Source: a virus
Virus record (IMG/VR): IMGVR_UViG_3300042465_003746
Span: 1 to 64,000 of that record
Length of the DNA stretch: 64,000 nucleotides
Strand: one strand, 5' to 3'
In this document: one piece after another, positions 1-64,000 of the stretch
Numbering within the stretch: the stretch's first letter is position 1
Layout of the letters: every line of letters starts with the position of its first letter
Notes under the pieces: model-generated
The model's database searches: none
Seen by the model: the letters and a program-made list of their open reading frames with translations, nothing else
Told to the model about the DNA's origin: nothing
Program-made: the position numbers and the translations under genes

Positions 1-3000
1 TTCCTTAGTAAGCAAGTTAATAAATTTAAGAATCCAGAATTACTACAAGAATATTTAGAAGAAGTTGCAGGTGATAATTTAATAAGCAATTTGCCATTCT
101 TAAAGGATTTATCCAATGATGACTCTGATGTTAATGGTTTATTAGAAATTTCTATACTAGATGGTTTATCTAGAAAAGGTAAGAAGCGTTCAGTAAGTTA
201 CGGGGATATGTCAGATATTGAGATGACTGCTGTAGAATTAGCTATGTTTTACAACTCTGCTAATAAAAAAGGAGTTAGTCGTTTTAAATTACCTATTCCT
301 TCAAACTCAACTACTTTACCTTTTATAACTTCTCGTAGTTACGCTAAAGAGGAAGTAATAACTAGATTAGTAGATACCGCAAGAGCAGAATTCTCTAGAA
401 TTATTAAGTTAAAACATAGTGCAGGTACAGACTTAGCCCTTATTCCTAATTATATGGAAAGAGGTAGTAAGTATCAAATACTATCTTTCTTAAATAATAC
501 CCTAGATACTTCTAAAGGATTTGATGAGGCTTTGGTAACAGCAGAAGTTACTAAATTTTTAGAAGGAAAATTCTTAGCCGATCATATTGAAGCTTACAAA
601 ACTAAGGGTATTATCAAAAGCGTAAACCCTACTACAGGTGAGATAACATTTGCAGATAAATTAATTTCTGCTAAAGTAGCAAATAAAACAGAATTCTTTT
701 TGGACTATTTATATAATACTTATTATATGAATACGCAGTTGACTACTCTATTAGGAGGAGACCCTGCTTTCTATAAGAACACAGTAAACTACCAAAAAAG
801 ATATAAGCAAATAATGAGTCCTGGTACTTATACCGATACTACAAATATTGCTGATAACTACGGAGCCATTATTTTAAATGACGAAGAATTCCCTACTGCA
901 AAAGAAGTAGTAGATAATATTGTATCAATACTAGAAAGTTCTAATTTGCCTAAAGAAGAAATAGATGACTTAGTAACTATGTGGAAAACTAAGAAACACA
1001 ATCTTACTGACGGTGCTACTATCATTGGTGTTAAAAGAAAAAAACAACAGTTAGAAGGACTCCAAAGATGGACACCTGAGCATGAAGAAGCTTATCAAAG
1101 AGAGATAAAAGCACTTCCTGCGTTACCTAATGCATTAAATTTATTCTCTCCAGAAAAACCTTTTATCTTTGCTCAAAGAATTGTAGACGGCACAGTTGTA
1201 CCTTTCCAAGGTAAAAACTCTGAGGTAACTCTTACTAGAGCACTTGCCTATAAGACTGACTCAGATGGTAAAATCTTATTCCCTAAATTAGTAGCTCTTT
1301 ACGATGTACTAATGAATGGTATAGAAGACGAAGACGGAAACATTACTGAAGTAGATGCCGCTATGTTTGAATCTGCAGTAAAAGTAGGAGCAATAGGTAA
1401 TACTACTACCCCTAAAGGAAAAGTACGTTTTAGCGAGTTTTTAGAGCAGAAAGACGGTACTTATCAATTATCTCCAGGAGCACATGTATTATCTCTTAAA
1501 ACAGAGGAATGGAGATTACAGCAAGAAACTCCTGAGCACTTTATTGATGCAGAAGGTAACTTTGGTACTCAGCTAAGAAATCTTGCTATTGGGGATATGG
1601 ATCTTGAGGGCACTTATGATATCAATGGTACAAATATGAAAGGTTACGAAGTAGCTAAAATGTACCAAGAACTAATTGCAGAAGATTTAAAAGCTTCTTT
1701 TGAAGAGTTAAAAAGTGTATTTGAAAATGAAGATGGTACTATTAACTATGAACGATTAGCAGAAATGCTAAGAAAAGAAGTTATTAATAGAGATATGGGG
1801 CAAGAATATTTAGATGCCCTAGAACCTATTAAAAAAATTATAGAAGGTAAAGAAACTATTACTACTACTCTTCCTTTATATCATCCTCTTATTTCTTATA
1901 AGATGATGGCAGTACTAAATTCATTCTTTAAGAACCGAGTTACTAAACAAAAGATTGCAGGTGGAGCAGTAATTAACGCTTCTTCTTATGGTGTAGATAA
2001 AACCCTTAAATTTGAAGTAGATAAAAAGCTTGGTAAAATTACTTTAGAGGCAATGATGCCTTGGACTTCTAGAAAGTACTTCCCATTAGATGCTAACGGA
2101 GAAGTAGATATCGAAGCTATTAAATTATCAGCACCTGAATTACTTAGCATTATTGGCTATAGAATTCCTACGGAAGATAAATACTCTGCCTTTAATATTA
2201 GAATAGTAGGATTTACTCCTCCAAATATGGGAGGTATGATGATGCTACCTAAAGAAGTAACTACTTTGGCAGGTCTGGATTTTGATATTGATAAGATGTA
2301 CATGATGGCTAGATCTTTCTATGTAAATAAACAAGGAAAACCTAAGTACATTAAGTATATTGACAAAGTAGAGACTGAGGAACAAGCACAAGAACTTGCT
2401 AAAAATATCTTTAGTAATTTCCAAGACTATAAAAGATTTGTAAATAAAAATGTAGATGCCAAAAACATAAATAAAATGTTAGAGGGTCGTACAGAATTAT
2501 TAGATAAATTAGCTCTTGACCCTGTTATAATGGCAGATAAAGAGGATATCAGTAAATCTATTAAAGAATTAAAAGAAGAGAAAAAAGCTGCTATTAAACT
2601 TCACGGTCCAGATAGCAAATTTGTGCAATATATTCAAGATAGTTTAGACGAATTATACGTAGCAATTTCTGATGCTATTCCATTTAATGAAACAGAAACT
2701 CCTTTAACAGCAAAGCACGAAGAAGCTATTAATTTTATTGCTAAGAAATTACTATCAGAAGATTTTAATGCTGCAGAATTTAACTCTTCTAAGGCTAGAG
2801 ACAATAAGAAATTAGAAATACTTAAAGGTATTTTTGAAAATAAAAACACTGCTTTATCAATACTTAACCCTGGAAACTTTGATTCTCTTAAAGAAGGAGC
2901 TGCTAGAATTAGATTATTACAAGCAGGTAAAAAAGTAGCAGGGTTATCTAAGGCAGAATTAGTTAAAAATGCAGAAGAACTAGATAACGAAGAGGACTTT

Positions 3001-5850
3001 AATATTAACTATCCATCTACACAGTTAGAGTTATTTAGAAGAAACATGACAGGTAACCAATTGATTGGTATTTTTGCTAATCATAATACTCATCATGCTA
3101 AAGCTCAATATACAGATTTACAATTAAAAGAGCCGATTTTCTTTAATGAAGAACAGTTCTATTTATTAAATCAAACTACTAATAATAAAGGAGTTCGTAT
3201 TTCTAAATCTTTGGCATCTGATTTAGCAGCTGTAGTAGATACTGCAAGTGATCCATTAGCATCTTTCCTAAACATGAATACTTTTACTGCTAATACTCAA
3301 GCTTTGCTAGAGAGATTAGGAGTAGATAATAGAACAATTTTTGCTTTCTTAAATCAACCTATTATATTAGAATTAACTCAAACATATTTTAATGATAAAG
3401 GAGGTCTAGCTGATGCTAAACAATTTAGAGAGATACAAGCTAGTTGGAAGAAAAAACTTGAGGATAAATTAGAAAACGCAGATATCAAAGTAGAGGACTT
3501 ACTTAAAGATCTTAACTTTTCTACTGCAGAATTAGAATCTTTTATTTATCCTAGTGGAACATTAGAATATTACCAAACCCAGTATCGAGCAATTCATGCT
3601 TTCCAAAAATATTATAATATAGCACTAGAATTAGGAGAAGGTATTCAAGCAGCTAAAGCTGATACAACGGGAGTAGGACCTTCTATGGCCACTAACTACA
3701 CTACTATTAACAAACAAACTAAATTAAGTAGAAAAGTTAAAGCAGGTAGCAATACTATTATTGGATTAGAAGAAGTATATAAAACAGGTCCTCGTCAAAT
3801 TATGATGGCGGCTTTTAATAAATACGGATTAGAGGGCGCAGTAACTGTACTTAACAAAATATTCCCTTCAATAGGATCTATAAGTGAAGAGGGGGTATTA
3901 ACTTATTCTTCTCTAGGAGACCTTAAGAATTGGTTTAGTGATCAAAAAGGAGATTTCTTTAGCTTAACAGAGAAAGAAGCTCAAATGGTAGATATCAATT
4001 ATATTAACTTCATTGCAAGTGGATTCCCATTCTTTGAATATAGTCAAGGTAAAGATATTCTAACTAATTTACCTGACTCTTTAGTAAAGTTTAAGAAAAC
4101 TTTACCTAAGAATTCTTCATTTATTCCTTTATTAGATTCTCTATATGTTGTAGAAGGAGATAGTAATTCTTCTGTTAGGAGAATAGAATTCTATACTACA
4201 GGCAAAAAGCCTTTAGACATACAAAGAGCTAAAGAAGCTTGGGAAAGAATGTTAACTGATAAAGACCCAGCTGTTAAAGAAATGGCTCTTAAGTTAGTTC
4301 AATATACTTTTTTCTCTGCAGGTTACGGATTTGGTCCTTTTACTTTCTCTAATATGGTTCCTGTTAAATTTTGGACAGATAGTTACCAAATAGCTAACAA
4401 CATAGTAGATACTAAAGGAAGACCTTTTAATGATTTCCTTGCTGATGCATTAAGTTCAGATTTTTTAAAGAATGATGAAGCTAGAACTAATAGATTCAAG
4501 AAACAGTTTATGCAGAATCATGCTGATAAAGAACAATTTACTAAAACAGTTAAAGTAGATGTGAATAAAATATTTACTCCTAAAGCAGGAAGAACTGCGG
4601 AGCAAATGGATTACGACACTACAATGGCTGCTAGAAATGATAAAAGTGGTATTATAGTAACTAGAAAAGGAAACTTAATAGTTAACAAAAAGAAGAATCC
4701 TCAATTACTTCCTTTTGGAGAAAAAGCGGCTCCTATGAAATACATAAAAGTATTTAATAAAACAGGGGGAGGTCATATGTTGTTTGAATATAAAGAAACT
4801 GCATTTGACCAAAAAAACAATGCTTTATACGAAGGACAATCAAATATAGACACCGTTACTTACTTTCCTATTCCTGTTTTAGGTGCATCTAATTTTGTAT
4901 TAGAATTTAATTTCTACGATGATATTAATGAAACTTCTGTGCCTAAAAAGAAAAAGATTATAGCTAAAGGCCCTATAGCACAGATGGAAGCAGAGATGGA
5001 TAAATTAACAGATGACGCTATAATGATGGGGGTAGAACAAGATGCTATGCAAGATATAAGTTCTTTAAAACCTACTGTTGCTCCAACTACTCAATCATCT
5101 ACTAGTTTGCCTAGAGCAGAAACTAAGATTAATATTTATGCAAGTACAGGAGAAAATGCTGAGTTAAGTAATTTTGCTAATAGACCTTTTCTTACAACAG
5201 GTAATTTAAAGTTTAATACTGTAGAAGGAGCTTTTCAATATTGGAAAGTACTTTTTACAGACGGTGCTTATACAATAGAAGAAGCAGACGCTTTATTAGA
5301 AAAATTACAAAATGCAACAGGAGCAGAAGCTAAAAAAATAGGACGTACTATTAAAAATTTAAACACTGCTAAATGGGATGCATATTCTAGTAGAGGTATG
5401 AAAAAACTTTTATTAGAGTCTTTTGAACAAAATCCAGATGCACTTGCTAAATTACTTGCAACAGGTAATGCTACTCTTACACATACCCAAGATAAAGGCA
5501 AATGGGGTACTGAGTTTCCTAAACTACTTATGGAAGTAAGAGATGAACTTAAAACTACTCAACCTGCTGCTGCTAATAAACCATTAAGTCTAGCGCAGAT
5601 GGCAGATACAGGACTTACAGCAAAGCAAGAAGGAACTACTCCTGCAACACCAAAACCACTTACACTTTCCCAAATGGCTGATGTAAATGCAAAAGAACCT
5701 ATGGGATTATTTGAAAAATTAGAATCAAATGATTTTGAAGAATATACTAAAGCAGGTGGTACAGAGTTAAGTAAAAAAGATTTCTTATCTTTAAGCCGTC
5801 AAGAGCAAGCTAATGCAATATATCAAGCTAAAAATTGTAAAAACGGTTAA
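1..5850 (+). CDS. Giant virion DNA-dependent RNA polymerase (crAss-like, phi14:2 gp66-type) with C-terminal NADAR domain; 5' end lies outside the window
   Basis: Frame open from base 1; catalytic motif GLDFDIDK (DFDIDK at nt 2278-2295) preceded by YRIPTED; more than 1900 aa; NADAR motifs LSNF, TVEGAFQYWK, WG...LMEVR at ~5125-5553. Confidence 0.92.
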   Translation, partial: FLSKQVNKFKNPELLQEYLEEVAGDNLISNLPFLKDLSNDDSDVNGLLEISILDGLSRKGKKRSVSYGDMSDIEMTAVELAMFYNSANKKGVSRFKLPIPSNSTTLPFITSRSYAKEEVITRLVDTARAEFSRIIKLKHSAGTDLALIPNYMERGSKYQILSFLNNTLDTSKGFDEALVTAEVTKFLEGKFLADHIEAYKTKGIIKSVNPTTGEITFADKLISAKVANKTEFFLDYLYNTYYMNTQLTTLLGGDPAFYKNTVNYQKRYKQIMSPGTYTDTTNIADNYGAIILNDEEFPTAKEVVDNIVSILESSNLPKEEIDDLVTMWKTKKHNLTDGATIIGVKRKKQQLEGLQRWTPEHEEAYQREIKALPALPNALNLFSPEKPFIFAQRIVDGTVVPFQGKNSEVTLTRALAYKTDSDGKILFPKLVALYDVLMNGIEDEDGNITEVDAAMFESAVKVGAIGNTTTPKGKVRFSEFLEQKDGTYQLSPGAHVLSLKTEEWRLQQETPEHFIDAEGNFGTQLRNLAIGDMDLEGTYDINGTNMKGYEVAKMYQELIAEDLKASFEELKSVFENEDGTINYERLAEMLRKEVINRDMGQEYLDALEPIKKIIEGKETITTTLPLYHPLISYKMMAVLNSFFKNRVTKQKIAGGAVINASSYGVDKTLKFEVDKKLGKITLEAMMPWTSRKYFPLDANGEVDIEAIKLSAPELLSIIGYRIPTEDKYSAFNIRIVGFTPPNMGGMMMLPKEVTTLAGLDFDIDKMYMMARSFYVNKQGKPKYIKYIDKVETEEQAQELAKNIFSNFQDYKRFVNKNVDAKNINKMLEGRTELLDKLALDPVIMADKEDISKSIKELKEEKKAAIKLHGPDSKFVQYIQDSLDELYVAISDAIPFNETETPLTAKHEEAINFIAKKLLSEDFNAAEFNSSKARDNKKLEILKGIFENKNTALSILNPGNFDSLKEGAARIRLLQAGKKVAGLSKAELVKNAEELDNEEDFNINYPSTQLELFRRNMTGNQLIGIFANHNTHHAKAQYTDLQLKEPIFFNEEQFYLLNQTTNNKGVRISKSLASDLAAVVDTASDPLASFLNMNTFTANTQALLERLGVDNRTIFAFLNQPIILELTQTYFNDKGGLADAKQFREIQASWKKKLEDKLENADIKVEDLLKDLNFSTAELESFIYPSGTLEYYQTQYRAIHAFQKYYNIALELGEGIQAAKADTTGVGPSMATNYTTINKQTKLSRKVKAGSNTIIGLEEVYKTGPRQIMMAAFNKYGLEGAVTVLNKIFPSIGSISEEGVLTYSSLGDLKNWFSDQKGDFFSLTEKEAQMVDINYINFIASGFPFFEYSQGKDILTNLPDSLVKFKKTLPKNSSFIPLLDSLYVVEGDSNSSVRRIEFYTTGKKPLDIQRAKEAWERMLTDKDPAVKEMALKLVQYTFFSAGYGFGPFTFSNMVPVKFWTDSYQIANNIVDTKGRPFNDFLADALSSDFLKNDEARTNRFKKQFMQNHADKEQFTKTVKVDVNKIFTPKAGRTAEQMDYDTTMAARNDKSGIIVTRKGNLIVNKKKNPQLLPFGEKAAPMKYIKVFNKTGGGHMLFEYKETAFDQKNNALYEGQSNIDTVTYFPIPVLGASNFVLEFNFYDDINETSVPKKKKIIAKGPIAQMEAEMDKLTDDAIMMGVEQDAMQDISSLKPTVAPTTQSSTSLPRAETKINIYASTGENAELSNFANRPFLTTGNLKFNTVEGAFQYWKVLFTDGAYTIEEADALLEKLQNATGAEAKKIGRTIKNLNTAKWDAYSSRGMKKLLLESFEQNPDALAKLLATGNATLTHTQDKGKWGTEFPKLLMEVRDELKTTQPAAANKPLSLAQMADTGLTAKQEGTTPATPKPLTLSQMADVNAKEPMGLFEKLESNDFEEYTKAGGTELSKKDFLSLSRQEQANAIYQAKNCKNG

Positions 5851-5852
5851 TT

Positions 5853-8800
5853 ATGTCCCATTGTATAAATACTTCCCATCCTGAATACCAAGAGTTACTA
5901 CTCCAAAGTAACTTAATGCCTGCTATTTTAAAAGCTAAAATAGCTACTTGGATGGATAATAATACTGCAGATAGATTTCCTACTATAGTAGAATTACTTA
6001 ATCTTGGAGAAGTAAATCAAACTTTAAGAGTGGTAGATGCTCTTTCTAAGATTCAAAGAGGATTATTTACTCAAGATAAATTGCAAGGTTGGTTAAATGA
6101 CTTGCAAAAACAAGGGGTTTCAAATGACCAATTAGAGATTTTTAAAGAGGTTGCTAAACCAGGAATGTCTAAAGATGAGATAGCTACTTCTATTGCTGCT
6201 ACTTATAGTTATACTATTGAAATTAATACTGCTACAGAGACAGCAAGTGGTGCTAATAGAATAGCAGGATACAATAATGATAATATTGATGTAAATAGTT
6301 TATATATTAAAGAAAGTGACTTTAGAGATTTTATTGTTAAAGATAAAAACGGAATGTTGTTAAGTCCTATAGCATATAAAACAAGACAAGAAGCACAAGA
6401 AGCCATAAATAATATTGGAAAAAAACCTTCTCAATATTACTCAAATCTAACAGTTCCAGGTGGTACTAATTATACAGAGAATGAAATAGCTACTCCTGAT
6501 ATTACGCCTAGTATAAAAGGACATGCTCAGTTTGCTACAGATAAAGGTATTGGGTGGTTTAGAAGTGATGAAACAAGTCCTTATTCTAATACATTAGGAT
6601 TTGATGTAGACGCAATGACAGAAGAAGAGTATGATAATTATTTAAAAAATTATCCTAAAACTCGTAGAATACTAGAAGTACAATCTGATTTATTTCAGAA
6701 AGGTAGAGATAAAGAAGATTTAGTAGGATTACCTGAAAAAGACTCTAATAAATTAGTATTAGAATCTGAAAAATTAATGAGAGATTATGAGATTGGAAAA
6801 ATTACTATTGAAGAGTATAAACAAAAAACACAAGAACTAGTTGACGCTGCTCCAAAAAAAGATGTTTCTAAAAACCAATTCCTACAACTCCTAAACAAAG
6901 ATAATAATTGGGTAACGTTCTTTGTTAAATCTATTATACAAGATTCTGCTAAAAAAGGTTATGAGAAAGTATTATTTCCTTCTGGTGATACAGCTAGTAA
7001 AATAGAAGGACATACAACATTAGAAGAGTTTAAGAAACAGAAAGAAGCTAGAATTAAAGATCTTGAAAATAAATTAAATGATAAATTTGTAGCTGTTAGA
7101 GAAGATGATAATTTTGGTGCTTTAGATCAAGAGTTTAATACTGTTCAAGAAGCTCAAAAGTTTGCTAATGATAATACTACAAGTACAGAAATTTGGACAG
7201 TTAGACCAATTAAAGTAGATAAAGAAAGTATTAATAATGAAATAAACCAACTTAAACAAGAACTTGCAAATGTAGAAGGTCCTCAAGGATTTGGTGCTCT
7301 TAAACCTATCTATAACTTCTATGAAAACACTGTAAAAAACATTCTTAATAAACAATACGGTAAAGATAATGTAAAAGTTATTACAGATGAATACGGTAAT
7401 ACTTGGAATGAGTTAGATATTAAAGAACAAAGAGACCAGGGAACTATTTTATATAATCTTCCTAAAGAAACCCCTTTAGCAGCTAAAGCTAGAATACTTA
7501 AAAAAGTTAATGCTAAGAAAGATGGATATGTTTCTCCTTTTAATTATGGAGAATTATTAACATTAGTAGGAAATTATAATAAGACACAGCCTCAGACATC
7601 TTTAAAAATGTTTAAAGCCCCTTCAGGAGATTATTACATTAAAATTGTGGACGAAGCTATGCAGCTTAGTTCCACTACTAATGAAAAACCCCTAAAAGAA
7701 TTAGAGGATAAATTACGTACTTGGGCAGAAACTAATAGTATCTCTATAGAAGCTATAGAAGATCTAATGAAAAGGTTTGAAGGAAGGTACCACGAAGGAG
7801 CACTCGGTGTAGCAGATTTTGCTAATTTATTAATAGGTATAGCAGATGGAAGAAGTCTAGACACTTTGCCTGAAGAAATTGCCCACTTTGCTGTTAGAAT
7901 ATTAAAAGATAAAGGAGATATTTCTGTACTTAGAGCCTTAGATGCAGTGCATTTAACTCCTGAGTATGCAGGAGTACTAGAAGAATACAAAGATGTTTAT
8001 ACAGAAGAATCTCAATTTAGAGAAGAAACTTTAGGTAAAATACTAGCCAAAGAAATAGTAGGTCAGTATACTAAGCCAGAGATTATCAGACCAGAGACCA
8101 GAGGATTTTTTGCTTACCTAAATGCTATAAAAGAGAAGTTCCTAAAATGGGCCAAAACTACTTTTAGTCGGGGAGCCAAAGCAAGAGTAGAATTAGAGAA
8201 TTTTATTAATCCTTTGGCAAAATCTATATTAGCAAATGAAGTACTAGGAACTTTAAATAGAGAACAACAAGATGTTCTATATCAATTAGAGTCAGAGGAA
8301 GACGAAGAAGTTTACGAAGAAGAATTTGAAGAATTAGATGTTGACCCTATTATAGCACAGAAGCAAAAGTTTTTATTAGAAGCTAAGGCGCAGTTAATAG
8401 AAAGAATGGCTCTTCTTGAAAGAGGTATTAAGAGTCAGACTACAATTGATCGATTAAAAGTAGAGATAGATTCCCTAGAATATAAAATAACCAAAGGAGA
8501 ATTAGATGCTGCTATTGCTAGTTTTGTAAAATTAGCACAAGGAGAGTTAAGTCAGATTTATAATTTACTAGAAAAAGGAATAGATAATAAGAAAATAAAT
8601 CCAGGGGTAATAGTAATGTCCAAGGGATTTATGGATATGTATTCTAATTTATTTACTACCTTCTTAGCAGACATCTACGAATGGGGTATTCCTAAAGAAG
8701 AGAGAGGCGAGTTAGTAAATGCTATACAATCTGCAGGAACTCTTATATCTGCTATGAATCCAATGCTCCATACCTTAGCAAGAAGGGAAGGAATCAAAAC

Positions 8801-11480
8801 TTTAATAGAAGCTAACACTGATCATAACGGTAATAAAATAGACCCAGATTTTGATGAAGCAAAAGCTTTTGATGATACAGAGGAAGATATGAGTGCTTAT
8901 AGATTACAAGCAGGTATCTATAAAAATGCTAGTTCTTTATTAATTAAAGCAGCTACTAAAATAATATTTGATTCCTTAAGTAGAATTAAGAGATTTACTA
9001 CTCAAACAGCTAATGAAGTACTAAGAGCTCAAGAACTAATGTTAAAATCTGGAGGTAAAATATTAGATTTAGTAGAACATGATTCTAAAGGAAAGCCTAC
9101 TCATTATTTTATTAGAGAATATAATTGGAGTAGGTACTACGAAGCACTTGCTACAGTTAAACAAGAAATAGCAGATGCATTAGGAGAAGAAAATTATGAT
9201 AGTATTTCTAAAGTATATTTAGAACCTGCAGATAAAAAACTTTACAATTCAATGTGGGAAGCTTTTTATATAAATCATACTAAAGAAATAACTACTACTG
9301 AAGAAATTCAAGGAACTAATGTAATAGTACATTCAACTGTTCCTAATGATTCTTATAAAAATCCTAAGTATGCTGAAATGCAAAGTAACCCTGCAACTAA
9401 AGCTTACTACGACCTACTTATTCAAAAGAAGCAAGAGGCAATAATGAAACTTCCTATTCAATATAGGAAAGAAAGAAATGTTTATATGCTTCCAGGAGTT
9501 ATTAAAAGTACTCTTGATAGGCTTACTAACCCTAACGAAAGTATATTAACTAGAGTAGGTAAACTTAGTAGAGATTCAATGTTCTTAGACCCAGATGATA
9601 CTCAATTTGGTCAAGTAAGTGTACTTAATAATAAAATGGTTCCTATTTTCTTTACAGGAACCCTACAAGATACCAATGATTTATCTTTTGACTTAGGAAG
9701 AACCGTAACTCTTTTTTCAGAAATGGCAGAAAATTACCAAGAAATGAATAAAATCTCTGGTGATTTAGGAGCTATACAATTATCTATGGCGGAAAGAAAC
9801 TATACTAAAGCAGGAGTTAGAAAAACAGGTAAAGAAGGTGCTAATGAATTTAAAGCGCTAGAAGTGTTGATGGATACTCACGTATTCGGTATAGAAAGAG
9901 CAGCTAATCTATCAGGAAAAATTAAATCTAATGCAGTAACAGAAAAATTAGGTCTAGCAGGTAAGCAGTTTTCTTGGACAAAGGCCAATCAATTATTTAC
10001 TACTTTTATTAGAGATAATAACCTTGCTTTAAATATTACTACAGCTCTTTCAGGATTCTTAAAAGGATCAGGTGATTCTATTATAGAAGACCAAGTAGGT
10101 TTATATACTACTAATGAAAGTAAAAATTGGGCTAGAGTAGAATTTATGTCTAATATTGCTCAAGTATCTGCTGAAGTAGGGAAAGCTAAACAGACTAACA
10201 AAATGCATCTTATTTTACAAGAAGCACAAGTAGCAAATATTGAAAATGCCCTACAAGATACTACTAGAAATAGAGCAACTAGAAAATTAACTAATAAAGA
10301 TTTGTTATATATTCCGTTTGCTACGGGAGATTATGGTATTAAAGGTAGAATAACTTTAGCTATCTATGATAACTATAGATTATACAATAATCAGTTTATG
10401 ACTAGAGCTAAATTCTATGAAAAAACTGCTAAAGAAGCTGGAGTAGCTAATGATAGTGCCCATCAAAAAACAGTAGGTAAAACTTGGGAAGCTCTTAGAG
10501 AAAAGAGTTTATATAATGCATATGAGGTAGTAAATGGTAATCTAGAAATTAAAGACGAATTTAAACAACATGTTACCGAGGGAGTTCTTTCTTCTGCTCA
10601 CGGTAAAATAGATCATGTTACTCATATGGTAGATGGTACTTTAAGTGAGACGGATAAAGGGGCCCTATCTAGGACTATTTTAGGAGATTATCTATTAATG
10701 CACAGAGGATGGTTTATCGGAATGATAGATACTAGATTTAGAAAAGAAGGAAAACAATTTATTACTGAAGAAGATGAAATAGGAAGTTATAGAGCTTCTG
10801 CAGATTTTATGTGGAACGGTATAGGAAAAGCAATAATAAAAGACAGAGCAGGATTAGCGGGAGCTCATGCTAATTGGAAAAATCTAAGTCCTGCTAAGAA
10901 AAGAGGAGTTTACAGAACAGCTCTAGATTTATTATATCTTAACATAGTTTCTATATTAGCGGCTATGGCTAATATTGCTGCCGATGACGATGATGATAAA
11001 GATTGGACTACTCAATATACAGCTTATCAAATGAATAGATTACTATTAGAACAAGGTGCCGCTTGGTCACCTGCAGAATTAGCGCAGATGATTGATGAGC
11101 CAGTAGTAGGTGCTAGAATGATTAAAGATTTATTGGATATTTCTGAATCTTGGAATTTTAGTCAAAAATATGAAGCGGGAATGTATAAAGATGATTCTCA
11201 TGCAGATAAATGGTGGTTCCGCAAGTTACCCGTAAAAAACTTATACGAGATGCAATACCCTGAGTTAAAGAATAACTTTATTAAACAGATGGTAGATTCT
11301 AAAGTATATCAACTAATGTCTCCTGAACAAAAAATAAACGTAGGCACTTTAGGAACTCTTAAGAATTGGGTATTGCCTAGAGGATTAGCTAAGGATTATT
11401 CTTCTAAAGGAGATGACCCAGTACCACAAATAATAGAAGAATTACAAGAAGATCAGACTATAGATAACGGCTTTAACTAA
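5853..11480 (+). CDS. Large virion cargo/ejection polyprotein
   Basis: 1875 aa directly after the RNAP, as in crAss-like phages; degenerate zincin-like EEIAH; hydrophobic helix plus acidic run near the C-terminus. Confidence 0.7.
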   Translation: MSHCINTSHPEYQELLLQSNLMPAILKAKIATWMDNNTADRFPTIVELLNLGEVNQTLRVVDALSKIQRGLFTQDKLQGWLNDLQKQGVSNDQLEIFKEVAKPGMSKDEIATSIAATYSYTIEINTATETASGANRIAGYNNDNIDVNSLYIKESDFRDFIVKDKNGMLLSPIAYKTRQEAQEAINNIGKKPSQYYSNLTVPGGTNYTENEIATPDITPSIKGHAQFATDKGIGWFRSDETSPYSNTLGFDVDAMTEEEYDNYLKNYPKTRRILEVQSDLFQKGRDKEDLVGLPEKDSNKLVLESEKLMRDYEIGKITIEEYKQKTQELVDAAPKKDVSKNQFLQLLNKDNNWVTFFVKSIIQDSAKKGYEKVLFPSGDTASKIEGHTTLEEFKKQKEARIKDLENKLNDKFVAVREDDNFGALDQEFNTVQEAQKFANDNTTSTEIWTVRPIKVDKESINNEINQLKQELANVEGPQGFGALKPIYNFYENTVKNILNKQYGKDNVKVITDEYGNTWNELDIKEQRDQGTILYNLPKETPLAAKARILKKVNAKKDGYVSPFNYGELLTLVGNYNKTQPQTSLKMFKAPSGDYYIKIVDEAMQLSSTTNEKPLKELEDKLRTWAETNSISIEAIEDLMKRFEGRYHEGALGVADFANLLIGIADGRSLDTLPEEIAHFAVRILKDKGDISVLRALDAVHLTPEYAGVLEEYKDVYTEESQFREETLGKILAKEIVGQYTKPEIIRPETRGFFAYLNAIKEKFLKWAKTTFSRGAKARVELENFINPLAKSILANEVLGTLNREQQDVLYQLESEEDEEVYEEEFEELDVDPIIAQKQKFLLEAKAQLIERMALLERGIKSQTTIDRLKVEIDSLEYKITKGELDAAIASFVKLAQGELSQIYNLLEKGIDNKKINPGVIVMSKGFMDMYSNLFTTFLADIYEWGIPKEERGELVNAIQSAGTLISAMNPMLHTLARREGIKTLIEANTDHNGNKIDPDFDEAKAFDDTEEDMSAYRLQAGIYKNASSLLIKAATKIIFDSLSRIKRFTTQTANEVLRAQELMLKSGGKILDLVEHDSKGKPTHYFIREYNWSRYYEALATVKQEIADALGEENYDSISKVYLEPADKKLYNSMWEAFYINHTKEITTTEEIQGTNVIVHSTVPNDSYKNPKYAEMQSNPATKAYYDLLIQKKQEAIMKLPIQYRKERNVYMLPGVIKSTLDRLTNPNESILTRVGKLSRDSMFLDPDDTQFGQVSVLNNKMVPIFFTGTLQDTNDLSFDLGRTVTLFSEMAENYQEMNKISGDLGAIQLSMAERNYTKAGVRKTGKEGANEFKALEVLMDTHVFGIERAANLSGKIKSNAVTEKLGLAGKQFSWTKANQLFTTFIRDNNLALNITTALSGFLKGSGDSIIEDQVGLYTTNESKNWARVEFMSNIAQVSAEVGKAKQTNKMHLILQEAQVANIENALQDTTRNRATRKLTNKDLLYIPFATGDYGIKGRITLAIYDNYRLYNNQFMTRAKFYEKTAKEAGVANDSAHQKTVGKTWEALREKSLYNAYEVVNGNLEIKDEFKQHVTEGVLSSAHGKIDHVTHMVDGTLSETDKGALSRTILGDYLLMHRGWFIGMIDTRFRKEGKQFITEEDEIGSYRASADFMWNGIGKAIIKDRAGLAGAHANWKNLSPAKKRGVYRTALDLLYLNIVSILAAMANIAADDDDDKDWTTQYTAYQMNRLLLEQGAAWSPAELAQMIDEPVVGARMIKDLLDISESWNFSQKYEAGMYKDDSHADKWWFRKLPVKNLYEMQYPELKNNFIKQMVDSKVYQLMSPEQKINVGTLGTLKNWVLPRGLAKDYSSKGDDPVPQIIEELQEDQTIDNGFN

Positions 11481-11507
11481 CGCAAAACGCCAAATTTTTT
11501 TTAAAGC

Positions 11508-11536
11508 AACAAAGCAGCCGTTAAAGCTGCTTTGTT
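11508..11536. terminator. Terminator hairpin where the two transcription arms converge
   Basis: Perfect 11-bp stem AACAAAGCAGC-cgttaaa-GCTGCTTTGTT followed by TCTTTT on +. Confidence 0.75.
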
Positions 11537-11772
11537 TCTTTTATAAATCTTTCGTGCTCTTTTAGGGCATGCATTATAATTAACCTATTTCCTTTTCTAC
11601 CTTTAAACATCTTTACACGAGTTCCCCCATATATAGACCTTAAATATTCCTTTTCCCAATTAGTTAATTCTATTTTTGGATGTATATAATTTTCCACAAA
11701 GTAGACAATATCTTCTTTACATTTCTTAAATTCTTTCTGCAAGTTCTCGTTGGTATTCTCTGTATTCATCAT
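11521..11772 (-). CDS. 83-aa protein resembling the N-terminal fragment of T4-type large terminase
   Basis: EFKKCKEDIVYFVENY...ELTNWEKEYL...KGRKGNR parallels T4 gp17 EWKKCRDDIVYFAETY...QLRDYQRDML...SRQLGKT (recalled from memory). Confidence 0.6.
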   Translation of the reverse strand: MMNTENTNENLQKEFKKCKEDIVYFVENYIHPKIELTNWEKEYLRSIYGGTRVKMFKGRKGNRLIIMHALKEHERFIKETKQL

Positions 11773-12136
11773 CGCTCATTTCTACTATTTTACATTTATC
11801 TAAATCTATTCCTTTGCGATATAACATTGTTACTAATTGTAGAGCTTTGGCATTATCCTTTGCAATTTTCTCTCCTATAATTTCAATAGCATACATTATA
11901 TCAGCAGCTAGTACTTCGTCATTCTTCCAGATTGTATCTCGATTAGCAGCATTTGTTCTACCACTATTGACTCTTTGCAAATTTAGTGAATTTATAGCTT
12001 CTCTGACTTTATTTAAAGATTTTCCTTGATCATAATTAGTACCTTTTAGTTCTAATTGACAATTAAGCACTACCTGAAAGGCAGATAAAAGGGTTACATA
12101 CGTTATTGCATCTTGCGGTAATTCTTCTTCAGTCAC
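11726..12136 (-). CDS. Hypothetical protein
   Basis: 136-aa ORF in a tightly packed minus-strand operon. Confidence 0.7.
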   Translation of the reverse strand: MTEEELPQDAITYVTLLSAFQVVLNCQLELKGTNYDQGKSLNKVREAINSLNLQRVNSGRTNAANRDTIWKNDEVLAADIMYAIEIIGEKIAKDNAKALQLVTMLYRKGIDLDKCKIVEMSDDEYREYQRELAERI

Positions 12137-12141
12137 TTTTT

Positions 12142-12450
12142 TTAAATGTTAATTAATAATTCTTCTTCAATTTCTTCTGCAATTGCTAAATCATCTACTT
12201 GTTCTAATTCTCTAAATCTATTAGGAGAAAACATAGGCTCTGCCCAGTCGTCAATAAGATGAATATAAATAGCACCGTTAACAACTTCTTCTAATAAAAT
12301 ACCTGTTACTATATCTTGATTATCGTGGATAGACCTAATAGTATATAAGTTTCCTTTTTTAACCCAACTTCTATAAGCTTTAGCAACAAAAGCTTCTTGA
12401 CCTTCTTTTACAGAATCATTTACACACATTACTTTCTGCCCTACTTTCAT
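12142..12450 (-). CDS. Hypothetical protein, probable SH3-like fold
   Basis: MKVGQKVMCV...KGNLYTI...RF pattern typical of small phage beta-barrel proteins. Confidence 0.6.
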   Translation of the reverse strand: MKVGQKVMCVNDSVKEGQEAFVAKAYRSWVKKGNLYTIRSIHDNQDIVTGILLEEVVNGAIYIHLIDDWAEPMFSPNRFRELEQVDDLAIAEEIEEELLINI

Positions 12451-13181
12451 CAGATAATACTTTCTTTAATTAATATTTGTTTTACTTTCTGAATTAAATC
12501 TTCAATAGTACCATCATTAACAATCTCATAGTCAAACTTAGCATCATCAAGAGCTGTTTCACTAGGATGTTTTATTCTCGCTTCTTCGAACATTTGTCTG
12601 CTAACTCCTTGAATTTCTTCATAAGGTAAAAAAGGAATTTCTTTAGAATAAACTCTTCTTACTCTAATAGTAATACCTTCTTTAGCTTTAGCAGCAGCTA
12701 ACTCATTAGGAAATCTTGTATCAGTTATAATCCAGTTAGGCAATTTAGATGCAATATATGTAACATTTACTCTTGTATACGTATCAGGTTTATAATCTGA
12801 CATAAAAGAATTAACCCACACGTTTTCATGTAAACCATTTCTCATAGCTTCAGTTCCTAATTTTTGAAGAAACTCTCTAACTGTCATTTCACACGAAGAC
12901 CCTGCTTCATCATAGTATCTCCATTCAGGACCTAATAATGTCTTTTTAAATTCCTGATCTTCTAATTGCTCTCTTGTACAACCTATCATCATACAAGCTA
13001 TGTCTTTAAGGTTATCAGCAAACTTTTTAATTTTCCAATTATTTGGATTAAACCTACTAAATTCTTTATTTACTAACCATTCTTCATAAGTAATATTATT
13101 AGAAGATTCTGTTAAATATTGAATAATACTTCCTACAGTATCTTTTCCTGCTCCTATTTTTCCTGAAATACTAATTATCAT
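12450..13181 (-). CDS. Deoxynucleoside monophosphate kinase (T4 gp1-like)
   Basis: ISGKIGAGKDT P-loop, FADNLK, REFLQKLGTE, ITDTRFPNE, HPSE. Confidence 0.9.
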   Translation of the reverse strand: MIISISGKIGAGKDTVGSIIQYLTESSNNITYEEWLVNKEFSRFNPNNWKIKKFADNLKDIACMMIGCTREQLEDQEFKKTLLGPEWRYYDEAGSSCEMTVREFLQKLGTEAMRNGLHENVWVNSFMSDYKPDTYTRVNVTYIASKLPNWIITDTRFPNELAAAKAKEGITIRVRRVYSKEIPFLPYEEIQGVSRQMFEEARIKHPSETALDDAKFDYEIVNDGTIEDLIQKVKQILIKESII

Positions 13182-13642
13182 AACTCAGGAGATTTGAATT
13201 TGTGGCTCTTTAATACTTTATTATCCAAAGTACGGTAAGTTATAAATAGACCTTGTACTTCTTTAGAATATGTTTCTATACCTTGCTCTTTATACTTATG
13301 GTAAGTTGTTGTAGCATCTTCTAGAGTAGTATCTGCCTTTGACATATTACTATCATAAATAGCTTTAATAGTTTCTTCAGGGTTTATCCCGAATTCCATC
13401 ATAGCTCTAATAGTAACCCATAGTAAATCTCCTAAACCATCTTTAACTTCTTCAATATTTTTATTATCAATACCGTCTAAAGTTTCCATAAACTCTTCAT
13501 CTATAAGTTTTATAGCTAATGCTATACGAGCACCTTCAGGAAATTCTTCTATAGTATTAATAGGTAATCCAAAAATATTACTCCAATGGGCCACTAACGC
13601 TACTATCCCTGTGGGATTTGTTGAAATTTGATCTTTTTCCAT
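13178..13642 (-). CDS. MazG-like NTP pyrophosphohydrolase (likely start MEKDQ at 13642)
   Basis: LIDEEFMET...EVKDGLGDLLWV...SNMSK...KVLKS motifs. Confidence 0.85.
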   Translation of the reverse strand: MEKDQISTNPTGIVALVAHWSNIFGLPINTIEEFPEGARIALAIKLIDEEFMETLDGIDNKNIEEVKDGLGDLLWVTIRAMMEFGINPEETIKAIYDSNMSKADTTLEDATTTYHKYKEQGIETYSKEVQGLFITYRTLDNKVLKSHKFKSPEL

Positions 13643-13979
13643 TTCTTTGTTTATTAATGTAAAATTGTTTTTCTTCTTTAGATACTTCTTTCCAAGTATA
13701 CTGAGGTAACCCTCCAAGCATCTCTTCTTCTGTATTATAACTAGTGTTTTTATGACCTAATTTAGCTGTACTTCCTAAAGTTTTTAAAGAATCCATAGTT
13801 TGAATAAACTCACTAAATAGAGACCTTATAACACTCATTGATACATTAAATCTTGCTGAAATTCTTTCTATTAACACCCCGTCTATAATATCTTGACGTA
13901 TATCTAATATTTCTTTTCGAGTAAAAATTCTTTTAGTAAATCCTAAATACTCACCAAATAATTTTTCTTGATCCTCCAT
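13578..13979 (-). CDS. HTH-containing protein
   Basis: IERISARFNVSMSVIRS helix-turn-helix pattern. Confidence 0.55.
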   Translation of the reverse strand: MEDQEKLFGEYLGFTKRIFTRKEILDIRQDIIDGVLIERISARFNVSMSVIRSLFSEFIQTMDSLKTLGSTAKLGHKNTSYNTEEEMLGGLPQYTWKEVSKEEKQFYINKQRNGKRSNFNKSHRDSSVSGPLE

Positions 13980-14634
13980 CTAAACTCTCTAATAATTTAT
14001 CTATTTGTTTAAAGTTAGGACACTCCCATGGTTGTCTTTTATTGTTAGCACTCATAGGGTGTTCCCATGAAAAGACATGATTATTCTGCGATAGTAATTC
14101 TGAGTATTTTTGAGCTTCTTTACCCCAAAGTAAGAATATAGTTCCTGGCTTCCAAAATTCTATTAAATAAATAATATACCCAAAGAATTTCTTCCATTTA
14201 TCTCTATCAGACTTTGAGTTATTTTGCTGTGCAGTTAGACTGCGGTTCAACATTAATACTCCTTGTTTTGCCCAAGATTCAAATGTAAAATCAAAATCTA
14301 AATTAAGTTGTTTATATTCTAACTCAATACAATTACGAATTGCCGTTGCAGAAGAATTATGGTAAGTAGTATAGTCATCACCGAAAGCTAATCCGTTAGT
14401 TCCGACTTCTCTACTAGGCCCAGTCCCTATGACTACTATTTGCATTTTGTCGAAGGGGCATAATTTAAAAGCCCTAAAGATATCTTTTTGGCTTACAGGG
14501 AACATTTCTAAGATAGAATAATCTATCTGAGTAGCACTCATAACTTTTTCCATATAGGGGCTCTTTAACAGAGGCTTAAGTACTTCTACCCACTCTTCTC
14601 CTAAATGCTCTACCCAGAATTCTTTACTTCTCAT
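13951..14634 (-). CDS. ung: Family-1 uracil-DNA glycosylase homologue with atypical active site (likely start MRSKE at 14634)
   Basis: IFRAF..CP, GLAF, WAKQGVLMLN, FLLWG..AQ, HP, F.QI motifs; GQDPY replaced by GTGPS. Confidence 0.85.
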   Translation of the reverse strand: MRSKEFWVEHLGEEWVEVLKPLLKSPYMEKVMSATQIDYSILEMFPVSQKDIFRAFKLCPFDKMQIVVIGTGPSREVGTNGLAFGDDYTTYHNSSATAIRNCIELEYKQLNLDFDFTFESWAKQGVLMLNRSLTAQQNNSKSDRDKWKKFFGYIIYLIEFWKPGTIFLLWGKEAQKYSELLSQNNHVFSWEHPMSANNKRQPWECPNFKQIDKLLESLDGGSRKIIW

Positions 14635-14797
14635 CTTCTTTCTTATTATCCCAAAATTTATCACAAATAGTTCCTTTTTGTATAACTACAAAAGGAGGTT
14701 CTACGTAATAATTTTGCCAATGAGAAGGTTTATCTGTAAATCTTAGACATTTCTTTCTTTGTGGACAATGTCCTCCGTCACACATAGTACCTTCCAT
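14624..14797 (-). CDS. 57-aa four-cysteine protein, paralogue of 33492-33701 (not in ORF track)
   Basis: Hand translation: MEGTMCDGGHCPQRKKCLRFTDKPSHWQNYYVEPPFVVIQKGTICDKFWDNKKEDEK. Confidence 0.8.
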   Translation of the reverse strand: MEGTMCDGGHCPQRKKCLRFTDKPSHWQNYYVEPPFVVIQKGTICDKFWDNKKEDEK

Positions 14798-14808
14798 ATT
14801 TTTTTAAT

Positions 14809-15000
14809 TTAGTCCTCTATTAACCATTTAATTAAATTAAGTAATAACATAATTAAAACAGCTCCTATATTAATTAACCACCCTGATATATAATAAATTG
14901 TCCAATGATGCTCAGGGCTAGAAAATTGATATAGGGTAAATAAACCAGGGATTAAATTTAATAATAAAAAATAACCTATAATCTTTTTAAATAATTTCAT
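14809..15000 (-). CDS. Small two-TM membrane protein
   Basis: Two hydrophobic stretches in 63 aa. Confidence 0.65.
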   Translation of the reverse strand: MKLFKKIIGYFLLLNLIPGLFTLYQFSSPEHHWTIYYISGWLINIGAVLIMLLLNLIKWLIED

Positions 15001-15196
15001 CTTGTTTTTTATTAAGTTTAAATTTATAATAATCGTAGTATCTATTACATATAGAATGATAACTACGGCTTACTTTTATGGCCACTTCTTTCATTTTACT
15101 TTGCATTGTGCCGTCTGCAGTTTTTAAAAAGGATATAATTAAATCGTCCTCTTCTTTCGTAAATTCTTTTTTAATTATACCCTTTTTGCTTCCCAT
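14987..15196 (-). CDS. Myb/SANT-like HTH protein
   Basis: FTKEEDDLII...VAIKVSRSYHSICNRY. Confidence 0.65.
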   Translation of the reverse strand: MGSKKGIIKKEFTKEEDDLIISFLKTADGTMQSKMKEVAIKVSRSYHSICNRYYDYYKFKLNKKQDEII

Positions 15197-15207
15197 AATT
15201 CTTTTAT

Positions 15208-15846
15208 TTATTTAAATTCTTCTGATGGTAATAATTTCATCTTTTGATTAATTACTGCCAAACTAGTTTTAGAAAATATCTCATCATCTAAATTAATTAT
15301 TGGCCATACTTCCTGATCAAATAAATTTGCAGGAGAATGTGTATGTGCATTAATAAGACTTAATCTATCTTCCCAACTTTGTTTTAGCACATCTGCTTTG
15401 TTTAATATTAATGGAAGAGTAAATGCTTTACCACTATAAAAATGATTACTTAAAATTAACTTTTTACCTGGAGCATCTATCTTTGAATAACTACCTTGTA
15501 GTATTAATTGGAAATTTGCTTTATGCCCTTCAGGTATTGAAAATACTAACACTAAACATGCTTTGCACTCATAGTCATCTACATAATTAGGAAAAGCCTT
15601 AATTGTTGAATAAAAAATTTCAAATTCAGGGTCTCTATAATTATGCATAACAATAAATACATAGCTAATATTTTCAGTGCTAATATAATTAATTATATGA
15701 TCATCTTGTAAATAAGCATTAATAAATCTATTTTTAAATTTTACTCTTCCATTTATATCTTTAATATTACAATCAAAGATAGCTTTAGGAATTTCTAATA
15801 AAGGAAAAAGGAAAGTAGCAGTTTTAGTGTACTTTACCTCACTCAT
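15208..15846 (-). CDS. Hypothetical protein
   Basis: 212-aa ORF overlapping the exonuclease stop (ATGA). Confidence 0.75.
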   Translation of the reverse strand: MSEVKYTKTATFLFPLLEIPKAIFDCNIKDINGRVKFKNRFINAYLQDDHIINYISTENISYVFIVMHNYRDPEFEIFYSTIKAFPNYVDDYECKACLVLVFSIPEGHKANFQLILQGSYSKIDAPGKKLILSNHFYSGKAFTLPLILNKADVLKQSWEDRLSLINAHTHSPANLFDQEVWPIINLDDEIFSKTSLAVINQKMKLLPSEEFK

Positions 15847-16856
15847 ACATCTATAAATAAACGTCCTTTATGTTGATAATATTCCATCGGGTAATCCCAA
15901 GCATCATTCTCATCAGCATATTTAAACCTAGTAATAGAATCTACTAATCCTTCATACTTTCTACCTTTAACTTCTCCTCCACTAAATCCTATATCCATTA
16001 CTTCTTCCGAAATAGCAAACACCATAGGATTATTAAAGAGATGCTTCTCAACTACTATGTACAAAAAATGAGCAATTTGATAACCATCTTCTATTAATTT
16101 CTGTACTCTTTCATCTTGTAACATTCCAGCTAAATAAGTTGCAGCTTGGAAATCATATCTAAAAGACCAAAAATCATATTGAAATCCAGTAATAGGCTTC
16201 CCTGTAGTTTTAAAATCAAGAGGAGTAATTAATTTTTCACGGTGATTAACCACTACTCTATCTAACTCACCTTTCATCTGTACACCTCCTAACTCAAACT
16301 CAACAATAAATTTATCCCAGAATTCTACGTCTTTATCATGTTTCTTGTCTACATACGGTTTAGTAAATTCATCAGACTTTAGAGCCATTACGCAACTTAC
16401 TGCTTTAGCATATTCACTGTTAGTAATAGGAGTTTTGCCTACAGTTGTTTTTAGTAGCTCAAAATAATCTTTACCGTCAGTTAAGATTTTATCTATCCTA
16501 GTATCTTCTTTCCAATTATTATAATAAGCTGCTTCATTACAATATTTTAAAATAATTGGACGAATATCTACTACTATATTTTTAGGAGCATCCTTTACTT
16601 CTGCAAATACATTATCAACTATTAATTTTACAGTCTCTGAGCATTTTGTATCATCAGGAATTTTAACAAACTTTTTATCAAATTCATCTTTACTACCTGT
16701 CAACATTATATCTACAGCAGTTCCAAAAATAAAATGATCTTCCATAGACTCTGTTTGATTCTCATAGCTATTCTTAGCAGTTAAATAGGCTTTAGGGCTA
16801 ACCAAAATCTTTTTTAGAAGACTTTGATTAAGTTTTTTTAATTCTCTATATTCCAT
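15843..16856 (-). CDS. PD-(D/E)XK exonuclease (RecE/ExoVIII-like)
   Basis: LNQSLLK, FGTAVD, KGELDR...DFKTT, YDFQAATY. Confidence 0.88.
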   Translation of the reverse strand: MEYRELKKLNQSLLKKILVSPKAYLTAKNSYENQTESMEDHFIFGTAVDIMLTGSKDEFDKKFVKIPDDTKCSETVKLIVDNVFAEVKDAPKNIVVDIRPIILKYCNEAAYYNNWKEDTRIDKILTDGKDYFELLKTTVGKTPITNSEYAKAVSCVMALKSDEFTKPYVDKKHDKDVEFWDKFIVEFELGGVQMKGELDRVVVNHREKLITPLDFKTTGKPITGFQYDFWSFRYDFQAATYLAGMLQDERVQKLIEDGYQIAHFLYIVVEKHLFNNPMVFAISEEVMDIGFSGGEVKGRKYEGLVDSITRFKYADENDAWDYPMEYYQHKGRLFIDV

Positions 16857-16858
16857 TG

Positions 16859-17353
16859 TTATTCAATTGTTTTTAGTTTATATACTAATTTTCTATCTTT
16901 GAAATTAGAGACAGGTACGAATTCATAAGTAGTCTTTCTAAGATACTCGATAGTATCATCAGGCAGTATTCCTTTCTTTATCATAACATCATCTAGGCAT
17001 TTAAGCCAAATTAATGCTAAATTACCTATATCCCAATTAGGTTTATAATCTTTTGCAGGAGCTTTCCAGCTTACTTTTCTTTTACCAGTTTCTTTATCTA
17101 AGATCATTTTCATTCCTCCAAAATTTACAGGCGCATATATCAATAAGTGTGTTTCAACAGGCCCTTGGATAGTAAGATTTTCAGGAATATGTTTCTCAAT
17201 ATAGCCATGCATAGCAGCCACTAGGGCTGCTCTTGTTGTATAATGCACGGAAGCATGAATTTTATTATAACCAATCTTAATCCATAGCTTTTTACTCTGT
17301 GGTATATGCGTAATAAATTCTGGAAACTCCAGTTTTAATTCTGTGTTTGCCAT
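16859..17353 (-). CDS. RusA-like Holliday junction resolvase
   Basis: DIGNL...KCLDD...GILPDD matches the RusA acidic motif spacing. Confidence 0.65.
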   Translation of the reverse strand: MANTELKLEFPEFITHIPQSKKLWIKIGYNKIHASVHYTTRAALVAAMHGYIEKHIPENLTIQGPVETHLLIYAPVNFGGMKMILDKETGKRKVSWKAPAKDYKPNWDIGNLALIWLKCLDDVMIKKGILPDDTIEYLRKTTYEFVPVSNFKDRKLVYKLKTIE

Positions 17354-17381
17354 AATTTTTCTTTTTAATTGTTTGTTAATT

Positions 17382-18536
17382 TTATAACCACGTTAATTCT
17401 TCAGGTTTGTCCTCTATAACTATATCTTCTACTATTACTTCTTTAGGAACAAAATCTGCTACTCTTTCATTTGCATAATTAATATTTAATTTTTCTAGAA
17501 TTTCATTAGAAACTGTTATAGTTTTTACTTCAAAATAAAAAGTACCTCCTCTATTAGTCACTTCTTCTCCATAATTCTCGATTAAAATATCTAAAAACTC
17601 TTTAGTTAATACATCTTTATCAAGTAAACTTGCTACAATATTATCTAAAGAAGAATTAAGATATCTCTCTCCACTTTTTCCTAAATAAGATAATAAAGAT
17701 TTAAAATTAACATGATTCTTAGTATTACTAGCTTCCATAACATTAGAATGTTCCTTAAACAACATTTGCAAATAAAGCAAACTGTCCTTGTATCTACTAT
17801 TAGCCATAATCTCCATAGCAATAACATGATTATCTGTGTCAATACTAGAAAGCATCATAGTTAATTGCTTAAATACTTCATCATTAATTAGTATTGCATC
17901 TTCACCATTAAGTTTATCTACTAACCCTGCTTCATGAATAATCACTTTGTCAGTTAAAGATTTACTTACTTCGATATAATCAGGAAGAATTATGCTTAAA
18001 TATTGAGAAGATCTTTCATTTTTTACAGCTGACCCTGGATTTACTATAAAATCTTTATAATAACTAAGTTCCTCTCTAGCTAATAATTCTACCCCGTGCC
18101 AATCAAAATAAACAGACTCTCCTGTATAATGCTCAAGAGCTGTATCTACTTTTTCTGTATAATATTTATCTAAATCTACTTTTATAGCTTCATAACATTC
18201 TTTAAAAATTTCTGTAGGAACACTATAAAACCAATCAGTTTTACTTATCTTACCTTTAAAATTATTTCCTCCAAAAATATGAGTAGCATCTTCAATATCT
18301 TTTACAATTTTAATATTGTAATCTAAAGTAAGTTCTTTTAACTTTACTCTAGGAATATTTACTCCAGGAAGAAAAAATAACTTATCATTAATCCTAGGAA
18401 GATAATCTATTTTGCTTAATTTAAAACTATTAAGCTCATCAAGCCCCATTATGATAGAAGGGTTCATACATAATCCATGAATTTTACCGCTATCTACCCG
18501 ATCATATTCTATAGTTAACTTTAAATAATTTTCCAT
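17382..18536 (-). CDS. Hypothetical protein with possible BRCT-like segment; third gene of the MoxR/VWA module
   Basis: FFLPGVNIPRVKLKEL...IKIVKDIEDATHIF. Confidence 0.6.
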   Translation of the reverse strand: MENYLKLTIEYDRVDSGKIHGLCMNPSIIMGLDELNSFKLSKIDYLPRINDKLFFLPGVNIPRVKLKELTLDYNIKIVKDIEDATHIFGGNNFKGKISKTDWFYSVPTEIFKECYEAIKVDLDKYYTEKVDTALEHYTGESVYFDWHGVELLAREELSYYKDFIVNPGSAVKNERSSQYLSIILPDYIEVSKSLTDKVIIHEAGLVDKLNGEDAILINDEVFKQLTMMLSSIDTDNHVIAMEIMANSRYKDSLLYLQMLFKEHSNVMEASNTKNHVNFKSLLSYLGKSGERYLNSSLDNIVASLLDKDVLTKEFLDILIENYGEEVTNRGGTFYFEVKTITVSNEILEKLNINYANERVADFVPKEVIVEDIVIEDKPEELTWL

Positions 18537-18543
18537 ATTTTAT

Positions 18544-19713
18544 TTATTTTATGGCCATTTTAGCAACCACTGGGTTTAACATTAATTTACTAAACTTACT
18601 TTTATTACCGTTTAGTAATTCTTTAATAATATAATACTTCAAGTCATCTGTAAAAGAAGTACAAGTAGTAGAGATAATAGATAAGCGATCAATCATGTCT
18701 TGAGTAACACTTTTAGTTTCAGCATGCATCAAAGAATAATTGATTAGTCTAGTTGCTACAACACTCGAAATGTCTGCTCTAAATTCATCCTCTTCTCCTA
18801 TCATTTGCTTCAAAGTACTCAATACATATTTCTCCTCTTTTTCTAATATTTCTTCAGGAGAGATAATCTTATCTAATTTATTATTAATGAACATACTAAA
18901 TAAAGTAGAAACTTCTGCTCCAACACTACCTTCACCAATCATTTGAATTAATGGTAACTCATCTTCAAATTTAGAAATAGAACTAATAGAGTTAAAGAAA
19001 GTAGTCATAGCTCTTGGATTTACACTTTGAGTAACTACTTCAGGATTCATCAACATAAAATTAATACATCGACCATCTATCATAGACTTCTCTGCCCATT
19101 TTGCCCATACTTTCTCATTAAATTTTACTTCTACACTAATAAATCTAGTCTTCTGAGCAATATCTAATGCAGTAACATTATAATCTCCATTGTCAGGATT
19201 AGTAGTAAGGATAATATGCCAATTCTTTGGCAATTTCCAAGAAGCATAAGCTTGTTGATCAATTAGGGACATTGTTGCTTGCATGAATCTATGATCGGCC
19301 CGAGTATAATCATCCAGGATTAAAAATCCTCCTTCTCCTTTGCCTTGAATCCACTCAGGAGCTGCATGACTCATTCTTTTGTCTACTACTTTATACCCTT
19401 TTTGCGTAGCTGTTTCTATTTCTTGCTCAGTAATCCATAATACTTTTCCCTCAGCATTCTTAACTTTAAATTCCTTAATTGGAAAACCAATTAAATCACC
19501 TAATTCTTCGAATTCTGCCAAATTCAACATAATAACTTCCATATTATGCTCCTTAGCTAATTGCTTTATAGAAGAAGTTTTGCCAAGCCCCGCATCTCCT
19601 TCAACATTTACCGCTACAGGAACTTTTCCCTGTGCTTGAATATGTTGATTATTTTTAATAATATGGCCCATAAAGCCTTTTAATTCATCAATATTTAATT
19701 GTATTTGATTCAT
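18544..19713 (-). CDS. MoxR-like AAA+ ATPase
   Basis: Walker A GDAGLGKTS, DLIGFP, Walker B LILDD, TTNP, RF, NPR. Confidence 0.88.
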   Translation of the reverse strand: MNQIQLNIDELKGFMGHIIKNNQHIQAQGKVPVAVNVEGDAGLGKTSSIKQLAKEHNMEVIMLNLAEFEELGDLIGFPIKEFKVKNAEGKVLWITEQEIETATQKGYKVVDKRMSHAAPEWIQGKGEGGFLILDDYTRADHRFMQATMSLIDQQAYASWKLPKNWHIILTTNPDNGDYNVTALDIAQKTRFISVEVKFNEKVWAKWAEKSMIDGRCINFMLMNPEVVTQSVNPRAMTTFFNSISSISKFEDELPLIQMIGEGSVGAEVSTLFSMFINNKLDKIISPEEILEKEEKYVLSTLKQMIGEEDEFRADISSVVATRLINYSLMHAETKSVTQDMIDRLSIISTTCTSFTDDLKYYIIKELLNGNKSKFSKLMLNPVVAKMAIK

Positions 19714-19724
19714 ATAATTTCTTT

Positions 19725-21029
19725 TTAAAGTTCTAATTTGATTACTTTTCCTGGAAGTTTGGTATTTAATTCTGATCTTTCAGATATTACCCACAATATT
19801 TGTTTACTAGGTTTTAGATTAGTGGTACACTCACCATCGGTGAAGTATATTAAACTAGTAAATTGTCTGTTATCTTGGTAATACTTTAGAACAGGATCAA
19901 AATCTGTACCTCCTCTGCCTAATACTCCTAATTCAAAATTACCTTTATACTCTACAATACTCCTAATATGAGTATCACATTGAATTATGGTAACATCTAC
20001 TCCTGCATTATAGATATGATAAATCTCATTCATAAATTCTTTGAGTTCATCTTCTACAACACTTCCAGAAGTATCAATAGCTAATAGCATCTTTTGGCGC
20101 ATTTTAATCTTTATACCAGGATTATCGGAAAATCTTATATTTTCTTTACGTCTAGTTTTCTTAGTAAATATTTTAGTACTAACTCCCGTAAATCTTTTAA
20201 TATAACCTCTCCAATTAAATTTAGGCTTAACGATTTCTTCTAATAGAATCTTATCCTCCATTTCTCCAGGAATTTTCCCACGAGTCTTTAAAGTCTGTTC
20301 TTTAGCAGAATTCATTATTCTTTGCACTTGCTTATCAATAAGCTTTTGCTCTGCTTCTGTTAAGTCTTCGAATTCTTCCCAAGTACTATGATCGGGTAAG
20401 CCGTCACCTCCGCTATCCATTTGATCAGATAATTTATCAAATGCATCACTTCCACTTGTGCCTGTTTTATCCTTATCATCTTTAGCCTTTAGAAGCTTTT
20501 CATAATAATATCTACAACCTGCTTTTCTATCAAGATCTAATTCTTCATAATCATCAATCATAATTCCTCTAAAAGGAATTTTACTAGCAATTGCTTTTAT
20601 TTCTTCTATAGGAGCATCTCTTTCTCTGGCTGCAGCTATTTCAATTTGAACTTCTTCTTTGATAGCATTAACCTCTTCTTTAGTATAATTTCCTCCAGGA
20701 AGCCAAGAATTATCAATATATTGATTGATTTCCATATCCATAGCTATATTAGCCATCTTTCTATCACTAAACGAAAAGAACACACTTAAATGCCCAAATG
20801 CGATATGAAGAAGTTCGTGCTTTAATAATCCCAGCCTATGATCTTCAGATAACTCTTCCCAAAAAGTAGGATTTATAGCCAATTGATAATTGATACCGTT
20901 TTTACTAACGCCAGCCGTTGGCAATCTTTCACTCCAAACCTTATTTAGTGCAATCAAAAAAAGCCCGTAATAGGGCTCTTGTAACATCAGATTTTTACTA
21001 GTCTTACCTAATGTGTCTACCTTATTCAT
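19725..21029 (-). CDS. Metallopeptidase + VWA domain protein (DUF2201-like)
   Basis: HELLH zincin motif; MIDAS DTSGS; GGTDF; YFTDG. Confidence 0.9.
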   Translation of the reverse strand: MNKVDTLGKTSKNLMLQEPYYGLFLIALNKVWSERLPTAGVSKNGINYQLAINPTFWEELSEDHRLGLLKHELLHIAFGHLSVFFSFSDRKMANIAMDMEINQYIDNSWLPGGNYTKEEVNAIKEEVQIEIAAARERDAPIEEIKAIASKIPFRGIMIDDYEELDLDRKAGCRYYYEKLLKAKDDKDKTGTSGSDAFDKLSDQMDSGGDGLPDHSTWEEFEDLTEAEQKLIDKQVQRIMNSAKEQTLKTRGKIPGEMEDKILLEEIVKPKFNWRGYIKRFTGVSTKIFTKKTRRKENIRFSDNPGIKIKMRQKMLLAIDTSGSVVEDELKEFMNEIYHIYNAGVDVTIIQCDTHIRSIVEYKGNFELGVLGRGGTDFDPVLKYYQDNRQFTSLIYFTDGECTTNLKPSKQILWVISERSELNTKLPGKVIKLEL

Positions 21030-21040
21030 AGTAATGCAAT

Positions 21041-21427
21041 TTAACTAGCATATTTCCATTTAAATCCTCCTGCTGTACCTTTATCTTTTTTTAAACATCT
21101 GTTAATGTTATTGTATTCTACATTATTTTTTTCAGCTGCTATTGTACCATTTTCATAAGTACAAATAAAAGTTTCTTTGTAATATTTTGATACAGGTAAA
21201 AGAGAAGTTTTTCCTGGTATATTTGTTAAATCGCCAATTCTTTTAGCAACTTTAGCAGTATCAGAATATTTTCTAAATTGCATATTAATTGTTTTAAGAT
21301 TATGTCCTATTACACAATTATATATACTTGAGTTCGGTGCGTTTAATCGTAGTTCTAAATCTAGAATTGTGTCTACTTCAAATATTTCTAGTAAATGCCC
21401 CTCTAAATCATACATTGCTATTTTCAT
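21041..21427 (-). CDS. Tandem NUMOD1-type DNA-binding protein without a nuclease domain
   Basis: MYDLEGHLLEIFE...SSIYNC and NINRCLK...TAGGFKWKY; no HNH or GIY-YIG motif. Confidence 0.7.
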   Translation of the reverse strand: MKIAMYDLEGHLLEIFEVDTILDLELRLNAPNSSIYNCVIGHNLKTINMQFRKYSDTAKVAKRIGDLTNIPGKTSLLPVSKYYKETFICTYENGTIAAEKNNVEYNNINRCLKKDKGTAGGFKWKYAS

Positions 21428-22425
21428 AATTTTTTTATTTTATTTTTAAAAATTTCTACAGCTTTGTCCCTACCAACTACTTTAACTAAATCACTGAAAT
21501 CAGTTACTTTAGGTAATTCGGGGACAAAGAAATGTGGTATATTAAACCTAGCAGTAAAACTTTCTGAAAGTTTTTTACCAGCTTTATCATTGTCAAATAG
21601 ACAAATTACTTTAGAAAATCTAGATTTATATTCATCCATTACAGAATCCTTCATCATTACACTCTCTGATTGAAGTCCTATAGCTGTTAATCCTAAACAG
21701 TCATATATACTCATCACATCTTTTAAAGACTTTGTAATAATTAATAAGTCACCTGATTTAGGCAATTGAGTATAACCCTGATGTACAGAATAATCTGCAT
21801 TATTAATCCACTTCTTTACTTTATCTTCAAATGGTTGATAAACTTTATAACTTACTCTATCATCTTTAAGTTCTACGTAAGCATAAGCATATTCAGCAGT
21901 ATTAACTGCTGTATCATTATAAAATACATAACTAATAGGATGTACATTAAACTTTGCCAAAGTAGATTTCTTAATTCCAAAGCTAGACCAATAATCTTTA
22001 TCTTTATTGAGCCATGGACGAGTTTTAATTCCTAATTTAATCCTTTCCTTTTCTACTATTCTTGTATAGTTCACTTCTTGTTTAGTAGTATCTACAGTAA
22101 ATGCAGATAACCCCATATCGTAAGCTATTTTCTTTAAAGCTTCTGGATATCGAATATTAAATAACTTCATCACAAGAACTACAAAATCACCACAATCATG
22201 CGTAGCAAAATCTTTGAACATTAAGATATTTCTATCAATTTTATGAAAATATAGAGCAAAAGAAGGAATACTATCTTCTCGTAAAGGACTATTAAATACT
22301 CCTAGACTTCTAACATCTTCTCCCAGATATTTTTCATAAATATCTTCTTGGGTTACATGTTTTAGAATATCTTCTCTAGTAATTTGACTATTAAAAATAA
22401 TAGAATTTAAATTTATTTCTTTCAT
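21424..22425 (-). CDS. DNA primase (Toprim, crAss-type)
   Basis: SPLREDSIPSF, FKDF, ITKSLKDVM, LFDNDKAG, DFSD. Confidence 0.88.
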   Translation of the reverse strand: MKEINLNSIIFNSQITREDILKHVTQEDIYEKYLGEDVRSLGVFNSPLREDSIPSFALYFHKIDRNILMFKDFATHDCGDFVVLVMKLFNIRYPEALKKIAYDMGLSAFTVDTTKQEVNYTRIVEKERIKLGIKTRPWLNKDKDYWSSFGIKKSTLAKFNVHPISYVFYNDTAVNTAEYAYAYVELKDDRVSYKVYQPFEDKVKKWINNADYSVHQGYTQLPKSGDLLIITKSLKDVMSIYDCLGLTAIGLQSESVMMKDSVMDEYKSRFSKVICLFDNDKAGKKLSESFTARFNIPHFFVPELPKVTDFSDLVKVVGRDKAVEIFKNKIKKL

Positions 22426-22462
22426 AAAAAAAAATTAGAGAGGGACACCAATGCCCCTCTCT
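22426..22462 (-). terminator. Intrinsic terminator after the SSB gene
   Basis: AGAGAGGG/CCCTCTCT stem followed on the minus strand by a T9 run. Confidence 0.75.
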
Positions 22463-22490
22463 GTAGAGTAAACGGTAAATTAATTATTTT

Positions 22491-23090
22491 TTACCACTCA
22501 TCACCTGCTACAAGATCGTTAGCATTTGCTGCTCCCGTAGAAGTAACAAATGAATCTTCTTGTACTCTAGCCATTGCATCTAAGTCACCTGCTTTTAAAC
22601 GAGTGTCTGCTAATGTAACAGTCATCGGCTCCATAAATGGAACCCAAGTACGAGGTTGGATATATTTTTTAATACTAGTTTTTACACCGTAGTTAGCAAA
22701 TATACGGAATTTTAATCCTGATTGTAATCCGTCACGAATAAGTTTCATACAACCGTCCAATAATTCTGTAGAAGAAGTAAATCCTCCTGGAAATTGGAAA
22801 TTAGCACCATAGATAGCATGAATTACATGCTTAAGTACTTTACCTTGCTTTTGTACTTGATCATCTACAGTAGCATACTCAGTAGGAGCAGTTACATACC
22901 AAAAAGAAGAATTACAAGAACCACCTTTATCATCAGTAAAAGTTAACTTATAATCAGGAGAATTAGGCTTATCTTCTGCCTTTTTCTTCTGTACAGTCAT
23001 TGAGATGTTTTCAGCTATTCCTGCATTTCCTCCGTTGAAAATTACTGCTCCTTCTTTTGCATCAAAAGATGCGTCATTTAAATTATACAT
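22491..23090 (-). CDS. Putative single-stranded DNA-binding protein
   Basis: Beta-rich, acidic tail ending in Trp (AGDEW); lies between the AAA_24 ATPase and primase. Confidence 0.6.
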   Translation of the reverse strand: MYNLNDASFDAKEGAVIFNGGNAGIAENISMTVQKKKAEDKPNSPDYKLTFTDDKGGSCNSSFWYVTAPTEYATVDDQVQKQGKVLKHVIHAIYGANFQFPGGFTSSTELLDGCMKLIRDGLQSGLKFRIFANYGVKTSIKKYIQPRTWVPFMEPMTVTLADTRLKAGDLDAMARVQEDSFVTSTGAANANDLVAGDEW

Positions 23091-23130
23091 ATTGATTATT
23101 TATTTAAGATTATTTAAAAATTACTATTAA

Positions 23131-23730
23131 TTACCATTGGTCTTCTTCAGACTCTTCTTCTGCTTCTTCTGCTTCTTCAAGAGTTTCTTCTAAAATAGAA
23201 TCATCTACTTCCATAGAAGTATCTGCCATTTCGTATAAAGCACCTCCTTCAGGTGTTGCAGGGATAGAACTTAAATCAGCATCTAAATCTTCTTCATCAG
23301 ATACTTCTCCTACATGCATTGCTACAAATTCTACAGCTTCTTCAACTTCTTGACGTAAAGTCATTTCAAAGTAAGAACCATCTGCTATTTCTACTACATC
23401 AAAATCTGATTCAACATCAGTATTTAATTTTAATCTTTTTGCAATAAACTCATAAGTCTTCTTATCACTAAGAGAACAAGTCTTTGTTAATTGAAAACCT
23501 TCTTCTCCATTAGCTTTACGCAAATAGATATGAGCACCGTCTCCTGTAAATCCGAAACTAATTCTATCTTCTCCTTGAATACCTAATAATTCTTGAGTAG
23601 CTCTATTGAAAGTAAACTTACGACCTGCTCCTTTCTCTACGATTGCAGACATTGTTACTACAGCAGTTGAATACTTCTCTTCTCTTCTTTTTCTTTGTGC
23701 AGGAACTTCTCCCCAAATAATGTTTTCCAT
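23131..23730 (-). CDS. Protein with very acidic C-terminal tail
   Basis: C-terminal ~70 aa dominated by E/D, ending EEDQW. Confidence 0.75.
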   Translation of the reverse strand: MENIIWGEVPAQRKRREEKYSTAVVTMSAIVEKGAGRKFTFNRATQELLGIQGEDRISFGFTGDGAHIYLRKANGEEGFQLTKTCSLSDKKTYEFIAKRLKLNTDVESDFDVVEIADGSYFEMTLRQEVEEAVEFVAMHVGEVSDEEDLDADLSSIPATPEGGALYEMADTSMEVDDSILEETLEEAEEAEEESEEDQW

Positions 23731-23744
23731 GTTTTTACTTTTTT

Positions 23745-24419
23745 TTAAATTGAATAATAATCTCTAATTGCATCATTTACTATAACTAAATCATTAGCAA
23801 TAGTGTTTTCCTCGAACATCTCCAATGGAGTTTTACAAGTATCAGAACCTGATGACACAGTTCTAAATACATGTTGATTCGGTTGTCCAGGTGTTTTAAT
23901 AATCTCTGCATAAAGTACGATAGTACTAAATGATTCAGGCACAAAACGCTCAAGCATCTTGCCCTGTACGCCTATACGCTCACTTGCAAAACCTGCTTCA
24001 TCATAATGAATATCTGGATGTGCAAATAAATAAACTATAATGTCCTCCCGCATTGTATCATTAATATAATTAATAAGGTCATACTGCGCTGCGGCCATCT
24101 TAGTCCATTTGTCGAATCCTTTCTCTGCTCTAAATGAAGGATTCATAATAGCATCAGTCATAATTCTTGACCAAGTATCTATTATTATTGTTTTAACTTG
24201 TGGTAATGCGTTTACTTTACTTAAAGTTGCGATTACAATGTTTACATCAGAAGTCTTACGATAATTCCGTTTATCTTCATTGTATTTCAAGTTAAATTGC
24301 TTAAACGGAAGAGCCTTTTGATCCGTATTAATAATAACTGTTTCGTCAGGATTTAGGTTCCGTAACGAGGTAGATTTCCCCATCCCTGATCTTCCGACCA
24401 CGAATATTAATTGAGCCAT
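23745..24419 (-). CDS. AAA_24/Sak4-like ATPase
   Basis: GRSGMGKST, IIIDT, FAH, KTP..MF. Confidence 0.85.
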   Translation of the reverse strand: MAQLIFVVGRSGMGKSTSLRNLNPDETVIINTDQKALPFKQFNLKYNEDKRNYRKTSDVNIVIATLSKVNALPQVKTIIIDTWSRIMTDAIMNPSFRAEKGFDKWTKMAAAQYDLINYINDTMREDIIVYLFAHPDIHYDEAGFASERIGVQGKMLERFVPESFSTIVLYAEIIKTPGQPNQHVFRTVSSGSDTCKTPLEMFEENTIANDLVIVNDAIRDYYSI

Positions 24420-24464
24420 AAATAAATTGTTTTTGATTGTTTATACCTAATAAAGATACGAAAT

Positions 24465-24728
24465 TTAACTAAATTGTGCAACTTCTTCTACTACTTTTAT
24501 AGACCCAGCATCCCTGTTTATTGCTAGCCATTCTTTGGCTCTACTGACATCATCGTCTGTATGCTGTGGTTCTTTAAGTAGTTCAAAGTAAATACCTTTA
24601 GTATCTATTTGTACTTTATAAAATAATACTTTTCTTGCTTGTTCAGCAGCTTCTTCATAATCTAATGAAGGAATTCTTCCAGCAATACCATCAGGTTTGC
24701 CCCATTGTTCATACATTACTCTCGTCAT
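24465..24728 (-). CDS. Hypothetical protein
   Basis: 87-aa ORF, ATGA-coupled to the upstream gene. Confidence 0.7.
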   Translation of the reverse strand: MTRVMYEQWGKPDGIAGRIPSLDYEEAAEQARKVLFYKVQIDTKGIYFELLKEPQHTDDDVSRAKEWLAINRDAGSIKVVEEVAQFS

Positions 24729-25048
24729 GATAAATCTTGTATTTGTTTCTTTACTTCATCTTGTTTCTGCCCCTTTCTTTTCTTGTAACTAACTCCTCTT
24801 AAATGAGGGTGTTCTTCTTGTACTTTACGTGAGGCTCTTCCAAAAGAATCTAAGTAAGGAATTACACGCTGTTCCATATCTTTTAGAGAATCTTTAAATG
24901 ATCTACTAGTATCATACCCTATTTCCAAGAGATAATGATAATACAATCTTTCATTGGAATCTCTGAGTTCAGGATGAATACTTAACTTATTTTTTACCCA
25001 TTCATACTTGTCCTTTATCATTGTGTAAAGTTTTATAATATTCATCAA
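24725..25048 (-). CDS. Hypothetical phage protein
   Basis: HPELRDSNERL...RASRKVQEEHPHLRG; start codon uncertain. Confidence 0.7.
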   Translation of the reverse strand: MMNIIKLYTMIKDKYEWVKNKLSIHPELRDSNERLYYHYLLEIGYDTSRSFKDSLKDMEQRVIPYLDSFGRASRKVQEEHPHLRGVSYKKRKGQKQDEVKKQIQDLS

Positions 25049-26090
25049 TCCTCCTTAATTCCTCTGGTTTACCTTGTATCTCTTCTGCTTTAGGTAATTG
25101 ATAATAACCCCCAATCTCTCCTATAAAAAGAAAGCTTGCTAAAAGATTTACATCACCATCTCTATTCTTACATAGTTTAGCTAATCTGTAACGATTCTTA
25201 TACTTAGTAATATCAAATCCTAGGCACTTATCTACTCCAAAATAAAAAGGAGCAGCTAGTCCTATAACAGTATTTGCATCTTCGGCAAGATTAGAGGTAT
25301 TCTTAATATCACTCAGCATCGGCATCCAGTTTTCATTCTCTCGTCTATCCATTTGTTCCGAAGACCTATTGATTTGCACAATAGGCACAGGACTAAAATT
25401 GAACATATTACGAAAGAATACTAACGTTTTAGAGATTTTATCAATCGCCTCTTTTAAACTCCCATATTTTCCTAAGTCTACTAGTCCTACGTGGTCTATT
25501 ACTATTAAAGTTATTAAACTAGGATTATTAGGGACATAATCGACAATTAAACCGTCATCATTTCTAATGACTTTGCCTCTATTTTCTGCATACCCTATTA
25601 AATCTTTGTATAAGAAATCAGGATTCAAACTACTACGATAATGAAGATACTTATTTTGAATTTCTTGCATCTTCTCTTCGTAATAGGGAATTAGTTCTTC
25701 TACTTCAGGTCTAATAGTTAGATTACCTCTTGATAATATCTCGTCCAAAGAAGTTAATATACCGTGCTCTCGCCAAATTAAACCTGCAATATGCTTGGCA
25801 ATTTGATTCTCAGGAGGTATTTCTAGAGAATAATAAATAATCTCTACATCATGAATGTAGTTAGGATTAGCTTGTAAAAATTCTATAGCCCCATAAACAT
25901 AAGCAGAATTAACAAAACTAGTTTTACCTACACCTGGACCTGCAAAAATTAAATCATAGCGACCTTGTTGAATATTCTTAACATGATTACTTAAGGTAGT
26001 AAAACCTTGAAAAGGGATACCTGTATTTAAACCTTGTTTACCTCTGTTAATATTATTCTTTAGTCTGTCCCAATACCGTATTTTTGCCAT
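25002..26090 (-). CDS. dnaB: DnaB-like replicative helicase (ATPase domain only)
   Basis: AGPGVGKTS, YSLE, VIDH, QINR, P.LSD, KNRDG. Confidence 0.88.
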   Translation of the reverse strand: MAKIRYWDRLKNNINRGKQGLNTGIPFQGFTTLSNHVKNIQQGRYDLIFAGPGVGKTSFVNSAYVYGAIEFLQANPNYIHDVEIIYYSLEIPPENQIAKHIAGLIWREHGILTSLDEILSRGNLTIRPEVEELIPYYEEKMQEIQNKYLHYRSSLNPDFLYKDLIGYAENRGKVIRNDDGLIVDYVPNNPSLITLIVIDHVGLVDLGKYGSLKEAIDKISKTLVFFRNMFNFSPVPIVQINRSSEQMDRRENENWMPMLSDIKNTSNLAEDANTVIGLAAPFYFGVDKCLGFDITKYKNRYRLAKLCKNRDGDVNLLASFLFIGEIGGYYQLPKAEEIQGKPEELRRIDEYYKTLHNDKGQV

Positions 26091-26373
26091 TTTGTAAAAT
26101 TTTAGTTACTGTTTCTATTTCTTCTAGAATATCTTGTGAATTTTGTCTAGTTAACCAAGTAATATTAGATCTTAAAACTATAATAGCATACTGAGGATCA
26201 TAATTTTCAACAGTTCTTCCATTTAATAAATCTAAAGATTTTTCAAGAGAATCTAGTTTAGGCTGTAACATATTACATAATTGATAAATGTTCTTTCCCA
26301 GTTTAAGTAAATGAGTTAAATTAGCAAAATCTTTTTTAAAAACAGAAATACTAAATTCTAATGAATTTTCCAT
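26053..26373 (-). CDS. Hypothetical protein
   Basis: 106-aa ORF in operon. Confidence 0.6.
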   Translation of the reverse strand: MENSLEFSISVFKKDFANLTHLLKLGKNIYQLCNMLQPKLDSLEKSLDLLNGRTVENYDPQYAIIVLRSNITWLTRQNSQDILEEIETVTKILQNGKNTVLGQTKE

Positions 26374-26383
26374 AAATATTTAA

Positions 26384-26950
26384 TTAAATTGTGTCATTAT
26401 TCCATTCTTTTTCTTCTGTACCTCCTTCTTGGATAAATACACTCCATTGCTCCCACATACTATTATTCATTACTGTTTCCATATTGGGTAAAAAGGATAG
26501 TTTATTAGCTCTCTTTTGCTGCGCTATAAAGGCTTCAATAGATGCTACAGCTAATTCGTGTTGTTCCGTAGTTTTAACTCTTGCTAAGTACTTCTTTTCA
26601 TGCTTTTCTGCTATTTGTGTAGTAGGACCTGCTGCTCTAAGAACTCTAGGGCCAACCTTTACAGGATAACAATTATAGAATTCCCAGAAATTAATAACAT
26701 CACTACGTATTTCAAATAGTTTTTCTACTGCTTTATTACTCACAATAGTTTCAGTGAATTTTACAGTATGATGACTTAATATATACCCAGTAGTTACTAT
26801 TAGTTTATTTCTAAGATTTATAGAATTAGTCTTACCAAATATTTCTGCAATATTATCAAACTTCTTATAATATAAAAGCTGTAACATCACTAGAGCATCA
26901 GGAGATAACCCAGACTTTTTAAGTAAAGCTAAGTTTAGTTTTATATCCAT
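26384..26950 (-). CDS. Putative replication initiator/replisome organiser
   Basis: FWEFYNCYPVK motif; located between the two helicases. Confidence 0.55.
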   Translation of the reverse strand: MDIKLNLALLKKSGLSPDALVMLQLLYYKKFDNIAEIFGKTNSINLRNKLIVTTGYILSHHTVKFTETIVSNKAVEKLFEIRSDVINFWEFYNCYPVKVGPRVLRAAGPTTQIAEKHEKKYLARVKTTEQHELAVASIEAFIAQQKRANKLSFLPNMETVMNNSMWEQWSVFIQEGGTEEKEWNNDTI

Positions 26951-28029
26951 TTAATTTTAGTTTTTTCAAATCCCTGTAAAGCAGATGCCATCCAAATCTC
27001 GTCTTGTGTGCCTTTAAGATATACTATGTAAATCTTAGCCTTAGACTTTCCTTGGAGATTCATTGCTCTCATGGTTTGCTGAATACATAGACTTTCTACG
27101 CTTTTCAACTGATTAAATACTGCTACTTTTAAATTAGGAATAGTAATGCCCATAGATATCATAGAAATTACAGATAATTTATTAATAGTTCCATTCTTGA
27201 AGTCCTCCAAAGAAGATTTATTAGCATTGCTATGATAACAACCTTCACCAATTTGATTAGCGATTTCTTGTCTACCTGTAAATACTAAACATCTACCCAT
27301 CTTTGGGTCATCAACTATTGCTTTAGTTGCTGCTACTTTACTTCTAGAATTATAAATAATACCTGTTCTCTTAGACATTAAAAATCGTAAGTTTTTATAC
27401 TTACCCTGAACTACATCTCTTTTATATCTACTATCCCAATAAGAATAAGCTTCTAACTCTGTTTGGTTAAATGGAGCAGCTTCTGTGCCTGCTAGAACAT
27501 ATTTGTCTGTATCATCCAAAGGAACCCCTACACATATTATCTCATAGTCAGCAATAATTTTATCTTTAATAGCTTGTGCAAAAGTATAAGTATAAAAAGG
27601 CACTAAGCTTAGTATATTACCTAGATTAAATTCATCTTGCTGTGTTAAAGTTCCCGTTAGTCCTAGAATTCTAGAACCTTTTATTTGACGTTTACGTAAT
27701 TCTGCTAATACTTTTAGATTATAACTATGACATTCATCTGCTATAATTAGATTATAAGTGTCTTTGTTCTTCTTTAAACTATTACTCCATACATATTCTA
27801 CTTCAATATTGTCTACTAAATTCCAAGTAACTATTTCTCTTTTCCAATCTTCTAGAATAGACAATTGGGGTGCCATTATTAGCACCTTAATTGTCTTATC
27901 TACAGTATTCAATGCGTCAATTGTTATCTTGCATTTACCGACACGAGGACTTACAAAAAGAATTCCATTAAACCGATTTAGTACTACAGCATCACTTGCT
28001 TCTTTTTGTATTTTCTCTCGTTTCTTCAT
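26941..28029 (-). CDS. Superfamily 2 helicase
   Basis: PRVGKC, DECH, GLTGT, GITIP, Q..RAM. Confidence 0.88.
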   Translation of the reverse strand: MKKREKIQKEASDAVVLNRFNGILFVSPRVGKCKITIDALNTVDKTIKVLIMAPQLSILEDWKREIVTWNLVDNIEVEYVWSNSLKKNKDTYNLIIADECHSYNLKVLAELRKRQIKGSRILGLTGTLTQQDEFNLGNILSLVPFYTYTFAQAIKDKIIADYEIICVGVPLDDTDKYVLAGTEAAPFNQTELEAYSYWDSRYKRDVVQGKYKNLRFLMSKRTGIIYNSRSKVAATKAIVDDPKMGRCLVFTGRQEIANQIGEGCYHSNANKSSLEDFKNGTINKLSVISMISMGITIPNLKVAVFNQLKSVESLCIQQTMRAMNLQGKSKAKIYIVYLKGTQDEIWMASALQGFEKTKIKWI

Positions 28030-28454
28030 AGTGTTATTAATTTATAATCTGTTTTTTGCTTCCAACCTTGTAGATGTATATCAGAAGGAACCCATTTTAA
28101 TAAAGGCATCGGATGTCTATTATTCTCTAGCCATTCTTCATAGTTTTCCTTAATAACTTTTACTACTTCTGAGTCACTAGTAATTTTAAACAGGTGCAAT
28201 ATTGCACCATGAGATCTAGATATTACTCTACCAATCTCTGCATAAGATAATCCTTTATCAAATAATGCATGAGCAGTTACTTTTCTCATTTCTACTAAAT
28301 AACTATTTTGATATCTAGCATTTAATGCAAAATAATTCCTTAAAGGCGTTAAACTTTCTAGTAATTGAATCTCTTTTTTTAATCTTTCAATTCTATCTTC
28401 AAAAGATTCTTCTTTAAACATTTTCTTACTTCCTACTTTCATTAGTGTTGCCAT
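28026..28454 (-). CDS. Protein with DnaA domain-IV-like HTH
   Basis: RKVTAHAL...GLSYAEIGRVISRSHGAILH. Confidence 0.6.
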   Translation of the reverse strand: MATLMKVGSKKMFKEESFEDRIERLKKEIQLLESLTPLRNYFALNARYQNSYLVEMRKVTAHALFDKGLSYAEIGRVISRSHGAILHLFKITSDSEVVKVIKENYEEWLENNRHPMPLLKWVPSDIHLQGWKQKTDYKLITL

Positions 28455-30451
28455 TTATGAGTTATCATTGGTTCAGCTTTAAGTTTTACTACTTTGCAAA
28501 ACACATCACCTGCTCTTTCCATACAATCTTGTAATACTTCCGCCATACCTTTAGCCATTTCTTCTGGACATTCTACTAACCACTCATCGTGAACTACATT
28601 AGGTAGTTTTACTTTGAATATTAGATCATTATCCGCTAGATACTTAAAGAAATATATACCAGCAAGTTTAGTTATATCAGCACTACTACCTTGAACAGGA
28701 TAATTTAGAGACATTCTTTCAATATCTCCACGCTTCATAAAATACTCTCGAACTTTTGGCTTAAAATGGGTCTTAAAGATACTAGAATCCATTGACTTTT
28801 CCAACTTATAACTGTCCCAAAATCCCTCAGTTTCATAAATTTCTTTATGAAGTTTTTGAAATTCTTCAAAGAAAGGAATAAAGCATTTTCTTCCACTAAT
28901 ATTATTAAATTGGATATATCCTAATTCTATTGCTCTTTTCTTTTCTACCTTAAAATAGTTAGCTAATCCAGGAAATGCTTTAAAATAAGCCTTATAGACT
29001 GCTTCACCCTCTTCCATAGATATATTTAGATTCTGAGCAATAGTTATACCTGTACCGCCATAATTTATAGCAAAACCTGCACCTTTAGCAATCTGTCTTT
29101 TACTTTTATGATTATTCTTTATCTCATCTAGACTTAAATCTCCTAACTCAGGAAATATCTTCGATGCGATAAACGAGTGCATATCCCCAAGACCTTTAGA
29201 ATAAAATTCAAGTAAATCTTTGTCCAAAGATTTATTGGCCAATACTATCTGTTCTTGCCCACTGTAATCGCTTACTATTAGCACGTTGCCCTTCTCCGCT
29301 TGGAAGCAACTTCTAGTTCTACTATCAGCAGGTATATTTTGCATATTAGGCATTTGAGGCATACCCTTTTTAGGAGCTCCTTTCTGACCGCTAGACAGCC
29401 TGCCTGTGTTCATAATTTGTGTATAGTTACTATGAATTCTTCCTGTTACAGAGCTTATATATTTAAACCAATTCTCACCATAAGTACTAACTACTTTTTG
29501 ATGCTCAGTATATTCTATATAAGTAGAAATAATAGTATGTTTCTTCTTTTGTGGGCCTAAGACTTTCTTGTCTACAGAATCTTTCATCATTCCCGTTAGT
29601 TTATCCTTAGTCAGCGTATCAACGCCTAAAGACTGCATAAAAGGAATAACTTGCTTAGAAGAAGCCCAATTAATTTTACAAGTAATACCCTCGTCAAATA
29701 AAGACAATTGATTATTTACAAACTTTGGATAAGTATCTGCATTATCTAATATAAATTGATCTAATTGTTTTTTAACAACATCTAAATCTTTTAAATCTTC
29801 TGTGCACTTACTTTGCCAATCTTGACTATTCATAAACATACCACAATACTCTATATATGCTAACACACATACAAATTGATTATCTAAAGAAGCAGTTTTG
29901 TGTAATTGCTTTTCTTGAAGAGCAACTTCTTGTTTCCTTTTAACCTGATGAAGATATTTAACATCATCAGCAGCATATTTAATAACTCTTGTAGTCAATC
30001 CCTCTCTATGGATATTTCCTCTAATAGTTTTATCTAACTCTATTTTACAATATCTGTAAACTACAGCGTCTAACGATCTTCTAATAGTATCAATACCAGT
30101 AGTGAGAATTCTTTCTACTAAAAAAGTATCAAATATTTTCATAGGTACAATTTGATAATAATATAGGAACCTAAGATCAAATTTAGCATTGTGCATTATT
30201 AACACTTTGCTCTCTAATAATTCTTTATACAACTTAGGATTTACAGTAAGACAATCTATTACATATTGTTTACTTTCATCACCTAATTGCATACTTAGTA
30301 AATCCTTTGTGAAAGGATCCATTCCTCTAGTTTCTGTATCAAATCCTATAACATCTAAATCCTTTAAGTATTCTATTGACTCCTCTACAGTAGCCATAGA
30401 ATAGCCAGAAGGAATAAATAATTCCTTCTGACCAGTAACTAAATAAATCAT
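28442..30451 (-). CDS. polA: Family A DNA polymerase with 3'-5' exonuclease
   Basis: Exonuclease motifs DTET, HNAKFD, YAADD; polymerase motifs TGRLSS, DYSGQE, RQIAK...FAINYG, NYPVQGSSAD, VHDE. Confidence 0.95.
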   Translation of the reverse strand: MIYLVTGQKELFIPSGYSMATVEESIEYLKDLDVIGFDTETRGMDPFTKDLLSMQLGDESKQYVIDCLTVNPKLYKELLESKVLIMHNAKFDLRFLYYYQIVPMKIFDTFLVERILTTGIDTIRRSLDAVVYRYCKIELDKTIRGNIHREGLTTRVIKYAADDVKYLHQVKRKQEVALQEKQLHKTASLDNQFVCVLAYIEYCGMFMNSQDWQSKCTEDLKDLDVVKKQLDQFILDNADTYPKFVNNQLSLFDEGITCKINWASSKQVIPFMQSLGVDTLTKDKLTGMMKDSVDKKVLGPQKKKHTIISTYIEYTEHQKVVSTYGENWFKYISSVTGRIHSNYTQIMNTGRLSSGQKGAPKKGMPQMPNMQNIPADSRTRSCFQAEKGNVLIVSDYSGQEQIVLANKSLDKDLLEFYSKGLGDMHSFIASKIFPELGDLSLDEIKNNHKSKRQIAKGAGFAINYGGTGITIAQNLNISMEEGEAVYKAYFKAFPGLANYFKVEKKRAIELGYIQFNNISGRKCFIPFFEEFQKLHKEIYETEGFWDSYKLEKSMDSSIFKTHFKPKVREYFMKRGDIERMSLNYPVQGSSADITKLAGIYFFKYLADNDLIFKVKLPNVVHDEWLVECPEEMAKGMAEVLQDCMERAGDVFCKVVKLKAEPMITHKWQH

Positions 30452-30588
30452 TCTCCCTCTTCGTTATTTTTTGTAATAATTATACGATTAACTCTAGTAG
30501 CTAAAAAAGATTTAAACCATGCTCTACTATAAGGCACGGTAGCTAAAGCAAGTCTGCCTAATACTAATTTTCTAGGAAATCTGCGCAT
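30448..30588 (-). CDS. 46-aa basic protein (not in ORF track)
   Basis: Hand translation MRRFPRKLVLGRLALATVPYSRAWF...; its stop overlaps the polA ATG. Confidence 0.55.
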   Translation of the reverse strand: MRRFPRKLVLGRLALATVPYSRAWFKSFLATRVNRIIITKNNEEGE

Positions 30589-30790
30589 AACTCTCTTGTC
30601 TTATTAATACTCTTAAACAAGCTTTTGCTGACTTTTCATTATCATACACACATACATTGCCTTTCTTTGATTCAGCAATACTCTTAGTAGTTTTATCTCC
30701 CCAAAATTTCCAGAAAGGCTTAACAATTGGTTCTACTACCATCACGATAAATTTACCGTCTAATTCTTCAATTAAAAATTCTCTTTTCAT
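30572..30790 (-). CDS. Hypothetical protein
   Basis: 72-aa ORF with A-rich leader. Confidence 0.65.
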   Translation of the reverse strand: MKREFLIEELDGKFIVMVVEPIVKPFWKFWGDKTTKSIAESKKGNVCVYDNEKSAKACLRVLIRQESYAQIS

Positions 30791-30810
30791 CTTCTTTTTT
30801 TATTTGTTTA

Positions 30811-31026
30811 TTACTTGTTTAAATTCTTAAGATCGTGTTCTTTCATAGAACATACAAACTCTACCTCTGTAGTAGCTGGCAATAGAAAGTTCTCATTATT
30901 ATCAGTCTCGCATACTGCGTCTAGTGACTCTATATAATAAAAGTTAAATTCTTCTTTAAGCTTACCGTTTACTTCAAATCCTTCTATTCTTACTCTAGAA
31001 TATCTAGGTATTTCAAATAGTGTCAT
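30811..31026 (-). CDS. Hypothetical protein
   Basis: 71-aa ORF, ATGA coupling. Confidence 0.65.
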   Translation of the reverse strand: MTLFEIPRYSRVRIEGFEVNGKLKEEFNFYYIESLDAVCETDNNENFLLPATTEVEFVCSMKEHDLKNLNK

Positions 31027-31217
31027 AACTCTTTTCTACTTTTAGGTTTAATTACTAAGTGTTTGTCTACTTGTTTATCAAGTATTTGTGTTACTCTATC
31101 AACATAAGTTACTTCTACTTCTCCTTTTGCTAACATAGATAAAGCTATTTCCTCAAATTCATTTTCAGGAATATGTACAAACTTTATTGTACCGTTCATT
31201 ATTATTTCTGTCTTCAT
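31023..31217 (-). CDS. Hypothetical protein
   Basis: 64-aa ORF in operon. Confidence 0.65.
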   Translation of the reverse strand: MKTEIIMNGTIKFVHIPENEFEEIALSMLAKGEVEVTYVDRVTQILDKQVDKHLVIKPKSRKEL

Positions 31218-31219
31218 AA

Positions 31220-31375
31220 TTATTTTCTTTTACTTGTAATACTTATAAATAGTATTCCTGTTAATAAAAATCCAATTCCACCAAATATTTTTGATGAGTT
31301 ATTAGCTCCATTCATAGCTAAATATATTGACAATGCTGCTAAAATTGTAAATGCTATTATAAATAAATATTTCAT
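31220..31375 (-). CDS. 51-aa two-TM membrane protein (not in ORF track)
   Basis: MKYLFIIAFTILAALSIYLAMNG...IFGGIGFLLTGILFISITSKRK fills the gap between neighbours. Confidence 0.7.
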   Translation of the reverse strand: MKYLFIIAFTILAALSIYLAMNGANNSSKIFGGIGFLLTGILFISITSKRK

Positions 31376-31378
31376 ATC

Positions 31379-31879
31379 TTACTTTTTAAGTATTAAACAT
31401 CCTGATGAGTCAAGTTTTGGTTCAGGCACTGCGTATATGTTAGACATATCAATCACAACATCTATTTCTTTTGGTTGTTGAAGGGATTGGATAAGTTGTT
31501 GAAAAAATGTTGCACCACTCTTACCATCTTCATAACCTACATAATATGCTTTCCTTATATCTTCCAAAGTAAACACCTTGTCTTTATTCAACTCCATTGC
31601 TTTGTTGAAGCCTGCCTCAAAATCTCTAACAGATTCTTTTTCCCATTCTTGCATCACCATACCTCCGTATGTATTTCGTACAATTTCTTTTGAATGCTCT
31701 ATACCTAATGAGTGAACATCAACTACTCCAAATAGTTCATCACAGTTTTGTTTGGATAGTTTATAACATCCTTTTGTTTTACCAAAATACCATTCATCTG
31801 TGGTGGCAAATGTGGTTCCATCATTATTTGCAATAAAATAAAAATCAGGTTCTGAATGTTTAATTAGTTTTGCTTTCAT
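31379..31879 (-). CDS. Hypothetical phage protein (MKAKLIK start)
   Basis: 166 aa; KLSKQNC...PKLDSSGCLILK. Confidence 0.75.
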   Translation of the reverse strand: MKAKLIKHSEPDFYFIANNDGTTFATTDEWYFGKTKGCYKLSKQNCDELFGVVDVHSLGIEHSKEIVRNTYGGMVMQEWEKESVRDFEAGFNKAMELNKDKVFTLEDIRKAYYVGYEDGKSGATFFQQLIQSLQQPKEIDVVIDMSNIYAVPEPKLDSSGCLILKK

Positions 31880-32039
31880 TTTCTAAAAGTTTATTTAGTT
31901 CTTTATAAATACCTGCTGCTGTTATAATTGCAACAATAGTATTTGATACCCATACAGGAAAAGGATTATGATACAACCATATACCAAATACTATTGAAAT
32001 TGCTAAGTATATTAATTTCTTAATTAGTTTTGCTTTCAT
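31860..32039 (-). CDS. Small membrane protein (MKAKLIK start at 32039)
   Basis: Two hydrophobic helices; first 20 nt identical to the start of 31379-31879. Confidence 0.65.
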   Translation of the reverse strand: MKAKLIKKLIYLAISIVFGIWLYHNPFPVWVSNTIVAIITAAGIYKELNKLLENESKTN

Positions 32040-32040
32040 C

Positions 32041-32232
32041 TTATTCTGATTTAAAGGTTTCATTATAGTATTGTTCTGCTCTACCCATATTAGGGTCAAA
32101 GTTTGTTCCCATAGAATCATAGACTGCTTTCATTATCTGTTGCTTCTCCATTTCTTTGGCTTTTTCAAAATACCAACCATTATCTACTAAATCAATATCT
32201 AATTGTTTTTCTAACCATTCTACTGCTGTCAT
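32041..32232 (-). CDS. MTAVEWL-type small phage protein
   Basis: MTAVEWL...AKEMEKQQI...AEQYYNETF. Confidence 0.75.
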   Translation of the reverse strand: MTAVEWLEKQLDIDLVDNGWYFEKAKEMEKQQIMKAVYDSMGTNFDPNMGRAEQYYNETFKSE

Positions 32233-32270
32233 AATTTTAGTTTTTTTTAAATGTTATACTTTTCTGTTGT

Positions 32271-32462
32271 TCAATTATTATACTTTTCTGTTTTTTTTAA
32301 AAATTCATTATAATATTGTTCACTTGTCATCATTGATATATGACTTGTTTCATAAGCATCTATTATCTGTTGCTTAAATAACTCATTAGCTTCTGCTATA
32401 TCTGAGCTATGAAGTATTCCATTCTCTGCTAGTCTTTTTACTAGTAAATCTATTGGTGTCAT
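32271..32462 (-). CDS. Paralogue of 32041-32232
   Basis: KQQIIDAY...SEQYYNEF. Confidence 0.7.
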   Translation of the reverse strand: MTPIDLLVKRLAENGILHSSDIAEANELFKQQIIDAYETSHISMMTSEQYYNEFLKKTEKYNN

Positions 32463-32845
32463 AGTTCTGATATTTTTAGTTCTTCATTAGTCAATGCAAA
32501 ATATAGATTCTGAAGTTGGTGGACGTGTTTTTCACCAAGTGATAAAAGTTGAATACTTCCTTTTTTTTCACCATCATAAAAGGATTCTAAACATAACATT
32601 TTAGAATTAATATTATATGTAAAACAGTCAGAATCAGCTAAATTATCATAATCAAAATACAATCTAAACCAATTATGATTACCTTTCTCAAACCCAAACT
32701 TTAAAAGCCATTCTTCTGTTAGTGGGATTGGTTCGCAATAAACGGCTACATAATCTATTTCATGACCATATTTAATCTGATTAAATGGATTATCGATAGA
32801 CATGTTTTTATACCAATTATTAATCCTTAATTCTGCTGCTGTCAT
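32459..32845 (-). CDS. Conserved Bacteroidota-phage protein (PIPLTEEWL type)
   Basis: ELRINN, PIPLTEEWLLKFGF, HVHQLQNLYFALT. Confidence 0.75.
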   Translation of the reverse strand: MTAAELRINNWYKNMSIDNPFNQIKYGHEIDYVAVYCEPIPLTEEWLLKFGFEKGNHNWFRLYFDYDNLADSDCFTYNINSKMLCLESFYDGEKKGSIQLLSLGEKHVHQLQNLYFALTNEELKISEL

Positions 32846-33102
32846 AATTTTCTTATTTTATGATTAAAAATATCATCTAAGTAATCACTTCTAAAGGACA
32901 TACCTCCTATTTCATGGTCAGCTGGAGACTCAATTACATGGTCCTGCTTTACTTTAAATTCTGGAAATACATCTTTAAATATAGCTACTGAGTCACGTAC
33001 CATAGACGGTGCGTATGTATGTCTTCCATGTGCATATCTTGCAGCCATCCATAAGATATTCTCAATAGCTGACTGAAGTTTTTTTTCATCTGATTTTTTC
33101 AT
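32842..33102 (-). CDS. Hypothetical protein
   Basis: AARYAHGRHTYAPS; ATGA coupling. Confidence 0.7.
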   Translation of the reverse strand: MKKSDEKKLQSAIENILWMAARYAHGRHTYAPSMVRDSVAIFKDVFPEFKVKQDHVIESPADHEIGGMSFRSDYLDDIFNHKIRKL

Positions 33103-33214
33103 AATCTTTTTGTTTAATTATTACTGCTTAATCGGTTTTAATCCGTTTATGTGTGATTTTGTTTACATTAAGCGGTTTACTGTAACCTAGTATATCTATT
33201 TGTTAATGTCAACA

Positions 33215-33502
33215 CTATAATACATCTTTTTTAAATTTAGGACTACATCCCATCATGATTGTAAACCTGAACGACTGCTTCAAAAAACTTCTATTAATCT
33301 TGTACATCTTAATAGTGTCTGCCACTATCTTCTCAAACACGTCCTCGTCTATCTCGTAGTCCAAAAACGGTATGACCTTCTGTCTTTGTTCATTAGTAGT
33401 AGCGTTTTCTAATAACTCATCAAAAGATGCAGGAGGAGTTGCATTTGCAAACAACTCCCTATAACAATGCATCATTGCTTTATCAATGTTTTTATTTGTC
33501 AT
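33215..33502 (-). CDS. Hypothetical protein
   Basis: 95-aa ORF. Confidence 0.7.
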   Translation of the reverse strand: MTNKNIDKAMMHCYRELFANATPPASFDELLENATTNEQRQKVIPFLDYEIDEDVFEKIVADTIKMYKINRSFLKQSFRFTIMMGCSPKFKKDVL

Positions 33503-33701
33503 CTGTAATATCTTTTAATTTATTCCATATAGATTCTGCATTTTCTCCCCAATACATTTCACATGTAAATACACCGTCTTTTATCTCAAAAGGAGGCTCA
33601 AAGAAATAACTTTGTATAAATTCACTAGCTTTTGCTGTAAATCTATAGCACTTTTCTTTTACTGGGCAGTCCTTGCCCGAACAACATGTTATATCTGCCA
33701 T
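33492..33701 (-). CDS. Small cysteine-rich protein
   Basis: MADITCCSGKDCPVKEKCYRFT...EPPF...CEMYW. Confidence 0.75.
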   Translation of the reverse strand: MADITCCSGKDCPVKEKCYRFTAKASEFIQSYFFEPPFEIKDGVFTCEMYWGENAESIWNKLKDITDDK

Positions 33702-33721
33702 ATTATTTTTTTATTTAAGTT

Positions 33722-33835
33722 TTATAAACATATAAAGGCAAACACTGTTATACCTATACAAGATGCTATACATCCTATAAACATTCCTATAAATAATCCA
33801 TTATAGAAAGCATTCTTAAGTTTTACTTCTTCCAT
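33722..33835 (-). CDS. 37-aa membrane peptide
   Basis: Likely start MEEVK at 33835; single hydrophobic helix. Confidence 0.5.
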   Translation of the reverse strand: MEEVKLKNAFYNGLFIGMFIGCIASCIGITVFAFICL

Positions 33836-33881
33836 ATTTTCATTATAAATTAATGATATTAATAATAAATATAGATTATCC

Positions 33882-34382
33882 TTAACCATTAAGGATAATC
33901 TTTTTAAGTAATTCCACATATCTTTTATCTTCTGCATAATTCTTAGTTAAATAATTAAAATATTGTTCTTTAGTTTTTAATTTAGAAAGATAAGTAGATT
34001 GGTACAATGCATAATCTATTACAGATTGTTTCCAGGATTTATATCTAGCATGTCCTAAATACTCTCCTATTGCTGTTGTAGCTCTTCTTCTAGCTTTCTT
34101 CATTCCAAATAGATTATTACCTATTGTAAAAGATTTTGATTTAAAGTGTCCAGTTTCTAAAACTGCTTGAGCAAATACTATTTCATAGTGTTTAATATTT
34201 AACTCTTGTAAAAATGCTAATAATTTAGCTTCACTAAATCGTTCTTCAATAGTAGGTAAGATAATAGTATTAGTCTTAGTTTCTACTATTTTTACAGGGT
34301 CTCTACTTATCGTAGCTGCCATAATAACTGTTGCAAATGCAATACCTCCAAATGCTATTAACAATCTCCTAAAAGGTTCCAT
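33882..34382 (-). CDS. Membrane-anchored GH73 glucosaminidase (peptidoglycan hydrolase)
   Basis: N-terminal TM; AQAVLETG, NNLFGMK, YAEDKRY. Confidence 0.85.
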   Translation of the reverse strand: MEPFRRLLIAFGGIAFATVIMAATISRDPVKIVETKTNTIILPTIEERFSEAKLLAFLQELNIKHYEIVFAQAVLETGHFKSKSFTIGNNLFGMKKARRRATTAIGEYLGHARYKSWKQSVIDYALYQSTYLSKLKTKEQYFNYLTKNYAEDKRYVELLKKIILNG

Positions 34383-34402
34383 AATGTATAATTTTAGTTA
34401 AT

Positions 34403-34502
34403 AAAAAAGATAGTGGGATACTCCTCTCCCACCGTGAGCTTACCTATCTTCTAACCATAAACGAATGAATGAAATACTCCTCTTTCACAACGAGCTTACC
34501 TA
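34403..34502 (-). ncRNA. Tandem covarying structured-RNA motif (2 x 34 nt); downstream copy runs into a U-tract
   Basis: TAGGTAAGCTC-N3-GTGRRA-GAGGAGTA-TYYCAY at 34469-34502 and 34413-34446, with compensatory stem changes. Confidence 0.65.
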
Positions 34503-34513
34503 ATGACGTATTT

Positions 34514-34535
34514 AAAAAATAACTAAAAGTTATTC
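34514..34535 (-). terminator. Weak AT-rich hairpin after tRNA-like RNA 1
   Basis: AATAACT-ttt-AGTTATT followed by a T run on the minus strand. Confidence 0.35.
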
Positions 34536-34536
34536 G

Positions 34537-34653
34537 TGGTTAGGGTGCGACTCGAACGCACGACCTATTGGCAAGACTAAATGTATATCCTCAGGCAATT
34601 ACCCCTTACTTTTTACCGCTTACCAATCGAGCCACCAACTGCTCTACCTAACC
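34537..34653 (-). ncRNA. tRNA-like RNA 1: intact acceptor, D and T arms with a 51-nt insert replacing the anticodon loop
   Basis: GGTTAGG/CCTAACC-A acceptor; GAGC-AGTTGGTG-GCTC D arm; ATTGG/CCAAT stem; AGGTC variable loop; GTGCG-TTCGAGT-CGCAC T arm. Confidence 0.8.
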
Positions 34654-34728
34654 AAACACTAGTCTTTCCTAGTAGTCAACATGGATATTTTGTGTACAAT
34701 TCAGGACTCTCATGCTCTTCCTTAGTTG

Positions 34729-34833
34729 TAGTCGGACAGGATTCGAACCTGCACAGTAGTTCTCCGAGGTTGTATTTATAATCAGAACTACTTTAATTAT
34801 CACCCTAAGCGTCTACCATTCCGCCACCTGACT
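34729..34833 (-). ncRNA. tRNA-like RNA 2: Leu-type D and T arms, degenerate anticodon arm, enlarged extra arm
   Basis: AGTCAGG..CCGACT-A acceptor (one bulge); GGCGGAATGGTAGACGC; AGTAGTTCT/AGAACTACT stem with 20-nt loop; GCAGG-TTCGAAT-CCTGT. Confidence 0.7.
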
Positions 34834-34837
34834 AAAA

Positions 34838-34930
34838 AAACACACTCTTAAGCATTCTACTCCCAGCTACGAGGAATTGTATCTTACTTAGCCCATCTCA
34901 CCGCTGTGTGGGTACTTAAGTTTATGTGTC
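34838..34930 (-). ncRNA. Candidate three-way-junction RNA
   Basis: Stems ACACA/TGTGT, CTTAAGTA/TGCTTAAG, CCCA/TGGG, TTCC/GGAG, followed by a T run. Confidence 0.5.
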
Positions 34931-35031
34931 TTGAGGTTAAGAACTCCTCAGTGTTGTAAGAATCTATAGCATATCTTCATTACTTATGTTCGATTTCCTT
35001 TCTCAAGGGAACAACAACTCTTTTAATAACA

Positions 35032-35204
35032 TACCCTGTCAGCCCAAGCAGCTGAATATTAGACTTAGCATTAAAGGGTTGTCCTAATATCCTTCCATAA
35101 ACAACTCCACTCTTGGTTGTGGATTCTAACTTTCTTTAGACTCTTGCTTACGTAGGGCCCTATAGTTTTTCAATATTAGCTATTTGTTTGCTTCAAGCAG
35201 GGTA
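35032..35204. ncRNA. Candidate ~170-nt multi-stem RNA
   Basis: TACCCTG/CAGGGTA closing stem; AAGCA/TGCTT and TCCAC/GTGGA inner stems; no ORF of 60 aa or more. Confidence 0.4.
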
Positions 35205-35264
35205 ATATTTTATACTGTGCCAAAACTATACATAAAGTTTACTTTTGGCTGGTTATAAATAGAT

Positions 35265-35299
35265 AAAGTGCCTGATCCATGTACTACTGTGGGCACTTT
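35265..35299. terminator. Hairpin downstream of 35348-35617
   Basis: AAAGTGCCT...GGGCACTTT. Confidence 0.45.
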
Positions 35300-35347
35300 T
35301 AGTTTATTTAGTTACACTTCATGGTCATCTACTTACAATGTTTAAAT

Positions 35348-35617
35348 TTAATAAAAAGGATTACTTTGTCCTAATTGTCTAAAATATTTCTCTCTACGAG
35401 ACATTAAATCATAATCATTTTCTTCTATTAAACTATTATAATAGCACATTGTTTCATATTGCTCTATATCTTCTACTAGACATATTACAGGAAAATGTTC
35501 AGTTATTAAGTCAGCCATCTCTTGGTTATCTTTAGGCTTATAATCTAAATGTATAGTGCGTAAATACAGTCCTATGTCTAACATAGTTACTCTAGGTTTT
35601 GCTTGAATATCTTGCAT
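35348..35617 (-). CDS. Hypothetical protein
   Basis: 89-aa ORF with AT-rich leader. Confidence 0.7.
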   Translation of the reverse strand: MQDIQAKPRVTMLDIGLYLRTIHLDYKPKDNQEMADLITEHFPVICLVEDIEQYETMCYYNSLIEENDYDLMSRREKYFRQLGQSNPFY

Positions 35618-35664
35618 AATGTATTTATTTAAAGTTCAAAACGTCAAATTTTTTAGTAATTCCT

Positions 35665-35703
35665 AAAAGAAAAAAAAGGGAAATAGCTGTAAAACTATTT
35701 CCC
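35665..35703 (-). terminator. Intrinsic terminator
   Basis: GGGAAATAG/CTATTTCCC stem plus T run on the minus strand. Confidence 0.8.
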
Positions 35704-35723
35704 AATTTCTAATCTTTAAAAGA

Positions 35724-36242
35724 TTATGCTCCTAAAGCATCTGCAATAGCAGATGAAGCATCTGTATTAAGAGCTAAACGAGTTGTATCTGTTAATAATA
35801 CATGCTTAGGCTCTCCAATAACTACTGCAGTATTTACATAAATATACATACCATTGCTCATAATGAAATCACCATCTTTACCTGCTCTTTTAGCACGAGT
35901 TTCGAAGTTTGCAACATCATAATCACTACCTTTAACGGTTTCTGTAATTTGAAGATTTAATGAACGATCATCACCTGTGATTTTAGGATCAATCATATTG
36001 ATTTCCAATTCTTCACCTTCAGCTAAAAAGGTTGTATCAATTCCAAACTGCAATTGTACATCACTTGGTTGTGCAGATAACCAAGAATAACGAGGCTTAG
36101 ATTGATTAAATCTTTCATCAGAAGCATTCAAGATACCCAACAAACCTGTTGGAGTTTTTCCTGTTTCTACTATTTGAGAAAAAGTTAATTGAACTTTTCC
36201 ACCTTTAATTCCTTTTGCTGATACTAATGTTACTTTTTTCAT
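35724..36242 (-). CDS. Hypothetical beta-rich protein with its own terminator
   Basis: 172-aa ORF. Confidence 0.75.
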   Translation of the reverse strand: MKKVTLVSAKGIKGGKVQLTFSQIVETGKTPTGLLGILNASDERFNQSKPRYSWLSAQPSDVQLQFGIDTTFLAEGEELEINMIDPKITGDDRSLNLQITETVKGSDYDVANFETRAKRAGKDGDFIMSNGMYIYVNTAVVIGEPKHVLLTDTTRLALNTDASSAIADALGA

Positions 36243-36430
36243 AATAATTTGTTTTAAAATAGTTAAAATATTTACTTATATATCTCCTATAATACAGACT
36301 TTTAAAGTCTAAGAATTAATAGCCTAGGATAAACTATTAGTCTTTTATTAAATAAACCTAATTATTGTGTAATTGCCTTTTTACTGCCTAGCGGCAAACA
36401 ATTATCTATGTATGTAAGCTTGTGTTAAGT

Positions 36431-36472
36431 AAATAAAATAGCGGTACTCTATCCACAATTTCCCGCTATTTT
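36431..36472 (-). terminator. Intrinsic terminator
   Basis: AAAATAGCGG/CCGCTATTTT. Confidence 0.65.
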
Positions 36473-36482
36473 CCCTTAAACT

Positions 36483-36890
36483 TTATCTTGCAAATGGTCT
36501 AAATAAGAACATTTTTGTGTCATAATCATATAATACAGATAATCCATCTGTACTATTAAAATCGGAAGTTACTGTAAATGCATTTTTAATGCTAGAAACA
36601 TTTCCTGGTTCAATATATATTAGTTTCCATTTATCAGTTATTGGATCAATGAAAGTAACAATATATTGATTGTTTATAGGTAAAGTTATTTCATACTTTG
36701 TAGAAGATAACTTCACCATAGATACTTCTTTTTCTAGCCACCAACCTACAAAGGTTGTGTCTTCATAGATAGCTCTTCTAAGTTCTACTTTTACATTATA
36801 AGCATCTTTCATATAAGAAGTAAACTTAATGCTTTGTGATTGTACCAATTGACTAACCGTCAATAGTATTACTAAGATAGATAGTCTCAT
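36483..36890 (-). CDS. Secreted protein with Sec signal peptide
   Basis: MRLSILVILLTVSQLVQS-Q; Gln after the cleavage site is typical of Bacteroidota. Confidence 0.7.
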   Translation of the reverse strand: MRLSILVILLTVSQLVQSQSIKFTSYMKDAYNVKVELRRAIYEDTTFVGWWLEKEVSMVKLSSTKYEITLPINNQYIVTFIDPITDKWKLIYIEPGNVSSIKNAFTVTSDFNSTDGLSVLYDYDTKMFLFRPFAR

Positions 36891-36918
36891 GATATTTAAA
36901 TTTAAGGTTTAATATTAT

Positions 36919-37185
36919 TTATTGATATTCTAGTGTATAAGCTATAGCCTTCATAGCAAGCTTAGAGTTAAGAGTTCTAGGAACTCTTTTAATTAATTCT
37001 TTAAAGTCTTCAGTTAAGTTAACTACTGAGTATTTAGACTTATCAGGTTGAGCATCGTAATGCTGTTGATAAGTATAGTCAAGGATAATATCCTCGTTAT
37101 TTTTAGGTCCATCAGTAAATATTACTAATGTCATTCCGTCTTCACATTTTACTGTTACTCGGTATAGTGCAATATCTTCCATCAT
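36919..37185 (-). CDS. Hypothetical protein (likely start MMEDI at 37185)
   Basis: ATG preceded by the AT-rich leader TTAAAACTAAAG. Confidence 0.65.
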   Translation of the reverse strand: MMEDIALYRVTVKCEDGMTLVIFTDGPKNNEDIILDYTYQQHYDAQPDKSKYSVVNLTEDFKELIKRVPRTLNSKLAMKAIAYTLEYQ

Positions 37186-37267
37186 CTTTAGTTTTAATAA
37201 AGAATAAATATACATAATAAAGAACTCCTGTAATAATTTACAAGAGTTCTTTTCAGATCTATAAGAT

Positions 37268-37486
37268 CTATCGTGCAATATTGTGATTATAACAATTGTT
37301 TCTGTTGAACATTTTGTTAAACTTAATTGTACGATGTTGTTTTTTACCATGTTTCTTATAATTGAAACCTTTCTTTATCTTAAAGCTATGAGTCTTTGTA
37401 GAGCCTTTTTTACTTGGCCATCCATCATTTCCTACTACAGTGTAGCTCATAACAAGCATTACTATAACTGCTATTACTCTTTTCAT
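37268..37486 (-). CDS. Small secreted basic protein
   Basis: Signal peptide MKRVIAVIVMLVMSYTVVG followed by a Lys-rich region. Confidence 0.6.
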   Translation of the reverse strand: MKRVIAVIVMLVMSYTVVGNDGWPSKKGSTKTHSFKIKKGFNYKKHGKKQHRTIKFNKMFNRNNCYNHNIAR

Positions 37487-37513
37487 ATATTTGTTTTTAA
37501 GTTTTAAGTAAAT

Positions 37514-37544
37514 AACCCCACATAAAGCTATAATATGTGGGGTT
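37514..37544. terminator. Perfect 11-bp hairpin
   Basis: AACCCCACATA-aagctataa-TATGTGGGGTT. Confidence 0.65.
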
Positions 37545-37617
37545 TATGATCTATAAGATCGACTATTAGACTACGAAAGGTATAAGATTATCCTTGTGCC
37601 TATTTGTATGCGTAAGC

Positions 37618-37773
37618 TTAATCTTCCTTGGCAATAATAATAGTGCCAATGGCTCCTAAAGAACCTACTAATATCATTGTGCTACCGTGAGTATTACCTC
37701 CCAGTGTTAATATAGCTCCTATTAATAAGACTATTGTACACAATACTCCTATTAAAAACAATTTATTTGTCAT
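37618..37773 (-). CDS. 51-aa two-TM protein (not in ORF track)
   Basis: MTNKLFLIGVLCTIVLLIGAILTLGG...ILVGSLGAIGTIIIAKED. Confidence 0.65.
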   Translation of the reverse strand: MTNKLFLIGVLCTIVLLIGAILTLGGNTHGSTMILVGSLGAIGTIIIAKED

Positions 37774-37856
37774 AATTTTTCTATTAAGATGATGGTTAAT
37801 ATTATAATTGCTATTGTGTATAAGTAGAACATACCTATACTTGCTGAACGTTTCAT
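37770..37856 (-). CDS. 28-aa membrane peptide (not in ORF track)
   Basis: MKRSASIGMFYLYTIAIIILTIILIEKL; ATGA-coupled to the next gene; leader resembles that of 38091-38276. Confidence 0.55.
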   Translation of the reverse strand: MKRSASIGMFYLYTIAIIILTIILIEKL

Positions 37857-38090
37857 AAGTATATTTTTAAGTTTAAAAATACATAAGCAAACTATTAAAA
37901 GCTTATGTGTGCATCCTACTGTATTGGTAGTCTTTCCTCTCTTATTACTAAGTTTAAGGCGATGCTTTTCTACTAAGATGATTAGTCTTTTTTAGCTAAT
38001 AGATAGCGGCAATACACAGAATGTTAAGTGTATGCATTTAGTCAGTTATTATAGAGAATCACTCATACTGACAGAAGTATTTTTAATAGA

Positions 38091-38276
38091 TTACTCTCCT
38101 GTATTACTTTCCATTGCAGCTACATCAGCATCAATAGACATTTGTAGTTCTTCATTTAAACTACAAAGAGCAACTATTGCTCCTTGGTAAAAGGGATCAT
38201 AAGGATCAGCTTTCTGATACATAGATATTCTTGCATCAATCATAGCGACAAGATCTATTTTATGAGTATTCTCCAT
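38091..38276 (-). CDS. Hypothetical protein
   Basis: 61-aa ORF with leader TTAAAACTATACTT-ATG. Confidence 0.65.
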   Translation of the reverse strand: MENTHKIDLVAMIDARISMYQKADPYDPFYQGAIVALCSLNEELQMSIDADVAAMESNTGE

Positions 38277-38311
38277 AAGTATAGTTTTAAGTTAATTATT
38301 AATCCCTCTGC

Positions 38312-38343
38312 CTTGTAGCTCTAATTATTTTGTTATATATTTG
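38312..38343 (+). promoter_or_regulatory. Bacteroidota housekeeping-sigma promoter for the HNH gene
   Basis: CTTG (-33), 20-nt spacer, TATATTTG (-7). Confidence 0.6.
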
Positions 38344-38347
38344 TATT

Positions 38348-38815
38348 ATGAAACAATTCAGAAATACACAATACTATGTTACTGATAAACAAGAAGTTTA
38401 TAATGTAACAACAAAAAGATATGTAAAGCCTTATCTTGCATCTAATGGAAAGAATCCTAACAAGAAATACTTAGCGGTTGGTTTGTATATTGATGGTAAA
38501 AGAAAGAATATTCTTTACCATAGATTAATTGCCGAAGTACATATGCCCAATACTCTTAATTTACCACAGATAAATCACATTGATGGAGATATATATAACA
38601 ATTCTATTTCTAATTTAGAATGGTGTAGTGCTTCTATAAATAACATTCATGCTATTAGAACAGGACTAAGACCTACTAAATTAAATATGGAGAAAGCTAA
38701 TGAGATTAGATCTTTATTAGCTAGTGGTCATACTATAAATGAAGTATGTAAAATTTACAATGTTGGTAGAACTATTGTCTCTAAAATAAGAGATAACATT
38801 TCTTGGAAAATATAA
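38348..38815 (+). mobile_element. Free-standing HNH homing endonuclease with C-terminal HTH, antisense to its neighbours
   Basis: YHRLIAEVH...INHIDGDIYNNSISNLEWC...NNIH; start ATG at 38348. Confidence 0.85.
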
Positions 38816-38918
38816 TGCACCCCAGTTGTAATAGCTCTATTGGCTAAATGAAAGCATAAGTTCATATACAATCAATATTACAACTGCTCACCCTTGGGAA
38901 GTGAGTTGTGGTGCATTA
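38813..38918. ncRNA. Candidate structured RNA at the HNH 3' end
   Basis: Perfect stems TAATGCACC/GGTGCATTA, CAGTTGTAATA/TATTACAACTG, CTCAC/GTGAG. Confidence 0.6.
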
Positions 38919-39112
38919 AGTGAATAGTTTGTATACTTATTCAGGTATATTAAATTAAGCCATACCCTATTTAAAGGGTATGACTTATCAATGCTTTAAG
39001 CATTCTCGTTACGTAACCATTCAAGGCTAGTAACTACTCCATTAACTATACACATAACTGAAAATCAATTAGTTAAGTAATAAAATAAGTACGTCACGTG
39101 TACTAACGTTGC

Positions 39113-39147
39113 TATATTCACCGAGAGAGTGAAGGTATATTCACCGA
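39113..39147. repeat. Direct repeat TATATTCACCGA x2
   Basis: Exact copies at 39113-39124 and 39136-39147; adjacent hairpin CACCGC-AAA-GCGGTG at 39155-39169. Confidence 0.7.
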
Positions 39148-39173
39148 AGGACTGCACCGCAAAGCGGTGACCC

Positions 39174-39452
39174 TTAAAGGATCACTGCTTTGAAGTAGTT
39201 GCTGTCAGGCTTAGCCTCGAATGCTACTCTGTCTGAGTAGTCATCACCCATTGGCAATGCAGTTTGTACTGCTTCCAATGTGTGTTCACTCTTCATGAAC
39301 AGAGATGCATAAGAACTGCCACAAGCTAAGCCGTTAAGCTCTTTGTCTTTGCGGAAGACAACTAGCACACGCGGTTCGAACTCGCCAGTCATCTTATCGT
39401 CAGCCCAAACTGGGCACTCAACTGTCTTAATTTGGTGGATTGAAATTTTCAT
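39174..39452 (-). CDS. First gene of the leftward arm; GC-rich hypothetical protein
   Basis: 92 aa; 28/60 G+C in line 39181-39240, well above the background. Confidence 0.7.
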   Translation of the reverse strand: MKISIHQIKTVECPVWADDKMTGEFEPRVLVVFRKDKELNGLACGSSYASLFMKSEHTLEAVQTALPMGDDYSDRVAFEAKPDSNYFKAVIL

Positions 39453-40072
39453 AGTCTAAAGTTTAAAGGCGGGATGTGTTCCCCGTCCAAGATTTAGTGG
39501 GGGTTGTTGACTGTGGTGCTAACCACAAGATCGAATTTCTAATAAAAAATAATATAATAAAAAATAAAAAATAATACCATATATTACTTTGCACTAGATT
39601 TACTTTGTTTTACTTAAAAACTATATTAGTAAGCATCATAAACTAGGAACATAAATAAAGGGATATAAAGGGGGGGTATAATTTAATACTCCATAGGGTA
39701 TGAAGTTTGTTAAGAGAATAAAAAATAAAAATATAATTATAATTATAAATAAGGATGTACAATGCACATATCTAGTAGAATAGATATATGCATCTACGTT
39801 GTAGATTTATCTATACTATACTTTAAAAAGATAATTACTTTCTTATCAACTAGTTACAACTTTTTACTATAGGTCCTCGGTGGCTACTAATATACCTACA
39901 GCTATAGTAGTGGCATACCTCTAGGGGTATGTTCATACTATACCTAGAGCTATAGTAAGCCTCATAACTATAATATTTTACAATGTCAAGCATTTATTAA
40001 TATTTATTTTACATCTACTATTTGTGAATAATATTATGTAATTTAGCGGCAACCAAACAATTCCCTCTCAAT
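39453..40072. promoter_or_regulatory. Divergent control region; candidate origin or terminus region
   Basis: Strand switch, very AT-rich, hairpin at 39762-39793, direct repeats at 39891-39909 and 39939-39957. Confidence 0.55.
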
Positions 40073-40855
40073 ATGAAGACCGTAAGAAAAAGAATGTTTT
40101 ACGATATTGAAGTATCCTATTTTATCATCAGTGCATGGCGACTAGGATATAACCTTTCAATACAACCTCACCAAATTATTAAATACCCTGAAGTAATATG
40201 TATCTCCTGGAAGTGGGAAGGAGAAGATGAAGTCCATAATTTAAGATGGGACGAGAACCAAAGTGATAAGACTCTCATAGAAGATTTTATAAAGGAACTA
40301 AACAAAGCAAATCAAATAGTAGCACACAACGGAGATAGATTCGATTTAAAATGGTTAAGAACTAGGGCTATTCTACATGGCCTATATATGGCTCCTAGAT
40401 ATGAAACTATAGATACCCTTAAAATAGCTAAGTCACAATTTAACTTTGCCTCTAATAAACTTGACGAGTTAGGTAAATTCTTAGGACTAGGACAAAAGAT
40501 TCATACAGATTATTCTCTATGGGATAAAATATGTCAAGAGAAGTCAGAAGAAGCCCTAAACGATATGGTTACTTACTGCGATCAAGATGTTAAATTACTT
40601 GAAAAGATATATGAGAAACTAAGACCTTACGCTAAAACACAATTCAACTACGGTAAACTTTACGGTGATGACAATTGGGCATGTCCAGAATGCGGTTCCC
40701 TAAAAGTACGAGTTAACAAGTCATATACTACTCCTATGGGAGTAAGAAGATATTATCTACGATGTCTAACTAAATCATGCAGCACTAACTTCCCTGTAAG
40801 CAACAGAACCTATCTTAAAATGATGGAGTGGAAGATTAAATCAGATAACATCTAA
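40073..40855 (+). CDS. DEDD/RNase H-like 3'-5' exonuclease with C-terminal zinc ribbon
   Basis: YDIE, HNGDRFD, DTLK, YCDQDV; CPECGS...CLTKSC. Confidence 0.85.
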   Translation: MKTVRKRMFYDIEVSYFIISAWRLGYNLSIQPHQIIKYPEVICISWKWEGEDEVHNLRWDENQSDKTLIEDFIKELNKANQIVAHNGDRFDLKWLRTRAILHGLYMAPRYETIDTLKIAKSQFNFASNKLDELGKFLGLGQKIHTDYSLWDKICQEKSEEALNDMVTYCDQDVKLLEKIYEKLRPYAKTQFNYGKLYGDDNWACPECGSLKVRVNKSYTTPMGVRRYYLRCLTKSCSTNFPVSNRTYLKMMEWKIKSDNI

Positions 40856-40905
40856 ACCCTTTTTAAATATTTTAACTATAAAATTTGGATAGTAACTTAT
40901 TAATA

Positions 40906-40937
40906 TTGATATTTGTACTATCAAATTTGTATATTTG
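40906..40937 (+). promoter_or_regulatory. Bacteroidota-type promoter
   Basis: TTG, 21-nt spacer, TATATTTG. Confidence 0.55.
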
Positions 40938-40968
40938 CATGTTTAGTAGAAATAAAAAAGGAAGAAAA

Positions 40969-41241
40969 ATGGTAATGGTTTACTTAGATACAAAGGATAG
41001 TATTCTTTTAAAATCTAATGACAGAACATTTCATGTGTTGTATTATATATTACGTCAAACTAATTTTGAAACTAATCTTTGGTATTCAGATAAGATTAAC
41101 AAAACTTATATAATGAACAAACTCGGTATATCTGTACCTGGTTTAGACAAGCACATAGCTTCCCTAAAGGAAAGAGAATTTATTAGACCTGCCGAAGTTA
41201 GGGGGAGGTATAGAATTAATTTAGAATTACTATCGACATAA
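40969..41241 (+). CDS. Winged-HTH protein (RepL-like); likely start 40969
   Basis: IMNKLGISVPGLDKHIASLKEREFI...RGRYRIN. Confidence 0.65.
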   Translation: MVMVYLDTKDSILLKSNDRTFHVLYYILRQTNFETNLWYSDKINKTYIMNKLGISVPGLDKHIASLKEREFIRPAEVRGRYRINLELLST

Positions 41242-41252
41242 GCTACTGAGGA

Positions 41253-41456
41253 ATGAAAGTTGGAGAATTCATATCGGATGACTTAGACATATTATTTAAA
41301 AAGGAACAGAGATTTGCGAATCAATTTGAGTACTACTGTAAAGAACACAATAAGATATTCAGTACTCAGATTTGTTTGACAGCCGCAAATCCTGTTTTAT
41401 TCATCTTACAAATTATAATAAAAAATGGGAACAACGGAGAAATTAAAAGTAGCTAA
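41253..41456 (+). CDS. Hypothetical protein
   Basis: 67-aa ORF in operon. Confidence 0.55.
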   Translation: MKVGEFISDDLDILFKKEQRFANQFEYYCKEHNKIFSTQICLTAANPVLFILQIIIKNGNNGEIKSS

Positions 41457-41811
41457 GGAAATCTTAGCAATGGCATTTTTAGGAGCAACTGACAAAGCAA
41501 TTGCTGAAGGATTACAGTTTAAGTATTCTTCTTATTCAGTAGAAGACGGAGAAAACAAAGGTTGGGTAGTAGATATCATAGTTAAAGAAGCAGGTTATAG
41601 TGAAAGAACTATACAGCAACTTAAGTACAATTGGCCTACTAACATAGACCCTAAGAATATGGAGTATCATGTTATACTTGATACTATTTCAGCTCTTACA
41701 CAAGGGGCATTAACAATGTGGTACGAGGTAGCTAAGATGTTATCTACTGATGAAGGTTTACAAAAAGCAATTATAGATGAAACAAAGAAAGGTAATATCC
41801 CTTCCTACTAA
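41425..41811 (+). CDS. Hypothetical protein
   Basis: 128-aa ORF. Confidence 0.7.
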   Translation: MGTTEKLKVAKEILAMAFLGATDKAIAEGLQFKYSSYSVEDGENKGWVVDIIVKEAGYSERTIQQLKYNWPTNIDPKNMEYHVILDTISALTQGALTMWYEVAKMLSTDEGLQKAIIDETKKGNIPSY

Positions 41812-42397
41812 TAGTAGTAAGATATATCGTCAGATTCTTGCATTCATGAATTTTATGCTGAATCTAACACCGCAAGAACGAGATGTATTAGCAGAGATTA
41901 TTAAGCTAGACAATGAATACGAAGCTCTTCCACCAGAGAAGAGAGCTAAGTTTATTTTATCTACAGACATGCGTAAGGAAATAAGAGAAACTCTTAACAT
42001 AGAAGAGAAACAGTTTAATGTTATTATATCTAGACTTAAGAGTGATAAGAAATTCTTTATGGGCAAACCCTTACTAGATGATAAAAATATAATTCATCCT
42101 CAATTACGGTTTAAAGCTGATGAAGAAGGATTTCAATTTGAAGTAAATCTTATCATGACTACTATTACCCCAACTACAGGTAAATTTGATAAATTTGTTG
42201 ATACTCTTCATGAAGAGATGGGTAATAAAATTATTGAAAAGTATGCTGACGAAACGACATTTGCTACTAAAGAATTAGACACAGCAATGGAACATGCTAA
42301 AGCTGCAGTTAATGCGTCTAGAGATATAGATGCTTCTAAAGCAAAAGTAATAGAAGAGGAAGATTGGGGAATTGAAATAGAACTACCTAATGACTAG
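41777..42397 (+). CDS. Putative wHTH DNA-binding protein
   Basis: LTPQERDVLA...IRETLNIEEKQFNVIISRLK. Confidence 0.6.
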   Translation: MKQRKVISLPTNSSKIYRQILAFMNFMLNLTPQERDVLAEIIKLDNEYEALPPEKRAKFILSTDMRKEIRETLNIEEKQFNVIISRLKSDKKFFMGKPLLDDKNIIHPQLRFKADEEGFQFEVNLIMTTITPTTGKFDKFVDTLHEEMGNKIIEKYADETTFATKELDTAMEHAKAAVNASRDIDASKAKVIEEEDWGIEIELPND

Positions 42398-42680
42398 TCA
42401 ACGAGAGATACTATTAAAGGTTGCAAAAAAACATGGAATTAATATAGGCCAAGCAGAAGAGATATGGAATTTAATAGGAAATAAAATTGCAGAAGTAATA
42501 GGTGATTTAGATAAAAAAACAAATGACCTATATGATGCAGATAAATTTCACATAATTCATATAGATAATTTTGGTAAATTTATTCCTAATAAAAATAAAA
42601 TAAGACATGCTAATCATTGTCTAAAATTAAAATTAAAACAAAATGGAAGTAAACATAACACTACCGATATTGAAGAATGA
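42390..42680 (+). CDS. IHF/HU-like DNA-binding protein
   Basis: ILLKVAKKHGI...IHIDNFGKF. Confidence 0.75.
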   Translation: MTSQREILLKVAKKHGINIGQAEEIWNLIGNKIAEVIGDLDKKTNDLYDADKFHIIHIDNFGKFIPNKNKIRHANHCLKLKLKQNGSKHNTTDIEE

Positions 42681-42843
42681 CAAAGAAGTTAGTACAACTT
42701 TTTACTACATAGTTGCCATATCTGCAGGTGAAGCTAATACCTCTACTATTTATACTAATGGCCAAGAGTTTACTTGTACAATAGCTTCAGGAGAACTTTG
42801 GAATAAAATAAGAGAGAATAATGCGAGCATTACACGAAAATAA
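42643..42843 (+). CDS. Hypothetical protein
   Basis: 66-aa ORF overlapping both neighbours. Confidence 0.55.
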   Translation: MEVNITLPILKNDKEVSTTFYYIVAISAGEANTSTIYTNGQEFTCTIASGELWNKIRENNASITRK

Positions 42844-43342
42844 TTATTGGGATATAAACCCTGAATTAGTAATACTAGATGAGTTTAATAAATTCTATAC
42901 TAAGGATAAATCTAAGGGCAAAGAAGATAGCTCAAGGATTTTATGGAGTATATACTATGCATATAGCCCCGATTCTAAATTCTTTAATTACCCTAATAAG
43001 TTAGATGTTCTTGCTAGAGATTTCTTAAAAGACCCTAAGTTTAAATGGGAAAGCATTAAAGATATAGTAGGAGCTTTTAGAAATTTAGTACTTACTGATG
43101 TAGAAAGATCTCTAGTAAATTGGAACGAGATAATGGTACTTAGAGATAATTCCCTAAAAGATTTATACAAAGAAGCCATAGAAGCAAAAGATACTGACGA
43201 GTTAGTAAAAATAGATAAGATGCTAAGTAATACTCCTAAAATGTTCGAAGATTACAAGAAGATTAAAAGAGATTACGAAGAAGAAAAAACTACTAAGAAA
43301 GGTAAATCAATTAAATCACTATCAGATAGCGGAGAGATATAA
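42821..43342 (+). CDS. Helical protein upstream of the terminase; possible small terminase subunit
   Basis: Position and coiled-coil character only; function is inferred. Confidence 0.45.
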   Translation: MRALHENNYWDINPELVILDEFNKFYTKDKSKGKEDSSRILWSIYYAYSPDSKFFNYPNKLDVLARDFLKDPKFKWESIKDIVGAFRNLVLTDVERSLVNWNEIMVLRDNSLKDLYKEAIEAKDTDELVKIDKMLSNTPKMFEDYKKIKRDYEEEKTTKKGKSIKSLSDSGEI

Positions 43343-43713
43343 TGATAAATAAAAAACCTTTAACAGAATTACAATTAAATAAATTAGGGTTTTTACCTTA
43401 TACACAAATTAAAAATGAACATCGTTATACGTTTTATAATCCTGTATTAGAAGTGGCATTTAATATAAATTATTTTAGTGGATTTAATTATCATAATGAA
43501 GAAGATAGAAAAAATACAGAAATAATAATTTATGTAAATCCTGATAAATTTTTATATCTTGTTATTTGGAAACATAAGGATATTTCTATTGTAAATTATT
43601 TAGTATGTGGTTATGCAAAAGAAATATTATATTATGGAAGAATTTTTAATAAATCTATTTTAAATTCTATTAATATAGGAAAACAGTTTAAATATAAAAA
43701 AGATTTAATTTAA
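43342..43713 (+). CDS. Hypothetical protein (very AT-rich)
   Basis: 123-aa ORF. Confidence 0.55.
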   Translation: MINKKPLTELQLNKLGFLPYTQIKNEHRYTFYNPVLEVAFNINYFSGFNYHNEEDRKNTEIIIYVNPDKFLYLVIWKHKDISIVNYLVCGYAKEILYYGRIFNKSILNSINIGKQFKYKKDLI

Positions 43714-43962
43714 ATGGAACACACTTGGGAAAAATATAAAGCAATTCTTACAGGAATAGGAAATACTTTACTAAAAAATAAAGCAATTGAAGATGTAGCT
43801 GCTGACCGTAAAAAAATATGTGATAGCTGTCCAAGTAAAAAAAGAAACTGTGCTCCAATGATTGGTGAATGCTGTGGAGTATGTGGATGTTCTTTAAGTT
43901 TTAAGACAAGAGTACTAACAGAGAAATGCCCTAGTAATAAGTGGCCAGCTTTAGAAGAATAA
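43714..43962 (+). CDS. Cys-rich zinc-finger protein
   Basis: CDSC...CGVCGC...KCP..KW. Confidence 0.75.
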   Translation: MEHTWEKYKAILTGIGNTLLKNKAIEDVAADRKKICDSCPSKKRNCAPMIGECCGVCGCSLSFKTRVLTEKCPSNKWPALEE

Positions 43963-43963
43963 T

Positions 43964-44254
43964 ATGAGCACAGGGATAAATTATTATTATTTACAAGAAA
44001 TAATAAATGGAGAATTAGTAATAGATTTTATAAAGACTGATCCATGGTGGAAAAAATATATATTAGAAATAGTAGTTCCATTTAATACTTTTAAAGGTAG
44101 GGAAGACTTTTTAAAAAATAGATATTTTTATTTTAGTGATGGAGAATTTAAAGGCACTAAAACTAAAAGTTCTAAAATAAAAAAAATGAAAATAGTAGAC
44201 TACTTAGAATTACATAATACTGAAGTAGAGAAACCTATTATAAATATATTTTAG
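43964..44254 (+). CDS. Hypothetical protein
   Basis: 96-aa ORF. Confidence 0.55.
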   Translation: MSTGINYYYLQEIINGELVIDFIKTDPWWKKYILEIVVPFNTFKGREDFLKNRYFYFSDGEFKGTKTKSSKIKKMKIVDYLELHNTEVEKPIINIF

Positions 44255-44255
44255 T

Positions 44256-46433
44256 ATGATAGTAAACAATTCTAATTTCCGACTTAAAGATATCCCTAAT
44301 TTTCACCCTGAATTAGAGTACTATGAACGTGTAGGATTTTGGAAAGAAGAGAAACGTAAATGTATAGAAGGATATTGGTCATCGGGAAAGTGGATGCCAG
44401 GCCCTTTATACTACTATGTAAACTTTCATAATATACAATTTGAAGATGAAACTTCAGTAGCTCAAGCATTTGGCTTGCCGTTTCTACGAGATATAGATTG
44501 GGAGTTATTTTTTATATATGAAGAGTGTAGAGGGTTCTCAGGCTTTAGTGACGATAAGAAATTTACATGTGATAGAAAGTACGGTCCTGAAAAAGAACTA
44601 AGTATAAAACTACAAAGAATTACAAAAGCAGAATCAGAATCTAAAATTTATATAACAGCTAGAGAATATCTAAGAAAGAATCACGGTAAATCCCTAGGGA
44701 AGCCTCTATACAAAAATGCTTCTCAACATTTTATGTCTATACAGGCACGGGGATCGGGTAAGAGTTACTCTACTTCAGCAATAGTTGCCCATAACTTTCT
44801 ATTTGATGGTTCAACAGATTATGATGACTACGTAGAAAGAAGAAAGCTAAAACAATATACTTCATCTGAAAGTATTATTGGGGCAATTGATACCAAGTAT
44901 ACTATGCCATTAGTGGATAAAGTAAAGATTGCTCTAGAATTATTACCTGGAACATTTACAATGGGCGATGATATCTATCCGTCACCTTTAGCAGCAGAGT
45001 TCTCAGGTTCACTGCAAGCTAATAAGTTTATTACTTCAGATTTATCTAAATCTAAACTATACCACAGAACCTTTAAAGATAACCCACTAGCAGCCAATGG
45101 TACTCGTCCTAATATAGTAGCACTAGATGAAGTTGGTTTCATGTATAATATAAAGGAATCTTGGGGAGCCATTGAAGCAACACAAGCATCTAAAGCTAAA
45201 AAGAATCTAGTTATATGGGCACTAGGAACAGGGGGACTTGTTTCAGGTAGAGCTGCACTATATGCAGAAAGTATCTTTAGAAATCCTTCTGAATATAACT
45301 GCGTAGAGTTTGAAGATGTATTTGAACACAGAGGAAAGATAGGATACTTTGTTCCTTATTCATTAACAATGAATGAGTTTAAGAAGAATGCTAACAAGGA
45401 CACAGATTTAGAATTAGCTAGAATGTTTATAGAAAATAAACGACAAATAGCTAAGAAATCATCTGACCCTACTGTATATCAAACAGAGATTATTAACGGA
45501 CCTATGGTTCCGAGTGAAGCATTCTTAGTATTAGAAGGAGCATTCTTCCCTACGTTACAACTTAAAGAACAACTAGCTGAAGTAGAAGGAGGTAAGTATA
45601 AAAAATATATGGAAGCTTCTTTTAAGGGACACATTAGTTTTAATGAAAAGAATGAGCCAGAGTTTTACACTCAACAAGATGCTCTACCTATAAGAAGTTT
45701 TCCACTAGGAAAGAACGATGAGAAAAAAGGTTGCATAGAAGTTTGGGTAAAACCCCAAAGAAATGACGAAGGAGTTATACCAAGAGGAACTTATATAGCA
45801 GGAATAGATGTCGTTGACAAAGATAAGTCAACTACTGATTCCTTGCCATCTATAGTTGTAATGAATAGGTACACTCGACAAATAGTAGCTGAATACACAG
45901 GTAGAACTACTGAGGCCAAAGATTTCTACGAAATATGTAGAAAGCTGTTGTTATATTTTAATGCAATAGGGATGTATGAGAAAAACCTTATTGGTCTTTA
46001 TAATTACTTTGATCAAAATAAGTGTACTTACTTGCTAGCAGATACTCCTTATCAATTAAGAAGTACTGATACATATAAAGCAGGTACTAACACTTCTAAA
46101 GGTATTAACGCTTCTGGTACAATTAATGCTGAAGCTAGAAGTATGATTAAATCTTGGCTACAAGAAAGAATATCTACTAATTCTGAAACAAGAGTTTACG
46201 AAACAATCTATTCTCCTGCTATGTTAACAGAGTTAGTGATGTGGAATCCTAGTGGTAACTTTGACCGTGTATCCTCACTAGGGATGCTAATGTGGTTAGA
46301 CGCTACAATGTTCAAAGAAGCTACACAAAGAGTAGTAGAAACTAAAGGTTTTATGGAGAATCCCTATTGGGCAGAGATGGGTGTATTAAAAAAGAAACCT
46401 GTAGGAACCATTAATTCCAATTTTTATCCATAA
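44256..46433 (+). CDS. terL: Terminase large subunit
   Basis: QARGSGKS Walker A, ALDEVG Walker B, GTGG, nuclease motifs AGID...NFDRVS; YYYVNF N-terminal motif. Confidence 0.93.
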   Translation: MIVNNSNFRLKDIPNFHPELEYYERVGFWKEEKRKCIEGYWSSGKWMPGPLYYYVNFHNIQFEDETSVAQAFGLPFLRDIDWELFFIYEECRGFSGFSDDKKFTCDRKYGPEKELSIKLQRITKAESESKIYITAREYLRKNHGKSLGKPLYKNASQHFMSIQARGSGKSYSTSAIVAHNFLFDGSTDYDDYVERRKLKQYTSSESIIGAIDTKYTMPLVDKVKIALELLPGTFTMGDDIYPSPLAAEFSGSLQANKFITSDLSKSKLYHRTFKDNPLAANGTRPNIVALDEVGFMYNIKESWGAIEATQASKAKKNLVIWALGTGGLVSGRAALYAESIFRNPSEYNCVEFEDVFEHRGKIGYFVPYSLTMNEFKKNANKDTDLELARMFIENKRQIAKKSSDPTVYQTEIINGPMVPSEAFLVLEGAFFPTLQLKEQLAEVEGGKYKKYMEASFKGHISFNEKNEPEFYTQQDALPIRSFPLGKNDEKKGCIEVWVKPQRNDEGVIPRGTYIAGIDVVDKDKSTTDSLPSIVVMNRYTRQIVAEYTGRTTEAKDFYEICRKLLLYFNAIGMYEKNLIGLYNYFDQNKCTYLLADTPYQLRSTDTYKAGTNTSKGINASGTINAEARSMIKSWLQERISTNSETRVYETIYSPAMLTELVMWNPSGNFDRVSSLGMLMWLDATMFKEATQRVVETKGFMENPYWAEMGVLKKKPVGTINSNFYP

Positions 46434-46438
46434 ATTTG
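46431..46438 (+). promoter_or_regulatory. -7 promoter box TAAATTTG before the portal gene
   Basis: The same TAnnTTTG box recurs before genes at 54950-54957, 56975-56982 and 62569-62576. Confidence 0.5.
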
Positions 46439-46459
46439 TATCTTAAATAAATTATTACT

Positions 46460-48889
46460 ATGAGTTCTCCAGTTAAAATGCAAGGATATATTAGTTTCCC
46501 TAGACAGAAACTACCTGATTCTAAAAAAGATGACAATTGGTTTAAAAAGAATATGGACTTTGCAGAGCATTTATTAACCTCTGATGTAAACCTACGTTCT
46601 AACTTTAAGAATAAAAAAGCTAACTATAATCTAAGAGCTAATATAATTAACGTCAAGGATTTTGAAAAATTTATTAATCCTGATAATTTAGACCTAGAAT
46701 CCCTTCCTGCATCTTTTCAGCATATAGGAATAGAGAATTCTAAGATTAATTTATTACTTGGAGAATATTCTAAAAGAAAAAAAGAATTTAAAGCATATAT
46801 CTCAGCTAACGATAAAGACGGTATCTCTAGAAAAGAAGAACAATTAATGGAGCAAATTACTTCAGAAATAACTTCTATGATTAAGAGTACTTCTATTTCT
46901 GAAGAAGAAATTAAGAAACGATTAGAGCAATTAAATAAGTATCAAACTTATGATTTCCAAGATATCGCAGAAATAACTGCTAATAAAATCCTTAAGAAAG
47001 AATACAAAGAAGGAGACTTCGATTTTACTTTCCTACGTACTTTTGAAGACCTACTAGTTGGGGGCGAGGAAATAATGTATTGTGGAGTACTTGGGGGTAA
47101 CCCAGTAATGAGACGAGTAAATCCAATGAATCTATATACAATGGGGGGTAACTCTATGTATATTGAAGATGCAGATATTATTGTTGAATACGGATATAAA
47201 TCAGTAGGGCAGATAATAGATGATTATTGGGAAGAACTTTCTGAAGACGATGTAGATTTCTTAGAAAGAGGTAAGTCTGATGCTTCTGCAGGAGGCGGTG
47301 GTATAGGATTAAATAGAGATGTATCTGTTTATGATTACTACGGAGAACAAGGAGCCTTAAGTATTTTCCATCCTAATGAGATGGGGACTAGAACTTTCTC
47401 AGGAGCTTTTGATACTTATGGAAACGTAAGAGTACTTAAAGTATGTTGGAGATCAAGAAGAAAGATTGGTGAATTAACTTTCTTTGATGATGAAGGACAA
47501 GAACAAAAAGATTGGGTTCCTGAAGATTACAAAGTTAATAAAGACTTAGGTGAAACAGTAAAATGGATATGGGTAAATGAGTGGATGGAAGGTACTAAAA
47601 TTGCTGACCACGTTTACACACTAATGCGTCCTGTACCTTATGCTAGTAAATCTATAGTTAATAAATCCAAAGGAACTCCTCCTTACGTAGGAAGTGTGAA
47701 TTCAACAAATGATTACAAAGTACAATCATTGATGGATATTATGAAGCCAATGAGTTACTCTTATGATATTGCTTATTACAAAAGAGAATTAGCTATTGCT
47801 ACTTATAAAGGTTCTTTCACTGCACTTAATTCTTCACTGGTGCCTTCAGGATGGGACCCAAAAGAGTGGATGCGATATGTTACTATAAACAAATTTGCTT
47901 GGCTAGACCCAACTAATGAAATACTTAAAGGGCCTTCTCAAGGTAAATCAGCAGGAGCTTTCAACACACTTACAGCTCAACAAATACAAGTAGGAGATCC
48001 AAATGAAATAGGTATGTATACTAATCTGATGTTGGACATAGAAAATACTCTAGGTAAATTAGCAGGTGTAACAGGAGCCAGAGAAGGACAAATAGAAAAT
48101 AGAGAAGCAGTAGGAAATGTAGAGAGAGAAGTTGCACAGACTAATCATATCACTGAGAAGTGGTTTGCTATAGATGCTAACTTCCGTAAAAGAGTTCTTA
48201 CTAAGTTCCTAGAATGTTGTAAATACTCTTATAAGAAAAATCCTAAGAAAGGACAGTTCTTGTTAGATGATATGGGGCAAGTAATGATTAATAATTTTGA
48301 TGAATTTGTTGCAACTGAATATGACTTACATGTATCTAATGCTACAGCAGATACGCAGTTATACAATGACCTAAGATCTTTAGCACAAGCAGCTATCCAA
48401 AATGGCCAAGCTACTATTGCAGACTTAGCAGCAATATCACAATCAGAATCTGTACAAGAAGTTGCTAGAAGACTTGATGATTCAGCTAGAAAAATCAAAG
48501 AGCAAAATGATGCGATGCAAGAAAAACAACTTGCTGCACAACAGGAAAATGCTCAAATGCAAATGAAAGAGAAACAGGATACCCGTGCATTTGAAGCAGG
48601 TGAAGCAGAAAAAGATAGAGATCTTAAACGAGAAGAAATCGCTTCCAAAGAAAGAATGCATGAACTAGGTCAATTATCTACTCACGTTAGAGAGATAGAA
48701 GGCAGAGAAGATATGGACACAGATAGTAACGGTGTGGGAGATTATTTAGATATCAAACGTACAGAAGTTGACGAAGAATATAAACAAAATCAAATTAGAT
48801 TAGGAGAAGCTAAACTAGCTGAACAAATAAGATCTAATACTGCTAAAGAGAAAATAGCTAAAGAAAAAGGAAATAACCCAACTAAATAA
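46460..48889 (+). CDS. Portal protein
   Basis: 809 aa after TerL; FPRQKL...K..W start, LLLGE, GVT.AREG, coiled-coil tail as in crAss-like portals. Confidence 0.9.
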   Translation: MSSPVKMQGYISFPRQKLPDSKKDDNWFKKNMDFAEHLLTSDVNLRSNFKNKKANYNLRANIINVKDFEKFINPDNLDLESLPASFQHIGIENSKINLLLGEYSKRKKEFKAYISANDKDGISRKEEQLMEQITSEITSMIKSTSISEEEIKKRLEQLNKYQTYDFQDIAEITANKILKKEYKEGDFDFTFLRTFEDLLVGGEEIMYCGVLGGNPVMRRVNPMNLYTMGGNSMYIEDADIIVEYGYKSVGQIIDDYWEELSEDDVDFLERGKSDASAGGGGIGLNRDVSVYDYYGEQGALSIFHPNEMGTRTFSGAFDTYGNVRVLKVCWRSRRKIGELTFFDDEGQEQKDWVPEDYKVNKDLGETVKWIWVNEWMEGTKIADHVYTLMRPVPYASKSIVNKSKGTPPYVGSVNSTNDYKVQSLMDIMKPMSYSYDIAYYKRELAIATYKGSFTALNSSLVPSGWDPKEWMRYVTINKFAWLDPTNEILKGPSQGKSAGAFNTLTAQQIQVGDPNEIGMYTNLMLDIENTLGKLAGVTGAREGQIENREAVGNVEREVAQTNHITEKWFAIDANFRKRVLTKFLECCKYSYKKNPKKGQFLLDDMGQVMINNFDEFVATEYDLHVSNATADTQLYNDLRSLAQAAIQNGQATIADLAAISQSESVQEVARRLDDSARKIKEQNDAMQEKQLAAQQENAQMQMKEKQDTRAFEAGEAEKDRDLKREEIASKERMHELGQLSTHVREIEGREDMDTDSNGVGDYLDIKRTEVDEEYKQNQIRLGEAKLAEQIRSNTAKEKIAKEKGNNPTK

Positions 48890-48978
48890 AGCTATAGCCC
48901 TATAGAAGAAATGATAAAAAATATATAGGCTATTTATAAAAATTATTTTAATATTGTAACCAAATAACGACAGCAAAT

Positions 48979-50166
48979 ATGAGTGAAGAAACTAATGACC
49001 TATTTGAAGGACTTCAAATAATGTCACCAGCTGAGTTAAATTCAGCTATAGAATCTAAAAATGAAAGTGAAGAACCTTCACAAAGAAAAGAGGAGGAAGA
49101 GGAAGAAGAAGAGTTTACTCTTAATCCTGTAGAAGCAGAAAGAGGAGATGATGAAACTACTAGAGAGAATAGAGTAGTTGCAGAAAAAACTGAAAAAAAT
49201 ACTAATTCTAACGAGAATAGGAATGAAGTAGTTTATAAAGCCTTAATGAAGGAACTAGTTACCGCAGGAGTTTTAACCATTGAAGAAATGGAAAAACTAG
49301 ATGAGATGCCAGGAACCTTTGATTCAATTAAGGAATTAGTAAACAAAACAGTTGAAACAAATTTTAAAGCTAAAGAGAGCAATTGGAAAAGTAATATGTC
49401 TTCTGCAAAGAAAAGATTTTTAGAAATCGAAGATGCATTTGATGAAACTGACCAAGCAATCTTAATGGCACAGAGATTAGAGTTCTTTGATACAGTAAGT
49501 ATAGATGCAGTTAAAGCTGATGTAGGTTTGCAAAAACAAATCTATTATGAGCAACTAAAAGCTAAAAACTTCTCAGATGCAGATGCACTAGAAGCAATTG
49601 AAGATGCAGAAGCTATTAATAAATTAGAGGAAAAGTCTTTAAAAGCAATTCCTGAATTAAAGGCAATGTCTCAACATGTAGTTAGTGAGTCTAGAAATAA
49701 TAAAGAATTAAAAACTAAGGCAGAACAAAAAGCTCAAATGGATGCTTTTGAAAACTTACTTGGACATATAGATACAAGAGAATTTTTTATCGATGGTTTA
49801 AATTTAAATAAAATTGCTAAAGATAAATTAAAAAGTAACATAGTAAATCCTGTTTACACAGACCCTAAATCAGGCAAAGAGTTTAACAGTTTAATGTATA
49901 AACAACAAAGAAATCCAGTAGAGTTTGAAATGTTGATTAATTACTATGATACTATGGGATTGTTTAACTTAGATAAGGAGGGTAAATTTAAACCCGATAT
50001 TGCTAAGTTAAAAGCAGTCGCTAAAACAGCAGCTATTAATGAATTAGATAAAGTAATAGCAGCAGAAGAACAAAGAGGCGTAGGTAGAAATACATCTGTA
50101 GAAACCTCTAAGAAAACAGAAGGGATTTTAAGCATGCTTGAAAAAGCAACTGGAAATAATAAATAA
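48979..50166 (+). CDS. Putative capsid scaffolding protein
   Basis: Acidic helical protein between portal and major capsid genes. Confidence 0.7.
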   Translation: MSEETNDLFEGLQIMSPAELNSAIESKNESEEPSQRKEEEEEEEEFTLNPVEAERGDDETTRENRVVAEKTEKNTNSNENRNEVVYKALMKELVTAGVLTIEEMEKLDEMPGTFDSIKELVNKTVETNFKAKESNWKSNMSSAKKRFLEIEDAFDETDQAILMAQRLEFFDTVSIDAVKADVGLQKQIYYEQLKAKNFSDADALEAIEDAEAINKLEEKSLKAIPELKAMSQHVVSESRNNKELKTKAEQKAQMDAFENLLGHIDTREFFIDGLNLNKIAKDKLKSNIVNPVYTDPKSGKEFNSLMYKQQRNPVEFEMLINYYDTMGLFNLDKEGKFKPDIAKLKAVAKTAAINELDKVIAAEEQRGVGRNTSVETSKKTEGILSMLEKATGNNK

Positions 50167-50202
50167 AAATAATTCGTCTAACAAATTAATTAAAAACAAA
50201 AA

Positions 50203-51714
50203 ATGGCTCAATTACTTCCATTACAACGGTATGAAGCTAAAGACTACAATGGTTTGGTTACTGATAACCACTTCCATTCTTTGTATCAACAAAAACCTCA
50301 GTTGATTAGTAATGTGATTAAACAAATCTACAAAACTAACCTACAAGGTAAATTACGTGAATTCGTAGATCGTTTTCCTGTTAAAGAAGTAGAACAAGAA
50401 AATGGTTTCTACAACTGGATGTTGCAAGGACAACATGATAAAAATCTTCCTCTAGTAGATGCTGAAACTATTGACGGACGTACTATCTCTGCAGGGACTT
50501 TCCCAGCAAACGTTGGTGCTAACGGAGAACGTTTCTATTTAGTATTTGACGAGCCTTTGTTCGAAGAAACTAACGTATTACGTGGAGAAGTTGATGATTA
50601 TCATTTGTTGGTTAAGAAATCGATGGACGCAGGTTCTCGTTACAAAGTTGAAGTTGAATTAGTAACTGATAACTCTAATAAGACTATTCCTTCTGAGGAA
50701 TTGACTATTGGTTCTCGTTGGTCTAAATTCTACTCTCTTTCTCCTTCTACATTATCTTACCAAGGTGCTAAGCCTTATTTCACTTCTCCTTGGAGAATGG
50801 AAAATCGTCCTTCTACATTACGTATGGAGTATGAAGTTGCAGGTAACACAATCAACAAAGGTAAGAACGAACCATTAGAGTTTGGATTCTCTTACAAAGG
50901 ACAACAAGAATCTATCTGGGTAAATTACCAAGATTTGGTAGCTCACCACCAGTGTGAAGAAATGTTTGCTCGTATGTTGATGTACGGTAAGAAAAACTGG
51001 ACAGCTGACCACAAATATTTGAACAAAGATGACAAAACGAAATATGCTATCGAATCAGGTGCAGGTTTCTTTGAGCAAATTGCTCCATCTAACGTTCACT
51101 ACTACAACTCTTATGACCTTGATTGGCATTTAGAATTGTTATTAGATATGGGTGTTGGTAAAATTGAAAGAGGTAAGCGTGTAATTCACTTGTTAACAGG
51201 AGAATTTGGTGCTATTGAAATCTCTAAGCAAATCCAAGCTAAATCTGGAACAGGTAAGTTTACTGTAATCTCTGACAAATTCTTAATGTCTAATACAGAC
51301 GCTGGGAACCTAGGTGGTAAAAACACTAAAGGATTGATGGAGCCACAGTGGAACGTGTACGAATGGTACAATGGTGTTGTTATCAAAGTTGAAATCGTTG
51401 ATTTCTTCGATGATGATGTATACTTCCCACAACGTCACCCAGATGGAAAAGGTATCGTAGAATCTCACAGAATCCTTGCTTTGGATTATGGAGACAATGC
51501 AGGTATCTACCGTGTTAAACCAAAAGGAGTTCCTGATTATAATTGGGCTTATATCCCAGGTATGAGAGACCCGTTCTCTCCAGCAGGAAAAGGTTCACCT
51601 AAAATGGTTGCATCACGTGTTGACGGTTATGAAGTACATTTCCAGAAATGGGGTGGATTAATGATTGAAGACCCTACAAAAGTAGTTGACCTACGTCTTT
51701 CAGTAGAAAGATAA
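50203..51714 (+). CDS. Major capsid protein
   Basis: 503 aa; synteny; codon bias of a highly expressed gene (CGT, TTC, AAC, TAC); strong terminator follows. Confidence 0.9.
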   Translation: MAQLLPLQRYEAKDYNGLVTDNHFHSLYQQKPQLISNVIKQIYKTNLQGKLREFVDRFPVKEVEQENGFYNWMLQGQHDKNLPLVDAETIDGRTISAGTFPANVGANGERFYLVFDEPLFEETNVLRGEVDDYHLLVKKSMDAGSRYKVEVELVTDNSNKTIPSEELTIGSRWSKFYSLSPSTLSYQGAKPYFTSPWRMENRPSTLRMEYEVAGNTINKGKNEPLEFGFSYKGQQESIWVNYQDLVAHHQCEEMFARMLMYGKKNWTADHKYLNKDDKTKYAIESGAGFFEQIAPSNVHYYNSYDLDWHLELLLDMGVGKIERGKRVIHLLTGEFGAIEISKQIQAKSGTGKFTVISDKFLMSNTDAGNLGGKNTKGLMEPQWNVYEWYNGVVIKVEIVDFFDDDVYFPQRHPDGKGIVESHRILALDYGDNAGIYRVKPKGVPDYNWAYIPGMRDPFSPAGKGSPKMVASRVDGYEVHFQKWGGLMIEDPTKVVDLRLSVER

Positions 51715-51724
51715 CCTACTATAC

Positions 51725-51767
51725 AAAATGATCCCCTCGGAGTTGAACGCCTCGAGGGGACATTTTT
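51725..51767 (+). terminator. Intrinsic terminator after the major capsid gene
   Basis: TCCCCTCG/CGAGGGGA stem followed by CATTTTT. Confidence 0.8.
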
Positions 51768-51797
51768 AATAAAGAGAATTAACAAACGACAGCAATA

Positions 51798-52736
51798 ATG
51801 GAGACAGCAGAAAAAGAAAAAGTAGTTTTCGGTACATTTTTACAAGATAGAATTGTAGCCGTAAAGCCAGTAGAATCAGGGGGTAAATGGAGTACCTTAT
51901 TAGTTGCAAATCAGGATAACAAAAAAGATCCTTTTTTATACAACAAAGCAAAACGAAGCTACCAAGTTCCACTTAACAGTGAGCAAAGAGGCGGAGGAGT
52001 AAAAGTAGTTCTAGACGATCAAAAGAGAGTTAGAATTCAAAAATACATGGAGTCCTTTCCTAATGGAATGACTCAAAAAGAGTTCTTTGAAAAAGAATTA
52101 GGAGTAGATTTAAACCCTACACTTAAAGCAGAAGATAACTTCTGGAGAACAGATAGAAGAGGTAGAGTAGTATTAACTAAAGAAGGTACTACATTAAATC
52201 TTAATCATTCTCTAGATATGTTAAAGTATCTTATATTATTAGCTAATAAGATGTTAGTATCTCCTTCTTATGATGAAAGAGTATTAAAAGCAACTTACGA
52301 GTTTATGATTGTAGATGAGAGCAAAGTAACAGTTAAGAAATTGGCCGAAGCTAGCGTTAAAGCTAATGCATACATTAAGTTTGCAGAAGTTACTAATAGC
52401 AAGAAATCAACCATTGGATTTATCAAATCTCTTGGAAGAACTATACCTGCAACTGCTACAGAAGATTGGTTGAAAAACGAAGTATTAAATATTGTGGATA
52501 GTAATCCTGAATATTTCTTAGAGATTGTTAATCACCCACAATACAATGAAAGAATTTTTGTACAAGAATCAGTAGAAGCTGGTGCAATTATCCGTAAAGG
52601 AGAAAAGAGATATACTCTTGATAATGGTTCAGAATTAGGTGACCTTACAGATGTTGTAAATTACTTATTAAACCCTGACAATCAAGAAGTAAAAATGAGA
52701 ATAAAAGGAAAAATTGATTTAGCAAAACGTAACTAA
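51798..52736 (+). CDS. Conserved crAss-like head-module protein (gene 75-like)
   Basis: Position after MCP; NFW...LNL...D.LKY..L pattern. Confidence 0.65.
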   Translation: METAEKEKVVFGTFLQDRIVAVKPVESGGKWSTLLVANQDNKKDPFLYNKAKRSYQVPLNSEQRGGGVKVVLDDQKRVRIQKYMESFPNGMTQKEFFEKELGVDLNPTLKAEDNFWRTDRRGRVVLTKEGTTLNLNHSLDMLKYLILLANKMLVSPSYDERVLKATYEFMIVDESKVTVKKLAEASVKANAYIKFAEVTNSKKSTIGFIKSLGRTIPATATEDWLKNEVLNIVDSNPEYFLEIVNHPQYNERIFVQESVEAGAIIRKGEKRYTLDNGSELGDLTDVVNYLLNPDNQEVKMRIKGKIDLAKRN

Positions 52737-52738
52737 TT

Positions 52739-53503
52739 ATGACTGCAAACCAAATGGCCGATGCATTAGAATTAAAACTAGACAGAAGTGATAGTTTTGG
52801 TTCTCCTGGATATGAAGATTTTGAATTATCTTCTGTCTTAAGTGAGGCTAATGAATTGTATGTTAAAAAGTACTTTGATGAATTAAACAACAGAAAGGGT
52901 AAAGGCTTTCAAGAAACAGAGATTAGGGACCAAGGTTTGGGAGCGTTAATAAAAGACGCTCCTTCTCTAATTCCTTCAACTTCACAAGTCGGTATAATAG
53001 TTAATACCGATGTAGTAGGAAAGTTCTTTGACTTACCACGTGACCACATGTATACTATTTACGAAGAATGTATAATAGATAAAACAACATGTGGAACAAC
53101 AAGTAATATAGTAGCTTATGTTATACCAATAGCTCATACAGAAATGCAGAGATTTAGTTGGAGTAAATATAAGAAACCTTTTTATAGAATTTCAGGGGAC
53201 TCAAGAGTATGGAGATCTGAATTTTCTAGACAAGTAACAGGAATTAACCCAGCAACACCTGCAACTGCAAAAAGACACGAAATGTTTACAGACGGTACTT
53301 TTAACATTAACACTTATCATATGCGTTATGTTAAAAATCCTGAAGCAATTGTAGTAGACAGAGATACTCCTGCTAATCAACGTAACTGCGAGTTAGATAA
53401 TTCTACTCACATAGTTATAATAGACATAGCAATGAGTTTAATGTCTGATAGAATAAGAGAACAAAGAATGCAAAACATAGAGCAATTTAAAGAGCTCGAA
53501 TAA
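52739..53503 (+). CDS. Conserved structural protein (gene 74-like)
   Basis: Synteny; YHMRYVKNP...CELD..TH..IIDIA. Confidence 0.65.
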   Translation: MTANQMADALELKLDRSDSFGSPGYEDFELSSVLSEANELYVKKYFDELNNRKGKGFQETEIRDQGLGALIKDAPSLIPSTSQVGIIVNTDVVGKFFDLPRDHMYTIYEECIIDKTTCGTTSNIVAYVIPIAHTEMQRFSWSKYKKPFYRISGDSRVWRSEFSRQVTGINPATPATAKRHEMFTDGTFNINTYHMRYVKNPEAIVVDRDTPANQRNCELDNSTHIVIIDIAMSLMSDRIREQRMQNIEQFKELE

Positions 53504-53534
53504 ATAATAATTATTAATTATAAAACAAACAGAA

Positions 53535-54872
53535 ATGTTAAGAAAAGCAAACAACGTATTCAGCGTTTTACTGAATGATGCTTCTAAGTTAACTTCAGCT
53601 TTGCCAGCAACAACTGCAGGGGTAGTTGTAACTGATGCAAATCTTGAAGCAGGTGCTATTGTTGTAACTGATTTAGGGCTACAAAGATTAAGTGCTGCAG
53701 AATATACTGCATTAGCAAATGGTGACCAATTTCTTGTAGTGCAAGGAAAAGGTGTTGGACAGCCTCTTATGAAGTCTCCAGTATTAACTAAAGGTAAGAT
53801 CAAATTGACTGCAGCTCGTTTTAAAGCAGCTGTTCAACAAGTTACTACAATTGGTTATAATGGAACAACAGGAGCTCTTCCTGTAGCTAATTCAACTGAT
53901 TTCTGGATCAAAATCCGTAAGCGTGATAATGATGCAGCTAACCGTTCTCAACCAATGAGTTTATTTGCAGGACCTGTTCGTACAGACCTTACAGGTACTC
54001 AAGCAGAACTTGCTACTTTACTTGTAACTAGTGGAGCAAGAAACTTTAAAGATGAGCCTGCAAATGGTTATCTAAAATTTGAAATGATTTGTGATAATGC
54101 AGGCGCAGCTTCTACAGCAGCTTCAGGAACTATCACTTTTACTAATGGTTCTAGAGTTATTACAACTTCTGGAGTTACTCCAGCAACTGATTACCCAATA
54201 GGGTCATTTATTAGAATTGGAACTACAGTAACTTCTCCAGTATACAAAGTAGCAGCTGTTAGCAATGCTTTGCAGACAATTACTTTAACATCTGCTTATA
54301 CAGGAACAACAGGTACTTTAACTGTTACTAACCATCAATTTATAACTGCAGTTTTAGCAGCAGCAGCTAATTTTGGAATTACTATAACAGGTAAAGCAGC
54401 TCCATTTAATGTTAATACATTCCGTGATTATTATGCTAACCGTTTTACTGCAACTTTCTCTGATTCTAGTACTTTAAATACACCTACAATGGGAGCTCGT
54501 AATGGTAATGGAGTATGGCAACAAGTTGCTATGGACGAGTACATGAACTATGGTTTTGAAGGTCAAAATAATCAGTTGGCTACTCCAGCATTAAATCGTG
54601 ATCAAGTAGTTAAAATCCCTGGTGTAGGAACTGCAACAGCATTAACTTCTAAATATTGCGCTTTAAACATTGCTTGGGAAGAATCTCTTTCAGGACTTGT
54701 TTCTATGGCAGGTGGAAAAGGTAATGTAGTAGTTTACATTAATCTTACAGATAGTTCAGGTTTAGGAAAAATTTCTACTCCAACAACTACTACAGGAAAT
54801 GAATTCATCACAGTATTTGGAGGTCCTACTGCTTTTGGCGTAGCTGCCCTTACAGATTTGGATGAAATTTAA
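53535..54872 (+). CDS. Putative auxiliary capsid/decoration protein
   Basis: Thr/Ala/Gly-rich 445 aa with its own terminator; position of crAss gene 73. Confidence 0.6.
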   Translation: MLRKANNVFSVLLNDASKLTSALPATTAGVVVTDANLEAGAIVVTDLGLQRLSAAEYTALANGDQFLVVQGKGVGQPLMKSPVLTKGKIKLTAARFKAAVQQVTTIGYNGTTGALPVANSTDFWIKIRKRDNDAANRSQPMSLFAGPVRTDLTGTQAELATLLVTSGARNFKDEPANGYLKFEMICDNAGAASTAASGTITFTNGSRVITTSGVTPATDYPIGSFIRIGTTVTSPVYKVAAVSNALQTITLTSAYTGTTGTLTVTNHQFITAVLAAAANFGITITGKAAPFNVNTFRDYYANRFTATFSDSSTLNTPTMGARNGNGVWQQVAMDEYMNYGFEGQNNQLATPALNRDQVVKIPGVGTATALTSKYCALNIAWEESLSGLVSMAGGKGNVVVYINLTDSSGLGKISTPTTTTGNEFITVFGGPTAFGVAALTDLDEI

Positions 54873-54892
54873 TTTGTAATTCTCCAACCCTC

Positions 54893-54948
54893 AGTAGCCT
54901 GCCACACATTTGCTGTCAACAAAAGTGGTGGGCTACTATATTTTTTTT
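54893..54948 (+). terminator. Intrinsic terminator
   Basis: AGTAGCCTGCCAC...GTGGTGGGCTACT followed by a T run. Confidence 0.75.
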
Positions 54949-54977
54949 GTATCTTTGACAAACTTTAAATTACTTCT

Positions 54978-55790
54978 ATGTCTTTAGTTCCTAAAATATC
55001 TCTTACTTTAAGTAATAAATGTAACAAAGTAACCCTTAATGAGGAAACTAGTGCTTACTCTTTAACTAATACAGGAGGATGGGGAGGTCCTAATATAGAT
55101 ACTTCAGATATAGATGTAGCAACTGTAAATGTTTTTCCATTTACTTATAGTTCTTTAACTAACGCTGTAGGTCTAGGAGATATCTCAGGAGTTATATTTA
55201 CTGATACTACACATCTTTCAGGAATATTTACAGTAGGACAAACTTTAACGGGAATAGGAGTAACTCCAGGAACTGTTATTACAGCTTTACTAACAGGCAC
55301 AGGGGCTAACAATGGAGGTACTTATCAAGTAAGTATTTCACAAACAGTAACCACTACTCCAATCACAGGAGCTAGTGTTTTAGCACAATTTATATTAAAG
55401 AATTCTACTATTGATGTATACCCAAGTTTAACGCCAGCTCCTTTTATTGCTATATCAGAAGCTAATTGGGCACAGCCTGATGGTGTTTACCAAGTTATAT
55501 ATTCTGTAACATCAGGAGTAACTGAATATAAAAATGCTACACAACACGAACTATTCTTATGCAATCTATGTAATTGTAAAGATAGACTTGTTGTAGCTTT
55601 AATTGATGCATGTGATTCTATCACTGTAAAGAAATTAAAAGACCAAGTAGATCAAATGGAAATCTTTATCTACGGAATACAATCTGCATTTGCTTGCGGA
55701 GATTTTGATACTGCTGAAGCTATACTTACTGCAGCAACTACTTATTGTCAAACAATTGTCGACTGTGGCTGCGGCTGCGGAGGCTGCTAA
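54978..55790 (+). CDS. Structural protein with Cys-rich C-terminus
   Basis: Beta-rich N-terminal part; CNLCNC and terminal CQTIVDCGCGCGGC. Confidence 0.7.
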   Translation: MSLVPKISLTLSNKCNKVTLNEETSAYSLTNTGGWGGPNIDTSDIDVATVNVFPFTYSSLTNAVGLGDISGVIFTDTTHLSGIFTVGQTLTGIGVTPGTVITALLTGTGANNGGTYQVSISQTVTTTPITGASVLAQFILKNSTIDVYPSLTPAPFIAISEANWAQPDGVYQVIYSVTSGVTEYKNATQHELFLCNLCNCKDRLVVALIDACDSITVKKLKDQVDQMEIFIYGIQSAFACGDFDTAEAILTAATTYCQTIVDCGCGCGGC

Positions 55791-55800
55791 TATAATTATT

Positions 55801-56301
55801 ATGTGCGGATGTAAAGACTGTCAAGGTATAACACTATTAAAAGGTACAGATGGAAACGGTATTGTTTCTATTACTGATAATGGTGATGGTACGTTAACTA
55901 TTTTATATACAGATGGCACTATATATATTACTCCTAATTTTACGGGACCTCAAGGAGAACAAGGTGTTCAAGGAATACAAGGTCCAGCGGGAGTTAATGC
56001 CTTTAAATTTACCCAGCAATTTACAATGGTTGAAGGTAGTTCAGTAACTATTGCAAGAAGTGCTTTAACAACTTGTGGAGTTATACCATTAGGTTGTTTA
56101 GGACGTAGTACAAGTGCTTCTTTGATGGATTTACATATACAAATATGGACATCAAATGCAGAAGTGGTTACTACTACTTGGGCTAGAGAAGATGTTAATA
56201 ATACTTTTTCTATAACAATTAACGATGTAACAGGATTAATTACTATTACTAGAGTAGTAGGAAGTATAGACTTATATGTACGAGTAGTAATATTAGCTTA
56301 A
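55801..56301 (+). CDS. Short collagen-like fibre protein 1 (start 55801)
   Basis: MCGCKDCQGIT start; GPQGEQGVQGIQGPAG. Confidence 0.75.
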   Translation: MCGCKDCQGITLLKGTDGNGIVSITDNGDGTLTILYTDGTIYITPNFTGPQGEQGVQGIQGPAGVNAFKFTQQFTMVEGSSVTIARSALTTCGVIPLGCLGRSTSASLMDLHIQIWTSNAEVVTTTWAREDVNNTFSITINDVTGLITITRVVGSIDLYVRVVILA

Positions 56302-56322
56302 TTAATATAAATAATTAAAAAT

Positions 56323-56934
56323 ATGTGTGGTTGTAAAAATTGTCAAGGTATTACTTTTTTAACAGGAATCGATGGAAGAGGAATAGTAAGTATTACTGCT
56401 CAAGAAGACGGTACTTTTATTTATTTATACACAGATGGTACAACATACACTAGTCCTGATTTAACGGGCCCAGCAGGTCCAGCAGGAGTAAGTAACTTTG
56501 TTTTGTTTAATGAAATGCCTATACAGTTTGATATTGAAATGCCAGGAGGATATCCTTTTATTTCAGGTACAACTTATTCGGTAGCTGCAGGAGTTTTACA
56601 AGAAGTAGCTCCTTTAACTTTAACAGTTATAGAAGCAGGTAATTATATTGTAAATGCAGAAGTAGTTTTTGATGCAGGAAGTCCTACTCCTAAATGGCTA
56701 GGATATGAAATTAGAGTAAATGGAATAGTAGTTCCTTTTACAACAAGATCAATTAGAATTACAGGAGGAACTCCTGCCGATGTTATAGGATCTTATTCAG
56801 TAAATGCAGAAATAGTAGGACTTTCTACAGGAGATACTATTTCATTTTGGGCAGCAAATATAGATGATAATCCTCCTCTAACTACTTTTGGTATTTTAAT
56901 ATTAGGTGGGTCAATGACTGCAAGAAGTTACTAA
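56323..56934 (+). CDS. Short collagen-like fibre protein 2 with C1q/BclA-like head
   Basis: MCGCKNCQGIT start; GPAGPAG; AGNYIVNAEV...LSTGDTISF. Confidence 0.7.
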   Translation: MCGCKNCQGITFLTGIDGRGIVSITAQEDGTFIYLYTDGTTYTSPDLTGPAGPAGVSNFVLFNEMPIQFDIEMPGGYPFISGTTYSVAAGVLQEVAPLTLTVIEAGNYIVNAEVVFDAGSPTPKWLGYEIRVNGIVVPFTTRSIRITGGTPADVIGSYSVNAEIVGLSTGDTISFWAANIDDNPPLTTFGILILGGSMTARSY

Positions 56935-56987
56935 AAACTATTTAAAAAAAATATAATATATAATATTAAAAAAATAACTTTGTATAA

Positions 56988-57590
56988 ATGGGATGTCCTA
57001 ACGAAATATTATTTGGATTTAGTATGCTGGGGAAACCTGATATTGTAATAGGACCTTATGCTATAACTCCTACGGGAACTTATAATGGACAATCTTTTTA
57101 TACTTGGTTTGATGTAGATGCAGGTGTTGATTTTATATTAAGATGGGATATTACAAATAATCGTTGGGAATTAGGTGTACCTAATTTACCTTATTCAGAT
57201 TTCGAACTTCAAGCTTATTTAGCTTACGATCTTTTTATAGAATGCCCATTAGACCCAACACAACCTTTTAAATGGGAAGTAGTAAGTGGAGAGTTATTTG
57301 ATTATAATACTTCTTTTGGAGACCCTATTCCTGTAGAAGGATTAACTCCTGAACAAGAATGTTATCCTATATTAGTTTGGAATACACAATGTGAGTTTGC
57401 CCAAGCAACTTTAAAGTATGTACAACAAATGCAGTTTGGAATATTTTGTTGTGAGACATTAGATAAATTAAAAAATAAATATAGAGCTCTAGAAATACTC
57501 AACTGTTATGATGTTAGAGATATTCCTAATAATACAACAGATTATAATGCTCTAACATATCAACAAATTAAAAACTTATTAAATAGTTAA
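56988..57590 (+). CDS. Hypothetical structural protein
   Basis: 200 aa, acidic and aromatic, several Cys. Confidence 0.65.
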   Translation: MGCPNEILFGFSMLGKPDIVIGPYAITPTGTYNGQSFYTWFDVDAGVDFILRWDITNNRWELGVPNLPYSDFELQAYLAYDLFIECPLDPTQPFKWEVVSGELFDYNTSFGDPIPVEGLTPEQECYPILVWNTQCEFAQATLKYVQQMQFGIFCCETLDKLKNKYRALEILNCYDVRDIPNNTTDYNALTYQQIKNLLNS

Positions 57591-57592
57591 TC

Positions 57593-58189
57593 ATGGAAAT
57601 TGAAAAAAAATTCACTAGAGAAGCTAATGCTGCAACAAGTACTACTGTAGATTTATTCGTAGATAAATCAACTAAAGAATTAAAATTCTTAGATTATTAT
57701 AAACAAGAAACTATTTTAGCTGAAAAAGCTATTTATAAAGTAGTTTCTGGATATATTACTCAAGAAGATGTTGTTCTCAATGGTGGGGAATTAATAGTAG
57801 GACATACATATTTTATTTCTGACTATATAGAAGGGGATGATTTTACTAACGTAGGAGCAGACTTAAATGAGGCAGGAATAACTTTTGTAGCTACAGGAAC
57901 ACTTCCAACAGATTGGACTAATAGTAGTAGCCTTATTGCTGCAGAAGAATCTTTACCTATTTTAACTATTTTTGAAAATACTTTAGGACCTATTGCTGCA
58001 GGTTGGGATCGAGGGGATTCTTATATTGCTAGTAATGAATTATTTACTAGAGATAAAACTTGGAAAACCCCCGATGTAGCTAACGGTGCTTATTTAAATT
58101 ACCACGGTTCTTCTAGAATTAATATTTATACTACTGTAGAGGGGATTCTAGGAAGAGGATGTTCTTTCGAAATTAGAGTTTACAATTAA
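57593..58189 (+). CDS. Hypothetical structural/fibre protein
   Basis: GDDFTNVGA...FVATGT.P..W module; ends FEIRVYN. Confidence 0.65.
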   Translation: MEIEKKFTREANAATSTTVDLFVDKSTKELKFLDYYKQETILAEKAIYKVVSGYITQEDVVLNGGELIVGHTYFISDYIEGDDFTNVGADLNEAGITFVATGTLPTDWTNSSSLIAAEESLPILTIFENTLGPIAAGWDRGDSYIASNELFTRDKTWKTPDVANGAYLNYHGSSRINIYTTVEGILGRGCSFEIRVYN

Positions 58190-58201
58190 AAAATTTAAGT
58201 T

Positions 58202-58549
58202 ATGTCACAAAAACACGTAGCCATAGTCGGGCACAATAATACGCAAGCACAGGTAACTGGTCAAAATGAGTTACTTGTAAAAGTAAATAACATACCACCA
58301 GCAACAATGGTAGCAGCAGGAGTTGCTAAAACAACTACTATAGCTCGTCCTACAAATTCAGGAACAGTTGCTGCGGGAGCTAGTGCTGTTTCTATAGCTA
58401 ATGTAGGAGCAGCAAGTGGTACAGTAAAAACAATTACATTAAAAGCAGGAGAAACTGTTAACTTTGATGGAGGAGCAGTTAATAATACTTTAGATGCTAT
58501 TGCCTACAATGCAACAGGTACTGAGTTCTTAATTATAACTATTTTATAA
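58202..58549 (+). CDS. Small beta-rich structural protein
   Basis: Ala/Thr/Gly-rich 115 aa. Confidence 0.65.
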   Translation: MSQKHVAIVGHNNTQAQVTGQNELLVKVNNIPPATMVAAGVAKTTTIARPTNSGTVAAGASAVSIANVGAASGTVKTITLKAGETVNFDGGAVNNTLDAIAYNATGTEFLIITIL

Positions 58550-59100
58550 TGTCTACGCATATAGACATATCCCCTAATTTAAGTGGCTTCGGTAGAGGAC
58601 TATTTGCTCAAACTGCATTAGGAACTGCAATTACTAATACTATTGTAGAAACATCTCTTGTAGGACCTGGTGTAGGCACAATGACAGTTCCTGCTAATAC
58701 ATTTAAAGTAGGAGATAGTTTTGTCGCTAAAATGTGTGGTAATTTATCGTGTGCAAATAATGAAACAATACATATTAGAATCAAATCTGATGGTCTTACT
58801 ATAGCAGATGCAGGTGTTTTTCAAATGAAAATAACAACTAATAAATTCTTTGAACTTACTTTAGATTTTACAGTTACTAAAATAGGTGTAGCAGGAGTTG
58901 CTGAGTTATTTACAAATGGTCAATATAGTTATAATCATAATGCTGCGGGAGAAATAGCTGGAAATAATTTTGCTTTAATTACTACTACTATATTTGATAC
59001 TACTGTATTAAATACTTTATCAATAACAGCTCAATGGGGATTAGAAAAAACAGCAAATAAAATTCAATCACAGAACTTTGTTCTACAAAAAGTATATTAA
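58549..59100 (+). CDS. Putative fibre/spike head protein
   Basis: Beta-rich; TAATG coupling on both sides. Confidence 0.6.
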   Translation: MSTHIDISPNLSGFGRGLFAQTALGTAITNTIVETSLVGPGVGTMTVPANTFKVGDSFVAKMCGNLSCANNETIHIRIKSDGLTIADAGVFQMKITTNKFFELTLDFTVTKIGVAGVAELFTNGQYSYNHNAAGEIAGNNFALITTTIFDTTVLNTLSITAQWGLEKTANKIQSQNFVLQKVY

Positions 59101-60494
59101 TGAGCACTCAAATTCAAATAGCATCAAAGGCAACACCCGCAGGAATAACGGGACAAATTCAGTTTAATAATGCGGGTGCATTTGGAGCAGATTCATCTTT
59201 ATTTTGGGATAATACAAATAAACGTTTAGGAATAGGAGCAAACTCCAATTCTCCTTCAGCTGCTTTACAAGTAAGAACAAATGTAAATACAGCACACGAT
59301 GTATTTAATTTGCAGAATGGTTTATATGGAGACCCATTATTTAGAGTTAGAGATAATGCGACAGGCAGCGCAGCAAGTACTTGTTCTTTTTTTATGAATG
59401 GTCGAATTTATGGTGGTAATTCAACTTTAACATTTAAAGAATTTGATTTAGGTGGCTATGGTTTGGGAGCAAGTTATGGAGATGCTGCTAGCAATGGAGT
59501 GTGGTTAAATAATCAAGGAAATATAGGCGATGGAGTTGGCTCATCTGTAATATCAGTAAGTTCAAATGTTTACATAAATTTACAAACAACTAAAAAGTAT
59601 AAATTTGAAGCTCAAACTGGTAACTTTGGTATTGGTAATGTAGGAACTTTAGGAGCTAGACTAGACGTAAGAGCCCAAGGTGCGTTAAGTACTGATATAG
59701 CATTTAGGGTTAGGAATAGTGCTGATACTGCAAATATAATAAGTGCAAACGGAAGAGGTGATGTATTTATAGGTCTTAATGCAGGACGAATAACAACTGG
59801 TATTAATAATACATTTGTTGGTATTCAATCAGGTTTTTCTAACATAACTGGTCAAGAAAATACTGCGATTGGTACAAATGCAGGATTCGCAAATTTAGGC
59901 TCATATAATACGTATTTAGGAGTTTCAGCAGGGCAAAATGGAACAACTGCAACGGGTTGCACCTTTATAGGCTATAATGCAGGGCAAAGTTCTAATGCTC
60001 AATATGGAGTTTTTATTGGTTATTCAGCAAGCACAACGGGAGGAAATGGAACGGTAGCAATAGGATATAATGCAGGAGCAGGAACGGGGGTTCACAATCT
60101 TTCATTAGGTCAATCCTCAGGTGTAGGAATGACAACGGGAAATTATAACACACATTTAGGTTATAGAAGTGTAGCGAGTGGTATTACAACGGGAAACTAT
60201 AATAATTTATTAGGTAGCGACATAGTTGTCGGGGCAGTTTCAAACAATGCAGTACTAGCTGATAATCAAGGAAATCAAGCTATTAGAAAAGATGCTAATC
60301 ATAATGTTTTATTAGGAAAAGAAGTAGCACTTGCAACTAATGCAACAAATGGATTTGCTTATTTTCCTACGTGTGCGGGTATTCCAACGGGTGTTCCTGC
60401 TGCGAGTTTTACGGGTAAAGCACCAATAGTAATAGATTCAACAAATAATAAAATGTACATTTACACAAACGCTGCTTGGGTGGCTTTAAACTAA
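59100..60494 (+). CDS. Tail fibre/spike (receptor-binding) protein
   Basis: GQIQFNN.G.FGADS.LFWD..NKRLGIG; repeated NT.hG..AG coils. Confidence 0.8.
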   Translation: MSTQIQIASKATPAGITGQIQFNNAGAFGADSSLFWDNTNKRLGIGANSNSPSAALQVRTNVNTAHDVFNLQNGLYGDPLFRVRDNATGSAASTCSFFMNGRIYGGNSTLTFKEFDLGGYGLGASYGDAASNGVWLNNQGNIGDGVGSSVISVSSNVYINLQTTKKYKFEAQTGNFGIGNVGTLGARLDVRAQGALSTDIAFRVRNSADTANIISANGRGDVFIGLNAGRITTGINNTFVGIQSGFSNITGQENTAIGTNAGFANLGSYNTYLGVSAGQNGTTATGCTFIGYNAGQSSNAQYGVFIGYSASTTGGNGTVAIGYNAGAGTGVHNLSLGQSSGVGMTTGNYNTHLGYRSVASGITTGNYNNLLGSDIVVGAVSNNAVLADNQGNQAIRKDANHNVLLGKEVALATNATNGFAYFPTCAGIPTGVPAASFTGKAPIVIDSTNNKMYIYTNAAWVALN

Positions 60495-60498
60495 AATT

Positions 60499-60810
60499 AT
60501 GGCAATTTTAATAAAATCAAACAAAGACAAGAGTATCACAATTTCAGGTACTGAGTTAACTTTAGAAAGCATTTATGCACGACTTGAATTTGCAGCGAGA
60601 GCAGACGGTAAAACACTTGAAATAGCAGTTGTAACATACGCAAGTCAAGCAACGTATGAAAGCAACCAGCCTATCTTTACAGATGTTCAACAAGGTAGTT
60701 TTACAGTTGAGATTTTAGATACGGAATTACAAGATATCAACGCTGCTAATAAGTACGCAAGTTTAGCATTTGAGCAACTAGGCTACACAACTGAAATTAT
60801 ACCAGTATAA
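60499..60810 (+). CDS. Putative tail-fibre chaperone
   Basis: Small acidic ORF directly after the fibre gene. Confidence 0.5.
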   Translation: MAILIKSNKDKSITISGTELTLESIYARLEFAARADGKTLEIAVVTYASQATYESNQPIFTDVQQGSFTVEILDTELQDINAANKYASLAFEQLGYTTEIIPV

Positions 60811-60812
60811 AA

Positions 60813-61250
60813 ATGAAAAAGTTAATTTACATAATAGCACTAATTGCTTTAGTTATTTCTTGTACTCCACAGAGAAGATTAGAAAGATTACTTAGAAAAC
60901 ATCCTGAGCTTACTTCTATTGACTCTATTATTATTCATGATACTATTAGAGTAATAGTTCCTGAAGTACGTGTAGATACTATTGTAACACTAGAACAATT
61001 ATATGATACAGTTTACTTAGAGCAAGAACAGCTTAAAGTAAAAGTGTGGATGGATAAATATCATAAAGTTTATATCCAAGGTAAATGTGATACTGTGTAT
61101 ATTGATAAAGTAGTTACTAGAAAAATACCAATAAGAATCTACGAAAAAACACCACTGTGGAAAAAAATCCTAAACTGGATTTTTGCACTACTATTAATTG
61201 TTACTGTCTGCGTAACATTATATAAGGTAATTAAATCAAAACTTTTTTAA
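60813..61250 (+). CDS. Putative unimolecular spanin
   Basis: N-terminal lipobox LVISC, beta-rich DT-repeat middle, C-terminal TM; next to holin and endolysin. Confidence 0.7.
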   Translation: MKKLIYIIALIALVISCTPQRRLERLLRKHPELTSIDSIIIHDTIRVIVPEVRVDTIVTLEQLYDTVYLEQEQLKVKVWMDKYHKVYIQGKCDTVYIDKVVTRKIPIRIYEKTPLWKKILNWIFALLLIVTVCVTLYKVIKSKLF

Positions 61251-61251
61251 A

Positions 61252-61689
61252 ATGAAAAATTACCTAACCACTCACATCATGATTATTTTTAAAGTACTAT
61301 TAGTATTTTTTGCACCCATTTACGGAATTATAATATTAGTAGCCCTGTCAACTATTATAGACACAGGGTTTGGTTTCTGGAAAGCTAAAAAGTTAAAACA
61401 AGACATAACATCTAAAAAATGGAGATTTGGTTTTGTACCTAAAATATTAAGTTATATAGCAGCAGTAATGCTTACTTATGCATCTGACTTTTTTATAATC
61501 AATGAACTAACTAAAATGATTATTAGTGTAGAATTTTTATCTACCAAATTAATAGCTTTAATTCTTATAAGTATAGAAGTTAAAAGTATGGATGAATCAT
61601 TTGTAAAAGTTAAAGGTTGGTCATTTTTAGAAAAGATTACAGGAATGCTTAGGAAAGCTAAAGACATTAAAAAAGAAATAGAAGCATGA
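61252..61689 (+). CDS. Holin
   Basis: Multiple TMs; IDTGFG.WKA...ITS...K...Y...E..SMDE pattern. Confidence 0.8.
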   Translation: MKNYLTTHIMIIFKVLLVFFAPIYGIIILVALSTIIDTGFGFWKAKKLKQDITSKKWRFGFVPKILSYIAAVMLTYASDFFIINELTKMIISVEFLSTKLIALILISIEVKSMDESFVKVKGWSFLEKITGMLRKAKDIKKEIEA

Positions 61690-62255
61690 GTTTAACAGAA
61701 AAATATATAGAGTTTACAAAGCGTTGGGAAGGGGGATTATCTAGAGATAAGGCTGACAGCGCATCTAAGAATCCTTGTCCTACTCCTTATAAAGGTTTAG
61801 GAGGTTATCATACTAACATTGGAATTACTTACGCAGTATGGAAAAACATGTATGGTAGTGCAAATGATGCAAGATTCTTTGCTATGAATAATGAAGATTG
61901 GTTTAATGTATTTAAAACACTTTATTGGAATACAGTAAGAGCTTCAGAGTATACTTCACAAAATGTTGCAATATTTGTGACAGGTATGGCGTGGGGAAGT
62001 GGTAAGAAACAAGCAGTAACTTCTTTACAACAAGCAATTCTTAACTGTGGTATTAAAGTAGATAAAGATGGGGTACTTGGTAATAAAACTATTGCTGCAG
62101 CTAATAGTATTCCACCACAAGTATTGTTTGATGCATTAACTACAGAGAGAGAAAGATTCTTTAGATATATAGGAAGACCAGGGAGTAAGAATGCTAAGTT
62201 CCTTAAAGGTTGGTTAAATAGATTAGCAGATTATAAAAAAACATTTAGACCATGA
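61686..62255 (+). CDS. Endolysin, GH108 lysozyme with peptidoglycan-binding domain
   Basis: WEGG, T..GIT, YW, LQ...DG.LG.KT, FLKGWLNR. Confidence 0.88.
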   Translation: MSLTEKYIEFTKRWEGGLSRDKADSASKNPCPTPYKGLGGYHTNIGITYAVWKNMYGSANDARFFAMNNEDWFNVFKTLYWNTVRASEYTSQNVAIFVTGMAWGSGKKQAVTSLQQAILNCGIKVDKDGVLGNKTIAAANSIPPQVLFDALTTERERFFRYIGRPGSKNAKFLKGWLNRLADYKKTFRP

Positions 62256-62410
62256 AATTTAGAAACAATTGGAGAATAAAACATAAGCAATGGGATAAAT
62301 TATCTATTCGAGTTAGAGTAGGTAAATTAGATATCTTAACTGTTGAAGTAGATAAATCTAAATCTTTCTACATGCTTACCGTGTGTAATTTTACTATTAA
62401 AAATAGATAA
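62252..62410 (+). CDS. 52-aa hypothetical protein (not in ORF track)
   Basis: MKFRNNWRIKHKQWDKLSIRVRVGKLD...; ATGA-coupled to the endolysin. Confidence 0.65.
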   Translation: MKFRNNWRIKHKQWDKLSIRVRVGKLDILTVEVDKSKSFYMLTVCNFTIKNR

Positions 62411-62412
62411 TT

Positions 62413-62553
62413 ATGGCAAGAGTTAAAGAAGGTGGAATAGGTCGCATGTCTGCTACTAAGATATCTAGACCTAACATTCATGCTAAAACTAAGACTTCAA
62501 AATCTAAGACTTCTAAAAATTATAAGAAGGGCTACGGTGGGCAAGGTCGTTAA
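62413..62553 (+). CDS. 46-aa highly basic peptide ending KKGYGGQGR (not in ORF track)
   Basis: MARVKEGGIGRMSATKISRPNIHAKTKTSKSKTSKNYKKGYGGQGR. Confidence 0.7.
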   Translation: MARVKEGGIGRMSATKISRPNIHAKTKTSKSKTSKNYKKGYGGQGR

Positions 62554-62581
62554 TTAATAAATTTAGTGTATCTTTGTTATT

Positions 62582-63322
62582 ATGTTATCACTACAGGATT
62601 TACAAGCACAAATAGATGAAGCTCTTGCGATTAACTCCATAGAGTCATCTTACTCATATGAGTTTTACACAGACTTAATTAATGAGCAGAGATCTTTATG
62701 GCTAAGAAATGAGTATAACAAAAATAGAAGTATTGACCCTTACGTAGTTCAAGACTTAAATTGTCTAGAATTAGAAATAGTAAGTCCTATTGATTGTTGT
62801 ATAACCGTTCCTACTGGGTGCCAAGTACTACGAACTAAAAAGAAAATACCTAATACTATTGAATTCTTTTTTAATAAAGGAATAGTTACAGTTGGGCCTG
62901 CTGACATAATGCAACCTAGATTTCTTTTAATAGATTATTCTAGAGTTCCCTATGTAGGCAACGGAAGAACAACTAAGAATTCTATATATGCTTTCTTATA
63001 CGGAGGCTATATGTATGTTACTAGTAAAAATTCTAGTAGTATGATGATGAAATATCTTACTATTAGAGGAATTTTTGAAGACCCTACATCTTTAGGAGAC
63101 TTTATGAATTGTCAAACTAATAATAGTTGTTGGTCGCCATCAGACCCTTATCCAATAAATCAATGGATGTGGGCATATATTAAACCTTATATATTACAAC
63201 AGTTGATTCAGAAAGGAAGTTTTCCATATGATAATGCTAATAACGCACAAGATCAAAGAACAGATTCTCCAAGCCAAGGAGGTGGAGGAGGACCACAACA
63301 ACAACAAGGTGGAAAACAATAA
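62582..63322 (+). CDS. Tail tubular/ring protein (crAss-like)
   Basis: Q.L.CLELE, IRGIFEDP, YPI motifs; synteny. Confidence 0.65.
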   Translation: MLSLQDLQAQIDEALAINSIESSYSYEFYTDLINEQRSLWLRNEYNKNRSIDPYVVQDLNCLELEIVSPIDCCITVPTGCQVLRTKKKIPNTIEFFFNKGIVTVGPADIMQPRFLLIDYSRVPYVGNGRTTKNSIYAFLYGGYMYVTSKNSSSMMMKYLTIRGIFEDPTSLGDFMNCQTNNSCWSPSDPYPINQWMWAYIKPYILQQLIQKGSFPYDNANNAQDQRTDSPSQGGGGGPQQQQGGKQ

Positions 63323-63851
63323 TACATATTTAAAAAGAGGCAAAGGAAGATTGGCAGGTGGAGTTAAAAAAGCTGCTTTTTTTTCTTTTTATAAAAAGAA
63401 TGCAAAAGAAACTGTAATTGATCAAGTAACTTACAATGCTTTTATAAAAGATTTATTAGAAACTTATAGTACAGCAATTGTAGAAACAGGATTAGAATTA
63501 AAAATTACTAAAGTAGGAAAATTAAGAATACGCAGTAGTCATCTTAATTTTTTTAAAGCAAATGGAGAAAGATCTAAAAGTCTTAAACCAAATTGGAAAG
63601 CAACTTGGGAATTTTGGTTAACTAAATACCCAGGATTAACTAGAGATGAGATTGTAAATACAACTAATAAAAGAGTTATATATCATGAAAATGAACATAC
63701 GGATCAAGAATTCTATGAGCATTATTGGGATAAAATAACTTCTAATTTAAAATTTAAGAGTTTTTATATTTTTAAAGCTTCTAGACAATACTCTAGATTA
63801 ATAGCTAAGACAGTAAAAGACCCTAACAGAAAAGTATTTTATTATGGATAA
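63309..63851 (+). CDS. IHF-like protein of the tail module (likely GTG start at 63309)
   Basis: G.ELKITKVGKLRI, NWKAT, N.HT, FKASR. Confidence 0.6.
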   Translation: MENNNTYLKRGKGRLAGGVKKAAFFSFYKKNAKETVIDQVTYNAFIKDLLETYSTAIVETGLELKITKVGKLRIRSSHLNFFKANGERSKSLKPNWKATWEFWLTKYPGLTRDEIVNTTNKRVIYHENEHTDQEFYEHYWDKITSNLKFKSFYIFKASRQYSRLIAKTVKDPNRKVFYYG

Positions 63852-64000
63852 CGAAGCAATGGAAAACGAAGGTTCTTCTAAAGGAGTAGAATCAGTAGTA
63901 AAGATAACTCGTAAGGAGTTTGAGGACGGTAGTCATGAAGAAACTAAAGTAGAGCAAGTAGACGGAGGCTTTATCAAAACTATCTGTAAAAGATATAAAG
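63844..64000 (+). CDS. Hypothetical protein, truncated by the window end
   Basis: MDNEAMENEGSSKG... open to the end. Confidence 0.6.
   Translation, partial: MDNEAMENEGSSKGVESVVKITRKEFEDGSHEETKVEQVDGGFIKTICKRYK

Follow-up and report, generated by a model that had tools for sequence, protein, structure and literature searches.

In a crAss-like phage from a lake, one giant late gene encodes a NADAR domain which, judged by sequence comparison and a structural model, has intact catalytic residues and is fused in frame to a homologue of the crAss-type virion RNA polymerases. The domain is an exchangeable cassette, and near-identical phages hold in its place another NADAR allele, a DUF4326-like domain or an empty slot. 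In this position, NADAR rides on a protein which is required before any crAss-like phage gene can be read.

A giant polymerase protein in the late gene block

The window analysed here, 64,000 nucleotides in length, belongs to a circular contig with a terminal overlap of 149 bases (1 mismatch). The ORF of interest, 3239 aa long, starts at contig base 83395 and spans the circular junction, and is hence incomplete in the window. Positions 1..5850 of the plus strand hold its 3' two thirds (1949 codons and the stop), which are translated in frame 1 without interruption, and the protein database gave an identical 3239-aa protein (P0002). This polyprotein combines a zincin-like HEAFH motif, an RNA polymerase of the phi14:2 gp66 type, the NADAR domain and a conserved, Cys-ended tail. 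On its strand, the polymerase–NADAR gene is preceded by those for CrAss_Ring_1, crAss_MUZ and crAss_CARG1 and, before these, by the genes for terminase, portal and major head protein, and the gene map places it at the end of this late structural and cargo block. The next gene in the block (5853..11480, plus strand, 1875 aa) occupies the place of the large partner proteins adjoining crAss-type polymerases; family and structure searches with it gave no match.

The polymerase core matches phi14:2 gp66 (6vr4) with an E-value of 6e-21 by phmmer, over three stretches that are each significant. At 2278..2292 (plus strand) lies DFDID, the motif for catalysis in virion RNA polymerases of the crAss type, aligned to the DFDID of gp66. 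An earlier note, made from the sequence alone, had proposed a fusion to such a polymerase, and the uninterrupted frame together with these matches bears it out. The aligned stretches end at residue 1230 of P0001, and gp66 has no match to the C-terminal part of the query, the NADAR segment included. According to the phi14:2 preprint (10.1101/2020.03.07.982082), gp66 is packaged in the virion and transcribes early; among crAss-type polymerases, packaging and ejection are known from phi14:2 only.

HEAFH occurs once, at residue 683 of the polyprotein, where a Pfam scan gave no family. Residues about 595-812 resemble a gene that stands by itself in crAss001, the 'RNA-polymerase subunit' gene, which is in keeping with the fused forms to which the phi14:2 authors refer. 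In the same preprint, cleavage is suggested for the fused forms and, by analogy, the polyprotein of the present phage may likewise be cleaved. With RNA polymerase and NADAR, two unrelated activities, in one uninterrupted ORF, the protein is in this respect like the polyvalent proteins. Its C-terminal tail (GLFEKLE ... AIYQAKNCKNG; 5704..5847, plus strand) has a Cys close to the end (5836-5838) and is conserved whether a relative carries a cassette or not. Two copies of the motif KPL(S/T)L(A/S)QMAD (5578..5682, plus strand) are also found in relatives with an empty slot.

Identity, fold and residues of the NADAR domain

The earlier note described a NADAR/YbiA-like domain of about 145 residues behind a low-complexity linker, and this description stands. 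The linker runs from the end of the polymerase core to the cassette (4933..5085, plus strand); the stretch ahead of the NADAR, of about 60 residues, is rich in K, Q, T and S and has low confidence (pLDDT) at the start of the AlphaFold2 model. ELSNF (nucleotides 5161-5175), TVEGAFQYWK, DKGKWG and LMEVR (5527-5550) occur in one copy each. The NADAR/DUF1768 profile search proposed as a check was positive, Pfam PF08719 matching residues 1718-1839 of the 1949-aa part with an E-value of 1.3e-13 and 51.9 bits, for a gathering cut-off of 35.1; it reached 53.8 bits with the 316-aa end and 50.1 bits with the whole protein. Pfam, profile, fold model and alignments place the folded domain (KINIY ... LMEVRDEL) at 5125..5550 on the plus strand.

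The AlphaFold2 model has a mean pLDDT of 85.1 and an ordered part of about 145 residues, made of strands and five long helices. With Foldseek, its best three matches in the PDB were 8bau, 2b3w and 8bat, each with a probability of 1.00, and the next matches had E-values above 0.5. A profile built from 18 relatives finds the YbiA of Escherichia coli (2b3w, 1.2e-12) and the NADAR of Phytophthora (8bau, 1.4e-9). The DarT1-linked NADAR of G. lovleyi (8bat) gave no sequence match to this profile at E <= 1 and was reached by fold only, with an E-value of 6e-3.

Alignment puts the catalytic Glu at 5224-5226 and the catalytic Lys at 5245-5247, in line with E36 and K43 of T4 AdfN and with E43 and K50 of the Phytophthora NADAR. 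It also places the phosphate-binding Lys (5332-5334) and Arg (5344-5346), as well as the last-strand His (5482-5484), an Asp (5491-5493) and a Trp (5503-5505, in DKGKWG), all on the plus strand. The last-strand His shares its column with the His of T4 gp30.3 and with the catalytic Glu of host NADARs. Among 240 distinct domains of the clade, the catalytic E and K are each present in 239, H in 240, D in 231 and W in 233, and the phosphate-binding positions hold K or R in 237 (column of Pn K75) and R or K in 198 (column of Pn R79).

The classification into His-type and Asp-type NADARs follows PMC11125620 and PMC11543638. DarG1 is recognised by a last-strand Asp and an adjoining DarT1 gene; here, the position is a His, and no ART family was detected at E <= 0.01, whether in the polyprotein or in the giant genes next to it. 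Pfam Phage_30_3 (PF08010) scored 19.7 and 23.7 bits, under its cut-off of 36, and PHROGs returned unnamed families only (phrog_1017 and phrog_652). With the PADLOC models, the sole match was the candidate-system protein PDC-M42C (2.5e-9), and the DarG models among them had no match at E <= 0.01.

An exchangeable slot with an in-frame joint

The NADAR cassette extends from a first to a second set of TTQ codons (5086..5562, plus strand). Nucleotide identity with the close relative L005 falls at this place (5100-5579) from about 0.9 to 0.3-0.6. In L005, the NADAR gives way to a different domain, while the flanks on both sides keep about 90% identity. A language-model score of 0.87 suggests that this replacement is DUF4326-like, which we take as a lead only, and Pfam and PHROG gave no match for it. 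In other close relatives (P0256-P0259), the slot is empty. Another relative, P0003, is about 95% identical to the query in the core and 65-68% in the NADAR, while P0004 and P0005 share 82% identity in the NADAR and under 30% in the core. A Pfam scan of eleven relatives with a filled or empty slot detected nothing beyond two sub-threshold ART-PolyVal matches, which mark the occupants of this slot in P0272 (19.1 bits) and P0285 (22.5 bits).

Both ends of the cassette carry copies of a short joint. The upstream copy (TQSSTS.., 5089..5112, plus strand) has 19 of the 24 bases of a 24-nt joint known from IMG/VR contigs, the first 18 exactly, and the downstream, degraded copy (TQPAAANK, 5557..5580, plus strand) has 17 of 24. 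IMG/VR contigs have the 24-nt joint in frame at 33 places, with unrelated flanks. A clear NADAR adjoins the exact joint at none of these places, one weak match excepted (3.6e-4). The link between joint and NADAR is thus drawn from the degraded copies at both ends of the present cassette and from motif counts at the protein level, where the joint motif stands on either side of NADAR cassettes in 35 of 153 distinct flank pairs, as against 6 of 2251 background windows.

Distribution among relatives

The comparison across related polymerases suggested in the earlier note found NADAR in 5 of the 120 closest homologues, and the domain is thus dispensable. The same NADAR clade is nevertheless present in 392 giant proteins at E <= 1e-3. 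In the best 120 of these 392, its partners include an SF1 helicase (66 proteins), cpYpsA (27), an AlkB-type dioxygenase (5), DUF7831 (5) and ART-PolyVal (2), as counted by hand from the domain table with eight proteins re-scanned. The helicase and AlkB partners indicate nucleic-acid substrates. The phage collection held no cultured phage with the fusion, its matches being only the uncultured cr126_1, cr130_1 and cr131_1.

Proposed function

We consider it slightly more probable than the contrary that the gene product is a late polyvalent virion protein which is ejected and whose slot-borne, His-type NADAR strips ribosyl adducts from the bases of incoming DNA. The 3239-aa protein would comprise a zincin-like module at the N-terminus, followed by a DNA-dependent RNA polymerase of the crAss type, a short linker, the exchangeable slot and the Cys-ended tail. 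The occupant of the slot is here a His-type (phage-type) NADAR, predicted to be an N-glycohydrolase that takes ADP-ribosyl groups, or ribosyl groups related to them, off the bases of nucleic acids. Made late, the polyprotein would be packed into the capsid like its phi14:2 homologue and ejected before the DNA or together with it. Whether still tethered or released by cleavage, the NADAR would then strip the base adducts that a ribosylating defence toxin of the host places on the incoming DNA, which would be the template for the injected polymerase ahead of any phage gene expression, and the phage would benefit accordingly. Candidates for the toxin are an ADP-ribosyltransferase specific for guanine or cytidine (DarT1- or pierisin-like) and the PRTase that accompanies NADAR in PRTase–NADAR (DS-32-like) systems. 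Recombination at the short in-frame DNA joint would refill the slot, and related phages would in this way hold different ready-made enzymes. Processing could leave the NADAR out of the capsid, and the NADAR could also act late in the producing cell.

If true, this proposal would account for the way in which crAss-like phages meet defences acting on incoming DNA. The natural allele series formed by this NADAR, the other NADAR, the DUF4326-like domain and the empty slot suits direct tests.

Candidate host defences and alternative roles

A candidate host phylum was surveyed with a sample of 401 genomes, the phylum being that of a MAG labelled Flavobacteriales whose link to the phage's host is assumed. 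DarT-family genes (PF14487) were found in 34 of the 401 genomes. At the 22 of 39 match rows where neighbours were examined, DarT was accompanied by Macro (21) or ARH (1), which is the layout of the thymidine-type DarTG2, and the NADARs tested in PMC11125620 do not reverse the DarTG2-type thymidine modification. NADAR stood beside DarT at none of the 22 loci, nor in five further genomes with weak DarT matches; PF14487, which had no match in 14 control genomes, may miss DarT1. NADAR itself was matched in 34 genomes of the sampled phylum. Eight lower-scoring loci were inspected, and four of them (L070, L071, L073 and L074) lie directly downstream of, or overlap, a PRTase-CE gene.

The earlier note had read the domain as an anti-DarT (or nucleotide-damage) enzyme, which in the former case would remove guanine ADP-ribose from the phage DNA. 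The NADAR identity holds, with intact catalytic residues and the precedent of T4 AdfN, a DNA de-ADP-ribosylase which shares the Glu, Lys and His and defeats DarTG1 (PMC11825919), whereas DarT1 as its target has become doubtful, and we hold this reading to be rather unlikely. NADARs can reverse the guanine ADP-ribosylation of DarT1 (PMC11543638), and phi14:2 gp66 reportedly transcribes single-stranded DNA, the form modified by DarT enzymes. However, the examined DarT loci never pair with NADAR, in a phylum that may not be that of the host, the last strand has a His where DarT1-linked NADARs have an Asp, and the sequence search did not reach the G. lovleyi protein. According to PMC11125620, NADARs without a link to DarT1, one from a phage included, hydrolysed G-ADPr in vitro and did not rescue E. 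coli from DarT1. Another rather unlikely reading is a mimic of the antidote of PRTase–NADAR (DS-32-like) systems of Bacteroidota, which would remove a phosphoribosyl-type base adduct or the product of a PRTase effector. The pairing at half of the examined host loci speaks for it, as do the validation of DS-32 (PRTase and NADAR) as an anti-phage system (preprint 10.1101/2025.01.08.631726), the listing of PRTase-CE among the neighbours of type III-A retrons (PMC13712802) and the precedent of orphan antitoxin-like phage enzymes (PMC11825919). Yet the PRTase-linked NADARs of the hosts are Glu-type and the phage clade is His-type, and the eight loci come from 34 NADAR-matching genomes of a phylum that is not tied to the phage's own host. 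The host survey would move the likely target from DarT1 to PRTase–NADAR systems and would offer a testable handle on that defence chemistry. In an extended form, which we regard as doubtful, the polymerase end would be a plug-in port, where the in-frame joint (TQ(P/S)STSVK) lets unrelated phages swap pre-packed counter-defence enzymes; the NADAR would be directed in Bacteroidota at PRTase–NADAR (DS-32-like) defence and not at DarT1, the phage injecting a copy of the host antidote tethered to its polymerase, which has to read the damaged template.

Roles away from incoming DNA have also to be weighed. Iyer et al. 2022 (PMC9503650) favour soluble substrates for phage Macro and NADAR domains, and see in soluble derivatives of ADP-ribose the substrates of most phage NADARs. 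Degradation of NAD- or ADP-ribose-derived molecules, whether immune signals or by-products, would fit the frequent company of cpYpsA, a SLOG nucleotide-binding domain, and the occupant of the L005 slot, if it is a DUF4326, a family tied to ADP-ribose breakdown in the same paper. It is a quite improbable role here, with helicase and AlkB partners pointing to nucleic acids and the biochemically tested NADARs acting on base-linked ADP-ribose or riboflavin intermediates, as reported in the sources cited. The phage might otherwise use the domain for itself, undoing the marks of a phage ADP-ribosyltransferase, cleaning progeny DNA late or cutting the NADAR off before packaging. Such uses would agree with a gene of the late block, with the two proteins of the best 120 that join NADAR and ART-PolyVal, and with the sub-threshold ART-PolyVal-like cassettes of the same slot; we judge them very unlikely, as no ART domain was detected at E <= 0.01 in the giant proteins of this phage and as a cassette between the polymerase core and a tail that is kept with or without it fits co-transport. 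Scarcely credible, finally, is a YbiA-like housekeeping N-glycosidase for damaged riboflavin intermediates, although no PDB entry matches the sequence better than E. coli YbiA: the His replaces the Glu of the YbiA family, and the domain forms part of a virion polymerase protein and is swapped among near-identical phages.

Relation to known systems

Counter-defence by phage NADARs and giant injected polyvalent proteins are already known; the polymerase carrier and its slot in a lake crAss-like phage are new. Viral NADARs are described as typically stand-alone (PMC9503650 and PMC11543638). The literature searched did not link NADAR, DUF1768 or YbiA to crAss-like phages, and supplementary annotation tables could still list the domain.

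T4 AdfN (gp30.3) is likewise phage-encoded and shares the NADAR fold; its Glu and Lys, at a spacing of seven residues, and its last-strand His are all aligned. It differs by its 25% identity and in being a stand-alone gene of 152 aa, where the present domain is a cassette within a late, putative virion protein of 3239 aa. DarG1 belongs to the same superfamily, presumably with the same chemistry (PMC11543638), but carries the last-strand Asp, forms a two-gene operon with DarT1 and is matched, through 8bat, by fold only. DS-32 also involves a NADAR as presumed antidote partner, in the layout that recurs at the four host loci, but it is a cellular defence system with Glu-type host versions.

On the side of the carrier, phi14:2 gp66, with its neighbour gp65, has a homologous DFDID core and stands in a late structural block; it differs by its 2180 residues, its low identity and the lack of a match to the NADAR segment, and the cited text of its description names no enzymatic add-on. 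The polyvalent proteins of Iyer et al. 2017 (PMC5512222), an N4-like vRNAP–ART fusion among them, similarly gather several unrelated activities in a single giant polypeptide, which is presumably injected; their hubs are a polymerase and a zincin-like module, the latter perhaps represented here by the HEAFH stretch. In the present protein, by contrast, a two-barrel polymerase of the crAss type is the carrier, and joints bound the slot that takes the add-on; neither 'NADAR' nor 'crAss' occurs in the text of PMC5512222. A further parallel is QOR59539.1 of cr126_1 (MT774391.1), a 'DUF1768 domain-containing protein' with a crAss-like polymerase homologue and a NADAR 54.5% identical to the present one. 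The phage cr126_1, however, belongs to the Steigviridae and comes from the human gut, its NADAR is N-terminal in a 2402-aa protein, and the core is under 30% identical.

Architecture and genomic setting of the polymerase polyprotein

The polymerase gene is a plus-strand ORF, already open at the first base of the window and closed by a stop at base 5850. The contig counts 87,413 bases, and since its first 149 bases are repeated at its end with a single mismatch, the assembly is circular, with a length of about 87,264 bases. Read over the circular junction, the ORF starts with an ATG at contig base 83395 and runs for 3239 codons; exactly the same 3239-aa protein is present in the protein database (P0002). 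The polyprotein combines, in this order, a stretch carrying a single HEAFH motif (residue 683), a polymerase core with the motif DFDID, a low-complexity linker, a NADAR domain, two KPL(S/T)L(A/S)QMAD repeats and a conserved C-terminal tail (about 50 residues, the last of them ..AKNCKNG). Residues ~595–812, HEAFH included, resemble the separate 'RNA-polymerase subunit' gene of crAss001. The core is a homologue of phi14:2 gp66, a virion RNA polymerase (6vr4, E 6e-21), with DFDID aligned with the catalytic motif. The fusion of a NADAR domain to a crAss-type RNA polymerase after a low-complexity linker, proposed in the earlier note, is thus borne out, as one ORF holds the core, the linker and the domain.

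In PHROG and Pfam scans, the overall layout of the genome is typical of crAss-like phages. The replication module occupies the minus strand at 11.5–37 kb. The plus strand encodes terminase, portal, major head protein, tail ring protein 1, muzzle protein and a cargo-protein-1 gene with a glucosaminidase domain, and continues with two unassigned giants, a small ferritin-like gene, the polymerase polyprotein and an 1875-aa protein. The ferritin/rubrerythrin-like gene (157 aa; contig 82910–83383, or 19111–19584 of contig region L006) lies outside the window, preceded by the cargo genes and followed directly by the ORF of the polyprotein. The 1875-aa ORF directly 3' of the polymerase gene (window 5853–11480) matches nothing in Pfam, PHROG, PADLOC or the sequences of the PDB, and Pfam and PHROG scans detected no ADP-ribosyltransferase family in the giant proteins of this block.

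Cysteine makes up 0.1% of the residues in these giant proteins, and P0002 has three (residues 3, 254 and 3236). The last of them, Cys 3236 (window 5836–5838), belongs to a wider pattern: a cysteine stands within the last four residues in 106 of the 120 polymerase homologues listed, and likewise in 106 of the 120 NADAR-bearing giants listed. The polymerase homologue of the crAss-like genome cr126_1 ends in ..KIC, and crAss001 gp50 carries ..KIC ten residues before its end.

Identity and catalytic residues of the NADAR domain

The segment at 5086–5562 is a NADAR domain. It matches the Pfam NADAR profile with 51.9 bits for a cut-off of 35.1, as the earlier note had anticipated, and a profile built from 18 relatives matches both E. 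coli YbiA and the Phytophthora NADAR (Pn). The three best PDB matches of its AlphaFold2 model (pLDDT 85.1) are the NADAR structures 8bau, 2b3w and 8bat, all others having E > 0.5. According to structures and mutants, the key positions of NADARs are a Glu, a Lys seven residues from it, a pair of basic residues that bind phosphate and one residue on the last strand (PMC11543638, PMC11825919). This last-strand residue varies by group: members of the YbiA family are described as having Glu, DarT1-linked members Asp and phage members His (PMC11125620). The whole set is found in the phage domain. The catalytic Glu (5224–5226) aligns with E36 of T4 gp30.3 (AdfN) and E43 of Pn, the catalytic Lys (5245–5247) with K43 and K50, respectively, and AKKIGR supplies the basic pair. 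The last-strand His (5482–5484) shares its column with the His of T4 and with the Glu of 17 of 18 aligned host NADARs. Conservation across 240 distinct domains of the clade is nearly complete (Glu in 239, Lys in 239, His in 240). Membership in the Pfam family built on gp30.3 was set aside: the domain scores 23.7 bits against a cut-off of 36 and is 25% identical to T4 gp30.3, and it is therefore filed as a His-type NADAR.

An exchangeable cassette slot

The NADAR domain is a cassette, lodged in a slot between the linker and the conserved tail. In the relative P0003, the core is ~95% identical to that of P0002 and the tail 87%, with the NADAR domains at 65–68%; conversely, P0004 and P0005 have NADAR domains 82% identical, with cores under 30%. 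A close IMG/VR relative (L005) shows nucleotide identities of 0.75–0.98 up to window base 5099, 0.3–0.6 across the slot and 0.87–1.0 from base 5580, and its slot encodes an unrelated domain of ~135 aa. This replacement domain has no Pfam or PHROG match; a language-model score offers DUF4326 as a lead only. The slot can also be empty: four relatives with cores 82–89% identical (P0256–P0259) have just 75–81 residues from core end to tail, and in P0257 ..TTQPSTSVKPLSLADMAD.. stands in place of the window's TTQSSTS-[cassette]-TTQPAAANKPLSLAQMAD. Other lineages carry 156–447 residues of different content at the slot, including DUF7831 and weak ART-PolyVal-like segments. Such rapid turnover between near-identical phages fits what is expected of an arms-race part.

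A short in-frame joint marks cassette boundaries. In L005, near-identical copies of a 24-nt stretch stand on both sides of the cassette. IMG/VR contigs contain this exact 24-nt joint at 33 places, each time in the frame TQ(P/S)STSVK and with mutually unrelated flanks (median ungapped identity 0.33). The window retains degraded copies upstream (5089–5112, 19/24 bases) and downstream (5557–5580, 17/24 bases). In protein sequences, the joint motif is at most 30 residues away from NADAR in 35 of 153 distinct flank pairs, whereas random windows drawn from these proteins contain it in 6 of 2251 cases.

Further observations concern the slot and its surroundings. The two KPL(S/T)L(A/S)QMAD motifs (5578–5607 and 5653–5682, between slot and tail) are retained, again in two copies, in empty-slot relatives (in P0258, SPLDLLGQMAD twice), and could be a processing or docking site. 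The slot cassette of P0268 and P0287, possibly a divergent NADAR-like domain, carries ..EHAYQ.WK.. / ..ESAYQSLK.. and ..STH.. motifs that recall the Glu, Lys and His pattern, but neither the NADAR profile (E 1e-3) nor Pfam (E 0.05) detects it. Lastly, a 218-aa fragment (P0141) is identical to the window protein through the linker to ..GENAELSNFA and continues into a different NADAR allele (63% identical overall), which suggests that recombination took place within the conserved first part of the domain.

Distribution and novelty of the fusion

Three crAss-like genomes of a curated phage collection encode NADAR, each at a different position: N-terminal in the 2402-aa polymerase homologue of cr126_1, mid-protein in cr131_1 (1401 aa) and near the end of a 5801-aa protein in cr130_1. 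In metagenomes, the clade is present in 392 proteins of 1071–3411 aa; 67 of the 120 listed have BLASTP similarity to this polymerase core, and in the 54 that carry DFDxD, NADAR follows the motif in 51 and precedes it in 3. Searched exhaustively, a set of 1.84 billion representatives yielded 1056 matches (214 with E ≤ 1e-30), the best 150 of which include 81 proteins of at least 1000 aa and 65 of at least 2000 aa. From the polymerase side, the fusion does recur in related enzymes but is rare: NADAR is found in only 5 of the best 120 of 313 core homologues (E ≤ 1e-3), at the C-terminal slot in three and near the N-terminus in two. Same-chain partners, counted by hand in the 120 listed giants, eight of which were scanned again, are an SF1 helicase (66), cpYpsA (27), an AlkB-type dioxygenase (5), DUF7831 (5) and ART-PolyVal (2).

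Viral NADARs are described as typically stand-alone (PMC9503650), and so are NADARs in general (Schuller et al., PMC11543638). The term crAss does not occur in the Iyer papers PMC9503650 and PMC5512222, and the literature searched contained no link of NADAR, DUF1768 or YbiA to crAss-like phages; GenBank labels the cr126_1 polymerase homologue as a 'DUF1768 domain-containing protein'. The theme of a pre-packed counter-defence enzyme is known. The new elements are the carrier and the slot, together with a probable change of target.

Proposed role and candidate host targets

On balance, we lean towards a mechanism in which the NADAR domain would enter the cell together with the polymerase, strip ribosyl-type adducts off nucleic-acid bases and so neutralise a host defence ahead of any phage gene expression. 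The gp66 homologue of the carrier is reported to be packed in virions and to transcribe early genes (preprint 10.1101/2020.03.07.982082), and one phage NADAR that shares the catalytic set is proven to de-ADP-ribosylate DNA as a counter-defence (PMC11825919). The rapid turnover of the cassette likewise supports this mechanism. Nucleic-acid substrates are favoured because the frequent neighbours, helicase and AlkB, act on nucleic acids.

Crassvirales are described as infecting Bacteroidetes (PMC10136315), and candidate targets were surveyed in 401 genomes of a plausible host phylum, reached via MAG contigs with a Bacteroidota or Flavobacteriales label on which the NADAR clade is present. Owing to this survey and its caveats, the target within the general mechanism is split between two doubtful candidates of similar standing, DarT1-like ADP-ribosyltransferases and PRTase-type systems. 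Of the 401 genomes, 34 carry DarT-family genes. The neighbours at 22 DarT loci are a Macro-domain gene in 21 and an ADP-ribosylglycohydrolase (ARH) in one, never a NADAR, a count that covers 22 of 39 DarT match rows and uses a Pfam model that may miss DarT1; five further genomes with weak DarT matches show no adjoining NADAR either. Macro and ARH neighbours indicate the thymidine-type DarTG2 layout, whose modification the NADARs tested in PMC11125620 do not reverse. The anti-DarT1 activity put forward in the earlier note therefore loses ground in the sampled phylum. NADARs themselves are present in 34 genomes of the 401; roughly two thirds of these NADAR genes are high-scoring and YbiA-like. 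Among eight lower-scoring host loci examined, four (L070, L071, L073, L074) have a PRTase-CE gene directly 5' of NADAR, the same gene layout as in the PRTase + NADAR pair DS-32, for which a validated anti-phage function is reported (preprint 10.1101/2025.01.08.631726). This layout speaks for PRTase-type systems as the target, although the PRTase-linked host NADARs are Glu-type and the phage clade is His-type.

Several host loci deserve mention in their own right. In the four PRTase-CE pairs, the genes overlap or lie a few bases apart, and the pair of L074 adjoins an AAA_15/AAA_21 ATPase gene. At L045 (genome G215), a UvrD-type helicase gene and the gene of a 524-aa ARH flank a divergent DarT-family gene, whose partner is thus an ARH and not Macro or NADAR. 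Elsewhere, a host NADAR adjoins a Kinase-PolyVal gene (L075), and another has an NrtR-type Nudix regulator on one side and a zeta-toxin-like kinase on the other (L068).

What the first reader, a model, noticed from the sequence alone, without database searches (positions are those of the whole stretch)
34403..34502. Tandem 34-nt RNA motif with compensatory base changes, ending in a terminator
Seen (minus strand): TAGGTAAGCTC-GTT-GTGAAA-GAGGAGTA-TTTCAT and TAGGTAAGCTC-ACG-GTGGGA-GAGGAGTA-TCCCAC, 56 nt apart. Two A-U pairs become G-C and a G-U becomes G-C, while the 11-nt 5' segment and the 8-nt loop stay invariant. CTC can pair with loop GAG (pseudoknot). The second copy is enclosed by AAGATA/TATCTT and a U-run about 20 nt before the glucosaminidase ATG. 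Inference: a tandem aptamer/attenuator, a protein-binding site, or a mimic of type III antitoxin pseudoknot repeats.
Basis: partly seen in the sequence, partly recalled or inferred. Interest (0 to 1): 0.75.

Follow-up and report, generated by a model that had tools for sequence, protein, structure and literature searches.

The report
Conserved pseudoknot terminator hairpin in crAss-like phages
Two copies of a small RNA hairpin that can knot back onto itself sit just before a cell-wall-cutting gene of a lake-water crAss-like phage; related phages keep the same fold, so it is a real but narrowly spread RNA element, most likely a transcription stop signal that also controls the next gene.

Summary
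Two 34-nt copies lie at 34469-34502 and 34413-34446 (minus strand), 56 nt apart, with 0 matches expected by chance. The window is a crAss-like phage contig from lake water.

I found 14 intact copies in 10 distinct sequence versions, on 13 viral contigs. Each has an invariant 5' box TAGGTAAG, then YTC, a 0-3 nt linker, a 5-8 bp stem and a loop starting GARG.
- **Stem:** it covaries (6 of 7 pairs change on both sides; 94.6% of cells paired; 0 of 500 shuffles as high).
- **Terminator:** 9 of 14 copies carry a U-run.
- **Downstream gene:** in 6 of 10 versions the endolysin ATG follows 20-27 nt after the U-run.

There was no Rfam match, no copy in 185,579 prokaryote genomes, and no ToxN-type gene.

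Best reading (0.4): a structured terminator/attenuator module with a factor-recognition surface. A stable small RNA is the main rival. The antitoxin-mimic and aptamer readings are not supported. No expression data exist. The scan had noted this stretch only on this same genome.

The parts
34469..34502 (-). Motif copy 1: 5' box TAGGTAAG (34502-34495), CTC (34494-34492), linker GTT, stem arm GTGAAA (34488-34483), loop GAGGAGTA (34482-34475), stem arm TTTCAT (34474-34469). No U-run follows.
   Evidence: CM R1 55.8 bits; weak fold, -7.1 kcal/mol
34447..34468 (-). 22-nt spacer between the copies. It is not conserved in relatives.
   Evidence: alignment A5
34413..34446 (-). Motif copy 2: 5' box (34446-34439), CTC (34438-34436), linker ACG, stem arm GTGGGA (34432-34427), loop GAGGAGTA (34426-34419), stem arm TCCCAC (34418-34413). 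G34433 and T34412 add a seventh pair.
   Evidence: CM R1 68.7 bits; -11.4 kcal/mol
34403..34412 (-). Tail TATCTTTTTT. With copy 2's stem it makes an intrinsic-terminator-like site.
   Evidence: 7 pairs, 4 G-C, loop of 8, T-rich tail
34383..34402 (-). 20-nt AU-rich leader (ATTAACTAAAATTATACATT) between the U-run and the ATG. The ATTAACTAA part is shared with five relatives.
33882..34382 (-). Downstream gene: 166-aa protein with a hydrophobic N-terminus and a Glucosaminidase domain (endolysin PHROG).
   Evidence: Pfam PF01832 E 9.6e-16; phrog_21890 endolysin E 1.8e-18
34514..34534 (-). AT-rich hairpin AATAACT/AGTTATT plus T-run, between tRNA-like gene 2 and copy 1. Its 5' part resembles a box found upstream of copy 1 in L153, L159 and L288.
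   Evidence: sequence reading; not scored by the terminator scan
34537..34833 (-). Upstream context: two tRNA-like genes with long inserts (34729-34833 and about 34537-34656), at the 3' end of a ~960-nt ORF-free island.
   Evidence: Rfam tRNA 26.5 bits, below the gathering score of 29; ARAGORN calls them only with the intron option

Best explanation
The element is a self-contained RNA module, transcribed in the same direction as the flanking genes. It has four parts: an invariant single-stranded box UAGGUAAG; three bases YUC; a 5-8 bp hairpin; and a loop whose first three bases GAR pair back to YUC. Together these make a compact hairpin-type (H-type) pseudoknot.

The last or only copy usually carries a U-run and acts as the intrinsic terminator of the upstream unit, which is made of small early-type genes and/or tRNA-like RNAs. 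In most versions the endolysin start codon follows only 20-27 nt after the U-run, and the promoter scan saw no promoter there. The endolysin then probably depends on transcripts that read through this terminator, which would make it an attenuator.

The invariant box and the GARG loop are most simply explained as the recognition surface for a trans-acting factor, from phage or host, that sets termination or read-through or protects the RNA 3' end.

Shown: the conservation, the stem covariation, the YUC:GAR complementarity, the U-runs and the gene neighbourhood. Inferred: transcription itself, the termination activity, the dependence of the endolysin on read-through, and the existence of any binding factor.
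For: 1. Fourteen intact copies occur in 10 distinct sequence versions on 13 viral contigs.
2. The box TAGGTAAG, TC, the closing A and GA-G are invariant, while the flanks and spacers have diverged.
3. The stem covaries: 6 of 7 pairs change on both sides, 94.6% of cells pair against 47-64% when the partners are slid, and 0 of 500 shuffles reach the covariation score. RNAalifold independently predicts the same 7 pairs.
4. YTC matches GAR perfectly in 13 of 13 parsed copies and in L339, as 5 CTC:GAG and 9 TTC:GAA. By my parsimony reading this needs at least two separate double changes: copy-1 versus copy-2 lineages, and window copy 2 versus L151/L152, which share its stem and tail.
5. Four G-U/U-G cells in the stem would be A-C mismatches on the other strand.
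6. Nine of 14 copies are followed by a T-run, and window copy 2 is called terminator-like. Copy-2 and single copies fold at -9.9 to -16.7 kcal/mol.
7. In 6 of 10 versions (window, L153 group, L159, L287, L288, L339) the ATG of an endolysin 48-61% identical to the window's follows 20-27 nt after the U-run. L150 and L151 carry a 43-45% identical endolysin with no motif before it.
8. There is one locus per record: 1-2 copies in 9 of 10 records searched whole.
Against: - There are no RNA data of any kind.
- The copy in L232 has no U-run and sits 4 nt before a normal tRNA gene. The copy-1 versions also lack U-runs, so termination cannot be the module's only role.
- In L151 and L152 the single copy lies about 240 nt upstream of a different gene. 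In L187 it precedes a 63-aa ORF.
- The pseudoknot helix is only 3 bp with a single covarying pair, and the sequences are related, so that covariation rests on few events.
- No candidate binding protein was found. The neighbouring 89-aa ORF has no Pfam, PHROG or PDB lead, and its protein-atlas hits are only unnamed viral clusters at scores of 0.79-0.82.
- GGUAAG can also pair with the U-rich tail in many minimum-energy folds. That would be an alternative conformer, and the invariant box gives no covariation to test it.
Confidence: 0.4

Rival explanations
1. A stand-alone small stable RNA. The module would be cut or terminated out of a tRNA-like/ncRNA transcript. It would act in trans, with UAGGUAAGYUC as a seed or protein-binding platform, and the hairpin plus U-tail would simply be its 3' end.
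For: - In L232 the module lies between an insert-bearing tRNA-like gene and a normal tRNA gene (Rfam tRNA 47.1 and 66.3 bits) and has no U-run, so tRNA-end processing could release it.
- tRNA(-like) genes lie within about 150 nt upstream in 4 of 10 versions: window, L232, L287 and L339.
- L232's contig shows no tblastn match (E<=1e-3) to 10 window proteins in its first 12 kb, yet it shares both the motif and a tRNA-like scaffold with the window.
- The bare TAGGTAAG box survives in degenerate first copies in L187, L287 and L339.
- A conserved 5' single strand followed by a terminator hairpin is the usual layout of a base-pairing small RNA (established knowledge).
Against: - No conserved target was found. 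The one complementary 8-mer in the adjacent endolysin gene (34253-34260) is absent from 4 of 4 orthologues.
- No consistent promoter lies upstream.
- A conserved loop that pairs with the supposed seed is unusual for a seed region.
- There are no expression data.
Confidence: 0.25
2. An ordinary intrinsic terminator that was duplicated. On this reading the box and loop are conserved only by shared descent or for trivial reasons, for example because the box contains TAG and TAA stop codons in two frames ahead of the hairpin.
For: - Copy 2 scores as a generic terminator.
- The family is narrow: 10 of 41 contigs that carry the neighbouring 172-aa gene.
- In L153 the upstream ORF ends at the TAA inside the box (my reading).
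Against: - Eleven bases 5' of the stem and GARG in the loop are unchanged in 14 copies, while the stems changed at 6 of 7 pairs and the spacers are unalignable.
- The module is kept intact in L232, where it is not a terminator.
- YTC and GAR change together.
Confidence: 0.12
3. A DNA-level signal. It could be a promoter element, a regulator site repeated about 55-65 bp apart, or a single-strand DNA hairpin for priming or for a phage RNA polymerase.
For: - The bare box recurs about 53-66 nt apart in 7 of 10 versions.
- In L287 and L339, TTGACA followed by a 16-nt spacer precedes TATAGG, which overlaps the first box.
- The phi14:2 preprint reports a tripartite middle-promoter motif in some crAss-like phages, in 12 of 14 phages at least once upstream of a tRNA gene (passages read).
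Against: - There are only 1-2 copies per record, against 126 promoters in 14 genomes in that preprint.
- No common -35-like element sits at a fixed distance.
- Stem covariation, wobble pairs on one strand only and the loop-to-5' pairing are not needed by a duplex DNA site.
- The preprint's promoter logo and Supplementary file 1 could not be seen.
Confidence: 0.08
4. A small-molecule riboswitch. The pseudoknot would be a ligand pocket that controls the terminator, in the manner of the small H-type pseudoknot aptamers.
For: - It is a compact H-type pseudoknot overlapping a terminator and directly upstream of a gene.
- Some versions have tandem copies.
Against: - No Rfam family matches at E<=10 apart from chance-level small-RNA hits.
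- The linker (loop 1) is 0-3 nt and unconserved, and the most conserved part is a 5' overhang outside the knot.
- The downstream genes differ (endolysin, tRNA, two unrelated ORFs) and none is metabolic.
Confidence: 0.05
5. An anti-defence decoy RNA. It would mimic a host type III antitoxin repeat or a host CRISPR repeat and travel with tRNA-like decoys.
For: - A repeated pseudoknot-capable RNA followed by a terminator sits in what looks like an early phage region next to non-decoding tRNA-like genes.
- Phage-encoded pseudo-antitoxin and repeat-mimic RNAs are known (recalled, not read here).
Against: - The repeats are not contiguous and three versions are single-copy.
- No ToxN-family gene was found in the record (though the control genomes also gave nothing), and 8 flanking proteins gave no defence-family hit beyond one marginal E 0.0057 match.
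- A strict pattern scan of one genome for each of 185,579 prokaryote species gave 6 hits, none with the hairpin.
Confidence: 0.05

Closest known systems
Intrinsic (Rho-independent) terminators
   Same: A G+C-rich hairpin is followed directly by a U-run at the end of a transcription unit. This holds for 9 of 14 copies, and the consensus scan calls window copy 2 terminator-like.
   Different: An 11-nt segment 5' of the stem and the first four loop bases are invariant. Three 5' bases pair with the loop. Five copies, including L232's, have no U-run yet keep every other feature.
Lambda-type nut sites and rRNA-operon antitermination boxes (boxA plus boxB)
   Same: The layout is the same: a conserved single-stranded box, a short spacer, then a hairpin with a variable stem and a conserved purine-rich loop, lying in phage early-type transcripts or near tRNA genes (family features recalled).
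   Different: There is no sequence likeness that I could test and no N-like protein was identified. The element itself carries the U-run instead of preceding a separate terminator. Loop-to-5' pairing is not a nut feature.
Type III toxin-antitoxin RNA antitoxins (ToxI, CptI, TenpI) and phage pseudo-ToxI
   Same: Repeated units of about 35 nt that can form pseudoknots, followed by a terminator and then a gene.
   Different: The repeats are separated by unconserved spacers of about 20-28 nt (intact pairs) and are single in three versions. The downstream gene is a glucosaminidase. No ToxN-family gene and no host counterpart were found.
Small H-type pseudoknot riboswitches (preQ1-I and SAM-II type)
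   Same: Similar size (about 35-45 nt), H-type topology and overlap with an expression platform.
   Different: No covariance-model match. Loop 1 is unconserved. Conservation is concentrated in a 5' overhang. There is no consistent metabolic gene context.
Rfam RF04319 FopS small RNAs of Bacteroidetes
   Same: It was the best Rfam hit and spans the spacer, copy 2 and the U-run. FopS is likewise an AU-rich 5' part followed by a terminator hairpin.
   Different: The score is 19.2 bits against a gathering score of 56 (E 0.62 on 181 nt). The aligned 5' part is the spacer, which is not conserved among relatives.
Long non-coding early RNAs of crAss-like phage phi14:2
   Same: Both lie in ORF-free islands among small genes of a crAss-like phage. 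In phi14:2 these regions are highly transcribed from the earliest sampled time point (preprint 10.1101/2020.03.07.982082, passages read). The phi14:2 island also ends in a hairpin plus U-run just before the next gene.
   Different: The model finds nothing better than a 12.1-bit, generic terminator-like hit (E 0.24) in the first 12 kb of phi14:2.

Membership tests
Intrinsic terminator | Stable G+C-containing hairpin followed at once by a U-run | tested here: met
   Window copy 2 has 7 pairs (4 G-C) and an ATCTTTTTTA tail. Nine of 14 copies have a T-run. Copy 1 of the window and 4 other copies do not.
Intrinsic terminator | Transcripts end at the U-run | not testable with these tools
   No RNA run is listed for this sequence.
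Type III toxin-antitoxin RNA antitoxin | Head-to-tail array of near-identical repeats | tested here: not met
   Tandem Repeats Finder gives 0 rows. There are two copies at 72% identity, 56 nt apart, with an unconserved spacer. Three of 10 versions are single-copy.
Type III toxin-antitoxin RNA antitoxin | ToxN/AbiQ, CptN or TenpN-type endoribonuclease gene directly downstream | tested here: not met
   The downstream ORF is Pfam Glucosaminidase. PADLOC gives nothing for it. PF13958 has 0 matches in the 87-kb record, but the control genomes also gave none.
Phage mimic of a host antitoxin or CRISPR repeat | A matching repeat present in prokaryote genomes | tested here: inconclusive
   A strict pattern scan of one genome for each of 185,579 species gave 6 hits, none with the hairpin, and one inside an ORF. 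Divergent counterparts would be missed, and the host is unknown.
Known riboswitch classes (Rfam) | Match to a curated covariance model | tested here: not met
   There were 0 matches at gathering score in the window. At E<=10 on 181 nt only FopS, JA04 and a lncRNA fragment appeared.
Known riboswitch classes | Consistent association with genes of one pathway | tested here: not met
   Downstream genes are an endolysin (6 of 10 versions), a tRNA, a 63-aa ORF and a 172-aa ORF after about 200 nt.
Lambda-type nut site | Conserved single-stranded box 5' of a hairpin with conserved loop and variable stem | tested here: met
   Parsed copies. This is a likeness of architecture only.
Lambda-type nut site | Bound by an N-like protein and Nus factors, making RNA polymerase terminator-resistant | not testable with these tools
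FopS small RNA (RF04319) | Score at or above the Rfam gathering threshold | tested here: not met
   19.2 bits against 56.
Base-pairing small RNA | Conserved seed with a conserved complementary target | tested here: inconclusive
   The complement occurs in the endolysin coding sequence at 34253-34260 but in 0 of 4 orthologues. Host targets cannot be searched because the host is unknown.
H-type RNA pseudoknot | Two helices in a-b-a'-b' order, both supported by covariation | tested here: met
   Stem 2: 6 of 7 pairs change on both sides. Stem 1: pair 14-28 is U-A or C-G with no mismatch once two misaligned rows are parsed by hand. Stem 1 is only 3 bp with one covarying pair.

The most novel reading that the evidence does not exclude
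The module is a mobile, factor-controlled RNA switch that travels between unrelated lake phages together with insert-bearing tRNA-like genes. In crAss-like phages it would gate read-through from the early non-coding/tRNA-like unit into the endolysin gene, acting as an RNA-based lysis-timing device. Alternatively it would act with the tRNA-like RNAs as a decoy set against host RNA-targeting defences. In either case the invariant UAGGUAAG box and GARG loop would form the binding surface of an as yet unknown protein.
Probability: 0.15. Interest if true: 0.65.

Novelty: new variant of a known kind. Interest (0 to 1): 0.4.

Why it matters
crAss-like phages are abundant, yet how they control transcription is known for very few of them, and their ORF-free islands are unexplained. 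This is a small, well-defined RNA fold with comparative support. It sits where an early-type block meets a lysis-type gene, and it recurs in an otherwise unrelated phage contig inside a tRNA cluster. If it proves to be a regulated terminator, it would give a concrete handle on lysis or early-to-later timing in uncultured crAss-like phages. It would also be a compact pseudoknot-terminator design not catalogued in Rfam 15. If it is only a decorated terminator, it is a minor addition to the list of phage RNA motifs.

Tried and rejected
**Searches for further copies**
- The exact 26-nt core pattern gave 0 hits in viral contigs; the own record may be left out.
None has 6 of 6 stem pairs and the best 3 have 5 of 6, so I treated all as chance.
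My script found 126 pattern instances: 11 with 7 stem pairs, 2 with 5 and 113 with 3 or fewer.
- The TTC/GAAG pattern gave 14 stretches, of which 11 are true and 3 have no hairpin.
- The CTC/GAGG pattern gave 8 stretches, of which only L288 is true.
- Endolysin relatives L003-L019 (27-53% identical) have no motif within the fetched flanks.
- GenBank phages gave no match to the motif, only to AT-rich tails.
- The first 12 kb of phi14:2 gave nothing better than a 12.1-bit generic terminator-like hit (E 0.24).

**Expression and population data**
- No RNA holder is listed among the sequencing runs.
- In one search, a contig of X1 and one of X2 cover the whole motif with no differences, a contig of X4 reaches only its U-run and first stem base, and X3 has no depth there. 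So there is no population variation to use.

**Proteins**
- The 89-aa neighbour has no PDB-sequence hit and only protein-atlas hits at or below 0.82 to unnamed viral clusters.

**Ideas tested and dropped**
- A recalled Bacteroidetes -7 promoter box is not enriched: 71 and 49 found against 54 and 73 expected. None lies between the motif and the ATG.
- The 8-mer complementary to the box inside the endolysin gene is not conserved.
- The FopS likeness falls on the unconserved spacer.
- An 11-mer shared at 10 of 11 positions with tRNA-like 2, and a 9-bp inverted repeat enclosing both copies, are at about chance frequency by my estimate.

**Literature**
- Two full-text searches listed no paper describing this motif.
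- I read only passages of preprint 10.1101/2020.03.07.982082.
- Its Supplementary file 1 and its promoter logo were not visible. They may bear on the promoter rival.

Full report
**What is there.** On the minus strand, two 34-nt copies start at 34502 and 34446, 56 nt apart. Each reads TAGGTAAGCTC, then a 3-nt linker, a 6-nt stem arm, the loop GAGGAGTA and the complementary arm. A degenerate pattern with up to 3 mismatches finds only these two sites in the 64-kb window, and 100 shuffles gave none. The repeat finder reports one 46-nt family with 2 copies at 72% identity. Tandem Repeats Finder reports no head-to-tail array. Copy 2 is followed by TATCTTTTTT and scores as a terminator-like site. 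Its U-run ends 20 nt before the ATG of a 166-aa ORF (33882-34382) that carries a Glucosaminidase domain and an endolysin PHROG. Folding energy alone is unremarkable: z = -0.45 for 136 nt, and copy 1 folds at only -7.1 kcal/mol.

**Where the window comes from.** The window belongs to an 87,413-base IMG/VR viral record. One ORF matches the Crassvirus major capsid family at E 4.5e-86. DNA runs that hold the stretch are labelled lake or freshwater metagenomes. The motif closes a ~960-nt ORF-free island that also holds two tRNA-like genes with long inserts. Plain ARAGORN misses both, and the Rfam tRNA model gives 26.5 bits for one of them. The motif lies on the same strand as all neighbouring genes.

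**Relatives.** Exact-core scans found nothing useful. Relatives reached through the neighbouring 172-aa ORF carry recognisable homologues. Further pattern scans and a covariance model (R1) added more. In total I see 14 intact copies in 10 distinct sequence versions on 13 contigs:
- the window (2 copies);
- L151 and L152 (1 copy each);
- the L153 group of four contigs (2 copies);
- L159 (2 copies) and L288 (2 copies);
- L187, L287 and L339 (1 intact copy each, plus a degenerate first copy that keeps the TAGGTAAG box);
- L232 (1 copy).

Whole-record searches find one locus per record. Of 41 contigs that carry a homologue of the 172-aa ORF, 10 carry the motif within the fetched flanks. The closest relative by that protein (L150, 90% identical) does not.

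**Structure.** Across 13 aligned copies the 7-bp stem keeps pairing in 94.5% of cells, and 6 of 7 pairs change on both sides. For the stem plus pseudoknot together, 94.6% of cells pair against 47-64% when the 3' partners are slid by 1-3 columns, and 0 of 500 shuffles reach the observed covariation score. RNAalifold predicts the same stem on its own.

The three bases after the box are CTC when the loop starts GAG, and TTC when it starts GAA. This held in 13 of 13 parsed copies and in L339, giving 5 CTC:GAG and 9 TTC:GAA with no mixed case. In L153/L159 and L288 the two copies of one genome differ (CTC:GAG in the first, TTC:GAA in the second), so the pairing is within a copy.

Window copy 2 shares its stem and tail with L151/L152 but has CTC:GAG where they have TTC:GAA. 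By parsimony I therefore infer at least two separate double changes. This helix is only 3 bp with one covarying pair, so it is supported but not proven.

The topology is YUC, a 0-3 nt linker, the stem arm, GAR, a 5-6 nt loop remainder and the second stem arm. That is a standard H-type pseudoknot and is sterically plausible when the outermost stem pairs are open (inference). Four wobble cells in the stem would be A-C mismatches on the other strand, which favours an RNA read in the gene direction.

**What is and is not conserved.** Invariant in all copies are TAGGTAAG, the TC of YTC, the closing A of the stem, and G-A-(R)-G of the loop. Linkers, stems, the rest of the loop, the spacers between copies and the upstream flanks all vary. 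The most conserved part is thus a single-stranded 5' overhang outside the knot. That pattern fits recognition by a protein or another RNA better than a ligand pocket.

**Context.** Nine of 14 copies are followed by a T-run. The exceptions are the four intact first copies and L232. In 6 of 10 versions the ATG of an endolysin 48-61% identical to the window's follows 20-27 nt after the U-run, through a shared ATTAACTAA-type leader. L150 and L151 have a more distant endolysin (43-45% identical) with no motif before it, so the motif and this endolysin lineage behave as one cassette. The sigma-70-type scan found no minus-strand promoter in the window's 20-nt gap, so I infer that the endolysin depends on read-through.

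Elsewhere the contexts differ:
- The single copy in L151/L152 lies about 240 nt before the 172-aa gene.
- The L187 copy precedes a 63-aa ORF.
- The L232 copy lies between an insert-bearing tRNA-like gene and a normal tRNA gene, 4 nt before the latter and with no U-run.

L232's contig shows no tblastn match to 10 window proteins in its first 12 kb. Yet its tRNA-like gene shares the acceptor and T arm with the window's tRNA-like 1. tRNA(-like) genes also precede the motif in L287 and L339.

**Mechanism.** I commit to a structured terminator/attenuator module (confidence 0.4). The hairpin plus U-run ends the upstream unit and limits read-through into the endolysin. The invariant box and GARG loop, held together by the YUC:GAR helix, form a recognition surface for a trans factor that tunes termination or protects the 3' end.

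The main rival (0.25) is a stand-alone small RNA released from tRNA-like transcripts. L232 and the U-run-less first copies show that termination is not the whole story, which favours this rival. The absence of any conserved target counts against it.

The lesser rivals are:
- a plain terminator (0.12), which is hard to square with 14 invariant boxes beside freely changing stems;
- a DNA-level site (0.08), against which stand the low copy number and the strand-specific wobble pairs, although L287 and L339 show TTGACA-16-TATAGG overlapping the first box;
- a riboswitch (0.05);
- an anti-defence mimic (0.05).

**Comparison with known systems.** Rfam 15 gives no match at gathering score. The best sub-threshold hit is FopS at 19.2 bits against 56, and it falls on the unconserved spacer. 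The type III antitoxin reading fails two defining features, contiguous repeats and a ToxN-type gene. A strict scan of one genome for each of 185,579 prokaryote species found no hairpin-bearing counterpart. The layout resembles a lambda-type nut site (a box followed by a hairpin with a conserved loop), but only in architecture, and that comparison rests on recalled knowledge.

The phi14:2 preprint (passages read) reports highly transcribed non-coding islands among early genes. It also reports a tripartite middle promoter motif that I could not see. In the first 12 kb of phi14:2 the model finds nothing better than a 12.1-bit generic terminator-like hit.

**Verdict.** The element is a new, narrowly distributed RNA motif of a familiar general kind, with no expression data and no identified partner. 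Interest is moderate (0.4).

Noticed in passing
window 34729-34833 and 34537-34656 (minus): Two tRNA-like genes have intact acceptor, D and T arms but carry long inserts in or near the anticodon/variable region. Plain ARAGORN finds none; with the intron option it- and 44-nt 'introns' with non-canonical anticodon loops. Rfam tRNA gives 26.5 bits (below the 29 cut-off) for the first.
   Followed up: partly
window 34700-34950: In four lake-water DNA runs, the summed contig depth over tRNA-like 1 and the ~90-nt element upstream of it (34837-34927) reaches about 100-850, against roughly 0-15 in most flanking bins. Many contigs differ at about 9 positions. This suggests these RNA genes are shared by many other lake genomes.
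   Followed up: no
L232 1535-1651 and window 34729-34833: The insert-bearing tRNA-like genes of two otherwise unrelated contigs share the acceptor stem and T arm (93% over 29 nt) but have different inserts. In both contigs the pseudoknot motif lies downstream (43 nt away in L232, about 230 nt in the window).
   Followed up: partly
L232 1734-1808: A canonical tRNA (Rfam 66.3 bits) lies 4 nt after the motif. ARAGORN labels it anticodon CTA (an amber reader). By my reading the loop CTTCTAA fits anticodon TCT better. This is unresolved.
   Followed up: no
L287 about 1500-1535 (minus) and L339 about 865-900: TTGACA, a 16-nt spacer, then TATAGG, which overlaps the TAGGTAAG box of the degenerate first copy. 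This could be a sigma-70-type promoter reading into the motif.
   Followed up: no
window 35221-35228 (minus): This is the only match to the recalled Bacteroidetes -7 promoter consensus on the minus strand between 33000 and 38500. It lies near the start of the ORF-free island, so it could be the start of a ~0.8-kb non-coding transcript that ends at the motif.
   Followed up: no
window 34520-34528 and 34392-34400: A perfect 9-nt inverted repeat encloses both motif copies. A 5-bp core (TTAGT / ACTAA) is also present up- and downstream of the motif in L153, L159 and L288. By my estimate this is about chance frequency.
   Followed up: partly
L153 4862-5314: A 150-aa ORF with a signal-peptide-like start ends at the TAA inside the first copy's TAGGTAAG box. 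The box supplies stop codons in two reading frames (my reading).
   Followed up: no
L341 (phi14:2) 2905-4601: The 1.7-kb ORF-free region of phi14:2, reported as highly transcribed, ends in a hairpin plus U-run at 4541-4595 just before g006. The layout matches the window's island, but the motif is absent.
   Followed up: partly
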